Part shown: positions 1 through 38,285 of the stretch, piece by piece
Numbering within the stretch: position 1 is the first letter of the stretch
Layout: every line of letters begins with the position of its first letter
Virus record (IMG/VR): IMGVR_UViG_2645727978_000010
Direction: 5' to 3' (one strand)
DNA length: 38,285 bases
Source: a virus
Lineage: Duplodnaviria; Heunggongvirae; Uroviricota; Caudoviricetes
Made by a program: the position numbers and the translations under genes
The notes under the pieces: generated by a model
What the model saw: only the letters and a program-made list of their open reading frames with translations
What the model was told of the DNA's origin: nothing
The model's database searches: none

Positions 1-30
1 GGCGGTGAGGCTACACCGCCATAGTAAATA

Positions 31-1083
31 TCAGGAGCCGATATATTCTGGTTTCATATCTGTCAGTGTCGTTTTATACGCCTCATATAATTCTCCCAGA
101 TGTGGTCGTGCAGCATTCAGCGTATTTTCCAGAGCAATAAATTTTTGTTCTGCTTCTGGATCACCTGATGAAGGCAGGTCATTTATCATCGTCTCAATAC
201 GGGCAATAGCATTGAGACGGTGATGACGCTGAACCACTTTTCCTTTAAGTTCTGTGTAGAGAGCGCCAAGAGTATTTTTATGATCTTCCACTTCCTGGCG
301 AAGTGATGTTGTTTCTCCGGTGCTTTGTGCCTGCTCAATACGTTCACGGAAAGCACTGATCCAGTTTTCCCCGGCATCCTGCTCAATAATTGTTGTTTCA
401 CGTTCCGCACGGCAGGCGGATGTATTTTTATGTTCCTGAACCGGATTAATGATTTTTTCCTGTGGTTCGTCCAGTTCGTCCCGGGTGTACACTCCAAGAA
501 TCACTTCAGGGCAATAAAGGCGCGCCCAGCGTTTCAGTGCCAGATAGGCAAGCTGCTGGCGAGGATCATCGGCCCATAACGTTGAGTTACGTGTTCTGGC
601 CTGCGCCAGAAGTAACTCCAGTACGCGTGGCTTGCTCTCTCCGCGTAGTGTTGCCTGGACGCGAACTCCGATCCCGTTTTCATCGGCCAGCTTCCAGCCA
701 GGTACACGATATTCTTTCCCCTTGTCGTTCTTCCTAATTTCAAATTTCCCGATAATTTTTTCCCACGGCCCGAACCAGTCATATTCAATACGCCCGGTTA
801 GCGGCCCACGAGTACTGATTACGGCATTAACCAGTTGCGCTTCATATCCGAGCACACCATTCACAACGAAAGTTTTCTGAGCTACTGCGTAAGGGTTCAT
901 TTGCCACTGCATCGCCTGCATGGTGATGGCCATGCAGTCTGATGGATTTCCCCGGAGGTGTTCCGGTACAGTAGCCATGCCGGAAGCCATTACCTGGGAA
1001 AATGTCTGAATTGCAGCCAGGGACTGAGGGCTGAAAACCGCAACATTAGAGTTAATATTTTCTTGTTGAGTTAATTCGTTCAT
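31..1083 (-). CDS. recT: RecT/Redbeta-family single-strand annealing recombinase (350 aa)
   Basis: Track ORF; GAGGAAGGA RBS just upstream of ATG (rev-comp of 1084-1100); directly downstream of and co-oriented with recE-like gene; sequence recalls RecT/Bet-type SSAPs; C-terminal ~120 aa is extra relative to the 269-aa K-12 RecT as I recall it. Confidence 0.75.
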   Translation of the reverse strand: MNELTQQENINSNVAVFSPQSLAAIQTFSQVMASGMATVPEHLRGNPSDCMAITMQAMQWQMNPYAVAQKTFVVNGVLGYEAQLVNAVISTRGPLTGRIEYDWFGPWEKIIGKFEIRKNDKGKEYRVPGWKLADENGIGVRVQATLRGESKPRVLELLLAQARTRNSTLWADDPRQQLAYLALKRWARLYCPEVILGVYTRDELDEPQEKIINPVQEHKNTSACRAERETTIIEQDAGENWISAFRERIEQAQSTGETTSLRQEVEDHKNTLGALYTELKGKVVQRHHRLNAIARIETMINDLPSSGDPEAEQKFIALENTLNAARPHLGELYEAYKTTLTDMKPEYIGS

Positions 1084-1094
1084 TGTGTCCTTCC

Positions 1095-4000
1095 TCAGAT
1101 GCTCAGTGCTTCAAGACGACGAAGATCAAAGTCGTTTAATTCGTCGGTATAACTTTCGGTAATCGGTGCTGGCCAGTTGTTTGTCTCCAGAGCTTCGTTT
1201 ATCTGTCGTAGCGTCCGGCGATATTCCTGTCGACCAAGTTCCAGGAGTTCCTGCGAGGCTTCCACGACGGCCACCCAGTGATAGCCAGCATCTTTGTTGA
1301 CGAAGATCCAGAAAAATTTGTCCAGGTTTGCCACATCGCAATACATTGCTGCGCTGAGGTGATAATCACGCTCAATAATTTCACGGTGCAGGCGATCTTT
1401 CAGTCGTTCCTGTCGCACATAACCGAGGCTGACTGACTTCACGTCGGCGCAAATGCTTTCGTATGGCAGCCGGATTTCGATATCAGGACGGACCCTGATT
1501 TCCAGCCCGGTTTCTTCATCAAACCCGAAATAGCTGATTTCAGATTTGCGATCCGGGTGGTTGAGTAGCCTTGCTGCATCAGTATTGTTTTGCAGTGCTG
1601 CGTGAATATTTTTTGCCTGTTCATACATATCCGGACTGATAAACGTTTTCCCGGCGTTTTCTTCTTGCTGGCATTTTTGCCAGTCCTCCAGTGTCACCAG
1701 TTCCGGGCGAATTTTCCGGGCGATTTCGGTTAATTGCTCTTTTGTGCCACTGATGTTGTAAGGCAAAGATTTAGCACGTTCTTTTTTTGCCAGTTCTGGA
1801 TCTACAGTTTCAATTTGCTCCAGGAGCTGCTCCCGTGTTCCACTGGCTTTCAGCAGAGGAGGGAGGCTTGCGTTGTATTCTTTAATACAGGCTTTCATTG
1901 CTGATGCTGTGTGTTTTTCCCCCTCAGGAATACGCCGGAATTCCTCCGGAAGCGAACCGTAAAGGATGCCTGTTTCTTCGGCCCCGGCACTTACCGACAG
2001 TGGCTGTATAAGAGTGCTGTTGTAGCTTTCGATCCACTCTTTCATCTGCTCTGGTGTCATCAGTGCTGGCAGACTGGCATTGTGTTTTTTAATGATGGCG
2101 ATCAGTTCGTTAGAAGTAGTAACCACATATTCAGGAACCGGTACCGGAATGGCATACTCATCAGCGAATTTATCCGTTTCCAGAACATAGCTGTGAATAA
2201 TCCGCCCACGCAGCAATGCATCACTTTCCTCGCCCAGAATAGTTCCGGCAATGTGCCGTCCGTGGTAATACATCAGGCTGATGCGGGCATCCTTCAGCAT
2301 TGTGCTGCTTATTCCGTTGGCGGAGTGATAAACCTCGTTCGGGAGGTTTTCATAGCGGCCAGGCTCGAAATATGACGGCCACATGATTTCAGTTACTACA
2401 GGTGCTGTCGCTTCACCAGCTTCATCACTGCAATCGCAATGCGGATTGCTGCCAGCGTTCTCCTTGTGCGGATGTTCAGCACCTTCCATTTCCTCCGGAT
2501 CATTTTCCTGAACTTCAACCTGATTCTCTTCATCGAATGTTTCCTGGTATGTTGCGTCGCCCATCACCGCGCCACAATCAGGGCAGTTGCCGCCACCGCT
2601 CTGACCGCAGGCGGTGAAGACTTTTTCCGGTTCCTGTTGCGCTACTGGTTCGGATTGTTTCGTTTCTGGCTCGTTTTGTAACGCATTTGGGCTGTTTTGT
2701 TCCGCTTTTTGGTCGTTCCGTTCCGATTCATGCTGGTTCTGGTTCACAGAATCGCGAGTCTGGATCCCCTTGACCCATTTCGGATCATTAGGGTCGCTAA
2801 TCCCCTCAACAAATTCACCACGCGATACAGCAAGTAACTTATCGGCGTCAGGCTGGCTGATATTGGCTGCCTGCATAATTTTGTTTACTTCGTCAGCGGT
2901 GACTTTTACTTGGTTAGCGGAACTCACCTGCGACTGAGCATCCAGCGACTGCGCGTTCTGGCCATGTTCAGTTGTATCCGGTTCCATTGTTTCAGTTGTT
3001 GCCTGTTCACCTGCCATTGCGTCAGATGGTTGTGGTTTTTCTTCTTCTGTTTCACGCTCAGTAACCACCTCGCGGTTAATTTCTTCCAGGATATCTTTTT
3101 CCGGCGTATGCCGGGCAGCTGTGAGAGTTTCCTTGCTGGGGTTCTCGTGATCAGTTTCCGTCAAATAGGCGTTGATATACCCCTGAAGGCGTCCCGGGTA
3201 GTGATAAAATTCAGGGTGTGCGCTTCGGATAAGTGCAAAAATAGCGGCGCGGGAATAGTCCAGAATACCCGGGGTTGCACGAAGTGCTGCGGACCATTCT
3301 TTGAACGGACTTTCTTTGTTCAGGACTACTTCTTTTGCGCGACGATAAACGCTGCCCGGAATTTCATAAATATTAAAATCCATCGGAAGTGTGGCTGCTG
3401 CAATCTCCACATCCAGTGTGTCGAGGGTGTGTACTAAATTCGGATTGCGATCGGTTTTGTTCCCACCGCCAGCATTAGCACCGGAAGCCGTGCGGGTGAT
3501 GCGTGAAACACGATTTCCTTTCATCCACTCTTTTGTCAGCAGACCCCGATCAGTGTAGTCAGCGTCCAGGTATGCTTCGAAAAAAGCAGTTATTAGTCCC
3601 AGGTCTGAATTACCAGGATTAGGGAAAACTTTGTCAGTGTCACGAACCAGTTTGTGGAGGTCGCGAATCTCCAGCGAGTCGAGCAGACTGGTTTTATGCG
3701 AAATAGCCAGGGCAGTAACAGCCGGTAGTTCTTCAGCCCGTGCAATGTGTAATGCCTGGAGTTCGTCGCGTGAAACGTGCGTTACTGGTTTTTCGCTGCC
3801 GTGTTGAGCAAGCCAGCGAATGGGCAGCTCCTGGCCAGAAATCGGAAGTAGCATATTCTCCTCAATCTCCGTCATGTCTTCGCCATTAACATTGGTGTTG
3901 TCAGTGCTGGCTGGTTTGCCCTGCGCAGAGGGGGAGGGCGCGATAAATACCATTGTGATGCCATCTTCCCCGCCTTTTTCGTAACGGTTGCAGAATTCCG

Positions 4001-4238
4001 TATCAAATACGCCTTCTGGCGGGAGGTCATCAACAATGGGCAAATTGACGCGAACAGGTTTTTTGAAGTCATCTTCATCGTAGCCAGCATCGTCAATTGC
4101 AACAGCACCACGGGAGATGGCAATGGATAATTTTTTCGCTTCAGCCCAGTAAAAACCGCCTTTAATACCGAGACGTTTTCTTACTTTGTCATTTTTTGCT
4201 TCGTAATACAGTGGGTAAACTTGTTTATCGGTGCTCAT
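1095..4238 (-). CDS. recE: Exodeoxyribonuclease VIII (RecE-like), 1047 aa
   Basis: Track ORF; GAGGT RBS; long stretches match my recollection of Rac RecE (e.g. NTNVNGEDMTEIEENMLLPISGQELPIRWLAQHGSEKPVTHVSRD, CGQSGGGNCPDCGAVMGDATYQETFDEE zinc-ribbon-like motif); the C-terminal nuclease region is present but diverges from K-12 RecE. Confidence 0.85.
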   Translation of the reverse strand: MSTDKQVYPLYYEAKNDKVRKRLGIKGGFYWAEAKKLSIAISRGAVAIDDAGYDEDDFKKPVRVNLPIVDDLPPEGVFDTEFCNRYEKGGEDGITMVFIAPSPSAQGKPASTDNTNVNGEDMTEIEENMLLPISGQELPIRWLAQHGSEKPVTHVSRDELQALHIARAEELPAVTALAISHKTSLLDSLEIRDLHKLVRDTDKVFPNPGNSDLGLITAFFEAYLDADYTDRGLLTKEWMKGNRVSRITRTASGANAGGGNKTDRNPNLVHTLDTLDVEIAAATLPMDFNIYEIPGSVYRRAKEVVLNKESPFKEWSAALRATPGILDYSRAAIFALIRSAHPEFYHYPGRLQGYINAYLTETDHENPSKETLTAARHTPEKDILEEINREVVTERETEEEKPQPSDAMAGEQATTETMEPDTTEHGQNAQSLDAQSQVSSANQVKVTADEVNKIMQAANISQPDADKLLAVSRGEFVEGISDPNDPKWVKGIQTRDSVNQNQHESERNDQKAEQNSPNALQNEPETKQSEPVAQQEPEKVFTACGQSGGGNCPDCGAVMGDATYQETFDEENQVEVQENDPEEMEGAEHPHKENAGSNPHCDCSDEAGEATAPVVTEIMWPSYFEPGRYENLPNEVYHSANGISSTMLKDARISLMYYHGRHIAGTILGEESDALLRGRIIHSYVLETDKFADEYAIPVPVPEYVVTTSNELIAIIKKHNASLPALMTPEQMKEWIESYNSTLIQPLSVSAGAEETGILYGSLPEEFRRIPEGEKHTASAMKACIKEYNASLPPLLKASGTREQLLEQIETVDPELAKKERAKSLPYNISGTKEQLTEIARKIRPELVTLEDWQKCQQEENAGKTFISPDMYEQAKNIHAALQNNTDAARLLNHPDRKSEISYFGFDEETGLEIRVRPDIEIRLPYESICADVKSVSLGYVRQERLKDRLHREIIERDYHLSAAMYCDVANLDKFFWIFVNKDAGYHWVAVVEASQELLELGRQEYRRTLRQINEALETNNWPAPITESYTDELNDFDLRRLEALSI

Positions 4239-4338
4239 TGTTTTTTAACCTCAACTCAGATTAAAATTCGTTTGTTCAGTGAATAATCTTGCCGGATACA
4301 CACTGTTCATAGCCTGCGCCATACGCAGGCTATTTCTT

Positions 4339-4614
4339 TCAGATTTCACCTTTTAATTTCATTGCAATCAGAGTTGCCAGAAATCCGGCTTTTTTTTCTG
4401 CGGGCAGATTCTTTCCGATATGCACCAGGCACATTTTTTTGACGCCTTCGTTAAGTGTTTTAACGTTGCCTGATGGACCGTCGATATCAACCACAGTGAA
4501 TGGGGTTTCTTTATTTTCTGTTTTAATCACGTAGCCAATACGCTTTCCTTCCAGATTAACCTCGTGAACAATGTCATCAGTAGTTACAACAGTGGCTTCA
4601 TAACTGGTAATCAT
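4339..4614 (-). CDS. racC: RacC-like small protein (91 aa)
   Basis: Start chosen at internal ATG (codon 17 of track ORF 4339..4662) because of AAGGAG RBS 6 nt upstream; position upstream of recE and 91-aa size match Rac racC. Confidence 0.6.
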   Translation of the reverse strand: MITSYEATVVTTDDIVHEVNLEGKRIGYVIKTENKETPFTVVDIDGPSGNVKTLNEGVKKMCLVHIGKNLPAEKKAGFLATLIAMKLKGEI

Positions 4615-4688
4615 GTTTTTCTCCTTAATTAAGGTTGAGCGAATCCCTGCCATTGCTGGCATAAATTCAGTTTCGAATAGTCAGTTAA

Positions 4689-4859
4689 TTAAAGTTCGTG
4701 TGCCATCTGGTCTTTTTCGGCACAACTTTCACTACAATATTTTTTCATTTCCGTCGTTGGTATAACTCCACGCATGAAATGAAGTGGTCTTGTAATGATT
4801 TTGCTTTCTTCAATTTCTTTATTGCAAAGGTGATAAGCACATTTTATTTTCTTAGTCAT
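4689..4859 (-). CDS. ydaE: YdaE-like Cys-rich (putative zinc-binding) protein, 56 aa
   Basis: Not in ORF track (below 60 aa); hand-translated [56 protein letters not shown]; four Cys in CxxHxC...CxxxC arrangement; start ATG overlaps kilR stop (TAATG); position between racC and kilR as in Rac. Confidence 0.55.
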   Translation of the reverse strand: MTKKIKCAYHLCNKEIEESKIITRPLHFMRGVIPTTEMKKYCSESCAEKDQMAHEL

Positions 4860-5080
4860 TACCATGACTCCGCCTTTACAGGTAAACCATCACGACCGAG
4901 GAAGACTTTAATCATGCAGTCAGAAATGCATGTTTTTGTAGTCAGGCTACGAATATAAAGTTTTCGCTTTTTAATATTGTTTGCCGAGGCGATATATGTC
5001 CGACCTTCATGAAGAACATAATCGCCAGGGGTCACACACTGACGTGGTATTTCATCAGTTCCGAAGTGATGAGCAATCAT
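4859..5080 (-). CDS. kilR: KilR-like cell-division inhibitor (73 aa)
   Basis: Track ORF 4859..5092 trimmed to second ATG, which has a GGAG RBS 7 nt upstream; 73-aa product [15 protein letters not shown]... matches my recollection of Rac KilR size and position. Confidence 0.65.
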
Positions 5081-5413
5081 AATTATCTCCATTTTTACAA
5101 ATGAATTTTGTCGATGCGGTGCCTGGTGCCTCCAGGTGACGTTAACCAGTTAACAATTAACGCCGGATAATCCACCCATAACACTGATGCTTTTAACTGT
5201 GCCGCGTGCGCTTAGCCGCATTCACCGCATCACAAAATTCACTTTAAAAAGGGGCGACAGGGCAGCCACGGAGTAGAACTGATGCCGCCAAAGACTACAC
5301 ATAGCAATGTCGTTATTTACAACCGGAGGCGCACTCCCACCATTTAAATTTAACAGACAAGACCGACTCTTTATGAATACCGGAAATGCGCCTTCGTGTT
5401 GTGCGCCTGTCTT

Positions 5414-5441
5414 TTTACCACTTCAGGCTCGGTGGTATACT
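5414..5441 (+). promoter_or_regulatory. Candidate sigma70 promoter (TTTACC -16 bp- TGgTATACT) upstream of 64-aa ORF
   Basis: -35-like TTTACC 5414-5419, 16-bp spacer, extended -10 TGnTATACT ending 5441; read by eye only. Confidence 0.25.
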
Positions 5442-5475
5442 GGAGTTCTCACACAACCAGTAATAAGGTATTCCG

Positions 5476-5670
5476 ATGGATAATAAAGACAAAGCCTGGC
5501 TACTTGCTTTAGCTTTCAGCATCAGATCGCAGCGAGAAACAACTCATCAAGAATTTTTCTCGGAAATCGAGAATGCTGAGAATGAGTTTTTGTCACTACT
5601 CAATGAACGTGATGCTAAAAAAAGCGCCGATTCACTTAAGGCTTGGGCGAAACTAGGCTCTTCAAAATAA
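5476..5670 (+). CDS. Hypothetical small protein (64 aa)
   Basis: Track ORF with ATG start and weak RBS; occupies the slot where Rac carries sieB but is far shorter; 3' end overlaps the convergent 72-aa ORF. Confidence 0.3.
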   Translation: MDNKDKAWLLALAFSIRSQRETTHQEFFSEIENAENEFLSLLNERDAKKSADSLKAWAKLGSSK

Positions 5671-5854
5671 TTGCTTCTGTAGCGGCATGAACAACTGTTT
5701 TTGCCGCCTCTTCAACTTCCTTGTCTGGACGACCAGCCTTTACTTTTTCTGCAATGACATCCAGCACAGTTGGAAGAACCTTGCTAATAAGCATGGCTGC
5801 CACATCTTTGCTGCACAATTGACCGTTAATAACAACCAGATCTTCACCAACCAT
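5636..5854 (-). CDS. Hypothetical small protein (72 aa)
   Basis: Track ORF 5636..5911 trimmed to internal ATG with AAGGGG RBS (rev-comp of 5855-5868); lies between repressor gene and kilR on the early-left strand. Confidence 0.35.
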   Translation of the reverse strand: MVGEDLVVINGQLCSKDVAAMLISKVLPTVLDVIAEKVKAGRPDKEVEEAAKTVVHAATEAIILKSLVSPKP

Positions 5855-6098
5855 CTTTTTTCCCCTTAACGCCGGGTGGCGGAACGTTTTATCTACTGCG
5901 CTTTGTATCAATCAACAACTGCCGTCATGTTCGTATGCCTCAGGCTGGCTACTTAGCCCTGTTCAGTGGCTGGATAACTCGAGGTATTGTCCTGCCGTTC
6001 TCTGGTGGGGCGTTGTTTGGATATGCTTATTAAACACAATGCGTTTTCTTATGTCAACACGATATGTGTTTTGTGGTGAGTGTCATATGATGATGGTA

Positions 6099-6124
6099 CA
6101 AAAAAGCCCGCTGATAGCGGGCTG
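6099..6124 (-). terminator. Rho-independent terminator after repressor gene
   Basis: On minus strand: AGCCCGC-TATCA-GCGGGCT hairpin followed by TTTTTT (forward 6100-6105 is AAAAAA); 30 bp past the racR-like stop. Confidence 0.5.
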
Positions 6125-6153
6125 ATTGGCATATTACTGTGATAGCAAGATCA

Positions 6154-6573
6154 TTACTCCGGTGGGGGATTATCTTTAAGCCTGCCTCTCAAATATTTTT
6201 CTACATACTCATCGATTTCTTTTAGCCGGACTTCAAATAGCTCAATCATTCGTTGTTGTTCTGAGCCCGGTAGCTGGTTAAACAACTCAAGAAGTTTTCG
6301 TTGGGATTCATTTAACCACAATTCAGAAGATTCCTGTTCTCCAAATAGGAGCTCAGGAGGAGATATGCCAAGTGCCTTTCCCAATACGACAGCGTCATGC
6401 ACTCCAACATTTCTGCTGCCCGCCTCATAGTTACCTATACGCGATTGCGTCCATCCGCAGATTTCAGCAAGTTTTCCTTGAGATAAACCAAGCTTCTGCC
6501 TGCGCTCTTTAAGACGCATTGCAATTTTGTCATTGAGCCTACTAGCGGCAATTTTTTCGTTTTCTTTTTCCAT
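6154..6573 (-). CDS. Phage repressor, HTH XRE family (RacR/CI-like), 139 aa
   Basis: Track ORF; AAGGA RBS; clear helix-turn-helix LGLSQGKLAEICGWTQSRIGNYEAG; divergent from a Cro-like gene across an operator-containing intergenic region. Confidence 0.8.
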   Translation of the reverse strand: MEKENEKIAASRLNDKIAMRLKERRQKLGLSQGKLAEICGWTQSRIGNYEAGSRNVGVHDAVVLGKALGISPPELLFGEQESSELWLNESQRKLLELFNQLPGSEQQRMIELFEVRLKEIDEYVEKYLRGRLKDNPPPE

Positions 6574-6584
6574 TGCATCCTTGT

Positions 6585-6599
6585 ATCACGAATCGTGAT
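6585..6599. promoter_or_regulatory. Operator-like perfect palindrome ATCACGA-A-TCGTGAT
   Basis: Perfect 7-1-7 inverted repeat in repressor/cro intergenic region, overlapping the repressor gene RBS. Confidence 0.5.
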
Positions 6600-6620
6600 T
6601 TATATAAAACACAAAACAGC

Positions 6621-6651
6621 TTGACCATATAACACAAGGTGTGTTTAAAAT
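6621..6651 (+). promoter_or_regulatory. Candidate rightward early promoter (TTGACC ... TAAAAT) with embedded operator palindrome AACACA-AGG-TGTGTT (6631-6645)
   Basis: -35 TTGACC 6621-6626, -10-like TAAAAT 6646-6651 (19-bp spacer; alternative TTTAAA with 17 bp); palindrome between them; a further AACACA half-site at 6608-6613. Confidence 0.4.
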
Positions 6652-6669
6652 TGTCATCGGAGGTTTTCA

Positions 6670-6912
6670 ATGAACAAAATTTCAACATATCGAAAACAGC
6701 TTGGGCTGTCTCAAAGACAACTTGCTGTTCAGTTAGGGTGGATACAAAGCCGACTGGCAAATTACGAAGCAAATTTTCGTACCCCTGGACTAGAGGAGTG
6801 CAGAAAAATTGTTTCTACCCTTAATCGGCTTGGCACTCATTGTGGACTTGACGATGTATTCCCCCCAGACGGTAAGCATAGCGAAAACAGCATAGGAGCG
6901 GTTGATTCATGA
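6670..6912 (+). CDS. Cro-like HTH regulator (YdaS-like), 80 aa
   Basis: Track ORF; GGAGG RBS 6659-6663; HTH LGLSQRQLAVQLGWIQSRLANYE; first gene of rightward operon, divergent from repressor. Confidence 0.75.
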   Translation: MNKISTYRKQLGLSQRQLAVQLGWIQSRLANYEANFRTPGLEECRKIVSTLNRLGTHCGLDDVFPPDGKHSENSIGAVDS

Positions 6913-7331
6913 AAATCAGGCATGAGCACATCGAATCAGTGTTGTTAGCCCTGGCAGCCGAAAAAGGGCAGGCGTGGGTCGCTAACGCAATTACTGAAGA
7001 ATATCTGCGCCAGGGGGGCGGCGAATTGCCCCTTGTACCAGGCAAGGACTGGAACAATCAGCAGAATATCTATCACCGTTGGTTGAAAGGTGAAACGAAA
7101 GCGCAAAGGGAAAAAATTCAGAAACTGATCCCTGCGGTTCTGGCAATTCTTCCGCGCGAGCTGCGTCACCGACTCTGCATCTTCGATACCCTGGAACGCC
7201 GTGCATTACTGGCGGCGCAGGAAGCGTTGAGTACGGCAATTGATGCGCATGATGATGCAGTCCAGGCCGTTTACCGGAAAGCACATTTCAGCGGTGGTGG
7301 GTCGCCCGGCGATTCTGTCGTAGTGCATTGA
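6909..7331 (+). CDS. ydaT: YdaT-like protein (140 aa)
   Basis: Track ORF; ATGA overlap with upstream cro-like gene; 140-aa size and sequence recall Rac YdaT. Confidence 0.65.
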   Translation: MKIRHEHIESVLLALAAEKGQAWVANAITEEYLRQGGGELPLVPGKDWNNQQNIYHRWLKGETKAQREKIQKLIPAVLAILPRELRHRLCIFDTLERRALLAAQEALSTAIDAHDDAVQAVYRKAHFSGGGSPGDSVVVH

Positions 7332-7375
7332 TTGAAATTAATCGTGCCGGATTGTTTTGTTCGGTATCAGTTAAA

Positions 7376-7396
7376 TGTAACGCTGCGAGCGTTACA
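7376..7396. repeat. Iteron-like palindrome TGTAACGCT-GCG-AGCGTTACA (copy 1)
   Basis: Perfect 9-bp arms; 13 bp upstream of ydaU-like start codon. Confidence 0.6.
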
Positions 7397-7408
7397 AGGT
7401 GAAAACAA

Positions 7409-8221
7409 ATGGCTTCAAACTGGATAAAGCTCGAGGTTATTACGCCGGATAAGCCGGAAATATTCAGGCTTGCTGAGATTCTGAATATTGATCCAGATGC
7501 CGCATTAGGGAAGGTTATTCGCTTCTGGGCATGGGCGGATCAACAAATGATAGACGGTAATGCAGATTGTAACGCTCGCGGCGTTACAAAAAGTGCAATA
7601 GATCGCATCACTTTTATGGCTGGTTTTGCTGATGCGTTAATTCAGGTTGGATGGCTGGTCGAAAATGACGTTGGGCTTTCTCTACCTAACTTTGAACGTC
7701 ATAACGGAAAAAGCTCTAAAAAACGGGCGGTTACAAACGAGCGAGTTACAAAAATACGCGAACTGAAACGAAAAGGTAACGCTGCCAGCGTTACACAAAC
7801 GGATCAAAAAGCGTTACCAGAGGAAGAGGAAGAGGAAGAGGAAGAGGAAGAGGAAGAGGAAGATCTAAATACTGATCTCCCCCTAAATCCCCCTCGCCAA
7901 AAACGAGCGTCTAAAAAATTCGAGCCGGAGGCTATTGAGCTGCCTGATTGGTTGCCGGAAACACTCTGGCATGAGTGGGTCCGGTTCAGACAGGCATTGC
8001 GAAAACCGATTCGAACGGAGCAGGGCGCTAACGGGGCGATACGGGAACTGGAAAAATTCCGTCAGCAGGGTTTTACACCTGAGCAGGTGATTCGACACAG
8101 CATCGCCAATGAATACCAGGGCTTGTTCGCACCGAAAGGTGTTCGGCCTGAGACGTTGCTCCGACAGGTTAACACCGTCTCGTTGCCGGACAGTGCGATC
8201 CCGCCAGGCTTCAGGGGGTAA
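7409..8221 (+). CDS. YdaU-like phage replication protein (270 aa) with internal poly-Glu tract
   Basis: Track ORF; AAGGTG RBS; immediately upstream of DnaC-like loader (O/P-like arrangement); contains iteron-like palindromes and a 14-Glu run. Confidence 0.6.
   Translation: MASNWIKLEVITPDKPEIFRLAEILNIDPDAALGKVIRFWAWADQQMIDGNADCNARGVTKSAIDRITFMAGFADALIQVGWLVENDVGLSLPNFERHNGKSSKKRAVTNERVTKIRELKRKGNAASVTQTDQKALPEEEEEEEEEEEEEEDLNTDLPLNPPRQKRASKKFEPEAIELPDWLPETLWHEWVRFRQALRKPIRTEQGANGAIRELEKFRQQGFTPEQVIRHSIANEYQGLFAPKGVRPETLLRQVNTVSLPDSAIPPGFRG
7568..7588. repeat. Iteron-like palindrome TGTAACGC-TCGCG-GCGTTACA (copy 2, inside ydaU-like CDS)
   Basis: Perfect 8-bp arms sharing the GTAACGC core with copy 1. 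Confidence 0.6.
7730..7751. repeat. Direct repeat of GTTACAA half-sites (7730-7736 and 7745-7751)
   Basis: Two copies of GTTACAAA 15 bp apart, same core as the palindromes. Confidence 0.45.
7776..7794. repeat. Iteron-like palindrome GTAACGCTG-C-CAGCGTTAC (copy 3, inside ydaU-like CDS)
   Basis: Perfect 9-bp arms; an extra AGCGTTAC half-site follows at 7810-7817. Confidence 0.6.
7820..7861 (+). repeat. Hexanucleotide tandem repeat (GAGGAA)x7 encoding 14 consecutive Glu
   Basis: Seven perfect GAGGAA units, in frame within ydaU-like CDS. Confidence 0.9.
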
Positions 8222-8227
8222 CAGACC

Positions 8228-8974
8228 ATGAAAAATATTGCGACAGGCGGCGTTCTGGAGCGTATCCGCAGACTGACCCCACCACATGTAACCGCCCCAT
8301 TCAGAACGGTTGCGGAGTGGCGCGAGTGGCAACTTGCTGAAGGCCAGAAACGTTGCGAGGAGATCAACCGCCTGAATCGTCAGTTGCGGGTGGAAAAAAT
8401 CCTGAATCGCTCTGGCATCCAGCCGTTGCACCGCAAATGCTCGTTTGCGAATTACCAGGTGCAGAACGAAGGGCAGCGATACGCGTTAAGCCAGGCGAAA
8501 TCCATCGCCGATGAACTGATGACCGGGTGTACAAATTTTGCGTTCAGCGGAAAACCTGGTACCGGGAAGAATCACTTAGCGGCAGCTATCGGGAATCGCC
8601 TGCTGAAAGACGGTCAGACAGTGATTGTGGTTACCGTGGCTGATGTTATGAGCGCCCTGCACGCCAGCTATGACGACGGGCAGTCAGGCGAAAAATTTTT
8701 GCGGGAGCTGTGCGAAGTGGATCTGCTGGTTCTTGATGAAATTGGCATTCAGCGCGAGACGAAAAACGAGCAGGTGGTACTGCACCAGATTATTGATCGA
8801 CGGACAGCGTCGATGCGTAGCGTGGGAATGCTGACAAACCTGAACTATGAGGCCATGAAAACATTGCTCGGCGAGAGGATTATGGATCGCATGACCATGA
8901 ACGGCGGGTGTTGGGTGAATTTTAACTGGGAGAGCTGGCGTCCGAATGTCGTCCAGCCAGGAATTGCGAAGTAA
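8228..8974 (+). CDS. DnaC-like replicative helicase loader (IstB-like AAA+ ATPase; YdaV-like), 248 aa
   Basis: Track ORF; Walker [16 protein letters not shown] and Walker [10 protein letters not shown]; follows the replication-initiator-like gene. Confidence 0.8.
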
Positions 8975-8996
8975 TTTTTACCGGGAGAAAAATTTA

Positions 8997-9758
8997 ATGG
9001 AGACTGTTTTTGACGCACTGAAAGCAATGGGAAAAGCCACGTCGGTAGAGCTGGCTGCGCGACTTGATATCAGTCGTGAAGAAGTGCTGAACGAACTATG
9101 GGAACTGAAAAAGGCTGGTTTTGTTGATAAAAGCGCGTACACCTGGCGTGTGGCTGATAACAACGTTCAGCAGGAACAGCCAGCGCAGGCAGAACTGCCG
9201 GAAGAAACCACCACAGCAACAGTAGCGAAAATCTCAGAGTGCGATTTAACCGCGACGATTGAACAACGCGGACCACAAACGGCTGATGAGCTGGCTACAT
9301 TGTTTGGTACCACATCACGCAAAGTGGCTTCAACGCTGGCAATGGCAATCAGCAAAGGTCGTCTGATTCGCGTAAATCAGGGCGGTAAATTTCGTTACTG
9401 CATACCGGGCGATAATTTACCAGCAGAGCCGAAAGCAGCATCGGTAGCGGAAACTGATGGTAAGGCCTTTCCTCAGCCCGCAGGTGTTGCGTTACCAGTA
9501 CGTGAGGCTGCAACACAGGAAGATATTAAAACAGAAACTGTGGCGGACATTGTGCAGTCGCTGCCATCGTTTACTGAAACGCGAGCGGATGACCTGGTTT
9601 TACCATCGCTGCATATGGCAAACCGCGAACTGCGTCGGGCGAAAAGTCATGTCCAGAAGTGGGAACGAGTCTGTGCTGCGCTGCGGGAACTGAACAAGCA
9701 CCGGGATATTGTTCGACAGATTACTGATTCTTCTCGCTGTGTTGCATCGGAAAAGTGA
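8997..9758 (+). CDS. Hypothetical phage protein (253 aa)
   Basis: Track ORF 8946..9758; start placed at ATG 8997 preceded by GGGAG-type RBS (alternative ATG 8946 overlaps upstream gene and lacks RBS). Confidence 0.5.
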
Positions 9759-9773
9759 TTGCCGGAGGCACCT

Positions 9774-10196
9774 ATGGCAAAAGTATTTACACCAGAAGAG
9801 CGGGAAAAAATTAAAGGGCAGGTTGTTGAACTTGTACGTCTGAGCGGTCGCGAGACGTTACGGGCTCTGGAGGCTAAAACCGGTGCATCAAGGTATTACA
9901 TAAGCACTCTCGCCAGAGAACTGGTCGCCAGTGGTGATGTTTACAATTCTGGCTACGGATTATTCCCGTCTGAGCAGGCGCGTAAAGACTGGCAAAACGC
10001 CCGCAAAAAACTATCAAGGGCAAAGGTGAAGAAACCGGTTGTGGTTGATCCTGACCTTATCTGGTCATTACCAGACGGAGAAATACGTCGTTACAACAGA
10101 CGACAGAACATAATCTGTCGCGAGTGCCGGAATAGTGAGGTTATGCAGCGAGTGCTGGCGTTTTATCAGGGGAGTTTTCAGGAGGTGGTGCTGTGA
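9774..10196 (+). CDS. Hypothetical phage protein (140 aa)
   Basis: Track ORF 9759..10196 begins at TTG; ATG at 9774 has GGAGG RBS 9764-9768. Confidence 0.5.
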   Translation: MAKVFTPEEREKIKGQVVELVRLSGRETLRALEAKTGASRYYISTLARELVASGDVYNSGYGLFPSEQARKDWQNARKKLSRAKVKKPVVVDPDLIWSLPDGEIRRYNRRQNIICRECRNSEVMQRVLAFYQGSFQEVVL

Positions 10197-10253
10197 GTGA
10201 AATTAGCTATCAGGCTTCAATTGCCGCTGGCATTCGCATCAAAGGAGAGGAGC

Positions 10254-10610
10254 ATGGAAATAAAACCAGAAGATGAGTTAAGTAATATTGTTTTATTTCC
10301 GGTAAAAGAGGATGACCCACGTAATCAGGTTAATTTTCTTTATGAGCCATCGGAAAGACCATACTGCCATCACGCTTCTGTCCGGGTTGACGAAAAAGAG
10401 CGTCAGGTCCGCTGTAAAATCTGCGGTGCAGTTGTGGAGCCATTTGACTGGATGCTCTCTGTGGCGAAAAGAGAAACCAGACTGGCAGATGATGTAAAAC
10501 TATTGCGCCAGGAGGAACAGGAAAGGCGAAAAAATATAGAAAAGCTAATTCAGATTGAGCGTAATGCGAAAGCACGGATACGCAGGGTGACAAAATCCAG
10601 AACTGAATAA
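10254..10610 (+). CDS. Hypothetical Cys/His-containing protein (118 aa)
   Basis: Track ORF 10197..10610 begins at GTG immediately after upstream stop; ATG 10254 has AAAGGAGAGGAG RBS; CHH...CKICG motif suggests a small zinc-binding fold. Confidence 0.45.
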   Translation: MEIKPEDELSNIVLFPVKEDDPRNQVNFLYEPSERPYCHHASVRVDEKERQVRCKICGAVVEPFDWMLSVAKRETRLADDVKLLRQEEQERRKNIEKLIQIERNAKARIRRVTKSRTE

Positions 10611-10881
10611 TTAAATTTAGCACTGTTAAAAATTTAATCCTTAACCGGAGGGATTTCTGCACCCTCAGAACATCAGGAGGCCGCCCGAAAGGGCGGAACA
10701 GATAATGCTTACGTTGAAACATTTTATCGACATACCAACATGGTTAGCCGTCATTGCTTTTGTTAAAATACACATCCACTTTTCTGTGCAATGTTTAACC
10801 ACTGGTCATATCAAATGGCATTCATGCGAACCATGATATAGAATCATGGCTTGAGAGAGTCGATGAAAGCGCAACTATGGT

Positions 10882-11460
10882 ATGAGAGACATTGATGTAA
10901 GAAAGGCTGTGCATGCCAAGATTTTGAGAGATCATCATAAAGATCCTGACACCCTAATCATTGATGAGTTTACGATGAATCTGGGGGCTAGCAGAGCTGA
11001 TATAGCAGTGATCAATGGGCTTATACATGGTTATGAGTTGAAGAGCAAAAGTGATAACTTGCTCAGATTACCAGCGCAGGTGCAACATTACTCATCAGTG
11101 ATGGATAAAGTAACGTTGGTTGTCTCTGATTGCCATCTTTATGATGCTTTAAGCATAGTTCCATCATGGTGGGGGATAAAGCAAGTTACGCAAGGTGCAC
11201 GGCAAGGTATCCATTTAAAAACAATTCGAACTAGCAAGTTGAATCCACAAGTGGACAAACTTTCCTTAACAATGCTTCTTTGGAAAGATGAATTGCTTTC
11301 CCTATTAAGTGATGTAGGGGAGCTACAGAATTTGAAAAATAAACCTAAACGCGTCTTATGGTCAAAACTCGCCAATAGTATGGATGTTGGCGAGCTTCGT
11401 GAAGCTGTTCGAGTTAAACTTAAAGCCCGTAAAGAGTGGCGAGTTGCTCAACAACCTTAG
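10882..11460 (+). CDS. Predicted PD-(D/E)xK nuclease-fold protein (192 aa); sce7726-like by recollection
   Basis: Track ORF with ATG start; AT-rich; motif IIDEF...RADIAVINGLIHGYELKSK fits the D...D-x12-ExK restriction-endonuclease-like signature; family assignment not verified. Confidence 0.6.
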   Translation: MRDIDVRKAVHAKILRDHHKDPDTLIIDEFTMNLGASRADIAVINGLIHGYELKSKSDNLLRLPAQVQHYSSVMDKVTLVVSDCHLYDALSIVPSWWGIKQVTQGARQGIHLKTIRTSKLNPQVDKLSLTMLLWKDELLSLLSDVGELQNLKNKPKRVLWSKLANSMDVGELREAVRVKLKARKEWRVAQQP

Positions 11461-12517
11461 TTATGTGATGGTTTTGCCCAATCCTACGCCATACCTCTGG
11501 GCTACCAAATTTATAGTTACCAGAGGGATTGGCTTTGTAGGCTTGATACTCGTTTGCATAATATTCTATGTCTCTATCTCCCGCACAGAATGTAGGCCCT
11601 GAATATTCTCGATGAGCAAGAATATCCTCACTATGTTTACCATATTGTTCATAACCAAAGCGATTAGCTACTCTTCCTCGAAATACCCAAAAGTCATTAT
11701 CTCCAGAGTATCTGACGCTGGCAGATACGCTAGGGAATCGCGTCGAAAGCCTATTAAAGTCGGGGTGCTGTACTCCATAATCACTATAAATCACATTTCT
11801 GGCAAGTTCTTTTCTATTCATTAAACTCTGCCATAAAATCCACTCGATTCGAGGTTGAGAATATAGACCAACAGAAATATCACTGAGATCTGTAGGAAAT
11901 GAACCCCCAGAAAGAATCACTTTTCTGTATTCATTGAGGTGCGCCAGATTGTTTATCAATCCCATTGCCAAAGTATATAGTTCGCCGGAATTAAGTTTAT
12001 CCTCGGTTAACTCATCTCTTAAGTCAATAATTATATCAATATTTGATAAAGGAATTCCCAGATGATTAATGTAATGCGTTATTAATTGTGGGTTAACCAG
12101 ATCTAACGTGGTTAATCTCAAGCATATTTCATTCTGCATTAATTCATCAATCGCTCCTTTATAGTTAGATGGGCGAGTTGGTGAACTGACAGGAATAACT
12201 CTTATCCCCATATCTCTAACTTGATTAACCGCATTTATTATAGGGTAATGATCTTCAGGAGAAATAAAATGCTCTTCAATTAATAATCCATCAATATAAA
12301 CACCTTGCATATCTGAGCAAGATTTTGAGACTTTCTTTCCGAACTCTATAAGAGTCTCGTTATAACTCTTTAAGGCAATACCTGAATCAGGGTCAATTGG
12401 CACTGGTTCAATTTCGAGTAATGGCAAAATTTTTGATTTCTTTTCAATGGATAGCTGCGATAAAGCTGATAACTCAGAACGTTTCGCTTTCAGAATAGGA
12501 ATATATGAAATTGTCAT
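11420..12517 (-). CDS. 365-aa protein of unknown function; 'beta protein'/sce7725-like by recollection
   Basis: Track ORF with ATG start and AAGGT RBS (rev-comp of 12518-12535); AT-rich; convergent with the nuclease-fold gene with 41-bp 3' overlap; N-terminus MTISYIPILKAKRSEL recalls that family. Confidence 0.6.
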   Translation of the reverse strand: MTISYIPILKAKRSELSALSQLSIEKKSKILPLLEIEPVPIDPDSGIALKSYNETLIEFGKKVSKSCSDMQGVYIDGLLIEEHFISPEDHYPIINAVNQVRDMGIRVIPVSSPTRPSNYKGAIDELMQNEICLRLTTLDLVNPQLITHYINHLGIPLSNIDIIIDLRDELTEDKLNSGELYTLAMGLINNLAHLNEYRKVILSGGSFPTDLSDISVGLYSQPRIEWILWQSLMNRKELARNVIYSDYGVQHPDFNRLSTRFPSVSASVRYSGDNDFWVFRGRVANRFGYEQYGKHSEDILAHREYSGPTFCAGDRDIEYYANEYQAYKANPSGNYKFGSPEVWRRIGQNHHITKVVEQLATLYGL

Positions 12518-12869
12518 GTTAATACCTTATACAGAATCAATTAACAATTAATGGTTCTTCGGACATTGAAATTTATATCGCAAAAATTGGCAAACTCTCC
12601 TCGACTACTCACTTGTGGGTATCCTGGCGTAAAAGGAATGACTTGGCAATACCCGGTGTGATCATAAGTCATTGAAAATGATCATTTTTATCAGTCTTTC
12701 TTCCATGATGAATGCTAATGCCATTTGATTTGTTGAGGTAAAAACTGTTAAAAATCAAAACGATGTAATTGAAATGAACGTTCGGTAGCATTCACGCTTT
12801 AAATGTTTCTTTTGTGCTGATTGGATGAATTTTGGTCACTTATGATGAGAGATGTTGCAGGAAAAGAAG

Positions 12870-12898
12870 TTGGCATTGATCTATTGGATAGTTAGAAT
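12870..12898 (+). promoter_or_regulatory. Candidate hok mRNA promoter (TTGGCA -17 bp- TAGAAT)
   Basis: -35-like 12870-12875, -10-like 12893-12898; leader beginning CTTGAGGCTATCTGCCTCAGG follows, resembling the 5' end of plasmid R1 hok mRNA as I recall it. Confidence 0.35.
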
Positions 12899-12964
12899 TG
12901 CTGCGGGTGCTTGAGGCTATCTGCCTCAGGCATGAACACCAAAAGGCAGATAGAGAAAAGCCCC

Positions 12965-13027
12965 AGTTAACATTACGCGTCCTACAAGACGCTTAACATT
13001 AATCTGAGGCCCAATCTATGTCTCACA
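12965..13027 (-). ncRNA. Candidate Sok-like antisense RNA (approximate extent)
   Basis: Minus-strand promoter-like TTGCCT (13061-13056) -17 bp- TAACCT (13038-13033) inside the hok leader, reading across the leader ORF start; hairpin GCGTC-n6-GACGC at 12977-12992; ends not determinable. Confidence 0.3.
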
Positions 13028-13074
13028 AATGTAGGTTAGCCTCTTACGTGCCGAAAGGCAAGGAGAAGCAGGCT

Positions 13075-13230
13075 ATGAAGCAGCAAAAGGCGATGTTAAT
13101 CGCCCTGATCGTCATCTGTTTAACCGTCATAGTGACGGCACTGGTAACGAGGAAAGACCTCTGCGAGGTACGAATCCGAACCGGCCAGACGGAGGTTGCT
13201 GTCTTCGTGGACTACGAATCTGAGAAGTAA
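13075..13230 (+). CDS. hok: Hok/Gef-family type I toxin (51 aa; RelF/HokD-like)
   Basis: AAGGAGAAG RBS; product MKQQKAMLIALIVICLTVIVTALVTRKDLCEVRIRTGQTEVAVFVDYESEK has single TM helix plus conserved Cys, matching my recollection of HokD/RelF; the in-frame upstream extension (track ORF 13018..13230) occupies the mok position. Confidence 0.85.
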   Translation: MKQQKAMLIALIVICLTVIVTALVTRKDLCEVRIRTGQTEVAVFVDYESEK

Positions 13231-13300
13231 GAGTGACTAGGCGGGAGAGTAATCTCCCGCCACCTCTGATGTGTCAGGCATCCTCAACGCACCCGCACTT

Positions 13301-13324
13301 AACCCGCTTCGGCGGGTTTTTTGT
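13301..13324 (+). terminator. Rho-independent terminator after hok
   Basis: CCCGC-TTCG-GCGGG hairpin followed by TTTTTTGTTG; an upstream 8-bp-stem hairpin GGCGGGAG-AGTAAT-CTCCCGCC (13240-13261) resembles the hok fold-back element. Confidence 0.7.
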
Positions 13325-13507
13325 TGCGCGCTGAATGCGCAGGGTGAAAAATAACCATATATTTGATTATATACACAACAAAAAATAAAAGTCATTGTAC
13401 CTGCACATTAAACAATCAAATATACGGCGTGAAATAAATATTTTTCAGATTAATATTTTTGTCTCTATGTGGATATAACCGTTTGTACTTATAAACCTGG
13501 AGGCATC

Positions 13508-13720
13508 GTGGAAAAAATAAAGAGACTATTTAGTAGCAAATACGCAGTCATACGTCGTGATGACCTGTCAGTTATAGTCGAAATGGATTACTTCCCTGAA
13601 ACCCCAAAATCAATGATGTATCGTAATGGTCGAAAGGCAATTTTTTTACCGATGAGGGTAAGTGACATTATGGGAAATGATAAACTGCTGGATGAATTGC
13701 GAGTCAGAGCATCATGTTAG
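13508..13720 (+). CDS. Hypothetical small protein (70 aa, GTG start)
   Basis: Track ORF 13469..13720; GGAGG 13499-13503 precedes in-frame GTG 13508; AT-rich region. Confidence 0.3.
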   Translation: MEKIKRLFSSKYAVIRRDDLSVIVEMDYFPETPKSMMYRNGRKAIFLPMRVSDIMGNDKLLDELRVRASC

Positions 13721-13791
13721 TATTGGCATTAATTCTGGTATACTACATAACGGGCTGAACACCCATTCTACTGCGCCAGCGGAGAACTACG

Positions 13792-14391
13792 ATGGCGCAT
13801 ATACAACTGGTCAAACAAACCTCTTCCGGATTACTTCTCCCGGCGACGCCGGAGAGTTGCGATTTTTTGCATCAAATCAAAATAGGTGAGTGGATACACG
13901 CAGACTTTAAGCGTGTGCGTAACTACGCATTTCACAAGCGTTTTTTCAAACTCCTGCAACTGGGATTCGATTACTGGACTCCGAGCGGTGGGGTGATCAC
14001 GCCTCGAGAACGAGAACTGGTATCAGGCTTCGTTGAGTACCTGTGCGAATCAGTAGGTCGGGAACATACGCCAGCTCTGAGCGAAGCCGCAGAGCAATAT
14101 CTGAATACAGTTGCGACACGCAGAACCCGGGATACGGCATTGCTAAAGTCGTTTGAGGCTTTCCGCGAGTGGGTAACCATTCAGGCCGGATTTTACACCG
14201 AGCATATTTATCCAGACGGTAGCCGCGGGCGCAGGGCAAAATCTATCGCATTTGCGAACATGGACGAAACCGAGTTTCAGCAGGTTTATAAATCTGTACT
14301 GAATGTGCTGTGGAACTGGATCCTGTTCCGTAAATTTTCCTCTCCGGAGGAAGTCGAAAATGTGGCCGCGCAGCTACTGGAGTTTGCGTAA
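13792..14391 (+). CDS. Hypothetical phage protein (199 aa); nin-region, possibly YbcN/DUF1367-like
   Basis: Track ORF; stop overlaps start of ybcO-like gene (TAATG); family name from recollection only. Confidence 0.55.
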   Translation: MAHIQLVKQTSSGLLLPATPESCDFLHQIKIGEWIHADFKRVRNYAFHKRFFKLLQLGFDYWTPSGGVITPRERELVSGFVEYLCESVGREHTPALSEAAEQYLNTVATRRTRDTALLKSFEAFREWVTIQAGFYTEHIYPDGSRGRRAKSIAFANMDETEFQQVYKSVLNVLWNWILFRKFSSPEEVENVAAQLLEFA

Positions 14392-14681
14392 TGGTGAGTT
14401 TACGTAAAGCAGCGCGGGGCCAGATGTGCCAGGTCAGAATCCCTGGCTACTGCAATCACAATCCCGAAACTTCTGTGCTGGCGCATTACAGGCTGGCGGG
14501 GACGTGCGGAACAGCGACAAAACCACACGATATGCAGGCAGCGATTGCCTGTAGCTCATGCCACGATTTAATCGACGGGCGGGTAAAAACCAGCGATTAC
14601 ACCAAAGAAGAATTACGCCTGATGTATGCAGAAGGTGTTTTTCGCACACAAGAAATCTGGAGAAAGGAAGGTTATTTATGA
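14391..14681 (+). CDS. ybcO: YbcO-like (DUF1364) putative nuclease, 96 aa
   Basis: Track ORF; N-terminus MVSLRKAARGQMCQVRIPGYCNHNPETSVLAH and Cys-rich motifs match my recollection of DLP12 YbcO; same 96-aa length. Confidence 0.7.
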   Translation: MVSLRKAARGQMCQVRIPGYCNHNPETSVLAHYRLAGTCGTATKPHDMQAAIACSSCHDLIDGRVKTSDYTKEELRLMYAEGVFRTQEIWRKEGYL

Positions 14682-15220
14682 TTTACCCAACAAATACAGG
14701 CAAAAGCGGGGAACACCTTCGTCTCACCACGCTGGAAAGTGTCTGGATTCAGGGAAAACTGCGCATGTGGGGGCGCTGGTCGTATATTGGCGGCGGTAAG
14801 ACGGGAAATATGTTTAACCAGTTGCTGGCATCCAAAAAATTGACGAAAACAGCCGTCAATGAAGCCCTGCGCAGGATGAAAAAAGCGGGAATAGAGAAAC
14901 CTGAGCTGGAAGCGTTTTTGCGAGAGATGATCAATGGCAAGCAAAAGACCTGGCTGGCGCATTGTACTGATGCAGAGGCGTTATGTATTGATAGAGTCAT
15001 AAGTGAGGTGCTGGCAGAGCATCCTGGATTGATTAGTGTCCTCCGGCAACGGTATGAAGGACGGGGGATGACTAAGCGCAAAATGGCTGAATTGCTAAAT
15101 GATGCACATCCTGAGTGGTGTTTTAGCACATGCGAAAAGCGAATTGCTAATTGGTTGGCTGTTGCTGAGTATGCCCTATATATTCCCATGCGAGAATCAT
15201 TTGCTCAAAAAATAGCTTGA
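14678..15220 (+). CDS. Putative late-gene antiterminator (Q-like), 180 aa
   Basis: Track ORF 14558..15220 trimmed to ATG 14678 (ATGA overlap with ybcO-like stop, AAAGGAAGG RBS); last gene before a terminator and the lysis cassette; assignment largely positional. Confidence 0.45.
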   Translation: MIYPTNTGKSGEHLRLTTLESVWIQGKLRMWGRWSYIGGGKTGNMFNQLLASKKLTKTAVNEALRRMKKAGIEKPELEAFLREMINGKQKTWLAHCTDAEALCIDRVISEVLAEHPGLISVLRQRYEGRGMTKRKMAELLNDAHPEWCFSTCEKRIANWLAVAEYALYIPMRESFAQKIA

Positions 15221-15303
15221 TTTTTTACGCATAAACTGCTTCAATTCCGGTATGCTTCGCAAAGCTGTATCGCGAGGCGAACCAAGCGCATGAACTTTAC
15301 CAG

Positions 15304-15333
15304 AACCCGCCATTGAGCGGGTTTTGTTGTTTC
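15304..15333 (+). terminator. Rho-independent terminator downstream of Q-like gene (tR'-like)
   Basis: ACCCGC-CATTGA-GCGGGT hairpin followed by TTTGTTGTTTC. Confidence 0.6.
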
Positions 15334-15441
15334 TGGTACTGGCGAACCTGATGTTTCATTTCTGGAGCGCGATTCCTGGCGGAATACCTAGAATCGAGAC
15401 ATTCTGGTAAAATTGTTTTCAGTACAGGATGTGGAGGTGAG

Positions 15442-16011
15442 ATGAGAGAACTACCTAAAGATTATTTTTTAGGAGTAGATGATGAGCTCGTCGATTATCT
15501 TGAAAAACAAGGGGAAGAGACGATACGAGAGATTCATCTTTCTAACAAAACCAATGTTGAGAATGGATACAAACTTCTGAACATTCAGATTGTTGGAATT
15601 GGCTCATCTTTTTTATTGCTGACACAGAAAACTAATTTCGATTTTCTCACCGCCGGAATTACCACATTTACATTACTATGGACATGGTGCGCCATTTACT
15701 TGGTATGTACTGGTTTATCTGTGAAGGTTAGGGGCCTGATCAATGCCCCTCCTGATCATCTATATCATGAAAAATATAAGGATATGGAGCCCTCGAGCTT
15801 TAAAATATTCGCTGATGCAGGATATTTAGGACCTGATAAGTTATTGCCGCTTATACGAAGGTATCGCCTTGTTGACTTGAGTGATACAGCAAGAGAGTTA
15901 CTGTTGGAAAATGAGAAAATCCGCACGAGTCTCGATAAAGCAAGGATGTATACCATCCTTGCTCCGGTAGCGGCGATGTTTATCTCGGCTGTTTTTTTAT
16001 ATGTTCAATGA
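15442..16011 (+). CDS. Hypothetical membrane protein (189 aa), moron between Q-like gene and lysis cassette
   Basis: Track ORF; GGAGG RBS 15433-15437; AT-rich; ~50-aa soluble N-terminal region then hydrophobic segments (IVGIGSSFLLL; FLTAGITTFTLLWTWCAIYLVCTGL; MYTILAPVAAMFISAVFLYV). Confidence 0.55.
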   Translation: MRELPKDYFLGVDDELVDYLEKQGEETIREIHLSNKTNVENGYKLLNIQIVGIGSSFLLLTQKTNFDFLTAGITTFTLLWTWCAIYLVCTGLSVKVRGLINAPPDHLYHEKYKDMEPSSFKIFADAGYLGPDKLLPLIRRYRLVDLSDTARELLLENEKIRTSLDKARMYTILAPVAAMFISAVFLYVQ

Positions 16012-16141
16012 CTGAGTCGGCAGAATCTCCAACAAAAACACGACGTGTAGCAAAGTCCGCAGTACTTTGTGTTGGAGTTGGTTTTGGTGCCACGGGTTGC
16101 TGAGGTTTATTTTCACCTTGTGGCTTGTTTTTTTCAGACAT
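15980..16141 (-). CDS. Hypothetical small Pro-rich protein (53 aa)
   Basis: C-terminal part of track ORF 15980..16372 starting at ATG with AGAGGA RBS (rev-comp of 16142-16155); convergent with and overlapping the membrane-protein gene by 32 bp. Confidence 0.25.
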   Translation of the reverse strand: MSEKNKPQGENKPQQPVAPKPTPTQSTADFATRRVFVGDSADSVIEHIKKQPR

Positions 16142-16235
16142 AAAAATCCTCTTTGTTTGAATTGTTACTTTTGGCGATTTAACGATATCAAACACGAGTA
16201 TATACCGCCAGAAGCTTAATCTGGCACTCCATCTG

Positions 16236-16265
16236 GCCCCGGCATGTCCCGGGGCTTTTTCGTTG
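16236..16265 (+). terminator. Rho-independent terminator upstream of holin
   Basis: GCCCCGG-n6-CCGGGGC hairpin followed by TTTTTCGTTGTT. Confidence 0.6.
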
Positions 16266-16358
16266 TTAGGCTCCGGAAACATCCTCGACTTCTTGTTAGC
16301 AAGCCTGAGAGCCTGAATCTTACACTTAGCACCATCCGAACTCTCGGAGGTGAGGCTT

Positions 16359-16700
16359 ATGAAAATGCACAATGCCCCTCATTCCTGGCCTGACTTACTG
16401 GAACTCTTACAAAGTTGGTGGCGTGGAGATACGCCGCTGGGTGCAGTGGTTATGTCAATTATTATGGCTGGTTTGCGCATTGCCTATTTTGGCGGTGGCG
16501 GCGGCTGGAAACGAAAAACGCTTGAGATTCTGCTTTGTGGTGCTCTGACGCTGACCTTTGCATCCGCGCTTGAGTATGTCGGATGGCCTAAATCACTTTC
16601 TGTTGCCATTGGTGGTGGGGTGGGGCTGATTGGTGTTGATGCTATTCGTGGTGCGGCAATGAGGGTCATCGGTAACAAGTTCGGTGCCCATAAGGAGTAA
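16359..16700 (+). CDS. Class I holin with lambda S-like dual start (Met-Lys-Met)
   Basis: Track ORF 16350..16700 (GTG) trimmed to ATG 16359 after GGAGG 16346-16350; N-terminus MKMHNAP parallels lambda S107/S105 MKM starts; three hydrophobic segments; directly precedes endolysin. Confidence 0.75.
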   Translation: MKMHNAPHSWPDLLELLQSWWRGDTPLGAVVMSIIMAGLRIAYFGGGGGWKRKTLEILLCGALTLTFASALEYVGWPKSLSVAIGGGVGLIGVDAIRGAAMRVIGNKFGAHKE

Positions 16701-16703
16701 TTA

Positions 16704-17180
16704 ATGCAGACACTGAATTCCCAGCGTAAAGCTTTCCTTGATATGGTGGCATGGTCAGAAGGAACAGATAACGGACGGCAGAAAACCAGAAATCACGGTT
16801 ATGATGTTATTGTCGGTGGCGAACTGTTCACTGATTACTCCGATCACCCCCGCAAACTTGTCACGCTAAACCTCAAACTCAAATCAACAGCAGCCGGTCG
16901 CTACCAGCTTCTTTCACGCTGGTGGGATGCCTACCGCAAGCAACTTGGCCTGAAAGATTTTTCTCCAGAAAGCCAGGATGCTGTAGCGCTGCAGCAGATT
17001 AAAGAGCGTGGCGCTTTACCGATGATTGACCGCGGCGATATTCGTCAGGCAATCGACCGTTGCAGCAATATCTGGGCTTCGTTGCCGGGGGCTGGTTACG
17101 GTCAGTATGAACATAGAATCGGTGACCTGATTGCCCGATTTAAAGAAGCGGGTGGGGTGGTAAATGAAGCTGAGATATAA
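16704..17180 (+). CDS. R: Endolysin, lambda R-type lytic transglycosylase (158 aa)
   Basis: Track ORF; sequence QRKAFLDMVAWSEGTDNGRQKTRNHGYDVIVGGELFTDYSDHPRKLVTLN... is near-identical over most of its length to lambda R as I recall it. Confidence 0.9.
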   Translation: MQTLNSQRKAFLDMVAWSEGTDNGRQKTRNHGYDVIVGGELFTDYSDHPRKLVTLNLKLKSTAAGRYQLLSRWWDAYRKQLGLKDFSPESQDAVALQQIKERGALPMIDRGDIRQAIDRCSNIWASLPGAGYGQYEHRIGDLIARFKEAGGVVNEAEI

Positions 17181-17556
17181 GCTGGTTATTGTTGCCTTCT
17201 TTGTTACCGTCATCGGTTCTTTTATCTGGTCTGCCGGGCATTACTACAGCAAATATCAGCACGAAAAGGAGCGTGCTGATGAGGCTGTACGAAATGCTGA
17301 ATCTGCAACAGCCATTACCAGTAACGTCCTGCAATCTCTGCAAATCATCAATACAGTTATAGAGGCTAACCAGCATGCAAAACAGCAGATCGCACTGGAG
17401 TCACAGAGAACCCAGGAAGATATCAAAGTGGCTGTTTCGGGTGATGATTGCGCTGTTCGTATCGTTCCTTCTGGCGCAGTTAAGCGGTTGCACGAATACG
17501 CGAACGGTATACGTGTCGGTGCCGGTCGTTCCGTTACCAGCCAGTCTGACGGATGA
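17164..17556 (+). CDS. Rz: Rz-like inner-membrane spanin (130 aa)
   Basis: Track ORF; start overlaps end of R; N-terminal TM segment LVIVAFFVTVIGSFIW then charged helical region; follows endolysin. Confidence 0.7.
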   Translation: MKLRYKLVIVAFFVTVIGSFIWSAGHYYSKYQHEKERADEAVRNAESATAITSNVLQSLQIINTVIEANQHAKQQIALESQRTQEDIKVAVSGDDCAVRIVPSGAVKRLHEYANGIRVGAGRSVTSQSDG

Positions 17557-17719
17557 AACACCCCAGCCAGATTTACCCGACCCGTTTACGTGGGGAGCTA
17601 GCCTTAACCTGAATGTTGCGTTGTTGTCAGCGTTAGCACAGTGCAACAGGGATAAGGCTGATATCAGGGCTTTTGAGAAAAACAGGGCAGCACAAACCAA
17701 TGGCACGATTAAACGTTAA
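17444..17719 (+). CDS. Rz1: Rz1-like outer-membrane lipoprotein spanin (91 aa), overlapped architecture
   Basis: +1-frame ORF (track 17375..17719) beginning inside Rz; ATG 17444 gives MIALFVSFLLAQLSGC with lipobox LSGC, then a Pro-rich region; extends 163 nt beyond the Rz stop. Confidence 0.65.
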   Translation: MIALFVSFLLAQLSGCTNTRTVYVSVPVVPLPASLTDETPQPDLPDPFTWGASLNLNVALLSALAQCNRDKADIRAFEKNRAAQTNGTIKR

Positions 17720-17854
17720 AGTTATCCCACCAGACAGCGAAACGATGAACGGGATTTTTGCAGAGATTGAACGTAAATATGCGCATCAGCCGATGACGCC
17801 AAAAGTTATCGATGAAATGCAACGCGAAGCTTCATAATTTCCTCAGGTATATCA

Positions 17855-18406
17855 ATGGCACTCACCGACAAGCAAGAAATGTTCTGTCGCGAGTACCTCA
17901 TCGATTTAAACGCCACGCAAGCGGCTATTCGGGCGGGGTACAGCGCAAAGACAGCTAACCGTACCGCATCCGAAAACCTGTCAAAACCTGACATACAATT
18001 CAGAATCGCTGAACTGAAAGCGCAACGCAATGATCTTGTTGGTATTAATGCAGAATATGTACTTAATCGCCTTATTGAAATCGACCAGATGGATGTGCTC
18101 GACATTCTCCTGCAAAACGGTGAGCTAAAGCCCATTAAAGACTGGCCTAAGGTATGGCGCACAACGCTATCAGGAATGGATGTCGTGGAGATGGTATCCG
18201 CAGATAGCGCCGCACTTCTGAAGAAAATCAAATGGCCTGATAAGGTTAAAAACCTTGAGTTGCTTGGGCGTCATGTTTCTGTTCAGGCGTTTAAAGACAA
18301 CGTCAAAAATGAAGTGACTGGCGCTGATGGAGGACCAGTCAGAACAGAAATTACCAACTTAACGCCGGAGCAGGCTGCAGAGGCGTATAGAAAAATGATG
18401 GGCTAA
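17855..18406 (+). CDS. Terminase small subunit (183 aa)
   Basis: Track ORF; N-terminal [28 protein letters not shown] is typical of phage small terminase; immediately upstream of large terminase. Confidence 0.75.
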
Positions 18407-18408
18407 GT

Positions 18409-20031
18409 ATGCCGTTACCATTCCCCTTCGATTTTAAACATCCTGATTACCAGATGGTTTTTGAATGGCGGATGGAACGCCTACAGCGCATTCGCCAGAA
18501 TCCTGAAATATTGCCCGTATTGAAGCAGTTTTACCGAACCAATCCGGCTCAGTTCATCATCGACTGGGGCATGACAACGGACCCGCGTAATATTGATTAT
18601 GGCCTGCCGGTGACCATTCCGTTTTTACTCTTCCCTAAGCAGGAGGAGTGGATCCACTGGATTATGGAACGCTGGGGCAATCGGGAGAATGGTATTACCG
18701 AAAAATCCCGTGAAATGGGGCTCAGTTGGACCGCGATCGGACTGGCCTGCTCGCTTTGTCTCTTCAACAAAGAAATGGTTATCGGTTTCGGCTCCCGTAA
18801 AGAGGAATACGTCGACAGCACCGGTGACCCGAAAGCATTGTTCTGGAAGGCACGCAAGTTCGTGGAAACGCTACCTGTAGAGTTTCGCGGTTCGTGGAGC
18901 GAGAAGAAGCACGCGCCATATATGCGTGTTGAGTTTCCTGAAACTGGTGCCGTTATCAAAGGCGAGGCTGGCGATAATATTGGTCGTGGTGACCGTACCA
19001 CGCTTTATCTGGTTGATGAGGCTGCATTCCTTCAGCGTCCTCTGCTGATTGATGCGGCGTTGTCACAAACGACGCGTTGCCGTATCGACCTGAGTTCAGT
19101 TAACGGCATGGCTAACCCGTTCGCTCAGAAGCGTCATGGCGGGAAGATACCGGTATTCACATTCCACTGGCGGGATGATCCTCGCAAGGATGAAGAGTGG
19201 TATCGCAGGGAATGCGAGAAAATCGATAATCCGGTGGTGGTGGCACAGGAACTTGATCTGAACTACAGCGCATCAGCGGAAGGCGTTCTGATTCCATCCG
19301 AATGGGTACAGGCTGCCGTTGATGCGCATATCAAACTGGGTATCCAGCCAACAGGCAAACGACTTGGCGCGATGGATGTCGCCGACGAAGGCAGGGACAA
19401 AAATGCCTTTTCCACCCGTCATGGCTTCCTCCTGGAAAATGTGCGGGAATGGTCCGGTGTGGGCAGCGACATTTATCAGTCCGTCGAGAAGGTTTTCGGC
19501 TTTTGCGAACAGGACAACCTCGAAGAGTTTCGCTTTGACGAGGACGGGCTGGGCGCTGGCGTTCGCGGCGATGCACGCGCTATCAACGAACTGCGTAACG
19601 CTGCGCGTCGACCGTCAATACTTGCCACACCGTTTCGAGGTAGTGGCGCGGTATTTGATCCGGATGATGAAGCTGTTCGCGGGGACAACGGGCAAGCCGC
19701 ACGTCTGAACAAGGACTTCTTCGCTAACGCCAAAGCCCAGAGCTGGTGGCGGTTACGTAAACTTTTTCAGAATACCTGGCGCGCCGTGGTTGAAGGTATG
19801 GCTTACAACCCGGACGAAATCATCTCAATCAGCAGTAGCATGGCACTCAAAGATAAACTCATCATCGAGCTTTCGCAGCCGACCTATTCCATTAATGGTG
19901 TGGGAAAAATCGTTATTGATAAACAGCCTGATGGAACCCGATCGCCAAACCTTGCCGACTCGGTGATGATCAACTATGCCCCAATGAATTCAGCCCTGAA
20001 CATCTGGGAGCTGCTAGGGAGACAGGCCTGA
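18409..20031 (+). CDS. Terminase large subunit (540 aa)
   Basis: Track ORF; size and position between small terminase and portal; Walker-B-like [10 protein letters not shown]. Confidence 0.8.
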
Positions 20032-21497
20032 TGGCACGAAACAAACAAGCCCTGCGGCGAACTGCGCAGGCCACAGCTGATGGTTATGAGAATTTTATTG
20101 CCCGCGTAGGGATGCAGACACCTAACCAGCACTCAGCATCCACCTACCGGGCTAATTTCACCAGTCGTAACCGCATGCTGGTGGAATGGTCCTATCGTTC
20201 ATCCTGGATCATCGGCGAAGCAGTCGATGCTATCCCGGATGATATGACCCGCAAAGGCATTCGCATCACGTCGGAAATTGATGCAAAAGATCGTGGCATT
20301 CTCGAATCACAACTGGATGAGTTGCAAATCTGGGATGCGCTGAATGACGTGCTGAAATGGTCGCGCCTCTACGGCGGCGCGGTGGGTTTCATCATGATTG
20401 AGGGGCAGGCACCAATGACCCCGCTGCGACCCGAAACCATCGGTAAGGGCAAGTTTAAGGGGATTCTCCCGCTCGACCGCTGGATGATCGACCCGGTACT
20501 GACCCGCCGCATTAAAGATATGGGGCCGGACCTGGGTAAACCTGAGTTTTACGATGTGGTGACCACAGCAACGGGAATTCCTGCCTGGCGCATTCATCAC
20601 AGTCGCCTGATTCGCTTTGATGGCGTCACGCTGCCATTTCAGCAGAAGATGACCGAGAACGAATGGGGAATGTCGGTTGTAGAGCGTATCTGGGATCGTC
20701 TTACCGCGTTCGACAGCGCTACTGTCGGCGCGGCGCAGCTGGTCTACAAGGCGCATCTGCGCACCTACAGCGTGGAGAAGCTACGCGAGCTTATCGCACT
20801 TGGTGGTCCTGCGTATGAAGCGTTGCTGAAGAATATCGACCTGATTCGACAGTTCCAGAGCAATGAAGGTATGACACTCATGGACTCGCGGGATAAGTTT
20901 GAAACGCATCAGTACAGCTTCAGTGGTCTGGATGACATCCTTTCGCAGTTTGCAGAACAGATTAGTGGCGCTGTTGGTATCCCACTGGTGCGGTTGTTCG
21001 GACAGTCCCCGAAAGGATTTTCTACCGGCGATGCAGACCTTGCCAACTATTACGACCGGGTAAGCTCGTTACAGGAGAGGCGTTTACGTCTTCCGGTGCG
21101 GCGGATACTGGACATCATGCATCGTTCGGAGCTTGGCAAGCCGCTGCCGGACGATTTCACGTTTGAGTTTAACCCGCTCTGGCAAATGTCTGATGTCGAT
21201 CGCTCAACGGTGGCGTTAAACACTACCAACGCAATCAGTACGGCGCTGGGTGATGGTCTGATGACACTGAAAGCCGCTATGACTGATTTGCGCGAAAATT
21301 CTGACGTAACCGGCATCGGGGCATCCATTACCGACGAGGACATCGAGAATGCCGAAGATGAAGCGCCGCCCGGCATCGGCGAATCTGATGACGAACCGCA
21401 GGAACCGTCAGGCGGAAATCCGCTATCGAACCAGCCTACGCAGGATAGCGCGGGCGGTCGGAGACATCGTAAATGGTCGCTACGATGGTTCAAATGA
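20031..21497 (+). CDS. Portal protein (488 aa)
   Basis: Track ORF; ATG overlaps terminase stop (TGATG); size and position; acidic C-terminal tail. Confidence 0.7.
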   Translation: MARNKQALRRTAQATADGYENFIARVGMQTPNQHSASTYRANFTSRNRMLVEWSYRSSWIIGEAVDAIPDDMTRKGIRITSEIDAKDRGILESQLDELQIWDALNDVLKWSRLYGGAVGFIMIEGQAPMTPLRPETIGKGKFKGILPLDRWMIDPVLTRRIKDMGPDLGKPEFYDVVTTATGIPAWRIHHSRLIRFDGVTLPFQQKMTENEWGMSVVERIWDRLTAFDSATVGAAQLVYKAHLRTYSVEKLRELIALGGPAYEALLKNIDLIRQFQSNEGMTLMDSRDKFETHQYSFSGLDDILSQFAEQISGAVGIPLVRLFGQSPKGFSTGDADLANYYDRVSSLQERRLRLPVRRILDIMHRSELGKPLPDDFTFEFNPLWQMSDVDRSTVALNTTNAISTALGDGLMTLKAAMTDLRENSDVTGIGASITDEDIENAEDEAPPGIGESDDEPQEPSGGNPLSNQPTQDSAGGRRHRKWSLRWFK

Positions 21498-22122
21498 CAG
21501 TATCACGGAAATTATTGAGGCGCTGGAACGCTACAGTGAAATCATCACCCCCTGGGCGACAAAGGTCGCGGAAAACTTTACTGCGGACCTAACCCGGCAG
21601 AACGAGAAAGTTTGGCGGCAACACAGCAAGAACATCAGTCGCGAGCTCCGCAATCTTGTGGAAAGCGCTCCTGTGGGCCAGGTGATGCAATCCATCATCG
21701 CCGAACAGGTCAAGTACATCAAATCGCTCCCCCTCGAGGCGGCTGACAGGGTGTACGACATCCAGAATCGGGCGACAGAAGCTGTTGTGACCGGTGGGAG
21801 AGCAGAATATTTTGCTAAAGAAATAGCCGCATCGGGTGATATAGCAAAGTCCAGAGCTGACCTGATTGCCCGTACTGAACTTGGACGTGCAACCGGCGCG
21901 CTGGATCAGGCGCGTGCGCTGTCAATTGGTTCGAATAGTTATATCTGGCGTACAGCCGAAGATGGTGACGTCAGGCATTCTCATCGGGAAATGGAAGGTA
22001 AATTTGTCGAATGGGGCAAACCTCCAACGCTTGACGGCATGACAGGTCACGCTGGCGAGCTCCCGAATTGTCGCTGTTATAAAGAAATCGTTTTTCCCAC
22101 CTCCCAATCTTATCCCGCCTGA
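21349..22122 (+). CDS. Head morphogenesis (minor head, Mu F/SPP1 gp7-like) protein; start uncertain
   Basis: Track ORF in +1 frame relative to portal, overlapping its last 149 nt; in-frame ATGs at 21349, 21358 and 21388; family assignment positional. Confidence 0.55.
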   Translation: MPKMKRRPASANLMTNRRNRQAEIRYRTSLRRIARAVGDIVNGRYDGSNDSITEIIEALERYSEIITPWATKVAENFTADLTRQNEKVWRQHSKNISRELRNLVESAPVGQVMQSIIAEQVKYIKSLPLEAADRVYDIQNRATEAVVTGGRAEYFAKEIAASGDIAKSRADLIARTELGRATGALDQARALSIGSNSYIWRTAEDGDVRHSHREMEGKFVEWGKPPTLDGMTGHAGELPNCRCYKEIVFPTSQSYPA

Positions 22123-22136
22123 ATCGCAGGTAACAC

Positions 22137-23357
22137 ATGAAATATTTTTTCAATACCCGGCTGGGGGAAACCCGCTATCAGCTGGCTGACGGCTCGTTGC
22201 TGTGCAGAGACGTGCCGATAGGACGAACAGGTAAGCAGCTCTATGGTGCTGATGACCTGCCAAAACTGAAACCCGATAAGTTCGGTGAAATAGTCGTCAC
22301 GCGTTCTCCTGAGCAGGTATTCCATCCGGCCACGCTTGCCTCATTCGAAGGGATGAGCATCACGATTCTGCATCCTGAAGATGAAAACGGGAATGTGCGG
22401 CTGGTAAATCCCGAGAACTGGAAAGAGCTTGCTGTCGGGCACCTCCAGAATGTCCGGCGCGGGACGGGTGAGCAGTCTGATTTGATGCTGGCTGACCTTA
22501 TCGTCAAAGACGAAAACGCCATTCAGCTTATCGAAGATGGCCTGCGCGAAGTGTCGTGCGGCTATGACGCGGAGTACGAGCAGACCGAGCCAGGTAAAGC
22601 TGAGCAGGTCGATATTACCGGAAACCATGTGGCTCTTGTCCCTAAAGGCAGAGCCGGAAATCGTTGTGCAATTGGAGACAGAGACACAATGGCAAATCAA
22701 AAGAAAAACTGGTGGAACCGCATGCGTGCGGCCATCAAGACAGGAGATGCCGACACCATGAACGAACTGGTGGAGTCGGCTCCCGCATCGGTTACAGGAG
22801 ATGAGGGGGATTTGCCGCAGGGCGTTAATCTCAATATCAACCTGTCCCCGCAGCAACCACTACCGGACAAAGCACCAGAGATGGGGGGAGGCCCAACCGG
22901 CGACAGTGATGATGACCTCAAAACATTACTGAAAGCCCTGCTGGCTAAGCTGGAAGGAAATGCCACGGGCGATAACGATAATAAGCCTGACGATAATCCG
23001 ACCGGTGACGGCGAGGACGATGAAGAGGAAACCACGATTACTGGTGACTCAGCCTGGCGTGCCGAAGTTATTGTTCCGGGTATCGATCTGAGCCGTAAGA
23101 TGAAACCGACCGCGTTCAAACGCGAGGTTCTGGCTTCCGCTGACAAAACGCTGGTTCGCCAGATAGTCGGTGATGCGGATATCCGCAAATTGCCGAAACA
23201 ATCGGTCGACATGGCGTTTAATGCCGTGTCTGAGATTGCCAAAGGGCGAAACACCCGCGCCACCACCGGCGATGCACAGCGCCTAAACATGGGCATGACC
23301 AGTATCGCTTCCCTGAACAAACAAAACGCTGAATTCTGGGCAAACCGTAAAGGGTAA
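22137..23357 (+). CDS. Putative capsid scaffolding/prohead-processing protein (406 aa)
   Basis: Track ORF; between head morphogenesis gene and major capsid gene; acidic low-complexity middle (GDSDDD, GDGEDDEEE). Confidence 0.45.
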   Translation: MKYFFNTRLGETRYQLADGSLLCRDVPIGRTGKQLYGADDLPKLKPDKFGEIVVTRSPEQVFHPATLASFEGMSITILHPEDENGNVRLVNPENWKELAVGHLQNVRRGTGEQSDLMLADLIVKDENAIQLIEDGLREVSCGYDAEYEQTEPGKAEQVDITGNHVALVPKGRAGNRCAIGDRDTMANQKKNWWNRMRAAIKTGDADTMNELVESAPASVTGDEGDLPQGVNLNINLSPQQPLPDKAPEMGGGPTGDSDDDLKTLLKALLAKLEGNATGDNDNKPDDNPTGDGEDDEEETTITGDSAWRAEVIVPGIDLSRKMKPTAFKREVLASADKTLVRQIVGDADIRKLPKQSVDMAFNAVSEIAKGRNTRATTGDAQRLNMGMTSIASLNKQNAEFWANRKG

Positions 23358-23360
23358 AAA

Positions 23361-23867
23361 ATGAATAATGTATTTCTGTACCGGATGCCTGTTGGTATTG
23401 CCGGGGCTGTCTCTCGCCCGCAGGACTTAACCGTCGAACCGGTGGTCCTTAAATCCGATAACGCCTTCGCTGCCTATGGGCTGGCTGGTAAATACGATGA
23501 TGACGGTTTTTTCGTGCCGCTGGCAGATGGTGATACCGCAGACAAGGTGAAGGGGATCTACGTGCGCCCTTATCCGACCACGTCGCAGCCGGACATGGTT
23601 CACCAGGTGGGAACAGGCAAGAACTTCCCGGGCGACGCCATGAAGCGTGGCTACGTGACCGTTAATCTCGGTTCTGATTTTGATGCCAGCACTATCAAAA
23701 AAGGCGACCCGGTATACGTTGTCGTCTCCACTGATGAATCCATCAAAGTGCCGCTGGGTGGATTCATGTCCACGTCAGTCAGTGGCAAAAATGTGGTGCT
23801 GACCAACGCTGAATTCACAGGTGCCGGTGATGCTAACGGCAATGCAGAAATTTCCTGGAAGATTTAA
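23361..23867 (+). CDS. Hypothetical head protein (168 aa), possibly decoration-type
   Basis: Track ORF immediately upstream of major capsid gene; function positional guess. Confidence 0.4.
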   Translation: MNNVFLYRMPVGIAGAVSRPQDLTVEPVVLKSDNAFAAYGLAGKYDDDGFFVPLADGDTADKVKGIYVRPYPTTSQPDMVHQVGTGKNFPGDAMKRGYVTVNLGSDFDASTIKKGDPVYVVVSTDESIKVPLGGFMSTSVSGKNVVLTNAEFTGAGDANGNAEISWKI

Positions 23868-23878
23868 GGAACAGACGA

Positions 23879-24820
23879 ATGATTACTTTTGATCAGGCAA
23901 CCGTTGACAGCTCTGGTGCCTTTCTCATCGGGGAGCTGGAGCGACTCGACCAGACGCTGAACCTGCCACTGGTGGGGTACACCTGGACCCGCGATATTCA
24001 GTTGCGTGAAGATGTCTCTATCGCAGATGACATTTCCAGCTGGACGAATACCAGCTTCGCCGCTGCGGGTACTGGTGCAAATCCGAATGGCAAAAACTGG
24101 GTAGGCAAAGACTCAACCGCTATTGCTGGCGTGAACGTGGATACCGGCAAATCCGGTAACCCGCTGAACCTGTGGGGGATGGAACTTGGCTGGACGGTCA
24201 TAGAATTGCAGGCTGCTCAGCAGGTCGGCCGCCCGATTGATACGCAGAAGTATGACGGGATGCAACTGAAATGGCAGATGGATAACGATGAACAGGTATA
24301 TGTTGGCGATTCCGCATTAAACCTGAAAGGCCTTGTTACCCTGGACGGCGTGCCTGTCAACAACGCTGCCAAAACGTGGGCAACCTCAACACCGGACGAA
24401 ATCCGCGCAAGCATTAACCAGGTGCTGTCTGATGCGTGGGCCGCTTCTGGTTACTCTGTGGTCCCGCGTGATTTGCTGATCCCGCCTGAACAGTTTGCTC
24501 TGTTGTCCAGCATCATCGTTTCATCTGCGGGTAACCAGTCCCTGTTGACGTACCTTCAGACCAACACCATCAGCTATCACCAGAACGGTGTTCCGCTGAA
24601 TATCCGCGCGGTTAAATGGCTGAAAGGCCGTGGTGTGGGGAATAAGGATCGCATGGTTGCGTACACCAACGATAAAAAATACGTCCGCTACCCGCTGGTT
24701 CCGCTTCAGAGCGTGCCGGTGCAGTATCGCGGCCTGTATCAGATCGTCACTTACTACGGCAAGCTGGGTGCAGTCGAGCCAGTGTATAAAGAAACTCTGT
24801 CCTATGTGGACGGTATCTGA
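23879..24820 (+). CDS. Major capsid protein (313 aa), putative
   Basis: Track ORF; size, position and a GC-hairpin immediately downstream (24831-24846), as is common after major capsid genes. Confidence 0.55.
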   Translation: MITFDQATVDSSGAFLIGELERLDQTLNLPLVGYTWTRDIQLREDVSIADDISSWTNTSFAAAGTGANPNGKNWVGKDSTAIAGVNVDTGKSGNPLNLWGMELGWTVIELQAAQQVGRPIDTQKYDGMQLKWQMDNDEQVYVGDSALNLKGLVTLDGVPVNNAAKTWATSTPDEIRASINQVLSDAWAASGYSVVPRDLLIPPEQFALLSSIIVSSAGNQSLLTYLQTNTISYHQNGVPLNIRAVKWLKGRGVGNKDRMVAYTNDKKYVRYPLVPLQSVPVQYRGLYQIVTYYGKLGAVEPVYKETLSYVDGI

Positions 24821-24860
24821 TAACCAGAATGGCCCCGAAAGGGGCCTGAAGGAAACTGAA

Positions 24861-25229
24861 ATGGCGAAAGAAAAGCTGGTTACCATCCATGTTCACACCC
24901 CGTTTACGCTGACGCTCGGCGATCAGTCAAAACAGGAGTTTGGCCGGGGACGGCATAACGTACCGGAAGAGGTCGCGTCGCACTGGTTCACCCAGGCGCA
25001 CTCTGAGCTTTCCGAAAGCGTGATTAGCGACACCGATGATCTGCAACCCATTATCGACGGCCTGCAAGCGCAGATTGCCGACAAAGATAAGCTGATTGCC
25101 GATCTTAAAGATGCATTGCTCAAACTGCAGGAGCAGAACGACAGCCTGCAGGCGCAGATTACTGCCGCCCGGACTGGCGGTAATGGGGCTAAAGATGTCA
25201 AAGAATCAAAGTCTGCCAGCGGTAAGTGA
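24861..25229 (+). CDS. Hypothetical phage protein with coiled-coil C-terminus (122 aa)
   Basis: Track ORF 24630..25229 trimmed to ATG 24861 with AAGGAAA RBS; heptad-like region [42 protein letters not shown]. Confidence 0.5.
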
Positions 25230-25602
25230 TTTTCGCCGCGACTTCCCGCAGTTTGCTGACCCGGCAAAATATCCCGACGCCCAAATCGGGTTCCGTCTGA
25301 ATCTGGCCGATGAACTGCTGAGCGAAAATGTCACCGGCAAAAAGTTGTTTCCGTACTTTGCCGGGTTGTTCGTTGCTCACTACATGACGCTCTGGGCGGC
25401 TGACAGCAGAGCGATGCTGGCTGGTGGTCCGGGCGGTTCAACCAATGGTGTTCAGTCCTCAAAGTCCGTGGATAAGGTAAGCGTCAGCTATGACACCAGC
25501 GCGACGCTGAATCCTGATGCAGGTTTCTGGAATAACACCCGATATGGCGCTGAATTTTATCAGTTGATCACGATGTTCGGTGCAGGCGGTCGCCAGCTAT
25601 GA
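25195..25602 (+). CDS. Hypothetical head/neck structural protein (135 aa)
   Basis: Track ORF 25096..25602 trimmed to ATG 25195; start uncertain. Confidence 0.45.
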
Positions 25603-26153
25603 GTTTCAAAAGCGGTGTAACAACGAGGGTGGATAACGCTAAGGCCATTCTGGATGCGCTCAGGTCGTTAACCAAAAAAGATGTGCTGGTCGGCATCCCT
25701 TCGGAAGACAGCGAACGGGATGATGTTCCGTTTGGTAATGCGGGCATCGGTTACCTCAACGAATACGGCTCACCAGAGCAGAACATCCCGCCACGACCTC
25801 ACCTGGTCCCCGGCGTTAAATCGGCAGAAGAGCAGACGGTGCCGCAGCTTAAAGCCGCGGCGCAGGCTGCACTTGATGGTAATGCTGCGGGAGCAGAAAG
25901 TGCACTCAACCGTGCCGGAACGCTGGCCGTTAATGGCGTCAGGCGTTACATGACCATTACCGGCTTTACGCCGCTTGCTGACAGTACTGTTGAAGCCCGG
26001 GCTCGTCGGGGGCGCAAGGGGGCAACACTGGAACTTGCCCGGCGTGTTGCTGGCGAATCTCCCGGAACCGATCTGGCGAAACCATTAATTGACACCGGGC
26101 AATATCGCAGAGCTATTACCCATGTAGTGAGGGATAAAGATGCCGACTCTTGA
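25599..26153 (+). CDS. Hypothetical head-tail joining region protein (184 aa)
   Basis: Track ORF; ATGA overlap with upstream gene suggests translational coupling. Confidence 0.5.
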
Positions 26154-26529
26154 TGTAACAGATGTGCTTTTTGACCCCGATTTTTGCGACTTCAATTTGT
26201 GGGTAACACGCCGTGTGCAAACGGTGGATGAGGACGGAATCGGCAGCGACAGCGAAGTTAAAAAGCAGTTTGCCGGAGTCGTTACTGTTGATCGCTCTCT
26301 GGAAAACCGTCGTATGCAGGCCGGGCAGGTAATCAGTGGTGCAATTCTGATTGTGACGACTGAGCGACTGACGCAGGGACAGACTGGCCGTGATGCCGAT
26401 ATCGTGACGTATCAGGGCCGTGATTACCGTGTGACCTTCGTCGACCCGTATACAGCTTATGGGGCCGGATTCGTTCAGGCGCATTGTGAGTTGATGCCGT
26501 TTGATGGGGGAACTCCGGTTGAGCAATAA
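26140..26529 (+). CDS. Hypothetical structural protein (129 aa)
   Basis: Track ORF; overlaps upstream gene by 14 nt. Confidence 0.5.
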   Translation: MPTLDVTDVLFDPDFCDFNLWVTRRVQTVDEDGIGSDSEVKKQFAGVVTVDRSLENRRMQAGQVISGAILIVTTERLTQGQTGRDADIVTYQGRDYRVTFVDPYTAYGAGFVQAHCELMPFDGGTPVEQ

Positions 26530-27067
26530 CACCAGTACAGAGCGCGGATGGTTAATACCAACCAGTGGCGATCCGGATTATGACGAAGCGCTCGACAGGC
26601 TGTTAAGCCAGTGGATACGTAACGTTTCCGGTCTGTCTGCCGGGATGGTTCGCCCGCGCTGGCAGAAAGAGCAGCCGCCACTGCTACCGGTTGAAACGAA
26701 CTGGTGTGCGTTTGGGGTTATCGGATGGTCAGGTGATGACAGTCCGGCATTCACCAGACAGACCGATGATGGCTCTCAGCTCTGGCGGCATGAAACGATT
26801 GAGTGTATGGCTTCGTTTTATGGACCGGCGGGGATGGTGTATGCGTCCCGGTTTCGTGACGGTATATCTGTGCCGCAGAACAATGCAGCACTGAATGCGC
26901 TGGGGCTGTCTCTTGGCGATTACACAGGTCTGACTCCCTTCCCTGAACTTATTAATCAGCAATGGGTCCGCCGCTACGATATGACGGTGCGCCTGCGCCG
27001 GAAGGTTGTGCGCGAGTACGGTATTAAATCGCTGGTGGATGCACCAGTCATCTTTTTCGGAGATTAA
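26504..27067 (+). CDS. Hypothetical structural protein (about 187 aa); start uncertain
   Basis: Track ORF 26501..27067; candidate starts ATG 26504 or TTG 26519 (the latter after GGGGGA). Confidence 0.45.
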   Translation: MGELRLSNNTSTERGWLIPTSGDPDYDEALDRLLSQWIRNVSGLSAGMVRPRWQKEQPPLLPVETNWCAFGVIGWSGDDSPAFTRQTDDGSQLWRHETIECMASFYGPAGMVYASRFRDGISVPQNNAALNALGLSLGDYTGLTPFPELINQQWVRRYDMTVRLRRKVVREYGIKSLVDAPVIFFGD

Positions 27068-27070
27068 GCT

Positions 27071-28216
27071 ATGGCACAGGGCTTGCCTGTATCAAACGTT
27101 GTTAATGTTGATGTGATCATGTCGCCGCGTGCAGCATCAGGGCGAAATTTTGGTGCATTACTCATTCTCGGCCCGTCCACAATCATTCCGGTAAGTGAGC
27201 GCATTCGCCGTTATTCTGCCGCGGAAGATATTGGAAAAGATTTTGGCGTGGAATCACCAGAATATAAGGCTGCGCAGGTGTTTTTCTCTCAATCACCGAA
27301 ACCTCAGGAGGTTTTTGTTGGTCGTTGGGTGAAAACGAAGGGGGACAGCGAACAGGCCACGCCTGAGACGCTGGAGCAGGCTGTGAATGCCATGCTTGAT
27401 TATACTTCATGGTATGGGCTGGGGATTGCAGACGATGAAGATATTCAGGATGCAGACTGGCTGAAAGTGGCTGCGGCGATCGAATCCTCTTCTGTAAGCC
27501 GTATTCTGGCGATTACGACAAGCGATGAGAAATGCCTGCAGACTGCATCCAGCGATGATTTGGCATCAAAACTGAAAACCGCCGGATATTCACGCAGTTT
27601 TATTCAGTATTCATCGGGTAATAAATACGCTGCGTTATCTGCATTTGGCCGGGCATTCACGGTTAATTTCAATGGCAGTAATACCGCGATTACGCTCAAG
27701 TTTAAGCAGGAGCCGGGTATCGGGTATGAAACACTGACAGTCAGCCAGGCATCGGCACTTGATGCAAAAAACTGCAATGTATTCGTGTACTACCAGAATG
27801 ATACGGCTATCCTCCAGCAGGGAGTGATGGCTAACGGCGATTTCTTTGATGAACGCCACGGCCTGGACTGGTTACAGAATTATGTGCAGACCAACCTCTA
27901 TAACCTGCTTTATACCAGCACCACGAAAGTTCCCCAGACTGAAGCCGGTATTACCCGACTGTTATCAAATGTTGAAAAATCACTGGATCAGGCCGTTCAG
28001 AATGGACTGATTGCTCCGGGCGTATGGAACGGGGGCGACCTTGGTCAGTTGTCATCAGGTGACACACTGCCCAAAGGTTATTACGTATACGCTCAGCCGC
28101 TGGATGAACAGGCTCAATCAGAACGTGAAGCCCGTAAGGCTCCGGTGATTCAGGCTGCAATAAAACTTGCAGGCGCGGTTCATTACGCTGACGTACAGAT
28201 TAACGTTGTTCGCTAA
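27071..28216 (+). CDS. Tail sheath protein (381 aa), putative
   Basis: Track ORF; largest gene immediately upstream of tube/chaperone/tape-measure block. Confidence 0.65.
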
Positions 28217-28226
28217 GGGGAAGTGA

Positions 28227-28667
28227 ATGTCTACCTATTCTTTTATGGATGTCACTGCGACGCTGACCGGGCCGACAGGTTCGATTGACCTCGGGTACGG
28301 TTCGGCAAGTTCTGAAGAGGGGATTGTGGTTGCGATGGGCGGTCCTAAAAACACCATGACCATCGGTGCTGATGGCGAAGTGATGCACAGTCTCCATGCA
28401 GATAAAAGCGGGACGATTACCGTTAACCTTCTGAAGACATCACCGACAAATAAAAAATTGTCGCTGGCGTATAACGCACAGAGCCAGTCTTCTGCCACAT
28501 GGGGGAATAACGTTATCGTGATCCGCAACAAGGTCAGCGGCGACATCATCACGGCACGCAGTGTTGCGTTCCAGAAACAACCGGATAACGCCAACGCTAA
28601 AACCGGTAATACGATGCCGTGGGTGTTTGACTGCGGCAAGATTGACCAGGTTCTCGGGGAGTTTTAA
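28227..28667 (+). CDS. Tail tube protein (146 aa), putative
   Basis: Track ORF; between sheath and tail assembly chaperone. Confidence 0.6.
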   Translation: MSTYSFMDVTATLTGPTGSIDLGYGSASSEEGIVVAMGGPKNTMTIGADGEVMHSLHADKSGTITVNLLKTSPTNKKLSLAYNAQSQSSATWGNNVIVIRNKVSGDIITARSVAFQKQPDNANAKTGNTMPWVFDCGKIDQVLGEF

Positions 28668-28670
28668 TGC

Positions 28671-29123
28671 ATGGAATTCGAAATTAAAGGCGTGAAATAT
28701 CGCACGGCAAAACTCAGCGTTTTTGACCAGCTGAAAGTGACCCGCAAACTTCTGCCGGTGCTGGCAGGAATGATGTCAGATTTCGGGAGTATTCGCTCCC
28801 GTTTGCCTGCTGACGGCAAAATCGACACCGTGAAATTCGAACAGTTAAAACCGGTGTTTGAAACCATGCTCCCGCGTATCGCTGAGGAACTGTCTTCCCT
28901 GACCGAAGATGACACCGATGCGATTATTCATCCCTGTCTTGCGGTGGTATCGCGGCGTCATATGGACGGATGGGTGCCGGTATTTACCCAGGGCGAACTG
29001 ATGTTTGATGATATTGACTTGCTGGTCATGCTGCAGCTGGTGGCGCGGGTGGTCGCCGATTCGCTGGGAAATTTTTTGCCTACACCCCTTACCAGCACGA
29101 CGCAGAGCCTGCAACAGGGCTGA
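28671..29123 (+). CDS. Tail assembly chaperone (150 aa), short isoform
   Basis: Track ORF; directly upstream of tape measure gene; contains slippery heptamer near its 3' end. Confidence 0.6.
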   Translation: MEFEIKGVKYRTAKLSVFDQLKVTRKLLPVLAGMMSDFGSIRSRLPADGKIDTVKFEQLKPVFETMLPRIAEELSSLTEDDTDAIIHPCLAVVSRRHMDGWVPVFTQGELMFDDIDLLVMLQLVARVVADSLGNFLPTPLTSTTQSLQQG

Positions 29124-29311
29124 CGTTTAACAGCCTGCCGGACGGGCTGTCCTACCTTCTCAATCCGGTTGACGCCGGGTTAATTCCTTATACAGCACTT
29201 AAAGATGGCTCTGTCGATTTGTATGACATTGCTCTCTTGAATGACCATCTGGCGGTAAAAGCGGATAACCAGCGACGCATTGAGAAATGGAGAGAGGATA
29301 ATGAACGCTGA
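28671..29311 (+). CDS. Tail assembly chaperone, predicted -1 frameshift-extended isoform
   Basis: Slippery heptamer G_GGA_AAT at 29066-29072 followed by T-run; -1 frame open for 80 codons from 29072 to TGA 29309-29311, overlapping the tape measure start. Confidence 0.5.
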
Positions 29312-31289
29312 AACTATTAAAGATTTCCTCGTCTCGCTTGGCTTCAGTGTGGATGATGCAGGAGCGAAAAAGTTCGGTTCTGTCCTCGCCGGTACAACTG
29401 CAAATGTCATCAAAATGGGGCTGGCTGTTGAAGGAGCTGCGTTGTCCGTGGTGGCCTTCACGGCTAAGATCGCCTCCGGCCTGGATAATCTTTACTGGGC
29501 GTCACAGCGCACCGGCGCGACAGTCCAGGGAATTCAGTCTATTGGCTATGCGGTTTCGCAGGTTGGCGGCAGCGTGGACGCTGCGCGATCTTCTCTGGAA
29601 AGCCTATCCCGGTTTATTCGTAACAATCCCGGTGCAGAAGGCTTTCTGAATCGCCTGGGCGTACAGACCCGTGATGCCAGCGGTAACATGCGTGACATGG
29701 CCGCTATTTTTACGGGCGTTGGACAGAAACTCAGCAGCATGCCGTATTACCGGGCTAACCAGTATGCGCAGATGCTGGGCATTGACGAAAATACCCTTAT
29801 GGCGATGCGCCGGGGTGTGGGTGGCTTCTCCGGGCAGTACAGCGCAATGGCGAAAGCTATCGGCTTCAATGCTGACGAGGCGGCCAGAAGCTCCAACAAA
29901 TTTATGACCTCCCTGCGTGAGTTTGGCGCGATGGCAGGCATGGCCCGTGACAAAATCGGCTCTAATCTTGCGGGGGGGCTTGCGGGTTCGCTGGACACCC
30001 TGCGCCGCCATATCCTGGACAACTTCCCTCGTATCGAGCAGACCCTGACGAAAGCCATAAAAGGCATTCTGGCGCTCGGGGATATTATCGGGCGGCTGTT
30101 CTTCAGACTGATTGAGGGGACATCAGGCCTTATCACCTGGTGGCAATCGCTGGATAAGCAAACGCGGGAGTTGATCTCGCTGTTTGGCGCACTGACGATT
30201 GCGCTGCGCATTCTGAACAGTACGTTCTGGATGTCGCCGATTGGCCTCATTACCGCGCTGGCGGCGGGTATTGCCCTCCTGTGGGAGGACTATCAGACCT
30301 GGAAGGAAGGCGGCGACAGCCTGATTGACTGGGGCAAGTGGAAACCGGAGGTCGATGCCGCGCTGAAGATGGTTCGTGACCTTAAAACGACCGTTAACGA
30401 CCTGGTGAAAGCGCTGGCGAAACTGCTCAATATTGACCCCAAATCATGGTCCCTGAAGTGGGATTTCAGCAACTTCATCGACCAGATGGGCGAATTCAGC
30501 AAAATGCTGAACATGATCGCCGACCTGCTCAACGCTATCAAAGATGGCCGCTGGGCTGATGCCGTCAGCATCGGCAAACAGATACTTAATCAGGGCAGCG
30601 AAAATCCGTCAGCGATGCCGATGGTTACAGACAGCGCTAACAGTACTGCCGACTGGATTAAAGAGCACTGGGGATTCGATCCCCGCAGTGTGGGCCGGAC
30701 GGTACGCGGCTGGTTTGGTGATGATGAGCCGGAACAACATGCACAGGCTACGAAACGAGGAGAACGGAATAACAATCCGGGAAACCTTAATTTTGCTGGT
30801 CAGGCAGGGGCTTCTCTTGAACGCCCGGGCGGGCGATTTGCCAGATTTGAAACTGCTTTTGATGGATTACGGGCTCTTGCTCGTCAGTTAATGCTGTACG
30901 CCGGACGGGGAATAAACAGTGTGGAGAAAATTATCTCTACCTGGGCACCTGCGTCTGATAATAACAACACAACTGCGTATATCAGGGCTGTATCGCAACG
31001 ACTGGGAGTGGATCCCCGGGCTGCCCTGAATATGAGCGATCCGCAAACCATGTCAGCATTGATGAGCAGCATTATCCAGCATGAGAATGGAAGAAATATC
31101 TATTCTCGGGAGCTGATTAATAAGGCTGCCGTGGCGGGAATTAGTGGCAAAGTGACAGAGGTTAACCAGCAAAATACCTACCACATTTACGGTGGTGGAG
31201 ATCCGCACGCTGTCGGTAATGAGGTTGCACGTCGGCAACAGTCTGCAAATGCTCAGGTCATGCGAAGTAATCAGGTGAGGGTGGGTTAG
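29301..31289 (+). CDS. Tail tape measure protein (662 aa)
   Basis: Track ORF 29280..31289 trimmed to ATG 29301 (GGAGAGAGGA RBS); long Ala/Gly-rich helical protein with internal hydrophobic segments; follows chaperone. Confidence 0.8.
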   Translation: MNAETIKDFLVSLGFSVDDAGAKKFGSVLAGTTANVIKMGLAVEGAALSVVAFTAKIASGLDNLYWASQRTGATVQGIQSIGYAVSQVGGSVDAARSSLESLSRFIRNNPGAEGFLNRLGVQTRDASGNMRDMAAIFTGVGQKLSSMPYYRANQYAQMLGIDENTLMAMRRGVGGFSGQYSAMAKAIGFNADEAARSSNKFMTSLREFGAMAGMARDKIGSNLAGGLAGSLDTLRRHILDNFPRIEQTLTKAIKGILALGDIIGRLFFRLIEGTSGLITWWQSLDKQTRELISLFGALTIALRILNSTFWMSPIGLITALAAGIALLWEDYQTWKEGGDSLIDWGKWKPEVDAALKMVRDLKTTVNDLVKALAKLLNIDPKSWSLKWDFSNFIDQMGEFSKMLNMIADLLNAIKDGRWADAVSIGKQILNQGSENPSAMPMVTDSANSTADWIKEHWGFDPRSVGRTVRGWFGDDEPEQHAQATKRGERNNNPGNLNFAGQAGASLERPGGRFARFETAFDGLRALARQLMLYAGRGINSVEKIISTWAPASDNNNTTAYIRAVSQRLGVDPRAALNMSDPQTMSALMSSIIQHENGRNIYSRELINKAAVAGISGKVTEVNQQNTYHIYGGGDPHAVGNEVARRQQSANAQVMRSNQVRVG

Positions 31290-31876
31290 TGGATATTCTC
31301 TCTACACTTTTTCATCAGCAGAGCAGAAAAATAGGAATGATTGTTCCCTGTGTTGTTATTTCAGAGAAGCATACAGATATGCTTGAAATAACAGAGCATC
31401 CGGTAGAGGTCGGGGCCGCTGTCGCTGATCATGCCTATAAAAAACCGTCAGAAGTGGTGATGGAGGTTGGTTTCGCCGGTGGTGGCGCATTGCTGGATTT
31501 TGCCAGTAACCTGACGGCTACCAGCCTGCTCGGCCTGAGTCCTCAGCAGACGTATCAGGAGCTACTGGATCTGCAGGAAAGCCGTATCCCCTTCGATGTG
31601 GTAACCGGTAAACGACTGTACAGCAACATGTTGATCCGGGCGCTGGAAGTGACGACGGACAAGACAACCGAAAACGTCCTGTCCGCCGTCCTCACCCTGA
31701 GGGAGGTCCTTATCTCCCGGACACAGCAGATTTCCGTCGCGGATAAAACCAACATGAAGGAAGGGGCCAGCACGTCGGCGGTACAGAACAGCGGCAACAA
31801 AACCACCAAGCCTCCAGATACTTCACTGCTGAAAAGCATCACGGGTAACGTGGCGTCATTACTGGGGGGCGGCTAA
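31289..31876 (+). CDS. Hypothetical tail/baseplate protein (195 aa)
   Basis: Track ORF; GTG start overlapping tape measure stop (TAGTG). Confidence 0.45.
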   Translation: MDILSTLFHQQSRKIGMIVPCVVISEKHTDMLEITEHPVEVGAAVADHAYKKPSEVVMEVGFAGGGALLDFASNLTATSLLGLSPQQTYQELLDLQESRIPFDVVTGKRLYSNMLIRALEVTTDKTTENVLSAVLTLREVLISRTQQISVADKTNMKEGASTSAVQNSGNKTTKPPDTSLLKSITGNVASLLGGG

Positions 31877-32178
31877 TGGCAATTCAGGAAATTCCGCTGA
31901 CAGCGGACAACCAGCAGTTCAGCATCGTCCTGGGTGGTGTTACCTGGCGGATTAGCATCATATGGCGCGATCTGTACTGGATTATGGACCTGCAGAACGA
32001 CAGAGGGGAGCCGGTAATCTCCGGTATTCCTCTCGTCACTGGTGCTGACCTGCTGGCGCAGTACGCCTGTATGGGGCTTGGTTTTAAGCTGGTGGTGGTC
32101 TGTGATGACAACACACAGGATTACCCCACAAAAACTGACCTGGGCGGTCGCAGCCATTTACTGGTATCAACGGAGTAA
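31876..32178 (+). CDS. Hypothetical tail/baseplate protein (100 aa)
   Basis: Track ORF; ATG overlaps upstream stop. Confidence 0.45.
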   Translation: MAIQEIPLTADNQQFSIVLGGVTWRISIIWRDLYWIMDLQNDRGEPVISGIPLVTGADLLAQYACMGLGFKLVVVCDDNTQDYPTKTDLGGRSHLLVSTE

Positions 32179-32180
32179 GC

Positions 32181-33242
32181 ATGTCACAGAACTGGATGAG
32201 ACATTTCGAGCTGCAGCTTGTGGACGGGAACGGTCAGGGAATTGAGCTAAGTGATTTTAAAGTGACCTTTACGATCGACTGGTTCAACATCAGCAGCGCG
32301 TCCCGGGTAGGGACTATCAAAATTTATAACCTCTCGGCAGATACTGTGAACCGAATCACCGGGCGGGAGTTTTCGAAAGTGCGTCTGATTGCGGGTTACG
32401 ACGGTATCGCGCCGGAGGTGTCGGCAAGCGACGTCGGGATCGTGCGGGAGGTTGATGCGGCGGACGTGGGCCAGAGTGATGGCCGCAACTACGGACTGAT
32501 TTTCAGCGGTGAAATTCGCTACTCGGTTACAGGAAAAGACAGTCCGGTTGATTCCTACGTCCTGATTCAGGCAGCAGATACTGATCTGGCTTTTGCCACC
32601 AGTATAACCTCACAGACGCTGGCTGCCGGTTACACGGTCGCTGATGTGAACCGTGCGCTGATGAAAGACTTCGAAGCCAAAGGTGCGACCGAAGGCCTGA
32701 CGCCTGAAATGCCTGCTACTGTATTCCCCCGGGGGCGGGTGCTCTTTGGCATGACGCGGCATCTAATGGATAACGTAGCCGGGCAATGTGGCGCAACATG
32801 GCAATTCGTAGACGGTCAGCGCCAGATGGTGGCGAATAATGAATATGTTCACGAAGCGATTGTGCTCAACAGCGCTACCGGGCTTATTGGCATGCCGCAG
32901 CAGACCATCGGCAACGGCGTAAACGTTCGCGCGCTTATTAATCCGAACATCCGGGTTAATGGGCTCATTCAACTGGATCAGGCTTCCGTATATCGCACCG
33001 CGTTGTCGAACAACGATATCGCTATGGCTGGTGGGCAGATCACCGACCAGAACACGGACGGAAATATTACGCTAAGCGGCACCACATCGCAGCCTGCCAG
33101 CATCGCAACGGATGGCGTTTATATTGTGCGCGGGATTATGTACACTGGCGATACAAGGGGCCAGGCGTGGTACATGGATATGATGTGCGAAGCGCGTGGC
33201 GCGGCGGATCTGTATACGCAATCGGCTTTGCAAAGGGAATGA
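32181..33242 (+). CDS. Hypothetical baseplate protein (353 aa), possibly hub
   Basis: Track ORF; position between tape measure and spike gene. Confidence 0.5.
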   Translation: MSQNWMRHFELQLVDGNGQGIELSDFKVTFTIDWFNISSASRVGTIKIYNLSADTVNRITGREFSKVRLIAGYDGIAPEVSASDVGIVREVDAADVGQSDGRNYGLIFSGEIRYSVTGKDSPVDSYVLIQAADTDLAFATSITSQTLAAGYTVADVNRALMKDFEAKGATEGLTPEMPATVFPRGRVLFGMTRHLMDNVAGQCGATWQFVDGQRQMVANNEYVHEAIVLNSATGLIGMPQQTIGNGVNVRALINPNIRVNGLIQLDQASVYRTALSNNDIAMAGGQITDQNTDGNITLSGTTSQPASIATDGVYIVRGIMYTGDTRGQAWYMDMMCEARGAADLYTQSALQRE

Positions 33243-33245
33243 GCA

Positions 33246-33587
33246 ATGAGGGGTATTATTTTTCTGTTAGCTGTCTTTTCTGCGTGCAGCGCGTGGGCGG
33301 ATGGCTTCACGGTTAAATGCGGTGGCTACACTATGGTTGCAAACCAGGGCGAGTTATCGACAATCAACGGTGAAAGAGTTACCTCTCAAAAAATCACCGA
33401 ACTGGGTACCAATGGTTTGAAAGTAGACATGGGGCTTATGCCTGCCAAAGACGGTAACAACTACGGCTTTGAATACATTCGTCGCCCTGGTACCGAAACG
33501 CGATTCCTGAATGTCCAACTGCTGCAGAACAGCATGGATGCGCCGAAAATCATCGGTTCCTTTCCATGCAAAAAGATTGTTGATTAA
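33246..33587 (+). CDS. Secreted protein of unknown function (113 aa) with N-terminal signal peptide
   Basis: Track ORF; AGGGA RBS; MRGIIFLLAVFSACSAWA/DG looks like a Sec signal with AxA cleavage motif; embedded between baseplate genes. Confidence 0.55.
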   Translation: MRGIIFLLAVFSACSAWADGFTVKCGGYTMVANQGELSTINGERVTSQKITELGTNGLKVDMGLMPAKDGNNYGFEYIRRPGTETRFLNVQLLQNSMDAPKIIGSFPCKKIVD

Positions 33588-33604
33588 TCACTCGTAATTA
33601 TAAT
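33577..33604 (+). promoter_or_regulatory. Candidate promoter (TTGTTG -16 bp- TATAAT) for the small membrane-protein gene
   Basis: -35-like 33577-33582, perfect -10 TATAAT 33599-33604; AT-rich intergenic region. Confidence 0.35.
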
Positions 33605-33640
33605 GTGGTACTTCTACTTTCACGATAAGGAATTTGTCGC

Positions 33641-33880
33641 ATGTTCGGATTTGATAAATTAATAACTCCAAAAATCATCAACGTTCTGTATGGCATCACA
33701 ATGTTACTTCTGGTTGTTGCCGCCATTATAACGTTTGTTAATGGGAAGGCTGCTGGCGCTTTAGTGCTTTTGTTATGTGCTGTATTTTGCCGAATATTCT
33801 TTGAGTGCATCATGGTTTCATTTAAAAACAATGAGTATCTTCGCCGAATAGCTGAAGCGTTAGAAGCAAACAAGCAGTAA
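33641..33880 (+). CDS. Small membrane protein (79 aa, two predicted TM helices)
   Basis: Track ORF; AAGG RBS; hydrophobic segments IINVLYGITMLLLVVAAIITFV and ALVLLLCAVFCRIFFECIMV; AT-rich; own terminator. Confidence 0.55.
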   Translation: MFGFDKLITPKIINVLYGITMLLLVVAAIITFVNGKAAGALVLLLCAVFCRIFFECIMVSFKNNEYLRRIAEALEANKQ

Positions 33881-33898
33881 TGAAACTTCAATAATGAA

Positions 33899-33922
33899 CC
33901 CGCCACCCGGCGGGTTTTTTGC
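33899..33922 (+). terminator. Rho-independent terminator after small membrane-protein gene
   Basis: CCCGCC-ACCC-GGCGGG hairpin followed by TTTTTTGCTTTC. Confidence 0.65.
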
Positions 33923-33939
33923 TTTCTGGAGCCTACTAA

Positions 33940-34692
33940 ATGGCAGTATCTGACCAGACCCGCAGCGGCGACCTTGCCGAAACATTCAAATCTGAACGGG
34001 AAACCACAAAGAACCAGATCCGTGTCGCCTTGCCTGGCATTGTTCAGTCATTCGATCCCGACGCGGTGACGGCGGTTGTGCAGCCAGCTATCCGTTCGGT
34101 TGAAAAGGATAACGACGGTAACCGCATTACCAAAAATTACCCGTTGCTGGTGGATGTGCCAGTGGTATTTCCGCGCGGCGGAGGCTGTACGTTGACTTTT
34201 CCGGTTAAAGCCGGGGATGAGTGTCTTGTTGTTTTTGCCGATCGTTGTATTGATTTCTGGTGGCAGAACGGCGGGATACAGGAGCCTGTTGATGACAGAA
34301 TGCATGATTTATCGGATGCGTTTTGTATTGTCGGTCCCCAGTCGCAGGCGAGGAAGATTAGCGGTATTAATACCAGTGCCACACAGTTGCGTAGTGACGA
34401 CGGCAGCACCTATTTTGAGCTTAATCCTGATACCAGGAAAATTAAAATTGTCGCTCCGGGTGGTCTTGATGTGGTTGCCCCTCTGGCTGATTTTTCTGAG
34501 AAAGTAACCATTCATGGCCTGTTAACCTGGATGGGTGGCATGGTGGGGTCTGTGGTTTCTGGTGTGGCTTCAAAAATCACTGGTGCTGTTGAGTTTTTGG
34601 GTAGCGTGAAGGCTAACGGCAAGCCAATCGATGATACGCACACTCATGGCGGTGTTCAGCGCGGTGGAAGCAATACCGATAGGGTAAACTGA
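33940..34692 (+). CDS. Baseplate assembly/spike protein (gpV-like), 250 aa
   Basis: Track ORF; GGAG RBS; position in baseplate cluster; Gly-rich C-terminal region. Confidence 0.6.
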   Translation: MAVSDQTRSGDLAETFKSERETTKNQIRVALPGIVQSFDPDAVTAVVQPAIRSVEKDNDGNRITKNYPLLVDVPVVFPRGGGCTLTFPVKAGDECLVVFADRCIDFWWQNGGIQEPVDDRMHDLSDAFCIVGPQSQARKISGINTSATQLRSDDGSTYFELNPDTRKIKIVAPGGLDVVAPLADFSEKVTIHGLLTWMGGMVGSVVSGVASKITGAVEFLGSVKANGKPIDDTHTHGGVQRGGSNTDRVN

Positions 34693-35045
34693 TGCGATAC
34701 AGACGTGAAGACGCCGATGGCGATTACACCTTTGGCAGCGGTGATGACACCTGGCTGATTAACTCACCGGAGGCCGTGGCGCAGGCGGTAAAAACGTGAT
34801 TTGAATTGTGGTATGGGCAATGGTTTCTCGACACCACCGAAGGGACCCCGTGGATCCAGTCTGTGCTCGGTAAGCAGAAGCCGGAAACCTACAACCTGGC
34901 GATCCGTAAGCGCATCCTCGAAACGCGGGGCGTTAAATCAATCCTCTCTTTCAATACGACGGTGGATACCACGACCCGACGTGTCATGTTTTCCGCTGAA
35001 ATCGACACTCTCTATGGAATAACGACTGTTAAATCGGAGGCGTAA
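34692..35045 (+). pseudogene. Baseplate protein gene (gpW/gp25 position) interrupted by in-frame TGA at 34797-34799
   Basis: ATG 34692 (overlaps upstream TGA) opens 35 codons, then TGA, then the same frame stays open for 82 codons to TAA 35043-35045; combined ~117 aa fits a single small baseplate gene. Confidence 0.5.
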
Positions 35046-36244
35046 TGGCTCTGAACCTTGATTCTCTCGGTTTATCTGCAAAGGTAACCGCGGAGGGGAT
35101 CAGTGCGCCTGATTATCAGACGATACTCAGCACCCTGATTAGCTATTTTCAGCAGATTTATGGCAGTGATGCCTACCTCGAACCGGATAGTAAAGACGGC
35201 CAGATGGTGGCTCTGATGGCGCTGGCGATTCATGATGCCAATAATACTGCGATAACTGTCTACAACTGTTTTTCACCGGCAACCGGCTATGGGGCCGCAC
35301 TGACCAGTAACGTGAAAATAAATGGTATTTCACGTAAAGGCGCGACGAATTCTACGGTTGATTTGCTTCTTACAGGAACTGCCGGAACAACCATCATTAA
35401 TGGCAGCGTGAAAGACAGTAATAGTGTGATATGGCGTTTGCCTGCTTCAGTGGTGGTCGGCGTGGATGGTACAGTGATGGCGACCGCAACATGTTCCGTC
35501 AGTGGTGCAGTGGCGGCGCTGGCTGGAACTATCACTGAAATTAATACGCCAACCCGTGGCTGGGTTTCGGTAACTAATCCTGCTGCGGCTACTGTTGGCT
35601 CTCCGGCAGAAACTGATGCGGAGTTACGTATCCGCCAGTCGCAAAGTGTTGCGTTGCCATCAATAACCCCATTTGAAGCACTGGATGGTGCTGTTTCTAA
35701 TGTTACCGGTGTAACCCGCCACAAACTCTATGAAAACGATACTGGTTCGGAGGACGGTAACGGGTTACCGCCACACTCTGTTGCTGTAATTGTGGATGGC
35801 GGTGATGTGATGGATATTGCTCAGGCTATCAGAGGGAATAAAGGCCAGGGGACAGCCACTCACGGTACAACATCCGTTACGGTTCCGGATAAATACGGCA
35901 ATCCCCATGTAATCAAATTCTCGCGTTCCAGTGATGTGCCTGTTTATGCCCGGATTAAATTAAAAGTTTTTACGGGTTATACCTCACAGATAGGGCAGCA
36001 GATCCAGCAGGCTATTTCCGACTATATCAATAGTCTGATGATTGGTGATTCGGTCCTTTTAAGTCGCATTTACTCACCGGCGAATCTTGGCGTGGTGAGT
36101 GGCGGGAATGCACGCTATTACGATATTCAGGAACTGACGATTGGGAAATCTCCGGGGGCTTTGTCGTCATCAAACATTGATATCAGATACAACGAATCTG
36201 CGTCCTGTACCCCGGAAAATATCGTTATAACGGTGGAGTCATGA
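35045..36244 (+). CDS. Baseplate J-like protein (399 aa)
   Basis: Track ORF; ATG overlaps upstream TAA; size and position. Confidence 0.6.
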   Translation: MALNLDSLGLSAKVTAEGISAPDYQTILSTLISYFQQIYGSDAYLEPDSKDGQMVALMALAIHDANNTAITVYNCFSPATGYGAALTSNVKINGISRKGATNSTVDLLLTGTAGTTIINGSVKDSNSVIWRLPASVVVGVDGTVMATATCSVSGAVAALAGTITEINTPTRGWVSVTNPAAATVGSPAETDAELRIRQSQSVALPSITPFEALDGAVSNVTGVTRHKLYENDTGSEDGNGLPPHSVAVIVDGGDVMDIAQAIRGNKGQGTATHGTTSVTVPDKYGNPHVIKFSRSSDVPVYARIKLKVFTGYTSQIGQQIQQAISDYINSLMIGDSVLLSRIYSPANLGVVSGGNARYYDIQELTIGKSPGALSSSNIDIRYNESASCTPENIVITVES

Positions 36245-36921
36245 GCAAATACACCGAACTAATCACGAACTACCACGCCACCAAACCTAAATTTCTTGCA
36301 CATGTTGATCTGATGACCCGGCCGCTTATTGATGTTGCGGCGGCCACCAGAGGGCTGATTACTGCATTTGATATTGACTCTGCGGTTGGTGTGCAACTTG
36401 ACATTCTGGGATTGTGGATCGGACGTAGCCGTGTTGTCAGCCAGCCTATCTCAGGTGTTTATTTCAGCTGGGATACCGACGGGCTTGGATATGATCAGGG
36501 TGTATGGCAGGGACCATACGATCCTGATTCCGGATACATGTACCTCAGCGATGAAACTTATCGTGTCATCCTTAAAGCGAAGATTGCGATTAATAACTGG
36601 GACGGACGGAATGATTCGCTTCCGGCAATTCTTGACGCGGCAACAGCAGGATCCGGGCTGCGAATGCAGATAGTCGATAACCAGGACATGACGATATCGG
36701 TCTGGGTCTTTCCTGATACTGATATTTCAGATGTATCGCGTGAGTTAATTGCGGCAATTAAACAGGGGTATCTCACAGTAAAAGCCGCCGGGGTATGGGC
36801 GGGGGGCATTGAAACTCCTTCGGTGGAAACCCCATCGGAAGGCTCAAAATTTTTTGGTTTTGATATGGATAACGAATTCATCAGTGGTTTTGATGTAGGA
36901 GCATGGGGAGTATTACTCTGA
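36241..36921 (+). CDS. Tail/baseplate protein I-like (226 aa)
   Basis: Track ORF; ATGA overlap with J-like gene; precedes tail fibre gene. Confidence 0.55.

Positions 36922-38285: not shown

What the first reader, a model, noticed from the sequence alone, without database searches (positions are those of the whole stretch)
6574..6669. Compact repressor/cro genetic switch with two distinct palindromic operators
The 96-bp region between divergent HTH genes holds ATCACGA-A-TCGTGAT (6585-6599), overlapping the repressor RBS, and AACACA-AGG-TGTGTT (6631-6645), between the -35 and -10 of the rightward promoter. Two different palindromes suggest that repressor and Cro-like protein recognise different sites rather than sharing operators as in lambda.
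Basis: seen in the sequence. Interest (0 to 1): 0.35.

Follow-up and report, generated by a model that had tools for sequence, protein, structure and literature searches.

The report
Rac-type prophage repressor/Cro operator set
The two palindromes are real operator sites of an ordinary lambda-style lysogeny switch in an E. coli Rac-like prophage. They are two variants of one 15-bp operator family, not two unrelated sites. Comparison with relatives suggests one variant is tuned to Cro and the other to the repressor.

Summary
Both palindromes exist exactly as described, in the 96-bp gap between a DicA-like repressor gene (6154-6573, minus) and a Cro-like gene (6670-6912, plus). The prophage is a Rac-family E. 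coli prophage.

They are not two different kinds of site. Both are 15-bp 6-N3-6 repeats with the same CAC-N5-GTG core (A-W-CAC-R-N3-Y-GTG-W-T).
- a conserved half-site midway between the two (6608-6622);
- two sites at a leftward promoter beyond the repressor gene (6033-6047 and 6056-6070).

The layout is therefore lambda-like: OR3/OR2/OR1 with centres 23 bp apart, plus OL1/OL2.

In 37 distinct relatives the half-sites are almost invariant, while the central triplets and the rest of the gap vary (p = 6e-5).

The repressor's DNA-binding domain and Cro are paralogues with near-identical recognition helices, so overlapping recognition is expected. Across mosaic relatives, the repressor-proximal site tracks the Cro type and the PR/OL sites track the repressor type. 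This supports differential preference, which is also how lambda works.

Verdict: a new, uncharacterised immunity specificity of a known kind of switch. Interest is modest.

The parts
6154..6573 (-). Prophage repressor gene, 139 aa. It has an N-terminal HTH_3 domain and a DicA-like helical C-terminal domain. No LexA/S24 peptidase domain was detected.
   Evidence: ORF. Pfam HTH_3 E = 4.7e-13 and no other domain. Full-length homology to K-12 DicA: 29% identity, E = 2e-15. PHROG transcriptional regulator. No similarity to RacR.
6670..6912 (+). Cro-like gene, 80 aa, HTH_3. It is the first gene of the rightward operon.
   Evidence: Its HTH is paralogous to the repressor's. It is unrelated to K-12 YdaS and to DicC. 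The closest solved structure is 28tn_A, E = 3e-14.
6585..6599 (.). Proposed to be the site Cro prefers and a weak site for the repressor.
   Evidence: Exact palindrome. Half-sites are invariant in 37 unique relatives while the central triplet varies: AAT, ATT, ATG, ATA. ATCACG is kept in type B and D loci and becomes ACCACG with Arg-type Cro.
6608..6622 (.). Candidate OR2, AACACA-AAA-CAGCTT. The left half-site is strong and the right half is weak. It overlaps the PR -35 by 2 bp.
   Evidence: Three mismatches to the pattern. Its centre lies exactly 23 bp from both OR3 and OR1. The left half AACACA is invariant and the right half varies in 37 relatives. A better middle site exists in type B, CTCACGTATCTGTAG.
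6631..6645 (.). It lies in the spacer and -10 region of the rightward promoter. Proposed to be the repressor's primary site.
   Evidence: Half-sites are conserved (1 variable column) with at least 10 different central triplets among relatives. The same motif recurs at OL.
6621..6651 (+). Putative PR: -35 TTGACC (6621-6626), then -10 TTTAAA (6644-6649, 17-nt spacer) or TAAAAT (6646-6651, 19-nt spacer).
   Evidence: Relaxed consensus scan, 9-10 of 12 matches. CTTGAC and GTGTTTA are invariant in alignment A1. The strict scanner did not call it.
6033..6047 (.). OL1, AACACAATGCGTTTT. It lies in the spacer and -10 region of the putative leftward promoter PL.
   Evidence: One mismatch to the pattern. 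Its position relative to the PL -35 matches that of OR1 relative to the PR -35, a 4-nt gap in both.
6056..6070 (.). OL2, AACACG-ATA-TGTGTT. It overlaps the PL -35 by 2 bp and lies 575 bp from OR1.
   Evidence: Exact pattern match. An AACAC[GA]-N3-TGTGTT site is present in all 54 unique downstream regions of relatives, again with a variable central triplet.
6029..6057 (-). Putative PL: -35 TTGACA (6057..6052), 17-nt spacer, -10 TTTAAT (6034..6029). It points toward the kilR/recET side.
   Evidence: 11 of 12 consensus matches. The genes to the left are on the minus strand.
6105..6123 (-). Intrinsic terminator of the repressor gene. It separates the gene from OL/PL.
   Evidence: Stem of 8 pairs followed by a T-run on the minus strand. 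Perfect 7-5-7 palindrome.
6599..6627 (-). Candidate maintenance promoter for the repressor: TGGTCA (6627..6622), 17-nt spacer, TATAAA (6604..6599). This placement is uncertain.
   Evidence: 9 of 12 matches. The -10 is not conserved in relatives, where it reads TGTAAA or CGTAAA. The promoter position therefore remains unresolved.
6902..6919 (.). YdaT (CII-analogue) box, TTGATTCATGAAAATCAG, at the junction of cro and ydaT. It marks the PRE-analogue region.
   Evidence: 17 of 18 matches to the footprinted CP-933P site TTGATT-N6-AATCAA (PMC9986795). It occupies the same position as in CP-933P and K-12 Rac (PMC11879457).
6909..7331 (+). ydaT, the CII-like regulator gene.
   Evidence: Pfam YdaT_toxin. 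PHROG CII-like activator. 95% identical to K-12 Rac YdaT.

Best explanation
**Proposal.** This is the immunity switch of a Rac-family lambdoid prophage. It is built like lambda's but carries its own, previously uncharacterised operator specificity.

**The operators.** Dimers of two paralogous HTH proteins recognise one family of 15-bp operators, A-W-CAC-R-N3-Y-GTG-W-T. The two proteins are the 139-aa DicA-like repressor and the 80-aa Cro.
- Three sites lie 23 bp apart between the genes: OR3 at 6585-6599, OR2 at 6608-6622 and OR1 at 6631-6645.
- Two more lie at the leftward early promoter: OL1 at 6033-6047 and OL2 at 6056-6070.

**In the lysogen (inferred).** The repressor fills the AACAC-type sites OR1, the OR2 half-site, OL1 and OL2, probably cooperatively. 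This blocks PR and PL. OR3 carries T instead of A at half-site position 2 and G at position 6, so it is a poor repressor site and the repressor gene stays on.

**After derepression (inferred).** Cro is made from PR and binds OR3 first, because ATCACG is its preferred half-site. OR3 sits at or just upstream of the start of the repressor transcript, so repressor synthesis stops. At higher levels Cro also binds the AACAC sites through the shared CAC core and turns down early transcription.

**Establishment (inferred).** YdaT, bound at its box at 6902-6919, provides CII-like establishment transcription of the repressor.

**Shown.** The sites exist, they share a motif, they are selectively conserved, they co-vary with the partner proteins, and the proteins are homologous.

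**Inferred.** Who binds where, the order of occupancy, and the promoter positions.
For: - **Motif.** The shared pattern has 3 exact hits against 0.00 expected. All hits with at most 1 mismatch fall in the two regulatory regions that flank the repressor gene.
- **Layout.** The OR site centres are 23 bp apart, at 6592, 6615 and 6638. The OL centres are also 23 bp apart. OR1 and OL1 sit identically relative to the PR and PL -35 hexamers.
- **Selection.** Among 37 unique 96-bp intergenic regions from E. coli and Salmonella relatives, 1 of 24 OR3+OR1 half-site columns varies against 34 of 72 other columns (Fisher p = 6e-5). Five of 6 central-triplet columns vary. The OL palindrome is present in all 54 unique downstream regions.
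- **Paralogy.** The repressor N-terminal domain and Cro are 45% identical over 42 aa, E = 2e-10. Their recognition helices read TQSRIGNYE and IQSRLANYE.
- **Natural swaps.**
  - Type B loci carry a 99%-identical Cro. The DNA is 99.9% identical from exactly the cro ATG rightward. Their repressor is about 60% identical and their PR/OL sites are CTCAC-type. They still keep ATCACG at OR3.
  - L198-200 have the window's repressor helix and AACAC-type OR1/OL sites, but an Arg-type Cro and ACCACG at OR3.
  - All Arg-containing Cro groups have ACCACG. The Ile, Asn, Ser and Thr types have ATCACG at OR3 wherever a repressor-proximal site was identified, except L210.
  - Loci with an unrelated LexA-type CI keep the ATCACG site next to the repressor gene, while their promoter-region palindromes differ.
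- **Studied relatives work this way.**
  - CP-933P PaaR2 and YdaS give overlapping footprints in a 97-bp gap, and that prophage also has PL/OL (PMC8630535).
  - K-12 RacR uses three 6-n3-6 15-bp operators (PMC9638921).
  - The YdaT box is present at the cro/ydaT junction (PMC9986795).
Against: - No binding or expression data exist for this immunity type (one search found no paper).
- Promoters are consensus matches only. The candidate repressor promoter's -10 is not conserved in relatives, so the position of OR3 relative to the transcript start is uncertain.
- OR2 is only a half-site in this window. Its conservation could have another cause: it overlaps a YdaT-box-like TGATT-N6-AAACA at 6596-6611.
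- The co-variation rests on a handful of lineages that are not phylogenetically independent. OR3 is physically linked to the repressor gene, not to cro.
- Two cases do not fit the simple rule.
  - Phage pAEv1818 has an ATCACG-type site at OL.
  - Locus L210 has the two site types in the opposite positions.
- The repressor has no recognisable autocleavage domain, so the induction route is unknown.
Confidence: 0.62

Rival explanations
1. The two palindromes are orthogonal operators. The repressor binds only the AACAC-type sites and Cro binds only the ATCACG palindrome, with no shared occupancy.
For: - The T/A difference at half-site position 2 is symmetric and is invariant in all 37 type-A relatives.
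- OR3 tracks the Cro type and OR1/OL track the repressor type.
- In L205-209 the repressor-region palindromes are unrelated to the ATCACG site.
Against: - The two sites share 10 of 15 positions and the whole CAC-N5-GTG core.
- The two proteins have near-identical recognition helices.
- In type B and D loci, OR3 and OR1 differ by only 1-2 bases per half-site, so the same Cro evidently copes with both.
- With a single site, Cro could not turn down PR and PL late in infection.
- The CP-933P repressor and Cro footprints overlap (PMC8630535).
Confidence: 0.15
2. All the sites are equivalent operators for both proteins. The differences between OR3 and OR1 are neutral or merely historical, and the direction of the switch is set by other means such as cooperativity, looping or YdaT.
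For: - The core, the geometry and the recognition helices are shared.
- In K-12 Rac, YdaS was reported not to repress racR, while YdaT does affect racR expression through the intergenic region (PMC9638921, PMC11879457).
- A YdaT-box-like element overlaps 6596-6611.
Against: - Neutral differences would not stay fixed. Position 2 of OR3 is T in every type-A relative, although the flanking and central bases drift.
- The position switches to C in step with the Cro type.
Confidence: 0.15
3. Palindrome 1 acts at the RNA level, as a small hairpin in the 5' leader of the repressor mRNA just upstream of the Shine-Dalgarno sequence. It would affect translation or stability and would not be a protein operator.
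For: - It can form a 6-bp stem with a 3-nt loop, -5.3 kcal/mol.
- A conserved stem with a variable loop triplet is also what a hairpin would show.
Against: - The fold is not better than shuffles: z = -1.45, and 20 of 200 shuffles fold as well.
- No compensatory changes are seen.
- The same motif occurs at OR1 and OL, where no such leader exists.
- In types B-E the site is imperfectly symmetric, which is typical of operators.
- No Rfam family matches.
Confidence: 0.05

Closest known systems
Bacteriophage lambda CI/Cro switch (OR1-OR2-OR3, OL, CII/PRE)
   Same: - Divergent repressor and cro genes.
- Three related operators about 23-24 bp apart between them.
- Related operators at a distant leftward promoter.
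- The repressor-proximal operator differs from the PR-proximal one.
- A CII-like activator has its site at the cro/cII junction.
   Different: - The operators are 15 bp (6-N3-6) rather than 17 bp.
- Repressor and Cro are paralogous HTH_3 domains. This resembles phage 434 and differs from lambda, whose Cro has a different fold (established knowledge).
- No S24 autocleavage domain was detected in the repressor.
- Only two OL sites were found.
- The CII role is taken by an unrelated POU-type protein, YdaT (PMC9986795).
CP-933P (E. coli O157:H7) PaaR2/YdaS/YdaT switch (PMC8630535, PMC9986795)
   Same: - Same gene order, with a 97-bp intergenic region against 96 bp here.
- Experimentally overlapping repressor and Cro footprints that cover both promoters.
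- A PL/OL set beyond the repressor operon.
- A YdaT box at the cro/ydaT junction.
   Different: - The operator sequence differs: 18-bp repeats with consensus GTTTAGTAA.
- The CP-933P repressor operon carries a toxin-antitoxin pair and its repressor gene is leaderless. Here the repressor gene is monocistronic, with a Shine-Dalgarno sequence and its own terminator.
- Protein-level relatedness of PaaR2 and YdaS to this pair was not tested.
K-12 Rac prophage RacR/YdaS/YdaT (PMC9638921, PMC11879457)
   Same: - Same prophage family and flanking genes (recET, kilR, ydaT, ydaU/V-like).
- YdaT is 95% identical.
- RacR operators are also three 15-bp 6-n3-6 inverted repeats.
   Different: - Repressor and Cro are unrelated in sequence to RacR and YdaS.
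- The operator half-site is WTAGGC rather than AWCACR.
- RacR's O3 overlaps its own start codon.
Qin prophage DicA/DicC (PMC3441716)
   Same: The repressor is a full-length homologue of DicA, with an HTH and a LLELFNxLPxSEQ helical C-terminal domain (29% identity, E = 2e-15). The repressor and cro-like genes are divergent.
   Different: - The DicA operator Oc is a 20-bp repeat, TTGTTAGTCATAACTAACAA.
- DicC is unrelated to this Cro.
- Only one functional DicA operator has been reported.
Phage 434 repressor/Cro
   Same: - Repressor and Cro share an HTH_3 fold and similar recognition helices.
- They bind one set of short symmetric operators whose outer bases are conserved and whose central bases are not contacted. 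Small operator differences set the preference (established knowledge).
- 434 repressor is a detectable sequence relative, E = 6.5e-4.
   Different: Operator sequence and length differ (ACAA-N6-TTGT, 14 bp). The 434 repressor has a RecA-sensitive C-terminal domain.

Membership tests
Lambdoid CI/Cro-type bistable immunity switch | Divergently transcribed repressor and cro genes, both encoding DNA-binding proteins | tested here: met
   ORFs at 6154-6573 (minus) and 6670-6912 (plus), both with HTH_3.
Lambdoid CI/Cro-type bistable immunity switch | Multiple related operators in the intergenic region, overlapping the divergent promoters | tested here: inconclusive
   Two perfect sites and one half-site share a motif and lie 23 bp apart. 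Overlap with PR rests on a consensus match. The repressor promoter has not been located.
Lambdoid CI/Cro-type bistable immunity switch | The same operator type at a second, leftward early promoter (OL/PL) | tested here: met
   Sites at 6033-6047 and 6056-6070 lie at TTGACA-17-TTTAAT on the minus strand. They are conserved in all 54 unique relatives.
Lambdoid CI/Cro-type bistable immunity switch | Repressor and Cro bind the same operators with opposite affinity order | not testable with these tools
   Only indirect evidence is available: shared recognition helix and co-variation of OR3 with Cro and of OR1/OL with the repressor.
Lambdoid CI/Cro-type bistable immunity switch | Repressor with a RecA-stimulated S24 autocleavage domain (classical lambda, 434 and P22 type) | tested here: not met
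   The protein is 139 aa and Pfam finds only HTH families. Its C-terminus is DicA-like.
Rac / CP-933P-type module (repressor - cro analogue - YdaT) | A YdaT-family CII analogue immediately downstream of cro, with a TTGATT-N6-AATCAA box at the junction | tested here: met
   Pfam YdaT_toxin E = 5e-11. 95% identity to K-12 YdaT. The box is at 6902-6919 with 1 mismatch.
Rac / CP-933P-type module (repressor - cro analogue - YdaT) | Repressor and Cro homologous to RacR and YdaS of K-12 | tested here: not met
   BLASTP gives E = 2.0 and no alignment, respectively.
DicA-family prophage repressors | Full-length similarity to DicA (HTH plus helical C-terminal domain) | tested here: met
   29% identity over 129 aa, E = 2e-15.
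DicA-family prophage repressors | A DicA-type operator (Oc, TTGTTAG-N6-CTAACAA) | tested here: not met
   Here the operators are AWCACR-N3-YGTGWT. The Oc sequence is from PMC3441716.

The most novel reading that the evidence does not exclude
In this prophage family, Cro and the repressor may have evolved separable half-site codes. The residue before the QSR motif of the recognition helix would read base pair 2: Ile, Asn or Ser with T, Arg or Lys with C, and the repressor's Thr, Ala or Val with A. OR3 would then be an essentially Cro-only operator and OR1/OL repressor-only operators.

Because of this, recombination can swap the cassette [repressor DNA-binding domain + OR + OL] while keeping the same cro. 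The breakpoint lies exactly at the cro ATG. This would generate heteroimmune prophages that still share one Cro.

Such a shared Cro could act in trans on the OR3 of a co-resident heteroimmune prophage. It would shut off that prophage's repressor and couple the induction of the two prophages.
Probability: 0.2. Interest if true: 0.5.

Novelty: new member of a known kind. Interest (0 to 1): 0.3.

Why it matters
This immunity type is common: 153 of 5,426 complete E. coli genomes carry it, including O55:H7, O145 and O157 strains, and it also occurs in Salmonella. No paper was found on it.

Knowing its operator code allows prediction of which Rac-like prophages are homo- or heteroimmune. It also gives a naturally replicated set of operator/helix pairings for studying how HTH_3 proteins discriminate a single base pair.

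Two cassettes share one identical cro. That hints that Cro-mediated cross-talk between co-resident prophages is possible.

None of this changes the general picture of lambdoid switches.

Tried and rejected
- **Genome-collection scan with Cro**. It returned only two distant Pseudomonas loci, which were of no use.
- **Look-up of P0020**. The protein is not on record.
- **Strict promoter scanner**. It missed PR and PL because both have T at -10 position 2.
- **Leftward promoter TGGTCA-17-TATAAA as a firm repressor promoter.** Rejected, because its -10 is not conserved in relatives.
- **Palindrome 1 as a YdaT site.** Rejected, because the YdaT box is TTGATT-N6-AATCAA and sits at 6902-6919. A weak YdaT-box-like element does overlap its right arm at 6596-6611.
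- **RNA hairpin reading.** Not significant.
- **Rfam search.** Only a sub-threshold Trp_leader hit over the terminator, taken as chance.
- **Klebsiella phage Kp4865-4** (L013). It shares only the repressor's C-terminal domain and has a different HTH and different operators, so it was not used for the operator comparison.
- **Literature search** for the operator sequences and protein accessions. It found nothing.

Full report
**What the window is.** The 1.5 kb around the finding is 100% identical to chromosomal prophage DNA in several E. coli strains. The annotated neighbourhood is typical of a Rac-family lambdoid prophage. In order, it reads:
- int, xis, ralR, recT, recE, kilR;
- a helix-turn-helix gene on the minus strand;
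- a helix-turn-helix gene on the plus strand;
- ydaT, a replication-initiator gene, and ydaV.

In window coordinates the repressor gene is 6154-6573 (minus, 139 aa). The Cro-like gene is 6670-6912 (plus, 80 aa) and ydaT is 6909-7331.

YdaT is 95% identical to K-12 Rac YdaT. The repressor and Cro, however, are unrelated in sequence to K-12 RacR and YdaS. The repressor is a full-length homologue of Qin DicA (29% identity, E = 2e-15) and has no S24 peptidase domain. So this is a Rac-type prophage carrying a different immunity cassette. That cassette is present in 153 of 5,426 complete E. coli genomes.

**Checking the observation.** The gap between start codons is 96 bp.

Taken singly they are not remarkable. 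The window holds 27 perfect palindromes with arms of at least 7 (14.4 +/- 4.7 in shuffles) and 77 with arms of at least 6 (58.8 +/- 8.3).

Two details need correcting:
- Palindrome 1 ends 2 nt upstream of the Shine-Dalgarno AAGGA (6582..6578). It does not overlap it.
- The rightward promoter is only a consensus match: TTGACC at 6621-6626 with TTTAAA or TAAAAT downstream, 9-10 of 12. The strict scanner did not report it.

**The two palindromes belong to one operator family.** Written one above the other, both are 15-bp 6-N3-6 repeats with CAC at positions 3-5 and GTG at positions 11-13. They differ symmetrically at half-site positions 2 (T against A) and 6 (G against A).

The pattern that unites them, AWCACRNNNYGTGWT, has three exact matches in the 38-kb window against 0.00 expected. 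The third match, AACACGATATGTGTT at 6056-6070, was not used to derive the pattern. With one mismatch allowed, a fourth site appears 23 bp away, AACACAATGCGTTTT at 6033-6047, and nothing appears anywhere else in the window.

These two sites lie just beyond the repressor gene's terminator (6105-6123). They sit on a strong leftward promoter match, TTGACA 6057..6052, 17 nt, TTTAAT 6034..6029, scoring 11 of 12. The geometry matches the rightward promoter. One site starts 4 nt after the -35 hexamer and runs into the -10. The next overlaps the -35 by 2 bp. This is an OL/PL set.

In the intergenic region a third, weaker site (AACACAAAACAGCTT, 6608-6622) lies exactly midway. The three centres (6592, 6615, 6638) are therefore 23 bp apart, as are the two OL centres. 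The layout is lambda's OR3-OR2-OR1 plus OL.

**Evidence that the sites are functional.** A scan of viral contigs with the repressor returned 80 loci. Together with E. coli and Salmonella loci fetched earlier, they give 37 distinct 96-bp intergenic sequences of this immunity type. The counts are:

| Feature | Result |
|---|---|
| OR3 + OR1 half-site columns that vary | 1 of 24 |
| Other intergenic columns that vary | 34 of 72 (Fisher p = 6e-5) |
| Central-triplet columns that vary | 5 of 6 |
| OR3 | always ATCACG-N3-CGTGAT, with four different triplets |
| OR1 | always AACACA-N3-[TC]GTGTT, with at least ten triplets |
| OR2 | left half invariant, right half drifts |
| OL palindrome AACAC[GA]-N3-TGTGTT | present in all 54 unique downstream regions |

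Conserved outer bases with free central bases is the classic signature of a dimeric HTH operator.

An RNA-hairpin reading of palindrome 1 is not supported. The fold is -5.3 kcal/mol with z = -1.45, and no Rfam family matches.

**Do the two proteins use different sites?** The repressor's DNA-binding domain and Cro are paralogues (45% identity over 42 aa, E = 2e-10). Their recognition helices are nearly the same: GWTQSRIGNYEAG against GWIQSRLANYEAN. This predicts a shared core recognition, as in phage 434. It argues against fully separate operator sets.

The family nevertheless supplies natural swap experiments that speak for different preferences:

- **Type B: same Cro, different repressor** (E. 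coli PEC178, phage record PP818812, Salmonella).
  - The Cro is 99% identical. The DNA is 99.9% identical from exactly the cro ATG rightward, whereas 6445-6669 is unalignable.
  - The repressor is about 60% identical, with helix GWSGSSRIANYE.
  - The PR and OL operators are CTCAC-type. The repressor-proximal site still begins ATCACG.
- **Group C: similar repressor helix, Arg-type Cro** (Citrobacter phage Chris1 and many viral contigs).
  - The repressor helix is GW[A/V/S/T]QSRIGNYE. In L198-200 it is identical to the window's.
  - OR1 and OL are AACAC-type. Cro has Arg before QSR.
  - OR3 is invariably ACCACG-N3-CGTGTT.
- **Groups D and E extend the pattern.** Ile-, Asn-, Ser- or Thr-type Cro goes with ATCACG. 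Arg- or Lys-containing Cro goes with ACCACG. OR1 and OL follow the repressor helix: TTCAC in group D and G[AT]CAC in group E.
- **Loci with an unrelated LexA-type CI.**
  - L205-209 have a 221-aa CI. They keep an ATCACG site beside the repressor gene, while the promoter-region palindromes are of a different kind.
  - L220 has a 239-aa CI. It carries the same ATCACG-type and AACAC-type pair as the window.

The OR3-to-OR1 distance is 46-49 bp in all groups.

The best reading is differential affinity within one operator family. OR3 is tuned to Cro and detuned for the repressor. OR1, OR2 and OL are tuned to the repressor.

There are caveats:
- The lineages are few and not independent.
- OR3 is physically linked to the repressor gene.
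- pAEv1818 has an ATCACG-type site at OL, and L210 breaks the rule.

**Mechanism proposed.**

*Shown:* the motif family, its placement, its selective conservation, and its co-variation with the partner proteins.

*Inferred:*
- In the lysogen, repressor dimers occupy OR1 (plus OR2) and OL1/OL2 and block PR and PL. OR3 stays free, so the repressor gene is transcribed.
- After derepression, Cro binds OR3 first and shuts off repressor synthesis. It then binds the other sites through the shared CAC core.
- YdaT acts as the CII analogue. Its box TTGATTCATGAAAATCAG lies at 6902-6919, matching the footprinted CP-933P site at 17 of 18 positions and in the same position (PMC9986795, PMC11879457).

*Unresolved:*
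- The repressor maintenance promoter. The best match, TGGTCA-17-TATAAA (6627..6599), has a -10 that is not conserved in relatives.
- Whether OR2 is a true cooperative site.
- Whether OL and OR, 575 bp apart, loop together.
- How the repressor is inactivated.

**Comparison with what is known.** The logic matches lambda and, in protein terms, phage 434.

| Relative | What matches | What differs |
|---|---|---|
| CP-933P (PMC8630535) | PaaR2 and YdaS footprints overlap in a 97-bp gap; a PL/OL set exists | Operator sequence; whether the proteins are related was not tested |
| K-12 Rac (PMC9638921) | RacR uses three 15-bp 6-n3-6 operators, WTAGGC-n3-GCCTAW | Operator sequence; repressor and Cro are unrelated |

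No paper mentioning these operator sequences or protein accessions was found. No sequenced phage in the collection carries this repressor; the best match is 66% identity.

**Verdict.**
Different preferences are likely. 'Distinct sites rather than shared operators as in lambda' is not supported.
- It is a new member, meaning a new immunity specificity, of a well-known kind of switch.
- The natural Cro-sharing mosaics and the apparent single-base-pair discrimination are a tidy system for specificity studies. They would not surprise a phage biologist. Interest is 0.3.

Noticed in passing
window 7377-7395, 7569-7587, 7776-7794: Three copies of a 19-bp palindrome, GTAACGCT-N3-AGCGTTAC (one copy is 7-5-7), lie about 190-210 bp apart. 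One is just upstream of the replication-initiator gene (7409-8221) and two are inside it. They could be initiator binding sites or origin elements.
   Followed up: no
window 6670 (cro ATG), compared with L003: The mosaic breakpoint falls exactly at the cro start codon. DNA is 99.9% identical to type B prophages from 6670 rightward. The segment 6445-6669 (repressor HTH domain plus the whole intergenic region) is unalignable. Further left, identity is 85%. Two different repressor/operator cassettes therefore share one cro.
   Followed up: partly
L044 and L103 (contig IMGVR_UViG_2574180332_000004): One 58-kb viral contig carries both a type A and a type B (Salmonella-like) immunity region about 47 kb apart. 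This suggests the two types co-reside and are therefore heteroimmune. It could also be an assembly or binning join.
   Followed up: no
window 6596-6611, 7329-7344, 9364-9379: There are further YdaT-box-like elements (TGATT-N6-AATCA, 0-1 mismatch) besides the one at the cro/ydaT junction: 5 in the window against 2.1 expected. The one at 6596-6611 overlaps the right arm of palindrome 1 and the OR2 half-site. K-12 YdaT is reported to bind the racR-ydaS intergenic region (PMC11879457).
   Followed up: partly
L004 (GenBank PP818812, 'Actinobacillus phage vB_Apl-pPE4'): This record is 96% identical to E. coli Rac-like prophage DNA across kil, repressor, cro and ydaT. The stated Actinobacillus host looks doubtful. 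It may be an induced E. coli prophage or a contaminant.
   Followed up: no
window 7409-8221: The replication-initiator protein contains an uninterrupted run of 14 glutamates. The orthologue annotated in NZ_CP066032 is 795 nt long against 813 nt here, so some length difference exists between the two. Whether it lies in the glutamate run was not checked.
   Followed up: no
L013 (Klebsiella phage Kp4865-4) and L205-L220: The repressor is modular. The DicA-like C-terminal domain also occurs fused to an unrelated HTH. Conversely, Cro relatives of this family pair with LexA-type 221-239-aa CI repressors.
   Followed up: partly
window 6098-6184 (minus): There is a sub-threshold Rfam Trp_leader hit (27.5 bits against a gathering score of 41) over the repressor terminator. 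It is taken as chance.
   Followed up: no

What the first reader, a model, noticed from the sequence alone, without database searches (positions are those of the whole stretch)
7376..7817. Iteron-like palindromes sharing a GTAACGC core in and just upstream of the ydaU-like replication gene - putative origin
Three perfect palindromes (7376-7396, 7568-7588, 7776-7794) plus GTTACAA half-sites (7730-7736, 7745-7751, 7810-7817) are spaced about 190-210 bp apart. Two lie inside the coding sequence, as lambda ori iterons lie inside gene O. This suggests an origin or autoregulatory sites bound by the encoded initiator.
Basis: seen in the sequence. Interest (0 to 1): 0.5.

Follow-up and report, generated by a model that had tools for sequence, protein, structure and literature searches.

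The report
Probable replication origin inside initiator gene
The palindromes are real and mark what is most likely the replication origin of a Rac-like E. coli prophage: binding sites for the phage's own initiator, written into the initiator's gene next to an all-purine tract, in a layout shared by thousands of prophages across bacterial phyla.

Summary
GTAACGC-N5-GCGTTAC occurs three times in the window (0.11 expected), all within 7376-7794, and GCGTTAC half-sites lie nearby. The gene is only half ydaU-like. Its C-terminal DnaT-like domain matches K-12 YdaU, but its N-terminal domain is an unrelated, predicted winged-helix domain.

Across about 85 distant relatives the same palindrome sits at the same two places in the gene (+149 and +350). 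At +350 it is part of a 12-nt-phased half-site array that abuts a conserved purine tract, (AGAGAAG)n, which is (GAGGAA)7.5 here. Four results point to DNA-level selection:
- Synonymous codon positions inside the palindrome are frozen.
- The arms are invariant while the spacers vary.
- In some relatives the site is read in another frame.
- Lineages with a changed half-site (GTCACG and others) changed every copy together, along with protein residue 113 (V to K/Q/N).

In the reverse test, 100 of 120 viral contigs carrying the palindrome encode this protein family.

The layout copies lambda ori inside gene O, without protein homology. The best reading is initiator boxes of an intragenic origin (0.7). 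This is a new member of a known kind. Binding and origin activity remain untested.

The parts
7376..7396 (.). Site 0: palindrome TGTAACGCT-GCG-AGCGTTACA. It lies between the ydaT-like stop (7331) and the initiator ATG (7409) and abuts the Shine-Dalgarno sequence AGGTGA (7397-7402).
   Evidence: It is present only in the Rac-like and Pantoea sub-lineage and accounts for the 16 palindromes in the -50 bin of the reverse test. Among 65 distinct close relatives the arms never vary while the spacer does.
7557..7564 (+). Degenerate extra left half-site GGTAATGC, 12 nt upstream of site 1. It was created by a 12-nt in-frame insertion (4 extra residues, DCNA) that relatives lack.
7567..7589 (.). Site 1: palindrome TTGTAACGC-TCGCG-GCGTTACAA inside the coding sequence (codons 54-60). 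It falls in a low-confidence loop between helix 2 and helix 3 of the N-domain.
   Evidence: The homologous position (+149) holds a 7-N5-7 palindrome with at least 6 of 7 pairs in 77 of 85 distant loci. Third codon bases there are fixed.
7727..7751 (+). Two same-orientation half-sites, GCGGTTACAA (7727-7736) and GCGAGTTACAA (7741-7751). They form the upstream part of the linker array.
   Evidence: 14-nt period, 2.2 copies.
7776..7794 (.). Site 2: palindrome GTAACGCT-GCC-AGCGTTAC in the part of the gene that encodes the disordered linker.
   Evidence: It is the family-wide half-site cluster at +300..+450, with 8-41 half-sites per kb against about 0.3 per kb background.
7810..7818 (+). Terminal half-site AGCGTTACC, which abuts the purine tract. 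This is the canonical family junction GCGTTACC(T)|AGAG...
   Evidence: CGTTAC starts 8 nt (32 loci) or 7 nt (9 loci) before the tract in 41 of 63 loci.
7819..7863 (+). All-purine tract (AGAGGA)x7.5 on the coding strand, 45 nt, encoding poly-Glu. It is the window's version of the family's AGAGAAGAGAAGAGAAGAGAAGA and is the proposed unwinding or loading element.
   Evidence: The homologous tract has a median length of 20 nt. It is at least 15 nt in 53 of 86 loci and is the longest purine or pyrimidine run of the locus in 61 of 86. Copy number varies among close relatives.
7862..7893 (+). GATC-TAAATACT-GATC-T-CCCCC-TAAAT-CCCCC block. It contains two Dam sites, a short AT-rich stretch and two C-runs. 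Homology to K-12 Rac ydaU begins here, so this is the mosaic joint.
7409..8221 (+). Initiator gene (270 aa). It comprises an N-terminal predicted winged-helix domain (aa 1-100), a basic helix (aa 101-122), a disordered linker (aa 123-177) and a DnaT-like C-terminal domain (aa 178-270).
8228..8974 (+). ydaV-like DnaC/IstB-type AAA+ helicase loader, the presumed partner of the initiator's C-domain.
   Evidence: Pfam IstB_IS21 and Bac_DnaA. NCBIfam PRK12377 at 508 bits. PHROG 50.

Best explanation
The palindromes are recognition boxes for the N-terminal winged-helix domain of the protein encoded by the same gene (7409-8221). Together with the adjoining purine tract they form the replication origin of this Rac-like prophage, the functional counterpart of Rac oriJ and of lambda ori.

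Proposed mechanism:
1. Initiator dimers bind GTAACGC-N5-GCGTTAC. Further subunits bind the flanking half-sites, which in the family stand in 12-nt register.
2. The array at 7727-7818 ends exactly at a 45-nt purine tract (7819-7863), followed by a GATC/AT/C-run block. The duplex is opened there.
3. The initiator's DnaT-like C-terminal domain, with the DnaC-like YdaV encoded next door, brings in host DnaB.
4. The two outlying palindromes, site 1 (7567-7589) and site 0 (7376-7396), lie about 200 and 400 nt upstream. They probably act as auxiliary sites, either looping to the core or damping transcription and translation of the initiator.

Shown here: the sequence anatomy, DNA-level purifying selection on the boxes and tract, exclusive linkage of the box to this protein family, concerted change of all boxes with a protein residue, and the predicted folds.

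Inferred: binding itself, the place of unwinding, helicase recruitment, and the role of sites 0 and 1.
For: Statistics in the window: 3 palindromes against 0.11 expected, and none elsewhere in the window.

Conservation:
- Phages and prophages of Enterobacterales, Pseudomonas, Xanthomonas, Ralstonia, Planctomycetota and Verrucomicrobiota have N-domains only 40-70% identical to the window's. They carry the same palindrome at +149 and around +350 of the gene.
- Half-site density is 14-41 per kb at those two places, against about 0.3 per kb in 4 kb of flanks.
- A 7-N5-7 palindrome with at least 6 of 7 pairs is present in 77 of 85 loci at site 1, against 16.5% of control windows.

Selection acts on DNA, not on the peptide:
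- At conserved four-fold codons inside the box the third base is T in 95% (Gly50), 87% (Ala) and 90% (Val59). At most other conserved four-fold codons of the N-domain it is T in 4-41%; two exceptions are listed under Noticed in passing.
- TL-2011b-type genes carry site 2 in a different reading frame (VTPTAL instead of GNAxxVT).
- The arms are invariant and the spacers variable among 65 close relatives. There are 57 distinct spacers in 129 sites.

Architecture: GTAACG starts at -56, -44 and -32, and CGTTAC at -19 and -8, relative to the purine tract. This is a 12-nt register. The tract AGAGAAGAGAAGAGAAGAGAAGA is near-identical in 55-68% GC hosts and uses AGA for all 104 Arg codons and never AGG.

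Specificity covaries with the protein:
- Loci with GTCACG, GTGACG, GTTGCG, GTAGACG or GTCCGC boxes changed all copies at both sites.
- Residue 113 of the basic helix is Val in 69 of 72 GTAACG loci and Lys, Gln or Asn in 10 of 10 others. Fisher p is 1.3e-10, not corrected for phylogeny.

Linkage:
- 100 of 120 viral stretches with the exact palindrome encode this family.
- Neighbours and partners vary. Upstream genes are YdaT, a methylase or KilAC. Partners are DnaC-like, lambda-P-like or DnaB-like.

Folds:
- The C-domain matches DnaT.
- Sites 1 and 2 fall in a loop and in the disordered linker, where the protein tolerates constraint.

Analogy and modularity:
- Lambda's annotated iterons lie at +349..+433 of gene O and are followed by the purine run ACAAAAGAAAAAAGAAAAGA.
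- K-12 Rac YdaU has a different N-domain, lacks these boxes and has its own TGTTCAAACA repeats at the same place.
Against: - No experiment shows binding, unwinding or autonomous replication for any member of this family. None was found in the searchable literature.
- The window's purine tract is not AT-rich (47-50% GC), unlike classical unwinding elements.
- Sites 0 and 1 are 200-400 nt from the core, and the origin model does not require them.
- No DnaA boxes lie between 6321 and 9121. Lambda-type origins do not need them.
Confidence: 0.7

Rival explanations
1. The boxes are operators only. The initiator, or another regulator, binds them to repress or road-block transcription or translation of its own gene, and the origin lies elsewhere.
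For: Site 0 sits immediately before the Shine-Dalgarno sequence. Sites inside the gene could block elongating RNA polymerase. Many plasmid initiators autoregulate through inverted repeats of their iteron sequence (established knowledge of RepA and pi-type systems, recalled and not tested here).
Against: - No promoter-like site lies in 7332-7408 or anywhere within the gene.
- In most relatives there is no site upstream of the gene.
- The gene sits mid-operon behind unrelated genes.
- This model does not explain the phased multi-copy array fixed against a conserved purine tract.
Confidence: 0.15
2. The palindromes act as mRNA hairpins that control stability, RNase processing or translation of the initiator message.
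For: Each palindrome folds into a stable RNA hairpin of -12.6 to -15.9 kcal/mol, with z-scores of -3.3 to -4.1. The site 0 fold extends into the Shine-Dalgarno region.
Against: - The arm sequence itself, not just its pairing, is invariant across phyla.
- Only 1 of 72 arm mismatches is of the G-U type. Mismatches sit at the outer and inner ends of the arm, never in the TAACG core.
- Isolated half-sites in 12-nt register cannot form hairpins.
- Both sites of a locus always carry the same variant sequence.
Confidence: 0.04
3. The DNA repeats are a by-product of a repeated peptide (GNAxxVT) that the protein needs, or of recent horizontal transfer of a gene segment.
For: In the window, sites 1 and 2 are read in the same frame and give NARGVT and NAASVT.
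Against: - Synonymous positions are frozen only inside the boxes.
- Site 2 is read in another frame in TL-2011b-type genes.
- Site 0 is non-coding.
- Conservation is confined to 7-mers with free spacers, so it is not a transferred block.
- The peptides lie in a low-confidence loop and a disordered linker.
Confidence: 0.02
4. The boxes are bound by a different protein, such as the YdaT/CII-like regulator, the prophage repressor or a host factor. Alternatively they serve as joints for modular recombination.
For: The ydaT-like gene lies directly upstream. The homology break with K-12 Rac falls at the end of the purine tract.
Against: - YdaT of CP-933P recognises TTGATT-N6-AATCAA (PMC9986795).
- Rac YdaT sites map to the racR-ydaS intergenic region and the start of ydaT (PMC11879457).
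- The repressor-side inverted repeats at 6595-6651 have an unrelated sequence.
- The boxes travel with the N-domain into phages that lack YdaT and into hosts of other phyla, which rules out a host-specific factor.
Confidence: 0.04

Closest known systems
Bacteriophage lambda ori inside gene O (lambdoid O/P replication module)
   Same: - The origin is embedded in the initiator's own gene, in the part that encodes the inter-domain linker.
- The initiator boxes have dyad symmetry. Lambda's four iterons lie at +349..+433 of O, and here the boxes lie at +319..+410.
- The boxes are followed directly by a purine run on the coding strand (lambda ACAAAAGAAAAAAGAAAAGA at about +451, here +411..+455).
- The initiator has two domains, and the next gene encodes the helicase-loading partner.
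- The specificity module (N-domain plus boxes) is exchangeable between phages.
   Different: - There is no sequence similarity to O.
- The C-domain is DnaT-like and the partner is DnaC-like rather than P.
- The boxes are 7-N5-7 with 12-nt-phased half-sites, instead of four 18-19-bp iterons at 20-24-bp spacing.
- Extra palindromes lie about 200 and 400 nt upstream.
- The tract is GA-rich, not AT-rich, in this window.
oriJ / ydaU-ydaV replication region of the K-12 Rac prophage
   Same: - The genomic slot is the same: repressor, cro-like gene, ydaT, initiator, ydaV.
- The initiator C-domain is 73% identical, and the GATC..CCCCCTAAATCCCCC block is shared.
- Rac is reported to possess an origin named oriJ (PMC3945230).
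   Different: - K-12 YdaU has a DUF1376 N-domain with no similarity to the window's.
- K-12 has no GTAACGC boxes. It has its own TGTTCAAACA repeats at +392..+459.
- I could not read the papers that mapped oriJ, so its fine structure is not compared here.
Iteron origins of plasmids with winged-helix Rep initiators (pPS10 RepA, R6K pi, F RepE, RK2 TrfA)
   Same: A winged-helix initiator binds repeated boxes next to an unwinding element. Inverted copies of the box are often used for autoregulation (recalled knowledge).
   Different: Plasmid iterons are tandem direct repeats of 17-22 bp lying outside the rep gene. Here the basic unit is an inverted pair with a 12-nt half-site register inside the coding sequence. 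No homology to those Rep families was detected.
DnaT of the PriA-dependent replication-restart primosome
   Same: The initiator's C-domain (aa 178-270) matches DnaT's C-terminal ssDNA-binding domain (2ru8 at E 9.7e-5, 9zbt at E 3.3e-4). A DnaC-like loader is encoded alongside.
   Different: DnaT has no sequence-specific dsDNA-binding domain and acts at forks and D-loops through PriA and PriB. Here the domain is fused to an origin-specific winged-helix domain.

Membership tests
Lambda-type intragenic phage origin | Repeated initiator-recognition boxes lie inside the initiator's own coding sequence, in the inter-domain linker. | tested here: met
   The boxes lie at +319..+410 of the gene, in a region modelled as disordered. 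Lambda's iterons lie at +349..+433 of O. Binding itself was not tested.
Lambda-type intragenic phage origin | An AT-rich, strand-asymmetric unwinding tract lies directly downstream of the boxes. | tested here: inconclusive
   A 45-nt all-purine tract abuts the last box, as in lambda. In this window it is 47-50% GC. Family relatives carry AGAGAAG repeats followed by a short AT-rich stretch.
Lambda-type intragenic phage origin | The initiator is homologous to lambda O. | tested here: not met
   BLASTP against lambda O gives a best E of 2.0. Only the PHROG 'O-like' family 678 matches, on residues 96-244.
Lambda-type intragenic phage origin | The fragment supports initiator-dependent autonomous replication. 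| not testable with these tools
   This needs a plasmid replication assay.
YdaU (DUF1376) / Rac oriJ module | The initiator has an N-terminal DUF1376 domain. | tested here: not met
   There is no Pfam hit on the N-domain. There is no similarity to K-12 YdaU before residue 129.
YdaU (DUF1376) / Rac oriJ module | A YdaU-type C-terminal domain is followed by the ydaV helicase-loader gene. | tested here: met
   Identity is 73% over residues 129-270. The ydaV-like gene lies at 8228-8974.
Plasmid-type iteron origin | Tandem direct repeats of 17-22 bp lie outside the rep gene. | tested here: not met
   The units are inverted pairs plus 12-nt-phased half-sites inside the gene. The only direct repeat is a 14-nt unit in 2.2 copies.
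Autoregulatory operator | The site overlaps the promoter of the regulated gene. | tested here: not met
   The only sigma-70-like match in 6500-8300 is at 6651-6680, the cro-side promoter region.
Intrinsic terminator or structured mRNA element | A stem is followed by a U-run, or pairing is kept through compensatory and G-U changes while the sequence drifts. | tested here: not met
   There is no U-run on the + strand. The single minus-strand terminator-like match (site 2) is below the chance expectation of 2.2. One of 72 mismatches is of the G-U type, and the core sequence is invariant. No Rfam family matches here.
Winged-helix DNA-binding domain (initiator N-domain) | The fold is helix-turn-helix plus a beta-hairpin wing. 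| tested here: met

The most novel reading that the evidence does not exclude
The conserved coding-strand purine tract may not be a passive unwinding element. It may be the site of a transcript-derived R-loop, because purine-rich RNA on a pyrimidine DNA strand forms the most stable hybrids. Alternatively it may be a sequence-specific single-strand element. In either case the initiator, anchored on the adjacent 12-nt-phased boxes, hands it to its DnaT-like domain and the DnaC-like loader. That would be an origin-targeted version of the PriA/DnaT restart primosome, shared by thousands of prophages across phyla. The distal palindromes about 200 and 400 nt upstream would loop onto the core to gate firing. 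Such a mechanism would also give a physical rationale for the transcriptional activation long known at lambda ori.
Probability: 0.2. Interest if true: 0.75.

Novelty: new member of a known kind. Interest (0 to 1): 0.5.

Why it matters
- It gives a base-pair-level, testable definition of the origin for a very large family of phage initiators. At least 4,890 database proteins belong to it. It is present in about 800 of 5,426 complete E. coli genomes and in functional phages such as vB_EcoS-673R7. The N-domain of this family has no Pfam or NCBIfam model.
- It shows how tightly an origin can be written into a protein-coding sequence: frozen synonymous sites, a box-imposed peptide, and a poly-Glu/REEKRRE linker imposed by a purine tract.
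- It identifies a candidate recognition code (residue 113 against the third base of the box) that could be used to predict replicon specificity and incompatibility among prophages.
- For annotation, the box plus tract is a simple signature that locates the origin in such prophages.

Tried and rejected
- Literature. A whole-word search for 'oriJ' returned only papers citing an author named Orij. The key oriJ plasmid paper (Potrykus et al. 2000) is not held. Searching for the exact box and tract sequences returned only Drosophila satellite papers. A search on DnaT, phage, initiator and iterons found nothing about this family.
- Homologue retrieval. The first related-loci scan on viral contigs returned only relatives at least 88% identical, which were useless for covariation. 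They were reused for the close-relative variability map. The first protein search with the N-domain returned mostly fragments.
- Structure. Foldseek with the full-length model against the PDB gave no match at E of 0.001 or better. A profile search of the PDB with the N-domain alignment found nothing.
- DnaA boxes. None lie near the element.
- Promoter at site 0. None was found.
- Minus-strand terminator at site 2. There is one match, below the chance level.
- YdaT as the binder. Rejected, because its published sites differ and the boxes occur without it.
- Arg codon usage in the tract. The AGA count is partly circular, because a purine run can only hold AGA or AGG. Only the complete absence of AGG is informative.
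- K-12 repeat TGTTCAAACA. It is not significant as a locus-wide count, at 5 matches against 3.9 expected. Only the clustering of 4 matches within 70 nt is suggestive.
Full report
**1. The observation.**

Reading 6800-9200 confirms three palindromes:
- TGTAACGCT-GCG-AGCGTTACA at 7376-7396.
- TTGTAACGC-TCGCG-GCGTTACAA at 7567-7589.
- GTAACGCT-GCC-AGCGTTAC at 7776-7794.

The repeat finder groups them as one family with spacings of 192 and 207 nt. The pattern GTAACGC-N5-GCGTTAC, with up to two mismatches allowed, occurs 3 times in the window against 0.11 expected. No shuffle reached 3, and there is no further copy in 38 kb. Seven of the 12 GTAACGC heptamers in the window lie in 7377-7817.

The half-sites GCGGTTACAA (7727-7736) and GCGAGTTACAA (7741-7751) are present. 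The 'half-site' at 7810-7817 reads AGCGTTAC(C). A degenerate left arm, GGTAATGC (7557-7564), lies exactly 12 nt before site 1.

**2. Context.**

The region is the immunity and replication block of a Rac-like lambdoid prophage of E. coli. It is 99.6% identical to a prophage of O55:H7 strain DEC5E. The genes in order are:
- an HTH repressor (6154-6573, minus strand);
- a cro-like HTH protein (6670-6912);
- a YdaT/CII-like protein (6909-7331);
- the initiator (7409-8221);
- a DnaC/IstB-like ATPase, YdaV (8228-8974);
- DUF1627 and DUF977 proteins.

The initiator matches PHROG 2509 'replication initiation protein' over its full length (E 5.6e-91) but matches no Pfam or NCBIfam family.

Compared with K-12 Rac YdaU it is a mosaic. 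Residues 129-270 are 73% identical, while residues 1-128 show no similarity. K-12's N-domain is DUF1376. DNA homology with K-12 starts exactly at the 3' end of the purine tract, at GATCTAAA...CCCCCTAAATCCCCC. K-12 ydaU has none of the GTAACGC palindromes.

**3. Comparative evidence: the boxes are conserved as DNA.**

A tblastn search with the N-domain found 59 phage records, at 33-96% identity. They include TL-2011b, Xanthomonas CP2, Xylella Usme, Pseudomonas VW-6S, Ralstonia Raharianne and Salmonella epsilon15. A species-level genome scan gave 80 loci from Enterobacterales, Pseudomonas, Burkholderiales, Planctomycetota, Verrucomicrobiota and others.

- **Position.** In almost all of them the same 19-bp palindrome lies at +149 of the gene, and one or more copies lie at +340..+385.
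- **Density.** Half-site density is 14-21 per kb at +100..+200 and 8-41 per kb at +300..+400. It is about 0.3 per kb across 2 kb of flank on either side.
- **Pairing.** A 7-N5-7 element with at least 6 of 7 pairs is found at site 1 in 77 of 85 loci and in the site 2 region in 62 of 85. The figure for control windows from the same loci is 16.5%.
- **Synonymous positions.** The third base of conserved four-fold codons is T in 95%, 87% and 90% of genes at the three box codons (GGT, GCT, GTT). At most other conserved four-fold codons of the N-domain it is T in only 4-41%; the exceptions are Val70 (95%) and Gly72 (51%). This holds even though most hosts are 55-68% GC.
- **Reading frame.** In TL-2011b-type genes site 2 is read in another frame, giving V-T-P-T-A-L instead of G-N-A-x-x-V-T.
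- **Close relatives.** Among 65 distinct close relatives of the window, the arms of sites 0 and 1 never vary while their spacers do.
- **Spacers.** Over 129 sites there are 57 different spacers.

So the DNA sequence is under selection, and the peptide is not. The peptide GNAxxVT is a consequence of the box. The AlphaFold models place site 1 in a low-confidence loop (residues 49-60, where the window has a 4-residue insertion). They place site 2 in the disordered linker, which is where a protein can afford such a constraint.

**4. The core array and the purine tract.**

I aligned the loci on the longest purine run of the linker-coding part. GTAACG then starts at -56, -44 and -32, and CGTTAC at -19 and -8. 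These are forward and reverse half-sites in a strict 12-nt register, and the last one abuts the tract as GCGTTACC(T)|AGAG....

The tract is AGAGAAGAGAAGAGAAGAGAAGA with little variation, in hosts ranging from Vibrio to Xanthomonas:
- Its median length is 20 nt.
- It is at least 15 nt in 53 of 86 loci.
- It is the longest purine or pyrimidine run of the locus in 61 of 86.
- Its Arg codons are AGA 104 times and AGG never. Elsewhere in the same genes AGG outnumbers AGA 102 to 46.

In the window and its enterobacterial relatives the tract is (AGAGGA)n. The window has 7.5 copies at 7819-7863, and copy number varies among near-identical prophages.

The window's own array consists of:
- two reverse half-sites (7727-7751);
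- the site 2 palindrome (7776-7794);
- the terminal reverse half-site (7810-7818), flush against the tract.

The 12-nt insertion at site 1 adds a half-site in the same 12-nt register.

**5. Who binds.**

The only gene that always accompanies the boxes is the one that contains them. Upstream neighbours differ: YdaT, a C5-methylase, a KilAC antirepressor or small ORFs. The downstream partner also differs: DnaC-like, lambda-P-like or DnaB-like.

In the reverse test I scanned IMG/VR for the exact palindrome and took the first 120 stretches returned:
- 100 of them encode the N-domain family.
- 165 of 187 palindromes lie at -50, +125..175 or +325..425 from the gene start.
- Several of the 20 remaining stretches have the site at a contig end.

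Lineages with a different half-site changed every copy at both sites together, while the purine tract stayed:
- GTCACG in L121, L157, L171, L175 and L162.
- GTGACG in L172.
- GTTGCG in L132.
- GTAGACG in phage Raharianne.
- GTCCGC in epsilon15.

These changes track the protein. Residue 113, on the basic helix 101-122, is Val in 69 of 72 GTAACG-type proteins and Lys, Gln or Asn in all 10 others. Residue 109 is Thr in the typical class and varied in the others. Fisher p is 1.3e-10 without phylogenetic correction.

YdaT is excluded as the binder. The CP-933P protein recognises TTGATT-N6-AATCAA (PMC9986795). Rac YdaT footprints lie in the racR-ydaS intergenic region and at the start of ydaT (PMC11879457).

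**6. Why an origin rather than an operator or an RNA structure.**

The layout matches lambda ori point for point.
- Lambda's four annotated iterons lie at +349..+433 of gene O and are followed by the purine run ACAAAAGAAAAAAGAAAAGA.
- Here the boxes lie at +319..+410 and the tract at +411..+455.
- In both cases the element occupies the linker between a DNA-binding N-domain and a C-domain that deals with the helicase loader encoded next.

The window's C-domain matches the ssDNA-binding C-domain of primosomal protein DnaT (2ru8, E 9.7e-5). There is no protein similarity to O, so this is analogy and not membership.

K-12 Rac is reported to possess an origin, oriJ (PMC3945230). Its initiator has a different N-domain and, at the same place in its gene, a different set of repeats: TGTTCAAACA at +392, +425 and +448 or so. 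An AT-rich purine stretch and the shared C-run block follow them. This is the pattern expected if the N-domain and its cognate boxes are exchanged as one specificity module, as in lambdoid O/ori.

Against an operator role:
- No promoter-like sequence lies near any box.
- Most relatives have no box upstream of the gene.

Against an RNA role:
- The hairpins would be stable, at -12.6 to -15.9 kcal/mol.
- However, the arm sequence is conserved rather than only its pairing.
- Only 1 of 72 arm mismatches is of the G-U type.
- Lone half-sites belong to the array.
- No Rfam family matches the region.

For site 0 alone an added regulatory role cannot be excluded, whether through DNA or RNA. It touches the Shine-Dalgarno sequence and exists only in the Rac-like and Pantoea lineage.

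**7. What remains uncertain.**

- Nothing here shows binding, opening or replication.
- The window's tract is GA-rich and not AT-rich, so how the duplex opens is unclear. Possibilities are easy melting, a triplex-prone mirror repeat, a stable purine-RNA R-loop formed by transcription through the gene, or sequence-specific single-strand capture by the DnaT-like domain.
- The function of the universally conserved site 1, about 200 nt upstream of the core, is unexplained by a minimal origin model. So is the function of the lineage-specific site 0. Looping or autoregulation are guesses.

**8. Verdict.**

The element is most probably the replication origin of this prophage (confidence 0.7). It is built from boxes for the gene's own winged-helix N-domain and a conserved purine tract.

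The kind, an origin inside the initiator gene, is classical. This initiator family, its GTAACGC-N5-GCGTTAC box, the 12-nt register and the cross-phylum purine tract are not described in the literature I could search. I rate it a new member of a known kind, with interest 0.5.

Noticed in passing
window 7819-7863, also L008 and L009: The (AGAGGA)n purine tract, which encodes poly-Glu, is a length-polymorphic microsatellite. The window has 7.5 copies, but near-identical prophages and phages have 3-4 (for example GAGGAAGAGGAAGAGGAAGAT in L008). The initiator's linker length and the putative unwinding element therefore vary between strains.
   Followed up: partly
window 7860-7895 / L002 4615-4650: The mosaic joint with K-12 Rac ydaU falls exactly at the 3' end of the purine tract. 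Upstream of it the two genes are unrelated. Downstream they are about 75-90% identical, starting with GATCTAAA(T/A)AC(T/A)GATC(T/C)CCCCCTAAATCCCCC, which holds two Dam sites. The origin core seems to double as a recombination joint between specificity modules.
   Followed up: partly
window 7733-7747 (codons 109 and 113); alignment: Residues T109 and V113 of the basic helix covary with the third base of the half-site. V113 goes with GTAACG, and K, Q or N with GTCACG, GTGACG and others. They are candidate base-contacting residues. In the window these same codons are themselves part of the two GTTACAA half-sites.
   Followed up: partly
family codons 69-70 (window 7613-7618); L014 about 1695-1702: A further DNA-level constraint appears downstream of site 1. 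The conserved 'GGC GTT' (Val third base T in 95% of genes) looks like another GCGTTA half-site about 36-48 nt after the palindrome in the Pseudomonas-type genes. The window itself lacks it.
   Followed up: no
window 7345-7366; L009 1437-1458: A second inverted repeat, TACCGAAC-TGTTTT-GTTCGGTA, lies between the ydaT-like stop and site 0 in phage vB_EcoS-673R7. It is imperfect in the window (GCCGGATTGTTTTGTTCGGTA), and its left arm is a hotspot of variation among close relatives.
   Followed up: no
L002 4511-4578 (K-12 Rac ydaU): K-12 ydaU carries its own cluster of TGTTCAAACA boxes (two direct copies and one palindromic pair) in the linker-coding part. An AT-rich purine stretch follows. This is a plausible fine-scale location for oriJ.
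   Followed up: partly
window 5252-5303 (minus strand): A DicF antisense sRNA lies here (Rfam RF00039, 55 bits, above the gathering score), upstream of the immunity region.
   Followed up: no
window 12905-13080: A sok antitoxin RNA of a hok/sok type I toxin-antitoxin locus lies here (Rfam RF01794, 122 bits).
   Followed up: no
window 10882-12517, compared with L001 8385-10342: The slot between the DUF977 gene and hok/sok holds different cargo in different strains. The window has a 192-aa ORF (10882-11460, +) and a convergent 365-aa ORF (11420-12517, -). Strain COL60J has an ATP-binding protein plus a STAS-like protein in the same slot. This may be a variable accessory or defence island.
   Followed up: no
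window 7776-7794 (minus strand): Read on the minus strand, site 2 followed by CTTTTCGTTT scores as a terminator-like site. The count is below chance (1 found against 2.2 expected). The T-run comes from the Lys codons that precede the box in many relatives.
   Followed up: partly

What the first reader, a model, noticed from the sequence alone, without database searches (positions are those of the whole stretch)
7820..7861. (GAGGAA)x7 in-frame tandem repeat giving a 14-Glu tract in the replication protein
A perfect hexanucleotide repeat is slippage-prone, and every unit change keeps the reading frame. It therefore encodes a length-variable acidic linker between the N- and C-terminal parts of the ydaU-like protein.
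Basis: seen in the sequence. Interest (0 to 1): 0.4.

Follow-up and report, generated by a model that had tools for sequence, protein, structure and literature searches.

The report
Variable GA repeat inside phage origin
A perfect (GAGGAA)x7 repeat in a prophage replication-initiator gene is a rare expanded allele of a slippage-prone tract that encodes a floppy poly-glutamate linker, and comparison with distant phages shows the purine-only DNA itself is conserved next to initiator binding sites, so it is probably also part of a replication origin hidden inside the gene.

Summary
(GAGGAA)x7 lies at 7820-7861, in frame in a 270-aa initiator gene (7409-8221), and gives 14 Glu.

Related E. coli prophages carry 2-8 units, with 3 the mode. 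Alleles with identical flanks differ in copy number. Seven units is rare: the exact protein is on record only on this contig.

AlphaFold places the tract in a low-confidence linker between a winged-helix-like N-domain and a small helical C-domain. Only the C-domain is YdaU-like.

The tract is not only a linker. It follows three GTAACGC-N5-GCGTTAC palindromes and a half site. These are conserved across bacterial phyla with invariant arms and free spacers.

In distant relatives (epsilon15, Xanthomonas CP2, Ralstonia and Pseudomonas phages, Planctomycetes prophages, more than 240 environmental contigs) the same position holds (GAGAA)n. There it is read as EKRREEK, not poly-Glu. Arg is always the rare codon AGA, and the half-site sequence co-varies with the protein.

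So the purine tract is constrained as DNA. The most likely reading is that it belongs to an origin inside the gene, as with lambda ori inside gene O. That step is inferred, not shown.

The parts
7820..7861 (+). Perfect (GAGGAA)x7 in-frame tandem repeat, codons 138-151, 14 Glu
7819..7863 (+). 45-nt homopurine run on the coding strand. It is the local hexamer form of the family-wide GA tract, which is (GAGAA)n in distant relatives.
   Evidence: next longest run in the window is 14 nt; for the homologous tracts.
7409..8221 (+). Replication-initiator gene, 270 aa (PHROG 2509). Winged-helix-like N-domain about residues 11-97, disordered linker 98-168, helical C-domain about 169-244 with a DnaT-like tail.
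7700..7912 (+). Coding region for the predicted disordered interdomain linker (residues 98-168). It contains a basic stretch, the GNAASVT peptide, poly-Glu and PLNPP.
   Evidence: pLDDT below 50 over residues 98-168.
7377..7395 (.). Palindrome 1, GTAACGC-TGCGA-GCGTTAC. It starts 32 nt upstream of the ATG and abuts the ribosome-binding site.
   Evidence: conserved at -31 to -43 in homologues.
7569..7587 (.). Palindrome 2, GTAACGC-TCGCG-GCGTTAC. It encodes the CNARGVT loop of the N-domain.
   Evidence: low pLDDT at residues 54-57.
7776..7794 (.). Palindrome 3, GTAACGC-TGCCA-GCGTTAC. It encodes GNAASVT in the linker.
7811..7817 (+). Lone half site GCGTTAC, separated from the purine tract only by 'C' (GCGTTAC-CA-GAG...). 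It encodes K-A-L-P.
   Evidence: GTTACCAGAG is conserved across phyla.
7862..7878 (+). Short A+T-rich box GATCTAAATACTGATCT with two GATC sites, directly 3' of the tract.
   Evidence: In 131 environmental homologues the 10 nt after the tract are 72% A+T against about 45% around them.
7879..7893 (+). C5-TAAAT-C5 element (encodes PLNPP). Twin C-runs recur here across the family and also in K-12 ydaU. A 10-nt slippage deletion occurs here in truncated alleles.
8228..8974 (+). DnaC-like helicase loader (ydaV type) immediately downstream of the initiator gene.

Best explanation
SHOWN:
- The tract is a real in-frame hexanucleotide microsatellite.
- It changes length by replication slippage. Related prophages carry 2-8 units, 3 is the mode, and this window holds a rare 7-unit allele in an intact gene.
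- It encodes a poly-Glu stretch in a predicted disordered linker. The linker joins a winged-helix-like N-domain to a small helical C-domain with a DnaT-like tail.
- The tract is the enterobacterial hexamer version of a GA-rich homopurine element conserved as DNA. In relatives from other phyla it is (GAGAA)n.
- This element always lies directly 3' of the last of several short inverted and direct repeats. Those repeats sit at fixed positions in and just upstream of the initiator gene, and their sequence co-varies with the N-domain.

INFERRED:
- This array is the phage origin of replication embedded in the initiator gene, as ori-lambda is embedded in gene O at the part that encodes the O linker.
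- Initiator dimers bind the palindromes and the adjacent half site.
- The neighbouring strand-asymmetric GA tract and short A+T box form the region that is opened, where the downstream DnaC-like loader places DnaB.
- Transcription through the gene would put a purine-rich RNA on the pyrimidine template and could help opening.
- Copy-number change would therefore alter both the linker length (probably tolerated) and the length of a cis-acting origin element (possibly tuning firing).
For: Repeat and frame.

Polymorphism:
- An evenly spaced sample of 60 from 679 complete E. coli genomes gives 2 units x3, 3 units x50, 4 units x6, 8 units x1.
- Only 3 of 671 genomes have 5 or more units.
- IMG/VR contigs range from 2 to 8 units.
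- Identical flank haplotypes carry 3/4/7, 3/6/8, 2/3, 4/5, 5/6 and 6/7 units.
- Strain 300709 is 100% identical in the rest of the gene but has 3 units.

Module edge: K-12 ydaU homology begins at query base 452, the end of the repeat.

Binding-site-like repeats:
- 7 of the 12 GCGTTAC in 38 kb fall within 7377-7817, while shuffles give a mean of 3.6 and a maximum of 7.
- The same palindromes occur at -31 to -43, +149/161 and +338 to +413 in Mixta, Erwinia, Yersinia, Serratia, Pantoea, Planctomycetes and Saccharibacteria homologues. Arms are invariant and spacers free.
- In 154 xNAxxVT peptides Asn is always AAC and Val always GTT. Codon 0 is xGT in 153 of 154 and codon 4 is xGC in 149 of 154, although the amino acids at those two positions differ.
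- epsilon15, Klebsiella BUCT711 and phiPSA1 use GTCCGC/GCGGAC, Raharianne uses GTAGAC, and a Vibrio phage uses TGTCAC, each in the same two clusters.

DNA-level conservation of the tract:
- AGAGAAGAGAAGAGAAGAGAAGA follows the last half site in phages of hosts from 48 to 66% GC.
- It is read as EKRREEK rather than poly-Glu.
- Arg inside the tract is AGA in 15 of 15 cases, against about 9% outside it.
- More than 240 environmental contigs share the arrangement.

Lambda precedent:
- Iterons inside O are followed by an 18-nt purine run on the sense strand.
- In-frame 12- and 15-bp deletions there destroy the origin, yet the shortened O proteins still complement (PMC6022878).
Against: - No experiment shows origin activity, initiator binding or strand opening for this family. 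No publication on it turned up in the searchable library.
- The tract is about 45-50% G+C, not a classical A+T-rich unwinding element. The A+T box after it is only 10-17 nt.
- The three palindromes lie about 200 bp apart, unlike the tight iteron arrays of lambda.
- One palindrome abuts the ribosome-binding site, so the sites could serve autoregulation instead.
- Purine-only codons encode only Lys, Arg, Glu and Gly, so a charged linker is expected to be purine-rich to some degree.
- The environmental sets were selected with a pattern that already contained GTTACCAGAGAAGAG. Only the protein-anchored sets are unbiased.
- Most long alleles (5-8 units) seen outside this window sit in frameshifted genes. 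That fits relaxed constraint rather than a tuning function.
Confidence: 0.6

Rival explanations
1. The tract is only a protein feature: a length-variable acidic spacer between the DNA-binding and loader-recruiting domains. Its purine-richness and repeat structure are by-products of Glu codons and slippage.
For: - Poly-Glu of 4-10 residues is present in homologues from Citrobacter, Salmonella, Klebsiella, Serratia and Yersinia.
- The region is predicted disordered.
- In-frame length changes are common in intact genes.
Against: - Distant homologues keep the GA tract but encode EKRREEK, a mixed-charge peptide rather than an acidic one.
- Arg inside the tract is always the rare AGA codon, even in hosts of 57-66% GC.
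- The identical 23-nt DNA string recurs where the N-domains are only 33-47% identical.
- K-12 YdaU has the same C-domain and no acidic tract at all.
Confidence: 0.2
2. The palindromes and GA tract are a cis-regulatory element, not an origin. The initiator would repress its own transcription or translation through them.
For: - Palindrome 1 lies just upstream of the ATG and abuts the Shine-Dalgarno sequence.
- Many Rep proteins repress their own genes through inverted repeats (general knowledge of iteron plasmids; PMC10797057).
Against: - Two of the three site clusters lie deep inside the coding sequence, at about +160 and +370, in every lineage.
- The GA tract and A+T box have no obvious role in repression.
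- The layout parallels ori-lambda inside O.
- A helicase loader or helicase gene follows in all cases examined.
Confidence: 0.1
3. The 7-unit array is a neutral or slightly harmful microsatellite expansion with no function at any level, tolerated because it lies in a floppy segment of a prophage gene.
For: - Three units is the mode, and 5 or more units occur in about 0.4% of E. coli genomes carrying this gene type.
- The 5-8 unit alleles with the window's right-flank type in IMG/VR carry a 10-nt frameshifting deletion.
- The exact 7-unit protein is on record only once.
Against: - A tract is retained at this position in nearly all members examined, across phyla and reading contexts. Only the extra units can be neutral, not the tract itself.
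- The window's gene and its neighbours are intact.
Confidence: 0.07
4. It is an RNA-level or translational signal: Shine-Dalgarno-like GAGG/AGGA motifs pause ribosomes or start an internal product. Alternatively, the copy number is an assembly artefact.
For: - GAGGAA contains GAGG and AGGA.
- The window is a draft-assembly contig.
Against: - The ancestral GAGAA form has much weaker anti-SD complementarity.
- No start codon follows the tract.
- No Rfam family matches here.
- 42 nt is shorter than a read, and 5-8 unit alleles occur in independent assemblies.
Confidence: 0.03

Closest known systems
ori-lambda inside gene O of phage lambda (and other lambdoid O genes)
   Same: - The origin lies inside the initiator gene, in the part that encodes the flexible linker between the DNA-binding N-domain and the C-domain that recruits the loader.
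- The binding sites have dyad symmetry.
- A purine run lies on the sense strand 3' of the sites (18 nt in lambda).
- A helicase-loader gene follows.
- In-frame length changes in this segment are tolerated by the protein but not by the origin (PMC6022878).
   Different: - Lambda has four tightly packed 18-bp iterons, whereas this gene has three palindromes about 200 bp apart plus a half site.
- Lambda's flank is a 39-bp high-A+T region, whereas here it is a G+A repeat of about 45% G+C followed by only 10-17 nt of A+T.
- There is no sequence similarity between the N-domains (Pfam finds none).
- Origin function here is untested.
E. coli K-12 Rac prophage YdaU (DUF1376 family) and its neighbour YdaV
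   Same: - The gene neighbourhood matches: repressor, cro-like gene, ydaT, initiator, ydaV, DUF1627.
- The C-terminal half is 86% identical at the DNA level from the end of the repeat onward.
- The twin C-run element is shared.
   Different: - K-12 YdaU has a DUF1376 N-domain.
- It has no GTAACGC palindromes, no purine run longer than 10 nt and no poly-Glu.
- The window's N-domain and site module is a different cassette (PHROG 2509).
DnaA box plus DnaA-trio arrangement of bacterial oriC (basal unwinding system)
   Same: A double-strand initiator site is followed directly by a short-period repeat with strong strand asymmetry, where the duplex is thought to open and one strand is captured (PMC10797057).
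   Different: - DnaA-trios have a strict 3-nt period and are bound by an AAA+ domain.
- Here the ancestral unit is 5 nt, the initiator has no ATPase domain, and any single-strand binding would have to come from the DnaT-like C-domain.
- This is an analogy of layout only.
Primosomal protein DnaT (with DnaC)
   Same: - The C-terminal tail matches DnaT weakly (NCBIfam E 0.007; PDB chains 2ru8, 6aep and 9zbt at E 0.02-0.07).
- PHROG 6451 is named 'primosomal protein'.
- The epsilon15 record cites an HHpred hit to DnaT.
- The gene sits directly upstream of a dnaC-like gene, as dnaT does.
   Different: - Only the last 30-40 residues match, and below curated thresholds.
- DnaT has no sequence-specific N-domain and no origin of its own.
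In-frame coding microsatellites and homopolymeric amino-acid linkers
   Same: - The repeat unit is a multiple of 3 nt.
- Length polymorphism is driven by slippage and preserves the frame.
- The repeat lies in a disordered segment.
   Different: Here the repeat coincides with a DNA element that is conserved in relatives in a form (a 5-nt unit) that cannot be explained as an amino-acid repeat.

Membership tests
In-frame, slippage-prone coding microsatellite | Perfect tandem array whose unit length is a multiple of three, inside an open reading frame | tested here: met
   7 x 6 nt, 100% matches, codons 138-151 of ORF 7409-8221.
In-frame, slippage-prone coding microsatellite | Copy number differs between otherwise near-identical alleles | tested here: met
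   Identical 300-nt flank haplotypes carry 3/4/7, 3/6/8, 2/3, 4/5, 5/6 and 6/7 units. Strain 300709 is 100% identical outside the repeat but has 3 units.
In-frame, slippage-prone coding microsatellite | Length heterogeneity within one population | not testable with these tools
   This needs read-level data from the source strain (GCA_001265335.1).
Lambda-type origin embedded in the initiator gene | Several copies of a short sequence with dyad symmetry inside the initiator gene, specific to the initiator type | tested here: met
   Three GTAACGC-N5-GCGTTAC palindromes plus a half site. They hold the same positions across phyla. The half-site sequence changes with the N-domain lineage. They are absent from K-12 ydaU, which has a different N-domain.
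Lambda-type origin embedded in the initiator gene | Sites lie in DNA that encodes loops or the interdomain linker, and are constrained at the DNA level | tested here: met
   pLDDT is below 50 at residues 54-57 and 98-168. Asn is always AAC and Val always GTT. The xGT/xGC codon pattern holds in 153 and 149 of 154 cases, with varying amino acids.
Lambda-type origin embedded in the initiator gene | Adjacent A+T-rich DNA unwinding element | tested here: inconclusive
   The flank is a GA homopurine tract of about 40-50% G+C, followed by a 10-17 nt A+T box (72% A+T in 131 homologues). That is shorter and less A+T-rich than lambda's 39-bp region.
Lambda-type origin embedded in the initiator gene | Initiator gene followed by a helicase-loader or helicase gene | tested here: met
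   A DnaC-like gene lies at 8228-8974. Relatives have DnaC-like or DnaB-like genes downstream.
Lambda-type origin embedded in the initiator gene | Initiator binds the sites and the fragment supports replication | not testable with these tools
   This needs EMSA or footprinting and an origin-cloning test.
YdaU family (Pfam DUF1376) | N-terminal DUF1376 domain | tested here: not met
   The window protein has no DUF1376 hit. K-12 YdaU hits DUF1376 at E 2.7e-26.
YdaU family (Pfam DUF1376) | C-terminal domain shared with K-12 YdaU | tested here: met
   86% nucleotide identity over query bases 452-813; the protein sequences align.
H-DNA-forming homopurine mirror repeat | Homopurine-homopyrimidine tract with mirror symmetry | tested here: not met
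   The tract is homopurine for 45 nt. However, reversed GAGGAA (AAGGAG) is not a cyclic permutation of the unit, so the mirror symmetry is imperfect (direct inspection). The ancestral GAGAA unit is a mirror repeat.
DnaA-trio-type single-strand initiator element | Strict 3-nt periodic motif next to the last double-strand site, bound by an AAA+ initiator | tested here: not met
   The hexamer has a GAR period of 3, but relatives use a 5-nt unit. The initiator has no ATPase domain.

The most novel reading that the evidence does not exclude
A large, cross-phylum family of phage replication initiators carries its origin inside its own gene. The family includes epsilon15-like, Rac-like, Xanthomonas CP2-like, Ralstonia and Pseudomonas phages and many uncultured ones.

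The invariant core of that origin would not be an A+T-rich unwinding element but a (GAGAA)n / (GAGGAA)n homopurine repeat placed directly after the last initiator site. Possible roles are:
- the strand-specific opening and helicase-loading site, through capture of one strand by the DnaT-like C-domain;
- a transcription-driven R-loop of purine-rich RNA on the pyrimidine template;
- H-DNA formed by the mirror-repeat form.

In enterobacteria one extra G per unit turned the 5-nt unit into a 6-nt unit. Slippage then became frame-neutral, which allows the origin tract to vary from 2 to 8 units and so tune replication.
Probability: 0.35. Interest if true: 0.75.

Novelty: new variant of a known kind. 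Interest (0 to 1): 0.55.

Why it matters
- The layout gives a sequence signature for finding the replication origin in many phages and prophages whose origins are unannotated. The signature is lineage-specific half sites in two clusters, then a GA repeat, an A+T box and twin C-runs.
- If the GA repeat is the opening or loading element, it is an origin component that is not A+T-rich yet is conserved from E. coli to Planctomycetes. That would be a tractable case for the open question of how initiators without ATPase domains melt DNA.
- It is a clear example of one DNA segment under double duty, as protein linker and cis element. A single-base change in unit length (5 to 6 nt) made copy-number variation compatible with the reading frame.
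- For the narrow finding, the 7-unit allele is simply a rare expanded variant of a common polymorphism.

Tried and rejected
- Pfam and NCBIfam on the initiator gave nothing above threshold. There was only a spurious TFIIA hit driven by the acidic run and a weak hit to the DnaT tail.
- A scan of one genome per species for 5 or more units found nothing.
- Literature searches for ydaU, oriJ, epsilon15 iterons, the GAGAAGAGAAGAG string and polypurine origins found no description of this element. The oriJ papers concern K-12 Rac, which has a different N-domain module.
- Reading-frame argument, considered and dropped. Because 5 and 3 are coprime, (GAGAA)n gives the same cyclic peptide EKRRE in every frame. 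The different frame in epsilon15 therefore does not prove DNA-level constraint. The case rests instead on poly-Glu versus EKRRE, on AGA codon use and on the identical string across hosts of different GC content.
- Hairpin or terminator reading of the palindromes, rejected. One matches a terminator-like pattern on the minus strand. But the arm sequence itself is invariant, not merely complementary, and in epsilon15 and Raharianne the half sites also occur as direct repeats.
- Promoter and terminator scans around the gene gave counts no higher than shuffled sequence.
- Whether genes that end right after the tract support a DNA-level role: only 1 of 95 resolved environmental genes ends there, so this argument was not used.
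Full report
**1. The observation**

Bases 7820-7861 read GAGGAA seven times without a mismatch. Tandem Repeats Finder reports 7819-7863, period 6, 7.5 copies, 100% matches. The array is in frame in ORF 7409-8221 (+, 270 aa) and gives ...QKALP-E14-D-LNTDLPLNPP.... It forms a 45-nt all-purine run, while the next longest purine or pyrimidine run in the 38 kb is 14 nt.

**2. The gene and its setting**

The neighbourhood is a Rac-like early region:
- a cI-like repressor (6154-6573, minus strand)
- a cro-like HTH gene (6670-6912)
- ydaT (6909-7331)
- this gene
- a DnaC-like loader of the ydaV type (8228-8974)
- a DUF1627 gene

The rest of the window carries recE/recT-like genes and many further large ORFs on the + strand, which I did not annotate.

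The protein matches PHROG 2509, 'replication initiation protein', over its full length. Its C-terminal third also matches PHROG 678 ('replication initiation O-like') and PHROG 6451 ('primosomal protein').

The last 30-40 residues resemble the DnaT tail weakly.

'YdaU-like' is only half right. K-12 YdaU has a DUF1376 N-domain and no acidic tract. Its DNA homology to this gene starts at query base 452, exactly the 3' end of the repeat. The repeat therefore marks the junction between two exchangeable modules.

**3. Copy number**

- In an evenly spaced sample of 60 of the 679 complete E. coli genomes that carry this module, the counts are 2 units x3, 3 units x50, 4 units x6 and 8 units x1 (read from match spans and end points).
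- When 671 genomes are ranked against a 7-unit query, only three have 5 or more units. These are 2013C-4974 with 8, and OkiPb01713 and O55:H7 DEC5E with 5 in intact 801-nt genes.
- In IMG/VR contigs selected for at least 2 units the distribution is 2 (17), 3 (63), 4 (32), 5 (5), 6 (1), 7 (1) and 8 (3, one of them the E. coli genome locus L001). Only 13 contigs have 5 or more.
- A protein-anchored sample of 80 gives 3 units x52, 4 x8, 2 x7 and 13 interrupted tracts.
- Alleles with identical 150+150-nt flanks carry different numbers. The window's haplotype is seen with 3, 3, 4, 4 and 7 units.
- Strain 300709 matches the window at 100% outside the repeat but has 3 units.
- The exact 270-aa protein is on record only on the window's own contig.

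Slippage is therefore recurrent and recent, and 7 units is a rare expanded allele.

In IMG/VR, the 5-8 unit alleles that share the window's right flank carry a 10-nt deletion between TCCCCCT direct repeats just downstream. This deletion truncates the protein. The 8-unit E. coli allele has a 1-nt deletion in a C5 run and is annotated as a pseudogene. The window holds the longest intact allele I found.

**4.

The repeat is preceded by a set of short repeats. GTAACGC-N5-GCGTTAC occurs at 7377-7395 (starting 32 nt before the ATG), at 7569-7587 and at 7776-7794. A lone GCGTTAC at 7811-7817 abuts the purine run. Seven of the twelve GCGTTAC in 38 kb fall in this 440-nt span, whereas shuffles give a mean of 3.6 and a maximum of 7.

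In 27 protein-anchored homologues the palindromes recur at the same positions, with invariant arms and free spacers. These homologues come from one genome per species and include Mixta, Erwinia, Yersinia, Serratia, Pantoea, Pectobacterium, Planctomycetes, Saccharibacteria and Ignavibacteria.

The palindromes encode x-N-A-x-x-V-T peptides in low-confidence loops. Over 154 such peptides from 97 distinct genes:
- Asn is always AAC.
- Val is always GTT.
- The first codon is xGT in 153 of 154 cases (Gly, Cys or Ser).
- The fifth codon is xGC in 149 of 154 cases.

This is a DNA-level constraint, although many of these genes are close relatives.

More distant members use other half sites in the same two clusters, at 5-9 copies against about 1 expected:
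- GTCCGC/GCGGAC in epsilon15, Klebsiella BUCT711, phiPSA1 and Ralstonia RPZH3
- GTAGAC/GTCTAC in Ralstonia Raharianne
- TGTCAC/GTGACA in a Vibrio phage

K-12 ydaU, with its different N-domain, has none of these. Site sequence thus co-varies with the N-domain, as expected for an initiator and its own sites.

**5. The purine tract is conserved as DNA**

Directly after the last half site, distant relatives carry (GAGAA)n. The string AGAGAAGAGAAGAGAAGAGAAGA (23-29 nt) is found in:
- Xanthomonas CP2
- Salmonella epsilon15
- Ralstonia Raharianne, YL1 and RPZH3
- Klebsiella BUCT711
- Pseudomonas phiPSA1 and VW-6S (VW-6S differs at one base, AAAG for AGAG)
- two uncultured phages
- Planctomycetes and Saccharibacteria prophages (shorter or variant forms of 15-24 nt)

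There it is read as EKRREEK, a mixed-charge peptide rather than poly-Glu. Arg inside the tract is AGA in 15 of 15 cases, against about 9% elsewhere in the same genes. The host loci range from 51 to 63% G+C.

Pattern scans found more than 120 viral and more than 120 metagenomic contigs with the same order of elements. Among 131 unique loci n runs from 1 to 6 with a mode of 4. The tract sits at codon 121-136, and the 10 nt after it are 72% A+T against about 45% nearby. These two sets were selected with a pattern that includes the start of the tract, so they show spread, not frequency.

Twin C-runs follow in many lineages, and in K-12 ydaU.

The enterobacterial GAGGAA unit differs from GAGAA by one G. 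That change makes the unit a multiple of three, so slippage no longer shifts the frame.

**6. Interpretation**

The layout is: lineage-specific sites with dyad symmetry inside the initiator gene, in loop- and linker-coding DNA; then a strand-asymmetric purine tract and a short A+T box; then a helicase-loader gene. This parallels ori-lambda.

In lambda, four iterons inside gene O are followed by a high-A+T region containing an 18-nt purine run on the sense strand. In-frame deletions of 12 and 15 bp in that region inactivate the origin, yet the shortened O proteins still complement (PMC6022878).

I therefore read the (GAGGAA)n tract as serving two roles: linker codons and part of an intragenic origin. 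The origin role is inferred. Nothing here shows binding, opening or replication.

How the tract would act is open. Candidates are:
- capture of one strand by the DnaT-like C-domain, a layout reminiscent of DnaA box plus DnaA-trio (PMC10797057)
- an R-loop of purine-rich transcript
- H-DNA, which suits the mirror-symmetric GAGAA form better than GAGGAA

**7. Rivals**

- A pure acidic-linker reading explains the enterobacterial data but not EKRREEK, the AGA codons or the identical DNA string in distant hosts.
- An autoregulatory-operator reading fits palindrome 1 at the ribosome-binding site, but not the internal clusters or the tract.
- Neutral expansion probably does describe the extra four units of this allele, but not the existence of the tract.
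- RNA-level signals and assembly error are unlikely.

**8. Novelty and verdict**

A polymorphic in-frame microsatellite in a linker is ordinary, and an origin inside a phage initiator gene is a known kind. What appears new is a GA-repeat homopurine element as the invariant companion of the initiator sites across a very wide phage family. Its conversion to a frame-neutral hexamer in enterobacteria also appears new. I found no description of either in the searchable literature, which is not proof of absence.

I rate interest at 0.55 and confidence in the combined explanation at 0.6.

Noticed in passing
Homologues P0011-P0058 (376-380 aa); insertion point corresponds to window ~7878: A large subfamily of E. 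coli and Salmonella homologues carries an insertion of about 114 aa (THPKPFPSGREF...GRIDIVVTDRNG...ELDRNSP...) right after the poly-Glu/DxNTDL segment. It has no Pfam hit. The motif pattern looks nuclease-like, but I did not test this. Poly-Glu length varies from 6 to 10 residues in this subfamily too.
   Followed up: partly
window 7877-7893; L028, L038, L059, L083, L086, L126, L127: A 10-nt deletion (TCCCCCTAAA) between TCCCCCT direct repeats, just downstream of the tract, frameshifts the gene in a set of IMG/VR contigs. These contigs carry 3-8 repeat units. No complete E. coli genome in the collection has this deletion allele.
   Followed up: partly
L001 (E. coli 2013C-4974, NZ_CP027587) 3001-3818: The 8-unit allele is annotated as a frameshifted pseudogene because one C is missing from the C5 run. 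This may be a long-read homopolymer error rather than a real mutation.
   Followed up: no
window 7376-7403: Palindrome 1 ends immediately before the AAGGTG ribosome-binding site of the initiator gene. The same protein that binds the internal sites could therefore also repress its own expression.
   Followed up: no
window 7802, 7862, 7874: Three GATC (Dam) sites lie within 77 nt flanking the repeat, against one per about 324 nt in the window overall. Two of them are lost in relatives that read GATATAAAT.
   Followed up: partly
window 8165-8218 (residues 252-270): The C-terminal tail ...PDSAIPPGFRG resembles the C-terminus of primosomal protein DnaT (E 0.007-0.07). It is conserved in most homologues, and the gene precedes a dnaC-like gene as dnaT does.
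   Followed up: partly
window 5252-5303 (-) and 12905-13080 (+): Rfam finds a DicF antisense RNA and a sok antitoxin RNA (hok/sok type) in the prophage, both above their gathering scores.
   Followed up: no
L480 (Vibrio phage 1.211.A) ~ +385 to +450 of the initiator gene: In place of (GAGAA)n this phage has a tandem 15-mer, (GATAAGAGTAGAGTA)x2. It is GA-rich but interrupted by T, and follows TGTCAC/GTGACA sites. It is a third form of the tract.
   Followed up: no
L128, L129 (Shigella flexneri SFBU1023, E. coli ECMA0423): These alleles have a point mutation in the first unit (GTGGAAGAGGAAGAT, giving VEEED) and a truncated 210-aa product. This is another decayed form of the gene.
   Followed up: no

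What the first reader, a model, noticed from the sequence alone, without database searches (positions are those of the whole stretch)
10611..12540. Candidate uncharacterised two-gene defence cassette: predicted PD-(D/E)xK nuclease plus 365-aa partner, convergent with 3' overlap
An AT-rich block, compositionally unlike the flanking phage genes, sits between the replication module and the hok locus, a typical accessory slot in lambdoid prophages. The 192-aa product carries a restriction-endonuclease-like signature (IIDEF ... RADIAVINGLIHGYELKSK). The 365-aa partner has no recognisable catalytic motif; its N-terminus (YIPILKAKRSEL) recalls the paired sce7725/sce7726 ('beta protein') families, which I do not know to be functionally characterised. 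The genes converge and share 41 bp of 3' sequence (11420-11460), so each transcript is antisense to the other's end.
Basis: partly seen in the sequence, partly recalled or inferred. Interest (0 to 1): 0.85.

Follow-up and report, generated by a model that had tools for sequence, protein, structure and literature searches.

The report
Two-gene P4 beta/cII-like defence cassette
A prophage cargo block carries a predicted DNA-cutting enzyme and a barrel-shaped partner protein related to two proven anti-phage systems, and the two genes face each other and overlap at their ends in the same way across many bacterial phyla.

Summary
ORFs 10882-11460(+) and 11420-12517(-) are real genes that overlap by 41 bp in an AT-rich cargo segment (10697-12892) of a Rac-like prophage.

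The family is not unknown. The 365-aa protein is a Pfam Beta_protein, homologous to satellite P4 beta and PD-lambda-2 C. The 192-aa protein is an sce7726 family member, homologous to P4 cII. P4 gop-beta-cII and PD-lambda-2 are both validated anti-phage systems. The window has no gop and no HigB or M78-peptidase genes, so it is a minimal two-gene variant that has not been tested.

The structure model supports the nuclease call: a PD-(D/E)xK fold, with E29/D40/E52/K54 invariant in 104/104 homologues. Beta is predicted to be a TIM barrel with invariant polar residues.

The pair is near-obligate in both directions. It is convergent, its overlap is phase-locked (2 mod 3), and the overlap is positionally homologous across phyla. 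Forty PD-lambda-2-like loci carry this nuclease as an unlisted fourth gene, whereas the E. coli PD-lambda-2 locus lacks it.

Best reading: a defence module in which beta senses or licenses and the nuclease acts. The verdict is a new variant of a known kind, of moderate interest.

The parts
10697..12892 (.). Cargo segment (2,196 bp, AT-rich) holding the whole cassette with both upstream regions
   Evidence: Homology to Qin-like prophages L143 and L144 stops at window 10696 and resumes at 12893. Those relatives carry about 1.1 kb of different cargo in this slot. GC is 0.34-0.41.
10882..11460 (+). 192-aa sce7726 / P4-cII-like PD-(D/E)xK nuclease gene (predicted effector)
10966..11043 (+). Codons for the catalytic core: E29, R38, D40, E52-L-K54
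   Evidence: E29, R38, D40, E52 and K54 (plus D58, R62 and Q66 just downstream) are invariant in 104/104 non-redundant homologues from all locus architectures. They lie on strands 1-3 of the model, as in canonical PD-(D/E)xK enzymes.
11420..12517 (-). 365-aa beta-family protein gene (predicted TIM barrel; sensor/licensing partner)
11420..11460 (.). 41-bp dual-coding 3' overlap (nuclease residues 180-192 plus stop; beta residues 353-365 plus stop)
   Evidence: The overlap is conserved in 132 of 134 loci where both genes were detected. Its length is 2 mod 3 in 106/108 and 76/79 loci. It is positionally homologous. No hairpin or terminator is detected.
10815..10844 (+). Candidate sigma-70 promoter for the nuclease gene (ATGGCA-18-TAGAAT), 38 bp before the ATG
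   Evidence: Consensus scan, 9/12 matches. The number of sites in the region is not above shuffles, so this is weak evidence.
10807..10822 (+). Left arm of the inverted repeat that brackets the cassette (contains ATCAAATGGCATT)
   Evidence: The arms are 16 nt and 94% complementary. The motif occurs exactly twice in the window against an expected 0.13. The sequence is not conserved in diverged homologues.
12717..12732 (-). Right arm of the same inverted repeat, about 200 bp upstream of the beta ATG
12518..12892 (-). Upstream region of beta; the promoter was not identified
   Evidence: No sigma-70-like site on the minus strand passes the scan in this region. Sequence read.

Best explanation
The block is a self-contained, horizontally mobile two-gene anti-phage (probably abortive-infection type) cassette. 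It belongs to the beta/cII family, that is, the conserved core shared by P4 gop-beta-cII and environmental PD-lambda-2-like systems.

The 192-aa protein is an active PD-(D/E)xK DNA nuclease and serves as the effector. The 365-aa beta protein is a TIM-barrel protein with a conserved polar pocket. It is likely to be an enzyme or ligand sensor that detects infection, probably through a phage protein trigger, and licenses the nuclease. It is not a simple antitoxin.

The two genes are transcribed towards each other with no intervening terminator. Each mRNA therefore carries a 3' end complementary to the other, which couples their expression through antisense pairing or polymerase collision.

Shown here: the folds, the invariant residues, the near-obligate pairing, the phase-locked ancestral overlap, the homology to validated systems, and the mobile context.

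Inferred: defence activity of the two-gene form, the division of labour between the proteins, and regulation through the overlap.
For: Homology to validated systems:
- Beta_protein 7.7e-52, PD-Lambda-2_C 2.8e-41, cll 2.4e-28 and sce7726 1.7e-56.
- P4 has the same convergent beta/cII layout, with pairwise E-values of 5e-9 and 2e-17.
- P4 gop-beta-cII protects against lambda and P1 (PMC9122126). Its cell-death activity is triggered by phage gene orf184 (bioRxiv 10.1101/2023.04.06.535777).
- PD-lambda-2 C (the beta-like component) is required for defence but not for toxin neutralisation (PMC9519451).

Nuclease: PD-(D/E)xK fold and a catalytic set invariant in 104/104 homologues.

Beta: TIM barrel. 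Residues E15, D76, R134, D165, D246 and H351 are near-invariant, including in P4 beta and E. coli PD-lambda-2 C.

Pairing: 133/134 beta-retrieved loci with both genes detected are adjacent and convergent, and 78/80 nuclease-retrieved loci are convergent. The overlap phase is fixed and positionally homologous.

No third conserved gene is present in about 50 loci, including a second E. coli prophage subfamily in another accessory slot.

Mobile and defence context: prophage cargo slot, IMG/VR contigs, and recombinases, P4-like primases, BREX and IetAS nearby.

The cassette is kept intact in 92 of 93 E. coli genomes that carry it.

Disruption of beta by IS1 with the nuclease left intact is tolerated twice. 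This fits licensing by beta rather than antitoxin action.
Against: - No experiment exists for the two-gene form (literature).
- In P4 the accepted toxin is Gop, and in E. coli PD-lambda-2 it is the M78 peptidase protein. The E. coli PD-lambda-2 locus works without any cII-like nuclease. The nuclease is therefore not the universal effector of beta-containing systems.
- Beta's fold matches are generic, so no activity can be assigned.
- No promoter for beta was found, and the promoter and terminator scans are not above shuffles.
- Antisense regulation is untested.
- Other cargo in the same prophage slot is mostly small genes of unknown function plus one ParDE pair, which does not make it a clear defence hotspot.
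- The IS1 events could reflect target bias, since beta is larger and more AT-rich.
Confidence: 0.6

Rival explanations
1. Toxin-antitoxin or addiction module. The nuclease is a constitutively active toxin and beta is its protein antitoxin, as beta is for Gop in P4. The overlap acts like the 3'-overlapping RNAs of type I TA systems. The module's main role is to stabilise the prophage.
For: Beta suppresses Gop killing in P4 (Ghisotti 1990, as cited in PMC9122126). The pairing is tight. A ParDE TA pair occupies the same slot in a relative, and hok/sok lies next door.
Against: Two independent IS1 disruptions of beta leave an intact nuclease ORF in viable strains. PD-lambda-2 C is not needed to neutralise toxicity. 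The genes are convergent rather than co-transcribed as in type II TA. Beta has enzyme-like invariant residues in a TIM barrel, which is unlike known antitoxins.
Confidence: 0.14
2. Restriction-modification-like pair. Beta is a TIM-barrel enzyme that modifies DNA or nucleotides to mark self, and the nuclease restricts unmarked incoming DNA. Convergent layout is common in R-M systems.
Against: DpdA and TGT are not distinguished from dozens of unrelated barrels. There is no methyltransferase or other known modification domain. Disruption of beta with an intact nuclease is tolerated. Beta functions without any nuclease in E. coli PD-lambda-2. gop-beta-cII behaves as trigger-activated cell death.
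Confidence: 0.08
3. Phage life-cycle function rather than defence. Examples are lysogeny control, as the historical name cII in P4 suggests, or DNA repair and recombination, as suggested by the MmcB-like label some databases give to homologues.
Against: The genes are non-essential in P4. The pair is present in only 1.7% of E. coli genomes and sits in different prophage slots. The same pair occurs in chromosomes of many phyla, fused to HigB/M78 defence modules.
Confidence: 0.1
4. Decayed remnant. This would be a three-gene gop-beta-cII or four-gene PD-lambda-2-like system that lost its toxin module and is no longer functional.
For: The window has no gop, HigB or M78 peptidase.
Against: Both ORFs are intact with all invariant residues. 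Identity is at least 99% in 92 of 93 genomes. The two-gene layout recurs in about 50 diverged loci and in a second E. coli subfamily. No pseudogene fragments flank the pair.
Confidence: 0.05

Closest known systems
Satellite phage P4 gop-beta-cII (DefenseFinder Rst_gop_beta_cll; PADLOC gop/beta/cll)
   Same: Homologous beta (Pfam Beta_protein) and cII (sce7726 family) genes in the same convergent arrangement, on a mobile element in a cargo slot. The P4 system is validated against lambda and P1 and is trigger-activated.
   Different: There is no gop gene. Identity is only 23% (beta) and 28% (cII). P4 cII has a C-terminal extension of about 70 aa. P4 has a 27-bp gap with a terminator in place of the 3' overlap.
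PD-lambda-2 (Vassallo et al. 2022): HigB-like A, Xre-M78 peptidase B, beta-like C
   Same: The window's beta scores best on the PD-Lambda-2_C models (2.8e-41). Forty environmental PD-lambda-2-like loci carry the same convergent overlapping nuclease gene.
   Different: The window has no A or B genes. The published system has no nuclease component, and the E. coli locus L140 truly lacks one.
NCBIfam sce7725/sce7726 paired families
   Same: The 192-aa protein is a full-length sce7726 member (191 bits).
   Different: The partner does not meet the sce7725 model (12 bits against a cut-off of 60, N-terminal 35 residues only). It is a Beta_protein instead.
PD-(D/E)xK nucleases: 3dnx (SPO1766), Can2/Card1 nuclease domain, NucS, type II restriction enzymes
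   Same: The core fold and the E...D...ExK catalytic constellation are shared.
   Different: No sequence-level match to any solved structure. There is an extra C-terminal helical domain. The protein is small and stand-alone, without a CARF or other sensor domain.
Type I toxin-antitoxin loci with convergent 3'-overlapping transcripts (e.g. B. subtilis txpA/RatA, bsrG/SR4; from my own knowledge)
   Same: Convergent transcription units whose 3' ends are complementary. This offers a precedent for regulation through a 3' overlap.
   Different: Here both partners are conserved protein-coding genes, and the overlap is dual-coding and phase-locked. No RNA evidence is available.

Membership tests
P4 gop-beta-cII defence system | gop toxin gene directly upstream of beta | tested here: not met
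   tblastn of P4 Gop against the window gives a best E of 1.2, and phmmer finds gop only in P4 itself among about 220 loci. No PADLOC gop hit.
P4 gop-beta-cII defence system | beta homologue | tested here: met
   Pfam PF14350 at 177 bits against a cut-off of 27. BLASTP to P4 beta gives E 5e-9 over the full length. The PADLOC 'beta' model itself scores only 2.8e-4, over the N-terminus.
P4 gop-beta-cII defence system | cII homologue convergent with beta | tested here: met
   PADLOC cll 2.4e-28. BLASTP to P4 cII gives E 2e-17. The layout is convergent.
P4 gop-beta-cII defence system | Anti-phage or triggered cell-death activity | not testable with these tools
   Needs cloning and phage challenge.
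PD-lambda-2 | HigB-like component A | tested here: not met
   There is no such ORF or PADLOC hit next to beta in the window. Upstream of beta lie only 375 bp of non-coding DNA and then hok/sok.
PD-lambda-2 | Xre-HTH + M78 peptidase component B | tested here: not met
   Absent from the window. For comparison it is present in L022, L017 and L140 at E 1e-145 to 1e-177.
PD-lambda-2 | beta-like component C | tested here: met
   PDLC03983 at 2.8e-41 and PDLC03984 at 6.8e-38, both full length.
sce7725/sce7726 pair (NCBIfam) | sce7726 family protein above the curated cut-off | tested here: met
   NF033832 at 191.1 bits against a cut-off of 70.
sce7725/sce7726 pair (NCBIfam) | sce7725 family partner above the curated cut-off | tested here: not met
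   NF033831 at 12.2 bits against a cut-off of 60.
PD-(D/E)xK nuclease superfamily | alpha-beta-beta-beta-alpha-beta core fold | tested here: met
PD-(D/E)xK nuclease superfamily | Conserved acidic and lysine catalytic residues (D ... (D/E)xK) | tested here: met
   D40 and E52-x-K54 (plus E29) are invariant in 104/104 homologues.
PD-(D/E)xK nuclease superfamily | Metal-dependent nuclease activity | not testable with these tools
   Biochemistry is required.
Type II restriction-modification | Cognate DNA methyltransferase | tested here: not met
   Neither protein has a methyltransferase domain. Beta is a TIM barrel.
Type II toxin-antitoxin | Co-transcribed toxin and antitoxin, with the antitoxin essential while the toxin is intact | tested here: not met
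   The genes are convergent. Beta is disrupted by IS1 with the nuclease intact in two natural isolates. This is indirect evidence only.

The most novel reading that the evidence does not exclude
Beta plus the cII-like nuclease is an ancient, autonomous two-gene immune module. It is the true conserved core of two systems that are currently catalogued separately, gop-beta-cII and PD-lambda-2.

On this reading, beta is a TIM-barrel enzyme or sensor that licenses the nuclease on infection. The obligate, phase-locked 3' antisense overlap is itself a regulatory device that sets the ratio of the two products. Gop and the HigB/M78 pair are add-on effectors, and the catalogued PD-lambda-2 definition misses a fourth gene that most non-E. 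coli loci carry.
Probability: 0.3. Interest if true: 0.75.

Novelty: new variant of a known kind. Interest (0 to 1): 0.55.

Why it matters
Two validated anti-phage systems whose mechanisms are unknown, P4 gop-beta-cII and PD-lambda-2, share the beta protein.

This analysis points to a predicted active nuclease as beta's near-constant partner. The two are joined by a convergent, dual-coding overlap conserved across phyla. The pair also exists on its own in E. coli prophages, including STEC lineages.

That gives a minimal, tractable system of 2.2 kb and two proteins for finding out what beta does. It also allows a test of whether a 3' antisense overlap regulates an immune module, and a re-examination of the gene content of PD-lambda-2-type loci in defence-system catalogues.

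Tried and rejected
- Sequence search of both families against PDB chains found nothing meaningful.
- An embedded bidirectional terminator in the overlap is not supported. RNA folds are no better than shuffles, with z from -0.1 to -1.6, and the terminator scan is at background.
- A gop remnant in the window was looked for and not found.
- A degraded nuclease gene next to E. coli PD-lambda-2 C was looked for and not found, using a six-frame hmmsearch with --max.
- The bracketing inverted-repeat motif was tested as a conserved operator. It is not conserved in sequence in diverged loci.
- Ghisotti et al. 1990, the primary P4 paper, is not held, so its findings are cited only through PMC9122126.
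- A search for E. coli PD-lambda-2 B among protein homologues was swamped by more than 7,000 environmental relatives. The locus was found instead by a short blastn hit.
- No Rfam family lies in the cassette itself.

Full report
OBSERVATION

The two ORFs exist exactly as described: 10882-11460 (+, 192 aa) and 11420-12517 (-, 365 aa). They converge and share 41 bp, 11420-11460. GC falls to 0.34-0.41 across 10501-13000, against about 0.46-0.56 on either side.

Comparison with related prophages that carry other cargo puts the boundaries of the variable segment at 10697 and 12892. The setting is a Rac-like lambdoid prophage. On one side lie the replication-module genes (ydaV, DUF1627, DUF977). On the other lie hok/sok (Rfam sok at 121.7 bits) and the nin region.

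The identical locus is present in 93 of 5,426 complete E. coli genomes. It always occurs as the pair, and identity is at least 99% in 92 of them. Many of the listed genomes belong to O111, O26, O121, O103 and O55:H7 lineages.

WHAT THE GENES ARE

The 365-aa protein is a full-length Pfam Beta_protein (PF14350, 7.7e-52). It matches the PADLOC models of PD-Lambda-2_C at 2.8e-41.

The 192-aa protein is a full-length NCBIfam sce7726 family member (191 bits, cut-off 70). It matches the PADLOC model 'cll' at 2.4e-28.

'beta' and 'cll' are the beta and cII genes of satellite phage P4. In P4 the order is gop(+), beta(+), cII(-), with beta and cII convergent, and RefSeq gives them the same two family names. 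Direct BLASTP confirms distant but full-length homology: beta at 23% identity, E 5e-9, and cII at 28% identity, E 2e-17. GenBank phage Rac-SA53 carries the same cassette, already labelled 'beta' and 'CII phage-like protein'.

WHAT IS KNOWN ABOUT THE RELATIVES

Rousset et al. showed that P4 gop-beta-cII protects against lambda and P1. They cite older work in which Gop is toxic without beta (PMC9122126).

Silas et al. showed that cell death by a gop-beta-cII locus is triggered by a phage accessory gene, orf184 (bioRxiv 10.1101/2023.04.06.535777).

Vassallo et al. defined PD-lambda-2 as HigB-like A, Xre-peptidase B and a 'P4 phage beta-like' C. B is toxic, A neutralises it, and C is required for defence but not for neutralisation (PMC9519451).

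I found no paper on a stand-alone beta/sce7726 pair. The window has no gop and no A or B genes, so it is a minimal two-gene form.

STRUCTURES

THE PAIR AND ITS OVERLAP

I retrieved loci through beta from species-representative genomes and from IMG/VR. Both genes were detected in 134 of the sources analysed (137 retrieved loci plus P4, Rac-SA53 and the window). They are adjacent and convergent in 133 of those 134. All of these except P4 overlap at their 3' ends by 20-140 bp. This holds down to about 25% identity and across Patescibacteria, Acidobacteriota, Bacillota, Bacteroidota, Planctomycetota, Myxococcota and others.

Retrieving through the nuclease instead gives beta next door in 79 of 80 loci, convergent in 78.

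The overlap length is 2 mod 3 in 106 of 108 loci in the first set and in 76 of 79 in the second. The beta stop codon falls opposite homologous nuclease residues 180-188 in 115 of 134 distinct pairs. The overlap is therefore ancestral and dual-coding, not repeatedly re-invented. It contains no significant hairpin. P4 is the exception, with a 27-bp gap and an annotated terminator.

ARCHITECTURES

Of 107 non-redundant beta-retrieved loci:
- 40 have PD-lambda-2 A and B directly upstream of beta (B at E 1e-145 to 1e-156, A at 2e-37). These loci are four-gene systems, and the nuclease is not in the published definition.
- 11 have an unrelated, unannotated gene of about 200-240 aa in that position.
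- One, P4 itself, has gop.
- About 50 have no conserved third gene and a gap of 100-300 bp upstream of beta.

A second E. coli prophage subfamily (nuclease 54% and beta 30% identical to the window's) is also two-gene. It sits between the lysis and terminase genes.

The pairing is not universal. The E. coli PD-lambda-2 locus L140 (A, B and C confirmed at 98, 588 and 517 bits) has no nuclease gene or remnant. The published clone extended only 396 bp past C.

Neighbours of the chromosomal loci that lack PD-lambda-2 A/B include serine recombinases, integrases, IS elements, P4-alpha-like primases, a phage portal and Rha. In single loci there are also BREX, IetAS and a methyltransferase.

MECHANISM

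Taken together, the most likely reading is a mobile defence module in which the nuclease is the effector and beta senses infection and licenses it.

The licensing direction, rather than an antitoxin role for beta, is favoured on two grounds. PD-lambda-2 C is needed for defence but not for neutralisation. And two independent natural IS1 events destroy beta while leaving an intact nuclease ORF in sequenced isolates. That evidence is indirect.

Convergent transcription without a terminator should make the two mRNAs complementary at their 3' ends. Given the extreme conservation of the overlap, a regulatory role is plausible, but it is untested.

The rivals cannot be excluded without experiments:
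- a toxin-antitoxin module with beta as antitoxin;
- a modification-restriction pair;
- a phage life-cycle function;
- a decayed remnant.

VERDICT

The nuclease prediction and the paired, mobile nature of the cassette are supported. 'Uncharacterised' is too strong, because the family is catalogued and two relatives are validated.

The two-gene form, the near-constant nuclease partner of beta and the phase-locked overlap were not described in any paper I could search. They make this a useful minimal model. I rate it a new variant of a known kind, with interest 0.55.

Noticed in passing
L017, L020, L022-L028, L030-L033, L035-L038, L042-L048, L050-L052, L056-L058, L060, L061, L063-L066, L069, L071, L074, L078 (e.g. 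L022:3474-6663): Forty environmental PD-lambda-2-like loci (HigB-like A, Xre-M78 B, beta-like C) all carry a fourth gene, the sce7726/cII-like nuclease. It is convergent with C and overlaps C by about 50 bp. It is absent from the published three-gene definition. The E. coli PD-lambda-2 locus (L140) lacks it.
   Followed up: yes
L186-L222, e.g. L200:4001-5630: A second E. coli prophage subfamily of the same two-gene cassette (nuclease 54% and beta 30% identical to the window's). It sits in a different accessory slot, between the lysis genes and terminase, with overlaps of 11 or 59 bp.
   Followed up: partly
L226:2312-4185 (E. coli PEC209) and L112:5001-7897: IS1 insertion or rearrangement splits beta in two independent isolates, while the nuclease ORF stays intact. 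In PEC209 the nuclease has the same protein accession as in intact loci.
   Followed up: partly
window 10810-10822 (+) and 12717-12729 (-): The motif ATCAAATGGCATT occurs exactly twice in the 38-kb window (expected 0.13). It has the same orientation upstream of each of the two convergent genes, and both copies lie inside the cargo segment. It could be a shared operator or a chance match. The sequence is not conserved in diverged homologues.
   Followed up: partly
L040:4375-4980, L076:4255-4983, L062:4264-4956 and 8 further loci: An unannotated gene of about 200-240 aa lies directly upstream of beta in 11 loci (Acidobacteriota, Gemmatimonadota, Dehalococcoidia and others). It has no Pfam, PADLOC or NCBIfam match and may be another accessory module of the family.
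   Followed up: partly
window 12905-13230: A hok/sok type I toxin-antitoxin locus lies immediately next to the cassette (Rfam sok at 121.7 bits; hok/mok ORF at 13018-13230).
   Followed up: partly
L145:6046-6608: In a related prophage the region following the same replication module carries a ParDE toxin-antitoxin pair. Others carry small DUF7167 or hypothetical genes. The slot is therefore a general cargo position.
   Followed up: partly
window 4001-5000 and 33501-34000: Two further dips in GC (0.37-0.42) appear elsewhere in the window. They could mark other cargo genes.
   Followed up: no
L003:1395-4097, L004:1340-4216: In Samsonia and Cedecea, a large Toprim (P4-alpha-like) primase gene lies a few hundred bases from the window-like two-gene cassette. 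This suggests carriage on P4-like satellites or integrative elements as well as on lambdoid prophages.
   Followed up: no

What the first reader, a model, noticed from the sequence alone, without database searches (positions are those of the whole stretch)
12870..13324. hok/sok-like type I toxin-antitoxin locus with the mok-position ORF fused in frame to hok
The 51-aa toxin is a clear Hok/RelF homolog and the leader and 3' fold-back hairpin (13240-13261) resemble the R1 hok mRNA layout. A minus-strand promoter-like element (13061-13033) is placed where Sok would be made. Unlike R1, where mok is in a different frame, the upstream ATG at 13018 is in frame with hok, predicting a 70-aa extended form. 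The locus adjoins the candidate defence cassette.
Basis: partly seen in the sequence, partly recalled or inferred. Interest (0 to 1): 0.45.

Follow-up and report, generated by a model that had tools for sequence, protein, structure and literature searches.

The report
Known prophage hok/sok toxin-antitoxin locus
This is an intact copy of the well-known hok/sok RNA-controlled killer module, almost identical to the mokW-hokW-sokW locus of Shiga-toxin phage 933W, and its in-frame upstream reading frame is the usual arrangement for this branch of the family, so it is ordinary.

Summary
Window 12870-13324 carries a complete hok/sok-family type I toxin-antitoxin locus.

- **Toxin:** hok is 13075-13230, 51 aa (Pfam HOK_GEF, E=4e-23). 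The leader matches Rfam RF01794 at 121.7 bits.
- **Upstream frame:** an in-frame ATG at 13018, 57 nt upstream, gives a 70-aa mok ORF.
- **Antisense gene:** the minus-strand promoter at 13061-13033 is sequence-identical to the sokW promoter, which has been mutated experimentally.

The locus is not new. It is 94.7% identical in DNA to mokW-hokW-sokW of phage 933W/Sp5. The Hok protein is 100% identical. GenBank already annotates mokW and hokW there as in frame with a shared stop, plus a 71-nt antisense sokW. Phage Rac-SA53 has mok/hok in the same gene context. K-12 mokC/hokC has the same 57-nt in-frame geometry.

But in-frame was the commonest class in my sample, 27 of 38 loci.

One correction: the hairpin at 13240-13261 is the stem-loop just after the stop codon. 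The true fold-back (fbi) element is 13282-13294, pairing with the 5' end at 12905-12916.

Verdict: already known, low interest.

The parts
12870..12898 (+). hok/mok mRNA promoter: -35 TTGGCA (12870-12875), 17-nt spacer, -10 TAGAAT (12893-12898)
   Evidence: Consensus scan, 10 of 12 matches. It sits 7 nt upstream of the start of the Rfam leader match at 12905. It aligns with the TATAAT upstream of K-12 hokC.
12905..13322 (+). Predicted full-length mok-hok mRNA, about 418 nt
   Evidence: The 5' end is taken from the Rfam model start and promoter spacing. The 3' end is taken from the intrinsic terminator. Folds at MFE -167.2 kcal/mol, z=-6.7 against shuffles. The ends are inferred, not mapped.
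12905..12916 (+). tac (translational activator) element, GGGUGCUUGAGG
   Evidence: Pairs with fbi in the full-length fold and with ucb in the truncated fold. 5 of 11 tac-fbi pairs show changes on both sides across 23 loci.
12958..12966 (+). ucb / anti-SD box (AAGCCCCAG)
   Evidence: Pairs with the mok SD region 13004-13010 in the full-length fold. Pairs with tac (G1-3 and G5-U8 with 12958-12964) in the 3'-truncated fold. This mirrors the R1 tac/ucb stem described in PMC9841398.
12956..13026 (-). Predicted Sok antisense RNA, about 71-77 nt, with a 16-nt single-stranded 5' tail and a long hairpin followed by UUUUCUCU
   Evidence: Coordinates transferred from annotated sokW of 933W (71 nt, from mok ATG+8 to ATG-62), with no indels in this interval. 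K-12 sokC has the same register. Folds at -26.6 kcal/mol, z=-4.8. Covers the mok SD and mok AUG.
13033..13061 (-). Sok promoter: -35 TTGCCT (13061-13056), 17-nt spacer, -10 TAACCT (13038-13033)
   Evidence: Identical sequence in 933W and Rac-SA53. The -10 was mutated in the sokW 'pro-less' construct of PMC8621323. It did not reach the generic consensus threshold.
13006..13009 (+). mok Shine-Dalgarno, GAGG
   Evidence: Read from the sequence; 8 nt before ATG 13018. GAGGC is nearly invariant in the 23-locus alignment. R1 uses the same GAGG motif (PMC9841398).
13018..13230 (+). mok ORF, 70 aa, in frame with hok and sharing its stop (MSHKCRLASYVPKGKEKQA + Hok)
   Evidence: ORF list. Same geometry as annotated mokW, Rac-SA53 mok and K-12 mokC. 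The exact sequence is in public databases on 102 contigs.
13039..13043 (+). dcb (downstream complementary box), GCCUC
   Evidence: Pairs with the mok SD GAGGC (13006-13010) in the MFE of the 3'-truncated RNA. AGCCUCUUAC is nearly invariant.
13060..13065 (+). hok Shine-Dalgarno, AAGGAG
   Evidence: Read from the sequence; 9 nt before ATG 13075. Nearly invariant in alignment A1.
13075..13230 (+). hok toxin gene, 51 aa
   Evidence: Pfam HOK_GEF E=4.3e-23. 100% identical to HokW of 933W. HokW is toxic and inner-membrane-localised in PMC8621323.
13240..13261 (+). Stem-loop just after the stop codon (GGCGGGAGA-GUAA-UCUCCCGCC), probably the protective 3' end of the processed mRNA
   Evidence: Formed in both folds. 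Helices 15 and 16 are 88-94% paired across loci, with compensatory changes. The protective role is inferred from the R1 equivalent (PMC9841398).
13282..13294 (+). fbi (fold-back inhibitory) element, CCUCAACGCACCC
   Evidence: Pairs with tac in both the MFE and the centroid of the full-length RNA. Covaries with tac: UA to CG in 7 loci, and GAGG/CCUC to GAGA/UCUC in Photorhabdus.
13301..13322 (+). Intrinsic terminator of the hok mRNA
   Evidence: The only terminator-like site found in the 12700-13500 scan: 7-bp stem, 5 GC pairs, then a T run.

Best explanation
[quoted passage not shown] Specifically, it is an allele of the mokW-hokW-sokW locus of lambdoid and Stx phages. It sits in the moron slot between the replication genes and the DUF1367/Q region of a Rac-like E. 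coli prophage.

The proposed mechanism is taken by homology with R1 hok/sok and Sp5 hokW-sokW, and each step is inferred unless marked otherwise.

1. A constitutive promoter (12870-12898) makes a stable mRNA of about 418 nt. Its 5' tac element pairs with the 3' fbi element, and its ucb box sequesters the mok Shine-Dalgarno. The full-length RNA is therefore inert to both ribosomes and Sok.
2. Slow 3' trimming back to the stem-loop at 13240-13261 removes fbi. The 5' end then refolds into tac/ucb, and the mok translation start becomes available.
3. While the prophage is transcriptionally quiet, a short-lived antisense Sok RNA (about 13026 to 12956) pairs across the mok SD and AUG. This blocks mok translation and triggers cleavage of the duplex.
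4. When Sok supply stops, ribosomes initiate at mok and open the hok start region. The 51-aa Hok toxin is made and damages the inner membrane.

Because mok is in frame here, ribosomes that start at mok necessarily make a 70-aa N-terminally extended Hok.

Shown here in silico: steps 1 and 2, the family covariation, the sequence identity of the toxin, and the identity of the Sok promoter. Transcripts, processing and killing were not tested.
For: - **Family matches:** Pfam HOK_GEF E=4.3e-23. Rfam RF01794 121.7 bits across the whole model.
- **Closest relatives:** 94.7% DNA identity to 933W and VT2-Sakai, where mokW, hokW and sokW are annotated. The Hok protein is 100% identical to HokW.
- **Sok promoter:** identical to that of sokW.
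- **Same context:** phage Rac-SA53 has the same order, sce7726-like, beta, mok/hok, DUF1367, ybcO, Q, as does a 99.8%-identical E. coli prophage.
- **Full-length fold:** shows tac/fbi and ucb/mok-SD pairing, z=-6.7.
- **Truncated fold:** switches to tac/ucb and mok-SD/dcb, the two states described for R1 (PMC9841398).
- **Covariation over 23 loci:** 85.9% of cells paired against 35-45% when partners are slid. 39 pairs have double changes against 23.5 in shuffles, with 0 of 500 shuffles reaching the observed value.
- **Experiments on hokW-sokW (PMC8621323):** HokW is toxic and sokW neutralises it. The promoter-less sokW construct loses protection. Northern blots detect both RNAs. sokW disappears and HokW appears on prophage induction.
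Against: - No transcript, processing or toxicity data exist for this exact allele.
- The Sok -10 (TAACCT) is a weak consensus match and was not picked up by the generic scan.
- Chromosomal hok loci hokA, hokB and hokC were reported unable to mediate post-segregational killing, as summarised in bioRxiv 10.1101/2025.08.07.668861. An intact sequence therefore does not guarantee activity.
- The first four mok codons and the Sok 5' tail differ from 933W at 6 of 16 positions. The quantitative behaviour of the pair could differ.
- MFE predictions on a 418-nt RNA have low ensemble frequency (0.0002).
Confidence: 0.9

Rival explanations
1. The locus is sequence-intact but functionally silent. It would be a hitch-hiking remnant that no longer kills under any natural condition, as was proposed for the chromosomal hok loci of E. 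coli.
For: [quoted passage not shown] Decayed relatives are common. K-12 hokD has lost the whole leader, mok and sok to relBE. L011 has lost tac, and L031 and L044 have no mok. The Sok -10 is weak.
Against: All regulatory elements are present, and their pairings are kept by covariation. The identical toxin and the near-identical locus in Sp5 are active, and deleting that locus halves phage release (PMC8621323). The hok CDS differs from 933W only at synonymous sites.
Confidence: 0.1
2. The in-frame 70-aa Mok-Hok fusion, not the 51-aa Hok, is the functional toxin of this class. On this view the internal ATG at 13075 is of minor importance.
For: With mok in frame, every ribosome that starts at 13018 must produce the 70-aa protein. 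This geometry is kept in 27 of 38 related loci. Annotation pipelines often call the 70-aa form as the Hok toxin.
Against: - The 51-aa HokW alone is toxic (PMC8621323).
- The hok ATG and its AAGGAG SD are nearly invariant.
- Closely related loci use 56-nt or 58-nt spacing, where no fusion can form. The fusion product is therefore dispensable in the family.
- Conservation of the Mok N-terminus is explained by the overlapping RNA structure and the Sok promoter.
Confidence: 0.1
3. The biological role here is anti-phage abortive infection as part of a defence island with the neighbouring sce7726/Beta-protein pair, rather than prophage maintenance or lysis assistance.
For: R1 hok/sok reduces T4 plating (cited in PMC8621323). 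The adjacent Beta protein matches PADLOC PD-Lambda-2_C (E=2.8e-41) and the sce7726 protein matches PADLOC 'cll' (E=2.4e-28). hok is enriched in prophages.
Against: A genome-wide study found no enrichment of hok near defence systems (bioRxiv 10.1101/2025.08.07.668861). The only experimental data for this allele's closest relative point to assisting lysis and phage release (PMC8621323). In 933W the same locus sits in a different neighbourhood, without the Beta pair.
Confidence: 0.25

Closest known systems
mokW-hokW-sokW of Stx2 phage 933W / Sakai prophage Sp5 (AF125520, AP000422; Takada et al. 2021, PMC8621323)
   Same: 94.7% DNA identity over 91% of the finding. The Hok protein is 100% identical. 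mok is 57 nt upstream, in frame, with a shared stop. The Sok promoter is identical, and the tac, fbi and Sok hairpin are near-identical, with two changes in the hairpin loop.
   Different: Mok residues 2-4 are SHK here against LNT. The Sok 5' tail and its target differ at 6 of 16 positions. The sequences diverge 3' of fbi, and this locus has its own clean terminator. The neighbourhoods differ: the nin-region of a Rac-like prophage here, against the region near the 933W genome end.
mok/hok of Escherichia phage Rac-SA53 (KU052037)
   Same: Same gene context: sce7726-like, beta, mok/hok, DUF1367 (irsA), ybcO, Q. Also the same in-frame 213/156-nt mok/hok annotation. About 93% DNA identity.
   Different: The Hok C-terminus and the post-stop hairpin differ, as does the Sok tail region.
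hokC (gef)/mokC/sokC of E. coli K-12
   Same: mokC and hokC share a stop, with starts 57 nt apart, and sokC overlaps the mokC start by 9 nt. The tac sequence is the same. The Hok proteins are 80% identical.
   Different: The K-12 copy has IS186 next to it and has lost fbi. It lacks the 16-18-nt extension of the Sok-target hairpin found here.
hok/sok (parB) of plasmid R1
   Same: Same element order: promoter, tac, ucb, Sok target, mok SD/AUG, dcb, Sok promoter, hok SD/AUG, post-stop stem-loop, fbi, terminator. Same predicted two-state RNA switch.
   Different: mok starts 58 nt before hok, so Mok is a 70-aa protein in the +1 frame with its own stop. HokW, identical to this Hok, is reported as 44% identical to R1 Hok (PMC8621323). 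R1 is plasmid-borne.
hokD (relF) of the K-12 Qin prophage
   Same: The toxin CDS is nearly identical in DNA up to codon 44, and it sits in a comparable lambdoid prophage position upstream of the Q region.
   Different: In K-12, homology begins only 13 nt upstream of the hok ATG. The leader, mok, the Sok promoter and tac are all replaced by relBE. The window carries the intact form.

Membership tests
[quoted passage not shown] | Small hydrophobic Hok/Gef toxin (Pfam PF01848) | tested here: met
   E=4.3e-23, 81.1 bits, model positions 1-42 of 42.
[quoted passage not shown] | Conserved structured 5' leader of the hok mRNA (Rfam RF01794) | tested here: met
   121.7 bits against a gathering score of 59, model positions 1-157 of 157, window 12905-13080. 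The match is on the hok-sense strand.
[quoted passage not shown] | Upstream overlapping mok reading frame with its own SD, whose start lies within the antisense target | tested here: met
   GAGG at 13006-13009 and ATG at 13018; 70-aa ORF. An ATG at the homologous position is present in 35 of 38 related loci.
[quoted passage not shown] | Cis-encoded antisense Sok RNA gene, with promoter and terminator, overlapping the mok start | tested here: met
   Promoter 13061-13033 is identical to that of sokW. The register matches annotated sokW and sokC. The predicted RNA has a 5' tail, a hairpin and a U-rich end. Met at sequence level only.
[quoted passage not shown] | Long-range tac-fbi pairing that closes the full-length mRNA | tested here: met
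   Present in both MFE and centroid. Across 23 loci the helix is 86.5% paired, and 5 of 11 pairs show changes on both sides.
[quoted passage not shown] | Refolding to tac/ucb and mok-SD/dcb after 3' truncation | tested here: met
   The MFE of 12905-13266 forms G1-3 and G5-U8 with 12958-12964, and GAGGC 13006-13010 with GCCUC 13039-13043. This is a prediction only; the centroid differs.
[quoted passage not shown] | Sok and hok transcripts are actually made, the mRNA is 3'-processed, and the duplex is cleaved by RNase III | not testable with these tools
   Shown by northern blot and rnc/hfq genetics only for the near-identical Sp5 locus (PMC8621323).
[quoted passage not shown] | Toxin kills or arrests cells, and the antisense RNA neutralises it | not testable with these tools
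   Shown for HokW, whose protein is 100% identical (PMC8621323).
mokW-hokW-sokW allele group (lambdoid/Stx phages) | High DNA identity across the locus, with an in-frame 57-nt mok extension and a shared stop | tested here: met
   94.7% identity over 91% of the query. mokW 58460-58672 and hokW 58460-58615. The window has 13018 and 13075 both ending at 13230.
R1-type arrangement (mok in the +1 frame) | mok start 58 nt upstream of hok, with a separate stop, so that Mok is unrelated in sequence to Hok | tested here: not met
   R1-type L006 has mok 466-678 and hok starting at 524. K-12 mokB/hokB is also 58 nt. The window is 57 nt.

The most novel reading that the evidence does not exclude
The most novel reading not excluded has two linked parts, both for the in-frame class of hok loci.

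1. One mRNA yields two toxin isoforms, the 70-aa Mok-Hok and the 51-aa Hok, with different behaviour.
2. The short hypervariable patch covering the Sok 5' tail and mok codons 1-4 (13010-13030) is a specificity code. It would keep the several paralogous hok/sok copies in one E. coli genome from cross-repressing each other.

Neither idea was tested. Both concern the whole family, not this locus in particular.
Probability: 0.25. Interest if true: 0.35.

Novelty: already known. Interest (0 to 1): 0.08.

Why it matters
It matters little as a discovery. The locus, its in-frame mok and its antisense gene are already annotated in GenBank for phage 933W, Rac-SA53 and K-12 hokC, and the closest relative has been characterised experimentally.

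Its practical value is for annotation:

- It marks the moron slot of a Rac-like prophage.
- It shows what the intact form of K-12's truncated hokD looks like.
- It reminds annotators that the 70-aa call and the 51-aa call are two products of the same locus.

The frame survey (56, 57 or 58 nt spacing, all three phases used) fits the published view that it is translation of mok that matters, not its product.

Tried and rejected
1. A plasmid encoding the exact R1 Hok protein (L004, pMTY1886) has mok in frame at 57 nt. The numbering in PMC9841398 (mok ATG 116-118, hok ATG 174-176) showed that R1 itself differs. I checked a sequence I had recalled for R1 and it matched more than 2,600 plasmids at 99% or better. 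The ORF list of one of them confirmed a 58-nt, +1-frame, 70-aa Mok.

2. The generic promoter scan did not find the Sok promoter. I relied instead on identity with sokW and on the published -10 mutant.

3. The generic terminator scan did not call a Sok terminator. The hairpin plus UUUUCUCU was identified by folding and by homology to sokC and sokW.

4. I tested whether the small ORF downstream (13469-13720) is Rem of the Qin prophage. There is no similarity.

5. PADLOC has no model that matches Hok.

6. Literature searches for the original gef/orf69 and Pedersen & Gerdes 1999 papers found only citations, not the papers. Statements about them are second-hand.

7. The large protein-homology searches, structure prediction and fold-search tools were not used. 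The identity of the locus was settled without them.

Full report
**1. What is in the sequence**

The region holds a 51-aa ORF at 13075-13230, MKQQKAMLIALIVICLTVIVTALVTRKDLCEVRIRTGQTEVAVFVDYESEK. An in-frame ATG lies 57 nt upstream at 13018 and gives a 70-aa ORF with the same stop. The 51-aa protein matches Pfam HOK_GEF over the whole model at E=4.3e-23. A scan of the whole window against Rfam gave two hits. One is RF01794 ('sok') at 12905-13080, at 121.7 bits against a gathering score of 59, covering the full model. The other is DicF at 5303-5252. The RF01794 match is on the same strand as hok and ends at the hok AUG. It therefore identifies the hok leader, not the strand from which Sok is made.

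**2. Anatomy**

- **hok promoter.** A sigma-70-like promoter, TTGGCA, 17 nt, TAGAAT, lies at 12870-12898. It sits 7 nt upstream of the leader start.
- **Terminator.** An intrinsic terminator lies at 13301-13322. This predicts an mRNA of about 418 nt.
- **Full-length fold.** The RNA folds at -167.2 kcal/mol, z=-6.7. In both the MFE and the centroid, the first 12 nt (GGGUGCUUGAGG, tac) pair with CCUCAACGCACCC at 13282-13294 (fbi). The box GCCCCAG (ucb) pairs with the mok Shine-Dalgarno region CUGAGGC.
- **Truncated fold.** When the RNA is cut after the stem-loop at 13240-13261, the MFE changes. The 5' end now pairs with AAGCCCC (tac/ucb, with one bulged U, as in R1). The mok SD GAGGC pairs with GCCUC at 13039-13043 (dcb). 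These are the 'closed' and 'open' states described for R1 hok mRNA (PMC9841398).
- **Correction.** It corresponds to the terminal stem-loop of the processed mRNA. The fold-back element proper is 20 nt further on.
- **Sok gene.** On the minus strand, TTGCCT, 17 nt, TAACCT (13061-13033) precedes a predicted RNA starting near 13026. This RNA has a 16-nt single-stranded 5' tail, a long hairpin and a UUUUCUCU tail. It is complementary to the mok SD and AUG.

**3. Comparative support**

Twenty-three loci were aligned, from Escherichia, Shigella, Kluyvera, Citrobacter, Pantoea and Photorhabdus, plus two plasmid loci. The window's predicted structure was then counted on that alignment.

| Measure | Observed | Control |
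|---|---|---|
| Cells forming standard pairs | 85.9% | 35-45% when 3' partners are slid 1-3 columns |
| Pairs with changes on both sides | 39 | 23.5 ± 2.9 in shuffles (0 of 500 reach 39) |

The tac-fbi helix has 5 of 11 pairs with double changes. Examples are GGGUGC/GCACCC becoming GGGCGC/GCGCCC, and GAGG/CCUC becoming GAGA/UCUC. One caveat applies. The structure was derived from one of the aligned sequences, which inflates 'cells paired'. This bias affects the double-change counts less.

**4. The locus is already known**

- **E. coli genomes.** In complete genomes, the 561-nt query including flanks is 99.8% identical in two strains. Some match exists in 4,720 of 5,426 genomes, with a median of two places per genome and up to ten.
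- **Context.** The 99.8%-identical copy lies in a Rac-like prophage. Its order is int, xis, ralR, recT, recE, kilR, then replication genes, then sce7726 and beta, then hok, DUF1367, DUF1364, DUF1133, lysis genes and terminase.
- **Phage records.** Against phage records, the locus is 94.7% identical over 91% of its length to phage 933W and VT2-Sakai.
- **933W annotation.** GenBank AF125520 annotates mokW (58460-58672), hokW (58460-58615) and a 71-nt antisense sokW (58664-58734). mokW and hokW share a stop and start 57 nt apart, so they are in frame. sokW overlaps the mokW start by 9 nt.
- **Protein identity.** HokW is 100% identical to the window's Hok. MokW differs only at residues 2-4.
- **Conserved elements.** The Sok promoter, tac and fbi are identical between the window, 933W and Rac-SA53. 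The Sok hairpin stem is also identical, and two bases in its loop differ.
- **Rac-SA53.** Phage KU052037 annotates mok (213 nt) and hok (156 nt) in the same neighbourhood as here.
- **Deposited proteins.** The exact 70-aa protein is in public databases from 102 contigs. The exact 51-aa protein is seen on about 1,000 contigs.
- **Experiments on the Sp5 locus (PMC8621323).** HokW is toxic and sokW counteracts it. A -10 mutant of the sokW promoter loses protection; primer YO-421 replaces AGGTTAG, the complement of the TAACCT box. Both RNAs are detected by northern blot. On mitomycin C induction, sokW disappears and HokW accumulates in the inner membrane. Deleting the locus halves phage release.

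**5. The in-frame mok**

In an R1-type plasmid locus, mok is a 70-aa ORF starting 58 nt before hok, in the +1 frame, with its own stop. This agrees with the numbering in PMC9841398. The in-frame arrangement is nevertheless not distinctive.

- K-12 mokC/hokC is 57 nt with a shared stop. K-12 mokB/hokB is 58 nt with different stops.
- A plasmid encoding the exact R1 Hok protein has the 57-nt in-frame form.
- I collected 47 loci with this Hok protein as the query, taking one genome per species. Of these, 38 had enough upstream sequence to judge:

| mok-to-hok spacing | Loci | Arrangement |
|---|---|---|
| 57 nt | 27 | in frame |
| 58 nt | 5 | +1 frame, as in R1 |
| 56 nt | 3 | 19-codon leader whose TGA stop overlaps the hok ATG as ATGA |
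| no mok | 3 | decayed |

The sample is biased towards HokC- and HokD-like toxins, so the proportions are indicative only. All three phases occur among close relatives. This fits the published conclusion for R1 that translation of mok up to the hok start matters and the Mok product does not (PMC9841398). In the in-frame class, ribosomes starting at mok must make an N-terminally extended Hok. Whether that product matters is open. The 51-aa form is sufficient for toxicity.

**6. Relation to K-12 hokD**

K-12 hokD (relF) is nearly identical in its coding DNA. However, homology to the window begins only 13 nt upstream of the hok ATG, and everything upstream is relE. The window therefore carries the intact form of a locus that K-12 holds as a truncated remnant.

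**7. Function**

The molecular mechanism is inferred with high confidence from homology. The biological role is less certain. The best direct evidence, from the closest relative, is assistance of lysis and phage release on induction (PMC8621323). Prophage maintenance and abortive infection are alternatives.

The neighbouring convergent pair consists of an sce7726 protein at 10882-11460 and a Beta protein at 11420-12517. They match PADLOC 'cll' (E=2.4e-28) and PD-Lambda-2_C (E=2.8e-41) respectively. A large survey, however, found no general enrichment of hok next to defence systems, although hok is enriched in prophages (bioRxiv 10.1101/2025.08.07.668861).

**8. Verdict**

The novelty class is 'already known'. 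Interest is low, at 0.08.

Noticed in passing
window 13010-13030 (also 12929-12946): Among 11 closely related hokD/hokW-type loci, mean pairwise difference peaks at 0.35-0.39 over the Sok 5' single-stranded tail and mok codons 1-4. The hok CDS and most of the leader stay at or below about 0.1. The window and 933W differ at 6 of 16 tail positions. This could be a specificity determinant that limits cross-talk between the several hok/sok copies in one genome. The sample is small and the sequences are not independent.
   Followed up: partly
loci L007-L047 (mok-hok interval), window 13018-13075: The mok-to-hok spacing falls into three classes among relatives: 57 nt in frame (27 loci), 58 nt in the +1 frame (5 loci), and 56 nt (3 loci). 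In the 56-nt class a 19-codon leader ends in a TGA that overlaps the hok ATG as ATGA. All three reading phases are therefore used.
   Followed up: partly
window 10882-11460 (+) and 11420-12517 (-): A convergent, overlapping gene pair lies immediately upstream of the hok locus. The sce7726-family protein matches PADLOC 'cll' at E=2.4e-28. The Beta protein (Pfam PF14350, E=7.7e-52) matches PADLOC PD-Lambda-2_C at E=2.8e-41. The same pair precedes mok/hok in phage Rac-SA53.
   Followed up: partly
window 5252-5303 (-): A DicF small RNA gene (Rfam RF00039, 55.3 bits against a gathering score of 48, full-length match). This fits a Rac/Qin-like lambdoid prophage.
   Followed up: no
window 12905-13080 (+): The Rfam family named 'sok antitoxin' (RF01794) matches the hok-sense strand and ends at the hok AUG. 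A hit to it marks the hok leader, and not the strand or extent of the antisense RNA.
   Followed up: no
window 13213-13216: Hok codon 47 is UAC (Tyr) followed by G, giving a UACG motif. The TTACGAA stretch is invariant across the 23 aligned loci. [quoted passage not shown] This toxin has only one other Cys in its C-terminal region (C30), so it may depend on such editing.
   Followed up: no
window 12980-12997 (alignment A1 columns 121-138): hokD/hokW-type loci, including this one, carry a 16-18-nt insertion (CGCGUCCUACAAGACGC) relative to hokC, Photorhabdus and R1. It extends the Sok-target/Sok terminator hairpin by a GC-rich 5-6-bp stem. This makes Sok about 71-77 nt instead of about 59-64 nt.
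   Followed up: no
L002 5275-5347 (K-12 relE-hokD junction), against window 13062: K-12 hokD keeps only 13 nt of upstream homology. The leader, mok, the Sok promoter and tac are all replaced by relBE, so the K-12 copy is a truncated remnant of the type of locus seen in the window.
   Followed up: yes
L018 (Acinetobacter idrijaensis, 275-bp contig), L026 (Xanthomonas pisi, 431-bp contig), H48 (Actinobacillus phage vB_Apl-pPE4): Near-identical E. coli-type hok sequences turn up on very short contigs of unrelated genera. The best phage hit, at 96.1%, is a record labelled as an Actinobacillus phage. Assembly contamination or host mislabelling in public records is the likely cause.
   Followed up: no

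Follow-up and report, generated by a model that had tools for sequence, protein, structure and literature searches.

A conserved convergent gene pair between the Q-like antiterminator and the holin of a lambdoid Escherichia coli prophage, possibly a membrane effector and its antisense partner

The gap between the Q-like late antiterminator and the lysis genes of a lambdoid E. coli prophage is filled by an accessory, mobile, moron-type insert of two genes. One encodes a 189-residue inner-membrane protein, here called ORF189, and the other, on the opposite strand, a small protein of 53 residues. Comparison with related loci indicates that both open reading frames are real genes, which form a tail-to-tail pair conserved across Enterobacterales. 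We tentatively propose that ORF189 is a membrane effector in phage-phage conflict, with the small protein as antagonist or partner, the two being arranged as an antisense noncontiguous operon pair. Relatives of the cassette span Enterobacterales and Mu-like phages, and its proteins have neither a name, a domain nor a known fold. The features of the locus, in coordinates of the window (the whole stretch of 38,285 nucleotides that was analysed), are as follows.

14678-15220, + strand: Q-like late antiterminator gene, the left flank (Pfam DUF1133, 2.8e-109; Phage_antitermQ, 2.2e-06)
15155-15245, + strand: candidate pR'-like late promoter or promoters, from a consensus scan and a PWM scan
15301-15336, + strand: tR'-like intrinsic terminator, with a 10-bp stem (15301-15326) and a T-rich tail; -18 kcal/mol, z = -4.1
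15405-15413, + strand: candidate own promoter of ORF189, an extended -10 element TGGTAAAAT with a weak -35
15442-16011, + strand: ORF189, inner-membrane protein of 189 aa, ATG start, from the ORF call
15980-16011, both strands: tail-to-tail coding overlap of 32 nt (20 nt in most relatives)
15980-16141, - strand: small gene for the 53-aa protein, ATG at 16141, conserved (phrog_14506)
16147-16153, - strand: strong Shine-Dalgarno sequence AAGAGGA serving the small gene, 5 nt from its ATG (16141), read from the sequence
16164-16190, - strand: conserved 27-nt box TGATATCGTTAAATCGCCAAAAGTAAC, a candidate extended -10 element plus leader
16206-16211, - strand: candidate -35 element CTGGCG, in the 3' arm of the inverted repeat
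16207-16225, both strands: inverted repeat GCCAGA-N7-TCTGGC, whose spacing from the box is constant in most loci
16235-16266, + strand: putative insulating intrinsic terminator, with an 8-bp stem (16235-16256) of which 7 pairs are GC, followed by TTTTT
16359-16700, + strand: holin of the lambda S family, the right flank (Pfam Phage_holin_3_1, 1.9e-27; RefSeq annotation)

The identity of the left flank is further supported by its PHROG match, ‘anti-termination protein Q-like’. Among 5426 complete E. coli genomes, the Q-proximal sequence of approximately 105-117 nt is common to 1445, whereas only 223 carry the cassette, which bears out the original prediction of a moron-like insert in the Q-to-lysis gap. 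Carriers thus amount to about 4% of the complete genomes and the promoter/terminator scaffold described below to about 5%, while other cargo genes fill the same slot in other loci. Among isolated phages the cassette is rare, being found in 5 of 50,697 records. It was expected to be AT-rich, and indeed its GC content is 40.5% (39.1% for ORF189) against 49.3% for the window, with GC3 values of 0.36 and 0.24 against approximately 0.47 in neighboring genes. In keeping with a moron, it is present or absent at the same junction among close relatives, differs in base composition from its neighbors and possesses its own downstream terminator (16235-16266). An Rfam search of positions 14600-16800 returned no family and a single chance-level match, and no publication was retrieved from the literature with accessions or PHROG numbers.

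Two terminators had been predicted to bracket the insert. Both are present on the + strand and both are the strongest of the region's terminator-like sites, whose number (10, against 5.8 ± 2.6 expected) is not above chance; nevertheless, the left one does not bracket the moron. It lies within the Q-proximal sequence that is matched in over 1200 E. coli genomes without the cassette and, because it is conserved where the cassette is absent, we assign it to the late-promoter unit as a tR'-like element rather than to the moron. The candidate late promoters themselves are TTGGCT-18-TATATT (15155-15184) or TTGATT-17-TTCAAT (15217-15245). The right terminator folds at -16.4 kcal/mol (z = -2.0), and 6 pairs of its stem carry compensatory changes among 20 related loci. 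It would stop Q-independent + strand transcripts and thereby insulate the lysis genes. Judged by comparison of loci, this terminator belongs to a conserved scaffold that it forms with the minus-strand promoter-like box and that is common to other cargo.

The prediction of an AT-rich membrane protein at 15442-16011 holds: the reading frame is confirmed as that of the first gene downstream of the tR'-like terminator, and hydropathy supports a membrane location, with two clearly hydrophobic segments and one that is moderately hydrophobic and highly conserved. The predicted layout comprises an acidic N-terminal helix, a transmembrane hairpin (approximately residues 45-62 and 68-92), a cytoplasmic helical region bearing an RRYRL motif and a C-terminal transmembrane segment (approximately 169-188). 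AlphaFold2 models the protein entirely as helices (mean pLDDT 81; helices 14-62, 68-92 and 134-188), in the shape of a helical stalk joined to a transmembrane bundle. Conservation is strongest in a small/polar transmembrane motif, IVGIGSSFLLLTQ, and extends to the acidic N-terminal sequence DDxLVDFLEKQGE and to RRYRL. ORF189 matches phrog_11870 (6e-108), a family of unknown function, and almost all of its 104 homologue clusters are exactly 189 residues long. Its dN/dS of 0.06-0.22 denotes purifying selection. Frameshifts, amber codons or truncations have repeatedly disabled the gene in loci whose small gene is intact. This pattern, like the conserved motifs and the stalk-and-bundle model, would suit an effector, but it is also compatible with neutral decay in defective prophages.

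No match to ORF189 was found in Pfam, in NCBIfam or, at E-values up to 1, in PADLOC, and known exclusion or abortive-infection membrane families (SieB, RexB, Imm, PycTM and SLATT) gave no significant profile match in these libraries. A PDB profile search returned an unrelated protein as its best hit (E-value 0.08), and neither cassette protein matches any solved or viral fold. When 71 remote family members were compared with Pfam, only sub-threshold matches appeared, in 1-5 of the 71; those to 8xMP (0.019), PycTM (0.016) and YLATT (0.054) were not counted as membership, and a literature search on 8xMP yielded nothing useful for ORF189. Kinship with a two-transmembrane protein of phage EKP1 was also considered, and profile comparison gave a probability of 1.3%, making the two unrelated by that test.

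The convergent, overlapping, proline-rich frame at 15980-16141 is likewise confirmed, with 7 proline and 5 glutamine residues among its 53. Its product is hydrophilic, with a basic C-terminus, an abundance of proline, glutamine and lysine, and a conserved VGDSA(D/E) motif. RefSeq gives a 71-aa form starting at 16195; we prefer the 53-aa form because all homologues begin at the methionine of MS(E/Q), and GGAG-like Shine-Dalgarno sites occupy the same place in the relatives. The frame had been called from sequence alone, and it proves to be a real gene, retained beside ORF189 with a dN/dS of 0.02-0.26 at informative divergence. In some pairs of loci the small protein has a dN of 0 where that of ORF189 is 0.10. 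Such clear selection at the protein level means that the small gene is more than an antisense RNA. The protein matches phrog_14506 (6e-33), a family without an assigned function, and nothing in Pfam, NCBIfam or PADLOC; its AlphaFold2 model is mostly coil, with a mean pLDDT of 62. Set beside a toxin-antitoxin module, in which an adjacent small labile partner, usually co-transcribed, neutralises a toxic protein, the two genes are neighbors and one product is small and disordered, but they are convergent rather than in one operon, and neither protein matches a toxin-antitoxin family in Pfam or NCBIfam.

Where the original prediction treated the small frame as a side feature, it emerges as a conserved partner. 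The entire small gene fits between the ORF189 stop codon and the + strand terminator before the holin. We identified 37 pairs of ORF189 and the small gene from many genera, with overlaps of 20-32 nt in Escherichia, Klebsiella, Citrobacter, Serratia, Yersinia, Proteus, Morganella, Pantoea and Trabulsiella; the genome-contig search with the closer alignment yielded only 8 loci. Relatives at approximately 25% identity retain a small, proline-rich convergent frame, which overlaps in a Mu-like phage and beside cI-like repressor genes; in a third, chromosomal context the small frame lies 95 nt from the large gene without overlap. Beyond Enterobacterales it is the position and composition of the small protein that are conserved, and not its sequence. 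The pair also travels as a unit into a tail-gene cluster, while a Salmonella relative is without the small gene and has a co-directional partner of 348 aa instead. Mosaic exchange is evident in one pair of loci, where dS is 0.17 for the small gene and 0.9 for ORF189.

Upstream of the small gene lies a portable part of the locus. The first 9 nt of the 27-nt box read as an extended -10 element (TG at 16189-16190, TATCGT at 16182-16187), and the remainder is a conserved leader containing a GTTA-N12-TAAC inverted repeat. In viral contigs the box, leader and Shine-Dalgarno sequence stand before at least 8 first genes that are unrelated to one another. When 29 non-redundant loci were scanned with a PWM, one consistent sigma-70 candidate emerged, at the box and on the minus strand; its mean score was 4.8, against less than 1 at other positions and on the opposite strand. 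The arms of the larger inverted repeat co-vary (GCCAGA/TCTGGC, GCCAGT/ACTGGC and GCCGCC/GGCGGC), and RNAalifold captured the repeat in part. An alternative reading of the box as a -35 TTGATA with a -10 TAACAA was dropped, since that -10 is not conserved and TGaTATYGT is. The box was also considered as a driver of the antisense nmpC gene of DLP12 in K-12, and the nmpC region was found to be without it.

Before ORF189, the candidate TGGTAAAAT promoter is followed by a leader of approximately 22 nt and then by a GGAGG Shine-Dalgarno sequence and the ATG. Of 22 non-redundant loci, 13 have a GGTAAAAT/GATAAAAT-like motif, in the exact form GGTAA[AG]AT, at 36-42 nt before the start codon, and the number rises to about 16 when GATAAAAT/TGATAAAAT variants are admitted. 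In approximately 5 of the 22 there is no promoter-like motif, and ORF189 comes directly after a terminator. This promoter and that of the small gene are consensus-level candidates with a weak -35, and the consensus promoter scan listed neither.

If the preferred reading is right, the small gene would be transcribed from the extended -10 promoter and leader within the 27-nt box, portable as these are among cargo genes, and ORF189 by the Q-modified late RNA polymerase, perhaps in this phage from its own TGGTAAAAT promoter too. Late expression of ORF189 would fit those loci in which the gene directly follows a terminator. With the two transcription units converging and overlapping, reciprocal expression would be expected. 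In the lysogen the small gene would be on and ORF189 low; late in the cycle the sweep of transcription would damp the small gene, and ORF189 would be high. Placed between ORF189 and the holin but pointing against them, the small gene lies where the late transcript would pass, and such nesting of an antisense gene within an operon is the arrangement of noncontiguous operons. The small protein would keep ORF189 silent in the lysogen, either through antisense transcription or by binding to its cytoplasmic tip, which is acidic and conserved, or in both ways, and ORF189 would act at the membrane in exclusion or abortive infection. It is tempting to speculate further that the Q-to-lysis gap of enterobacterial lambdoid prophages is a cargo hot spot on a portable scaffold, comprising the + strand insulating terminator, the inverted repeat and the minus-strand extended -10 promoter with its leader, which displays many undescribed convergent effector/immunity cassettes. 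The ORF189 pair would be the commonest of these and would represent a new membrane-permeabilising abortive-infection or exclusion effector, held by a disordered antidote together with antisense transcription and switched by Q read-through. We regard this wider reading as doubtful.

The roles may also be reversed, with the small protein serving as the anti-phage effector of the lysogen and ORF189 as a self-immunity factor, made only from the Q-dependent late transcript, that shields lytic growth of the prophage itself, for instance by trapping the small protein at the membrane. We consider this unlikely, albeit worth weighing. The orientation would be that of phi80, where the defense gene is antisense and the counter-defense gene lies in the late operon (PMC11364771), and the assignment fits the sister cassettes that follow the same box, in which the antisense gene is the larger and its small partner runs in the late sense. 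Cassettes behind the box include DUF2441 with a partner of 71-74 aa and a protein of 92/99 aa with one of 73-90 aa. The small protein is also at least as conserved as ORF189, as the dN values above illustrate, and its gene outlives ORF189 in defective prophages, where self-immunity would no longer be needed. Conversely, a largely disordered, low-complexity protein of 47-53 aa would be an unusual effector, its sequence is not retained beyond Enterobacterales, and the promoter-like motif before ORF189 in many loci suggests that this gene is not strictly late. Somewhat less probable, in our estimation, is that ORF189 acts alone in superinfection exclusion by blocking the entry of incoming DNA, as the original prediction had also suggested. 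HK97 gp15, P22 SieA and T4 Imm are the models for exclusion of this kind. The small gene would then merely tune the level of ORF189, through antisense transcription or as a minor regulator. A moron-encoded inner-membrane protein with a candidate promoter of its own and a downstream terminator has the classical moron layout; however, ORF189 is similar to neither SieB, Imm nor other exclusion families in Pfam and PADLOC, its conserved parts are cytoplasmic rather than periplasmic, several loci have no promoter-like motif for it, and the small protein is itself clearly under selection.

A role in lysis, in which ORF189 would modulate holin triggering or lysis timing in an antiholin- or pro-holin-like manner, or speed the lysis clock as AbiZ does, is the least likely of all, although it too had been put forward in the original prediction. 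ORF189 lies immediately upstream of the holin on the same late transcript and is a membrane protein with a small-residue transmembrane motif. Yet the cassette occurs beside holins of at least three families that are unrelated (3_1 and 2_1 among them), several endolysin types (GH24, GH19, PF00959 and a peptidase) and three antiterminator families. It is also found away from lysis genes altogether, within a tail-gene cluster, inside an immunity region and next to a Mu-like terminase, and most phages with the same Q and the same holin lack it. ORF189 matches no Pfam holin family and no lysis family in Pfam or PHROG, including holins and antiholins. We think it highly improbable, too, that the pair is a selfish or neutral passenger, be it an addiction-type toxin-antidote pair or a hitch-hiker with no part in conflict, which would persist through linkage to the recombination-prone Q-to-lysis junction. 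The frequency of ORF189 pseudogenes, the lack of recognisable domains and the mosaic exchange between ORF189 and the box with the small gene would all suit a passenger. They are countered by the strong purifying selection on both genes across genera, by the constancy of ORF189 length in most clusters and by the retention of the paired layout in relatives as distant as 25% identity.

Should the antisense layout work like Tai/Ati and Tha/Ith, the slot would offer a simple sequence handle for prophage defense/counter-defense pairs, namely the 27-nt box beside a terminator upstream of the holin, and would permit tests of how late antitermination switches such pairs. Since the putative small-gene promoter is portable and common to unknown cargo, the slot is a good place to seek phage-conflict genes. 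How cargo is expressed and insulated there is also medically relevant because Stx phages carry their toxin genes in this position. If, on the other hand, the cassette does nothing or only assists lysis, the finding is an ordinary one.

A moron, in the sense of Hendrix and Juhala, is a gene added between conserved ones and equipped with a promoter and a terminator of its own, and those of the gap between Q and S include stx in Stx phages and lc/nmpC of PA-2/DLP12. The cassette resembles the lambdoid morons in its slot between antiterminator and holin, its patchy presence, its deviant composition and the + strand terminator that follows it; nmpC of DLP12 is likewise antisense, between quuD and essD. 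It differs in being a two-gene convergent unit where those morons are single genes, in bearing no relationship to toxins or porins, and in that its left terminator is that of the late promoter rather than one owned by the moron. Like RexA/RexB of lambda, it is prophage-encoded and couples a soluble protein to a small inner-membrane protein of several helices, and one remote relative adjoins cI-like repressor genes, as rexAB does; unlike rexAB, the cassette genes are convergent and not in one operon. No significant match to RexA/RexB, PycTM or SLATT-type two-transmembrane effectors was found. HepS of Gifsy-1 (PMC13043305) was also considered, and is unrelated to the cassette.

Experimental precedents for antisense defense/inhibitor pairs in prophages are provided by Tha/Ith (PMC11087260) and Tai/Ati (PMC11364771). 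In Tha/Ith of the S. aureus phage 80alpha, a nested antisense gene with its own promoter makes expression of defense and inhibitor mutually exclusive across the switch between lysogeny and lysis (PMC11087260). The cassette similarly has an antisense gene nested in an operon, here with a candidate promoter of its own. It departs from Tha/Ith in that the latter belongs to a Gram-positive phage, in whose cI (lysogeny) operon it resides, and Tha is a HEPN RNase, and no sequence similarity of the cassette proteins to Tha or Ith was detected in the libraries searched. Tai/Ati of phi80 is a noncontiguous operon of defense and counter-defense, whose antisense gene is on in the lysogen and falls upon expression of Q (PMC11364771). 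That pair lies upstream of packaging genes and ours between Q and the holin, where a membrane protein is coupled with a disordered protein of 53 aa. The likeness to phi80 would be one of architecture: one gene antisense inside the Q-dependent late operon, its partner within that operon.

The genes between the Q-like antiterminator and the lysis functions were originally predicted to be an AT-rich moron, and this description largely holds. The 189-aa ORF (ORF189) and the convergent Pro-rich ORF of 53 aa are both present, the latter behind a strong Shine-Dalgarno sequence and overlapping ORF189 by 32 nt, and the cassette that they form has a GC content of 40.5% against 49.3% for the window. Its patchy distribution, its deviating base composition and the terminator that follows it fit the description of a moron, and it has a candidate promoter of its own. 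The window is a lambdoid prophage of E. coli, in which the gene order is hok, DUF1367, YbcO/DUF1364, Q-like antiterminator, cassette, holin, lysozyme (glycoside hydrolase family 24 in RefSeq, with no Pfam match), Rz/Rz1 and terminase, with the following features around the cassette.

14678-15220, Q-like antiterminator gene (DUF1133)
15155-15184 or 15217-15245, candidate late promoters
15301-15336, plus strand, left terminator-like hairpin with T tail
15405-15413, perfect extended -10, TGGTAAAAT
15442-16011, plus strand, ORF189
15980-16141, minus strand, small Pro-rich gene
16164-16190, minus strand, conserved 27-nt box
16175 (near), minus strand, predicted transcription start, leader of about 34 nt
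16182-16187, minus strand, candidate -10, with TG at 16189-16190 and -35 at 16206-16211
16235-16266, plus strand, right terminator-like hairpin with T tail
16359-16700, holin gene, lambda-S family

The cassette region is matched at 100% in E. coli FDAARGOS_1059 and at 99.5% in four induced phages (vB_EcoS-666R9 and relatives). Further upstream, a Hok/Gef-family type I toxin gene (13075-13230, plus strand; RefSeq annotation of the identical locus) lies just 5' of the DUF1367/YbcO/Q block. The early region holds a second convergent overlapping pair (10882-11460, plus; 11420-12517, minus), encoding a 192-aa protein (PADLOC 'cll', 2.4e-28; RefSeq 'sce7726 family') and a 365-aa protein (PD-Lambda-2_C, 2.8e-41; RefSeq 'beta family protein'), which probably represents a prophage defence module, a known or a partial one.

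Homologues of ORF189 form 104 clusters at 90% identity, nearly all exactly 189 aa long and all labelled hypothetical, from Escherichia, Klebsiella, Citrobacter, Enterobacter, Salmonella and Serratia and also from Yersinia, Proteus, Providencia, Morganella, Pantoea and Sodalis; the full profile search yielded 101 representatives at 50% identity. In most full-length loci fetched for comparison, an ORF of 46-53 aa faces the large gene tail to tail and overlaps its 3' end by 20 nt (32 nt in a few), the exceptions being a Salmonella locus and loci L020-L022, whose large gene is truncated. At informative divergence, Nei-Gojobori dN/dS ranged from 0.02 to 0.26 in the small gene and from 0.06 to 0.22 in ORF189; the small genes of loci L138 and L123, for example, differ by 6 non-synonymous and 18 synonymous changes. 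The small gene thus encodes a protein and is more than an antisense RNA.

Three remote relatives, approximately 25% identical to ORF189, were inspected in context. One adjoins cI-like S24 repressor genes and has a small partner that begins MSNKKEKSPPPPPPPPPQK; another, in a Mu-like phage, is flanked by a DUF1804 gene on one side and the large terminase on the other; the third is chromosomal, with a convergent, non-overlapping small ORF 95 nt away that was called in one of three contigs. Convergent, overlapping small Pro-rich ORFs are found in two of the three contexts. In a Klebsiella pneumoniae prophage (L149, 2486-3203) the pair is found within the tail genes, with a Rha-family gene on one side, the tape measure on the other and no 27-nt box. 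Its ORF189 is interrupted by an in-frame TAG that follows codon 120 of the gene as called, a widespread form listed in 40 collection blocks, and its small gene has stayed intact. Because it is kept in remote relatives and found among these tail genes, the convergent pair is an old, mobile unit and not a by-product of the window locus. A Salmonella enterica prophage (L013, 4001-5636) carries a 192-aa ORF189 relative without the convergent small gene, with a co-directional 348-aa ORF (no Pfam or PADLOC match) starting 10 nt past its stop, which shows that partners other than the small gene can go with this type of membrane protein. In locus pairs such as L136 and L084, the small gene and box are nearly identical (dN = 0, dS ~0.17) next to an ORF189 that has diverged considerably (dN 0.10, dS 0.9), a contrast suggesting that recombination has occurred within the cassette, close to where the genes overlap.

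The non-coding layout 5' of the small gene on its strand is common to unrelated loci (16142-16266 in the window; also loci L025-L144). It comprises the complement of the plus-strand terminator, an inverted repeat GCCAGA-N-TCTGGC whose stem arms co-vary between loci, about 14 variable nt, the box TGATATYGTTAAATCGCCAAAAGTAAC, and about 10 nt leading to the Shine-Dalgarno sequence and the ATG. Six pairs of the right-terminator stem have compensatory changes across 20 loci, and this terminator, unlike the left one, belongs to the conserved scaffold block. A position-weight scan of 29 non-redundant box copies picked out a single consistent sigma-70 promoter candidate, which is on the minus strand (mean score 4.8, versus <1 at every other position and on the other strand). 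Its extended -10, TGaTATYGT, makes up the first 9 nt of the box, and its -35, CTGGCr, falls within the 3' arm of the inverted repeat, 17-18 nt further upstream. The other nucleotides of the box would form a conserved leader, in which a GTTA-N12-TAAC inverted repeat shows one compensatory change. A stricter promoter scan did not list this candidate, and an Rfam search gave no match.

Scanning viral contigs with 17 nt of the box returned at least 120 stretches; about 100 true copies are among the matches listed. In the Q-to-lysis gap of enterobacterial phages, the box stands ahead of at least eight first genes that are unrelated to each other. Its cargo includes the Pro-rich small gene, proteins of 92 aa and 99 aa, proteins of 161-179 aa (the 179-aa one matching DUF2441), a 67-aa zinc-ribbon protein that heads longer operons, a 54-aa protein followed by a 2-TM protein (phage EKP1), proteins of 148-170 aa and a 96-aa protein, none of which matched PADLOC. 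In several of these sister cassettes a small late-sense gene converges tail to tail on the box-driven gene. A family of 73-90-aa proteins (MKFYELSSDSRSQAKITLGQ...) also recurs in the gap (L002, 3124-3396; L041; L108), upstream of ORF189 in BCE049 and elsewhere as a late-sense gene that converges on the box-driven genes for the 92/99-aa proteins. The scaffold is present in 272 of 5426 E. coli genomes and absent from K-12, where antisense nmpC fills the same slot without the box. A perfect box copy occurs in phage EKP1 (L024; recorded host Elizabethkingia), the late region of which is of enterobacterial-lambdoid type, as is that of phage vB_Apl-pPE4 (L023; recorded host Actinobacillus), with Q-proximal DNA ~95% identical to E. 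coli over 116 nt; both recorded hosts may be questionable. Beyond what was originally predicted, the slot appears to hold a portable scaffold of promoter and terminator and, along with it, many cargo pairs that are uncharacterised.

Both hairpins said to bracket the moron exist, but the left one is not part of it, being kept in genomes without the cassette. Among the 5426 complete E. coli genomes, a match to the first 105-117 nt past the Q stop, left terminator included, turns up in 1445, yet only 223 carry the cassette. The left terminator, which we liken to tR' of lambda, thus belongs to the late-promoter unit, with ORF189 simply the first gene behind it. A GGTAA(A/G)AT motif lies 36-42 nt 5' of the ORF189 ATG in 13 of 22 non-redundant loci and a GATAAAAT-type variant in about three more. 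The window copy, the extended -10 at 15405-15413, is likely to mark a candidate promoter of ORF189 itself, one not universal among loci. Since some loci lack the motif and have the gene directly behind a terminator, the conserved feature of ORF189 expression would be its placement on the late transcript.

Topology prediction agrees with a membrane protein: hydropathy gives TM segments at ~68-92 and 169-188, and in the AlphaFold2 model (mean pLDDT 81, from a 41-sequence alignment) residues 14-62, 68-92 and 134-188 form three long helices, with a poorly predicted loop at 93-133. A third, more polar segment (45-62) holds the family's most conserved motif, IVGIGSSFLLLTQ; two further blocks are conserved, the acidic DDxLVDFLEKQGE (13-25) and RRYRL (139-143). 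From the helix order we infer a cytoplasmic N-terminus, a TM1/TM2 hairpin and a C-terminal TM helix ending in the periplasm, with residues 14-44 and 134-168 forming a putative cytoplasmic two-helix stalk on which both blocks would lie. Remote-homology searching recovered homologues but identified no lysis, exclusion or other named family: Pfam, NCBIfam and PADLOC gave no match, the PHROG match is a family labelled function unknown, and a few sub-threshold Pfam hits among 71 remote members, to the TM-effector-like 8xMP, PycTM and YLATT, are a lead at most.

The small protein (consensus MSQSNKPxGExKPQPxxQQKPxPxxxxDFSVGRMxVGDSAEGLRKKSK) is hydrophilic, has no signal peptide, TM segment or cysteine, and is predicted to be mostly coil (mean pLDDT 62). 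RefSeq calls it as 71 aa (15980-16195, minus) from a GTG at 16195 inside the promoter-like box. The ATG at 16141 and its Shine-Dalgarno sequence are common to all homologues and conservation 5' of it is at the DNA level, in different frames; the RefSeq call is probably too long. We found no paper naming either protein.

The anatomy is that of two converging, overlapping genes, with the whole small gene between the ORF189 stop and the plus-strand terminator and the lysis genes after. In the lysogen, the minus-strand promoter would produce the small protein from a transcript running antisense into ORF189, and leaky or own-promoter ORF189 transcripts would end at 16256-16260, short of the holin. 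Upon induction, Q-modified polymerase would pass both plus-strand terminators and raise ORF189, and late transcription would lower the small gene through collision and antisense pairing. This regulatory model builds on consensus-level promoter predictions. Our tentative reading, which we hold at somewhat under even chances, is that ORF189 is a membrane-acting effector and the small protein its antagonist. ORF189 is favoured as the effector because it has a conserved polar, small-residue TM helix, because its conserved cytoplasmic tip could bind a basic partner, and because it is repeatedly inactivated with the small gene left intact. For example, ORF189 is frameshifted in a remnant prophage found in both E. 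coli and E. marmotae, interrupted by an in-frame amber codon in K. pneumoniae and truncated in further loci.

The sister cassettes, in which the larger gene is the antisense one, speak for reversed, Tai/Ati-like roles, an arrangement that we regard as unlikely here. The tests available placed the cassette in no holin, exclusion, abortive-infection, toxin-antitoxin or PADLOC family; exclusion by ORF189 alone strikes us as rather doubtful, and a selfish or neutral passenger as improbable. A lysis accessory is very improbable, given that the holins accompanying the cassette fall into families 3_1, 2_1 and others, the endolysins into four types and the antiterminators into three families, that the cassette is also seen away from lysis genes, and that it is missing from the majority of phages that have this Q and holin. 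We consider it best described as a prophage accessory cassette with an antisense layout.

Noncontiguous-operon logic has been shown experimentally for two prophage systems. In Tai/Ati of phi80, the defence gene is antisense and is expressed in the lysogen, its expression dropping once Q is made, with the counter-defence gene located in the late operon (PMC11364771); the other system is Tha/Ith of 80alpha (PMC11087260). The switching proposed here for the effector-antagonist pair would follow the same logic, and the cassette has noncontiguous-operon architecture. With so clear an anatomy, the cassette and its scaffold provide a testable handle on new prophage conflict genes.
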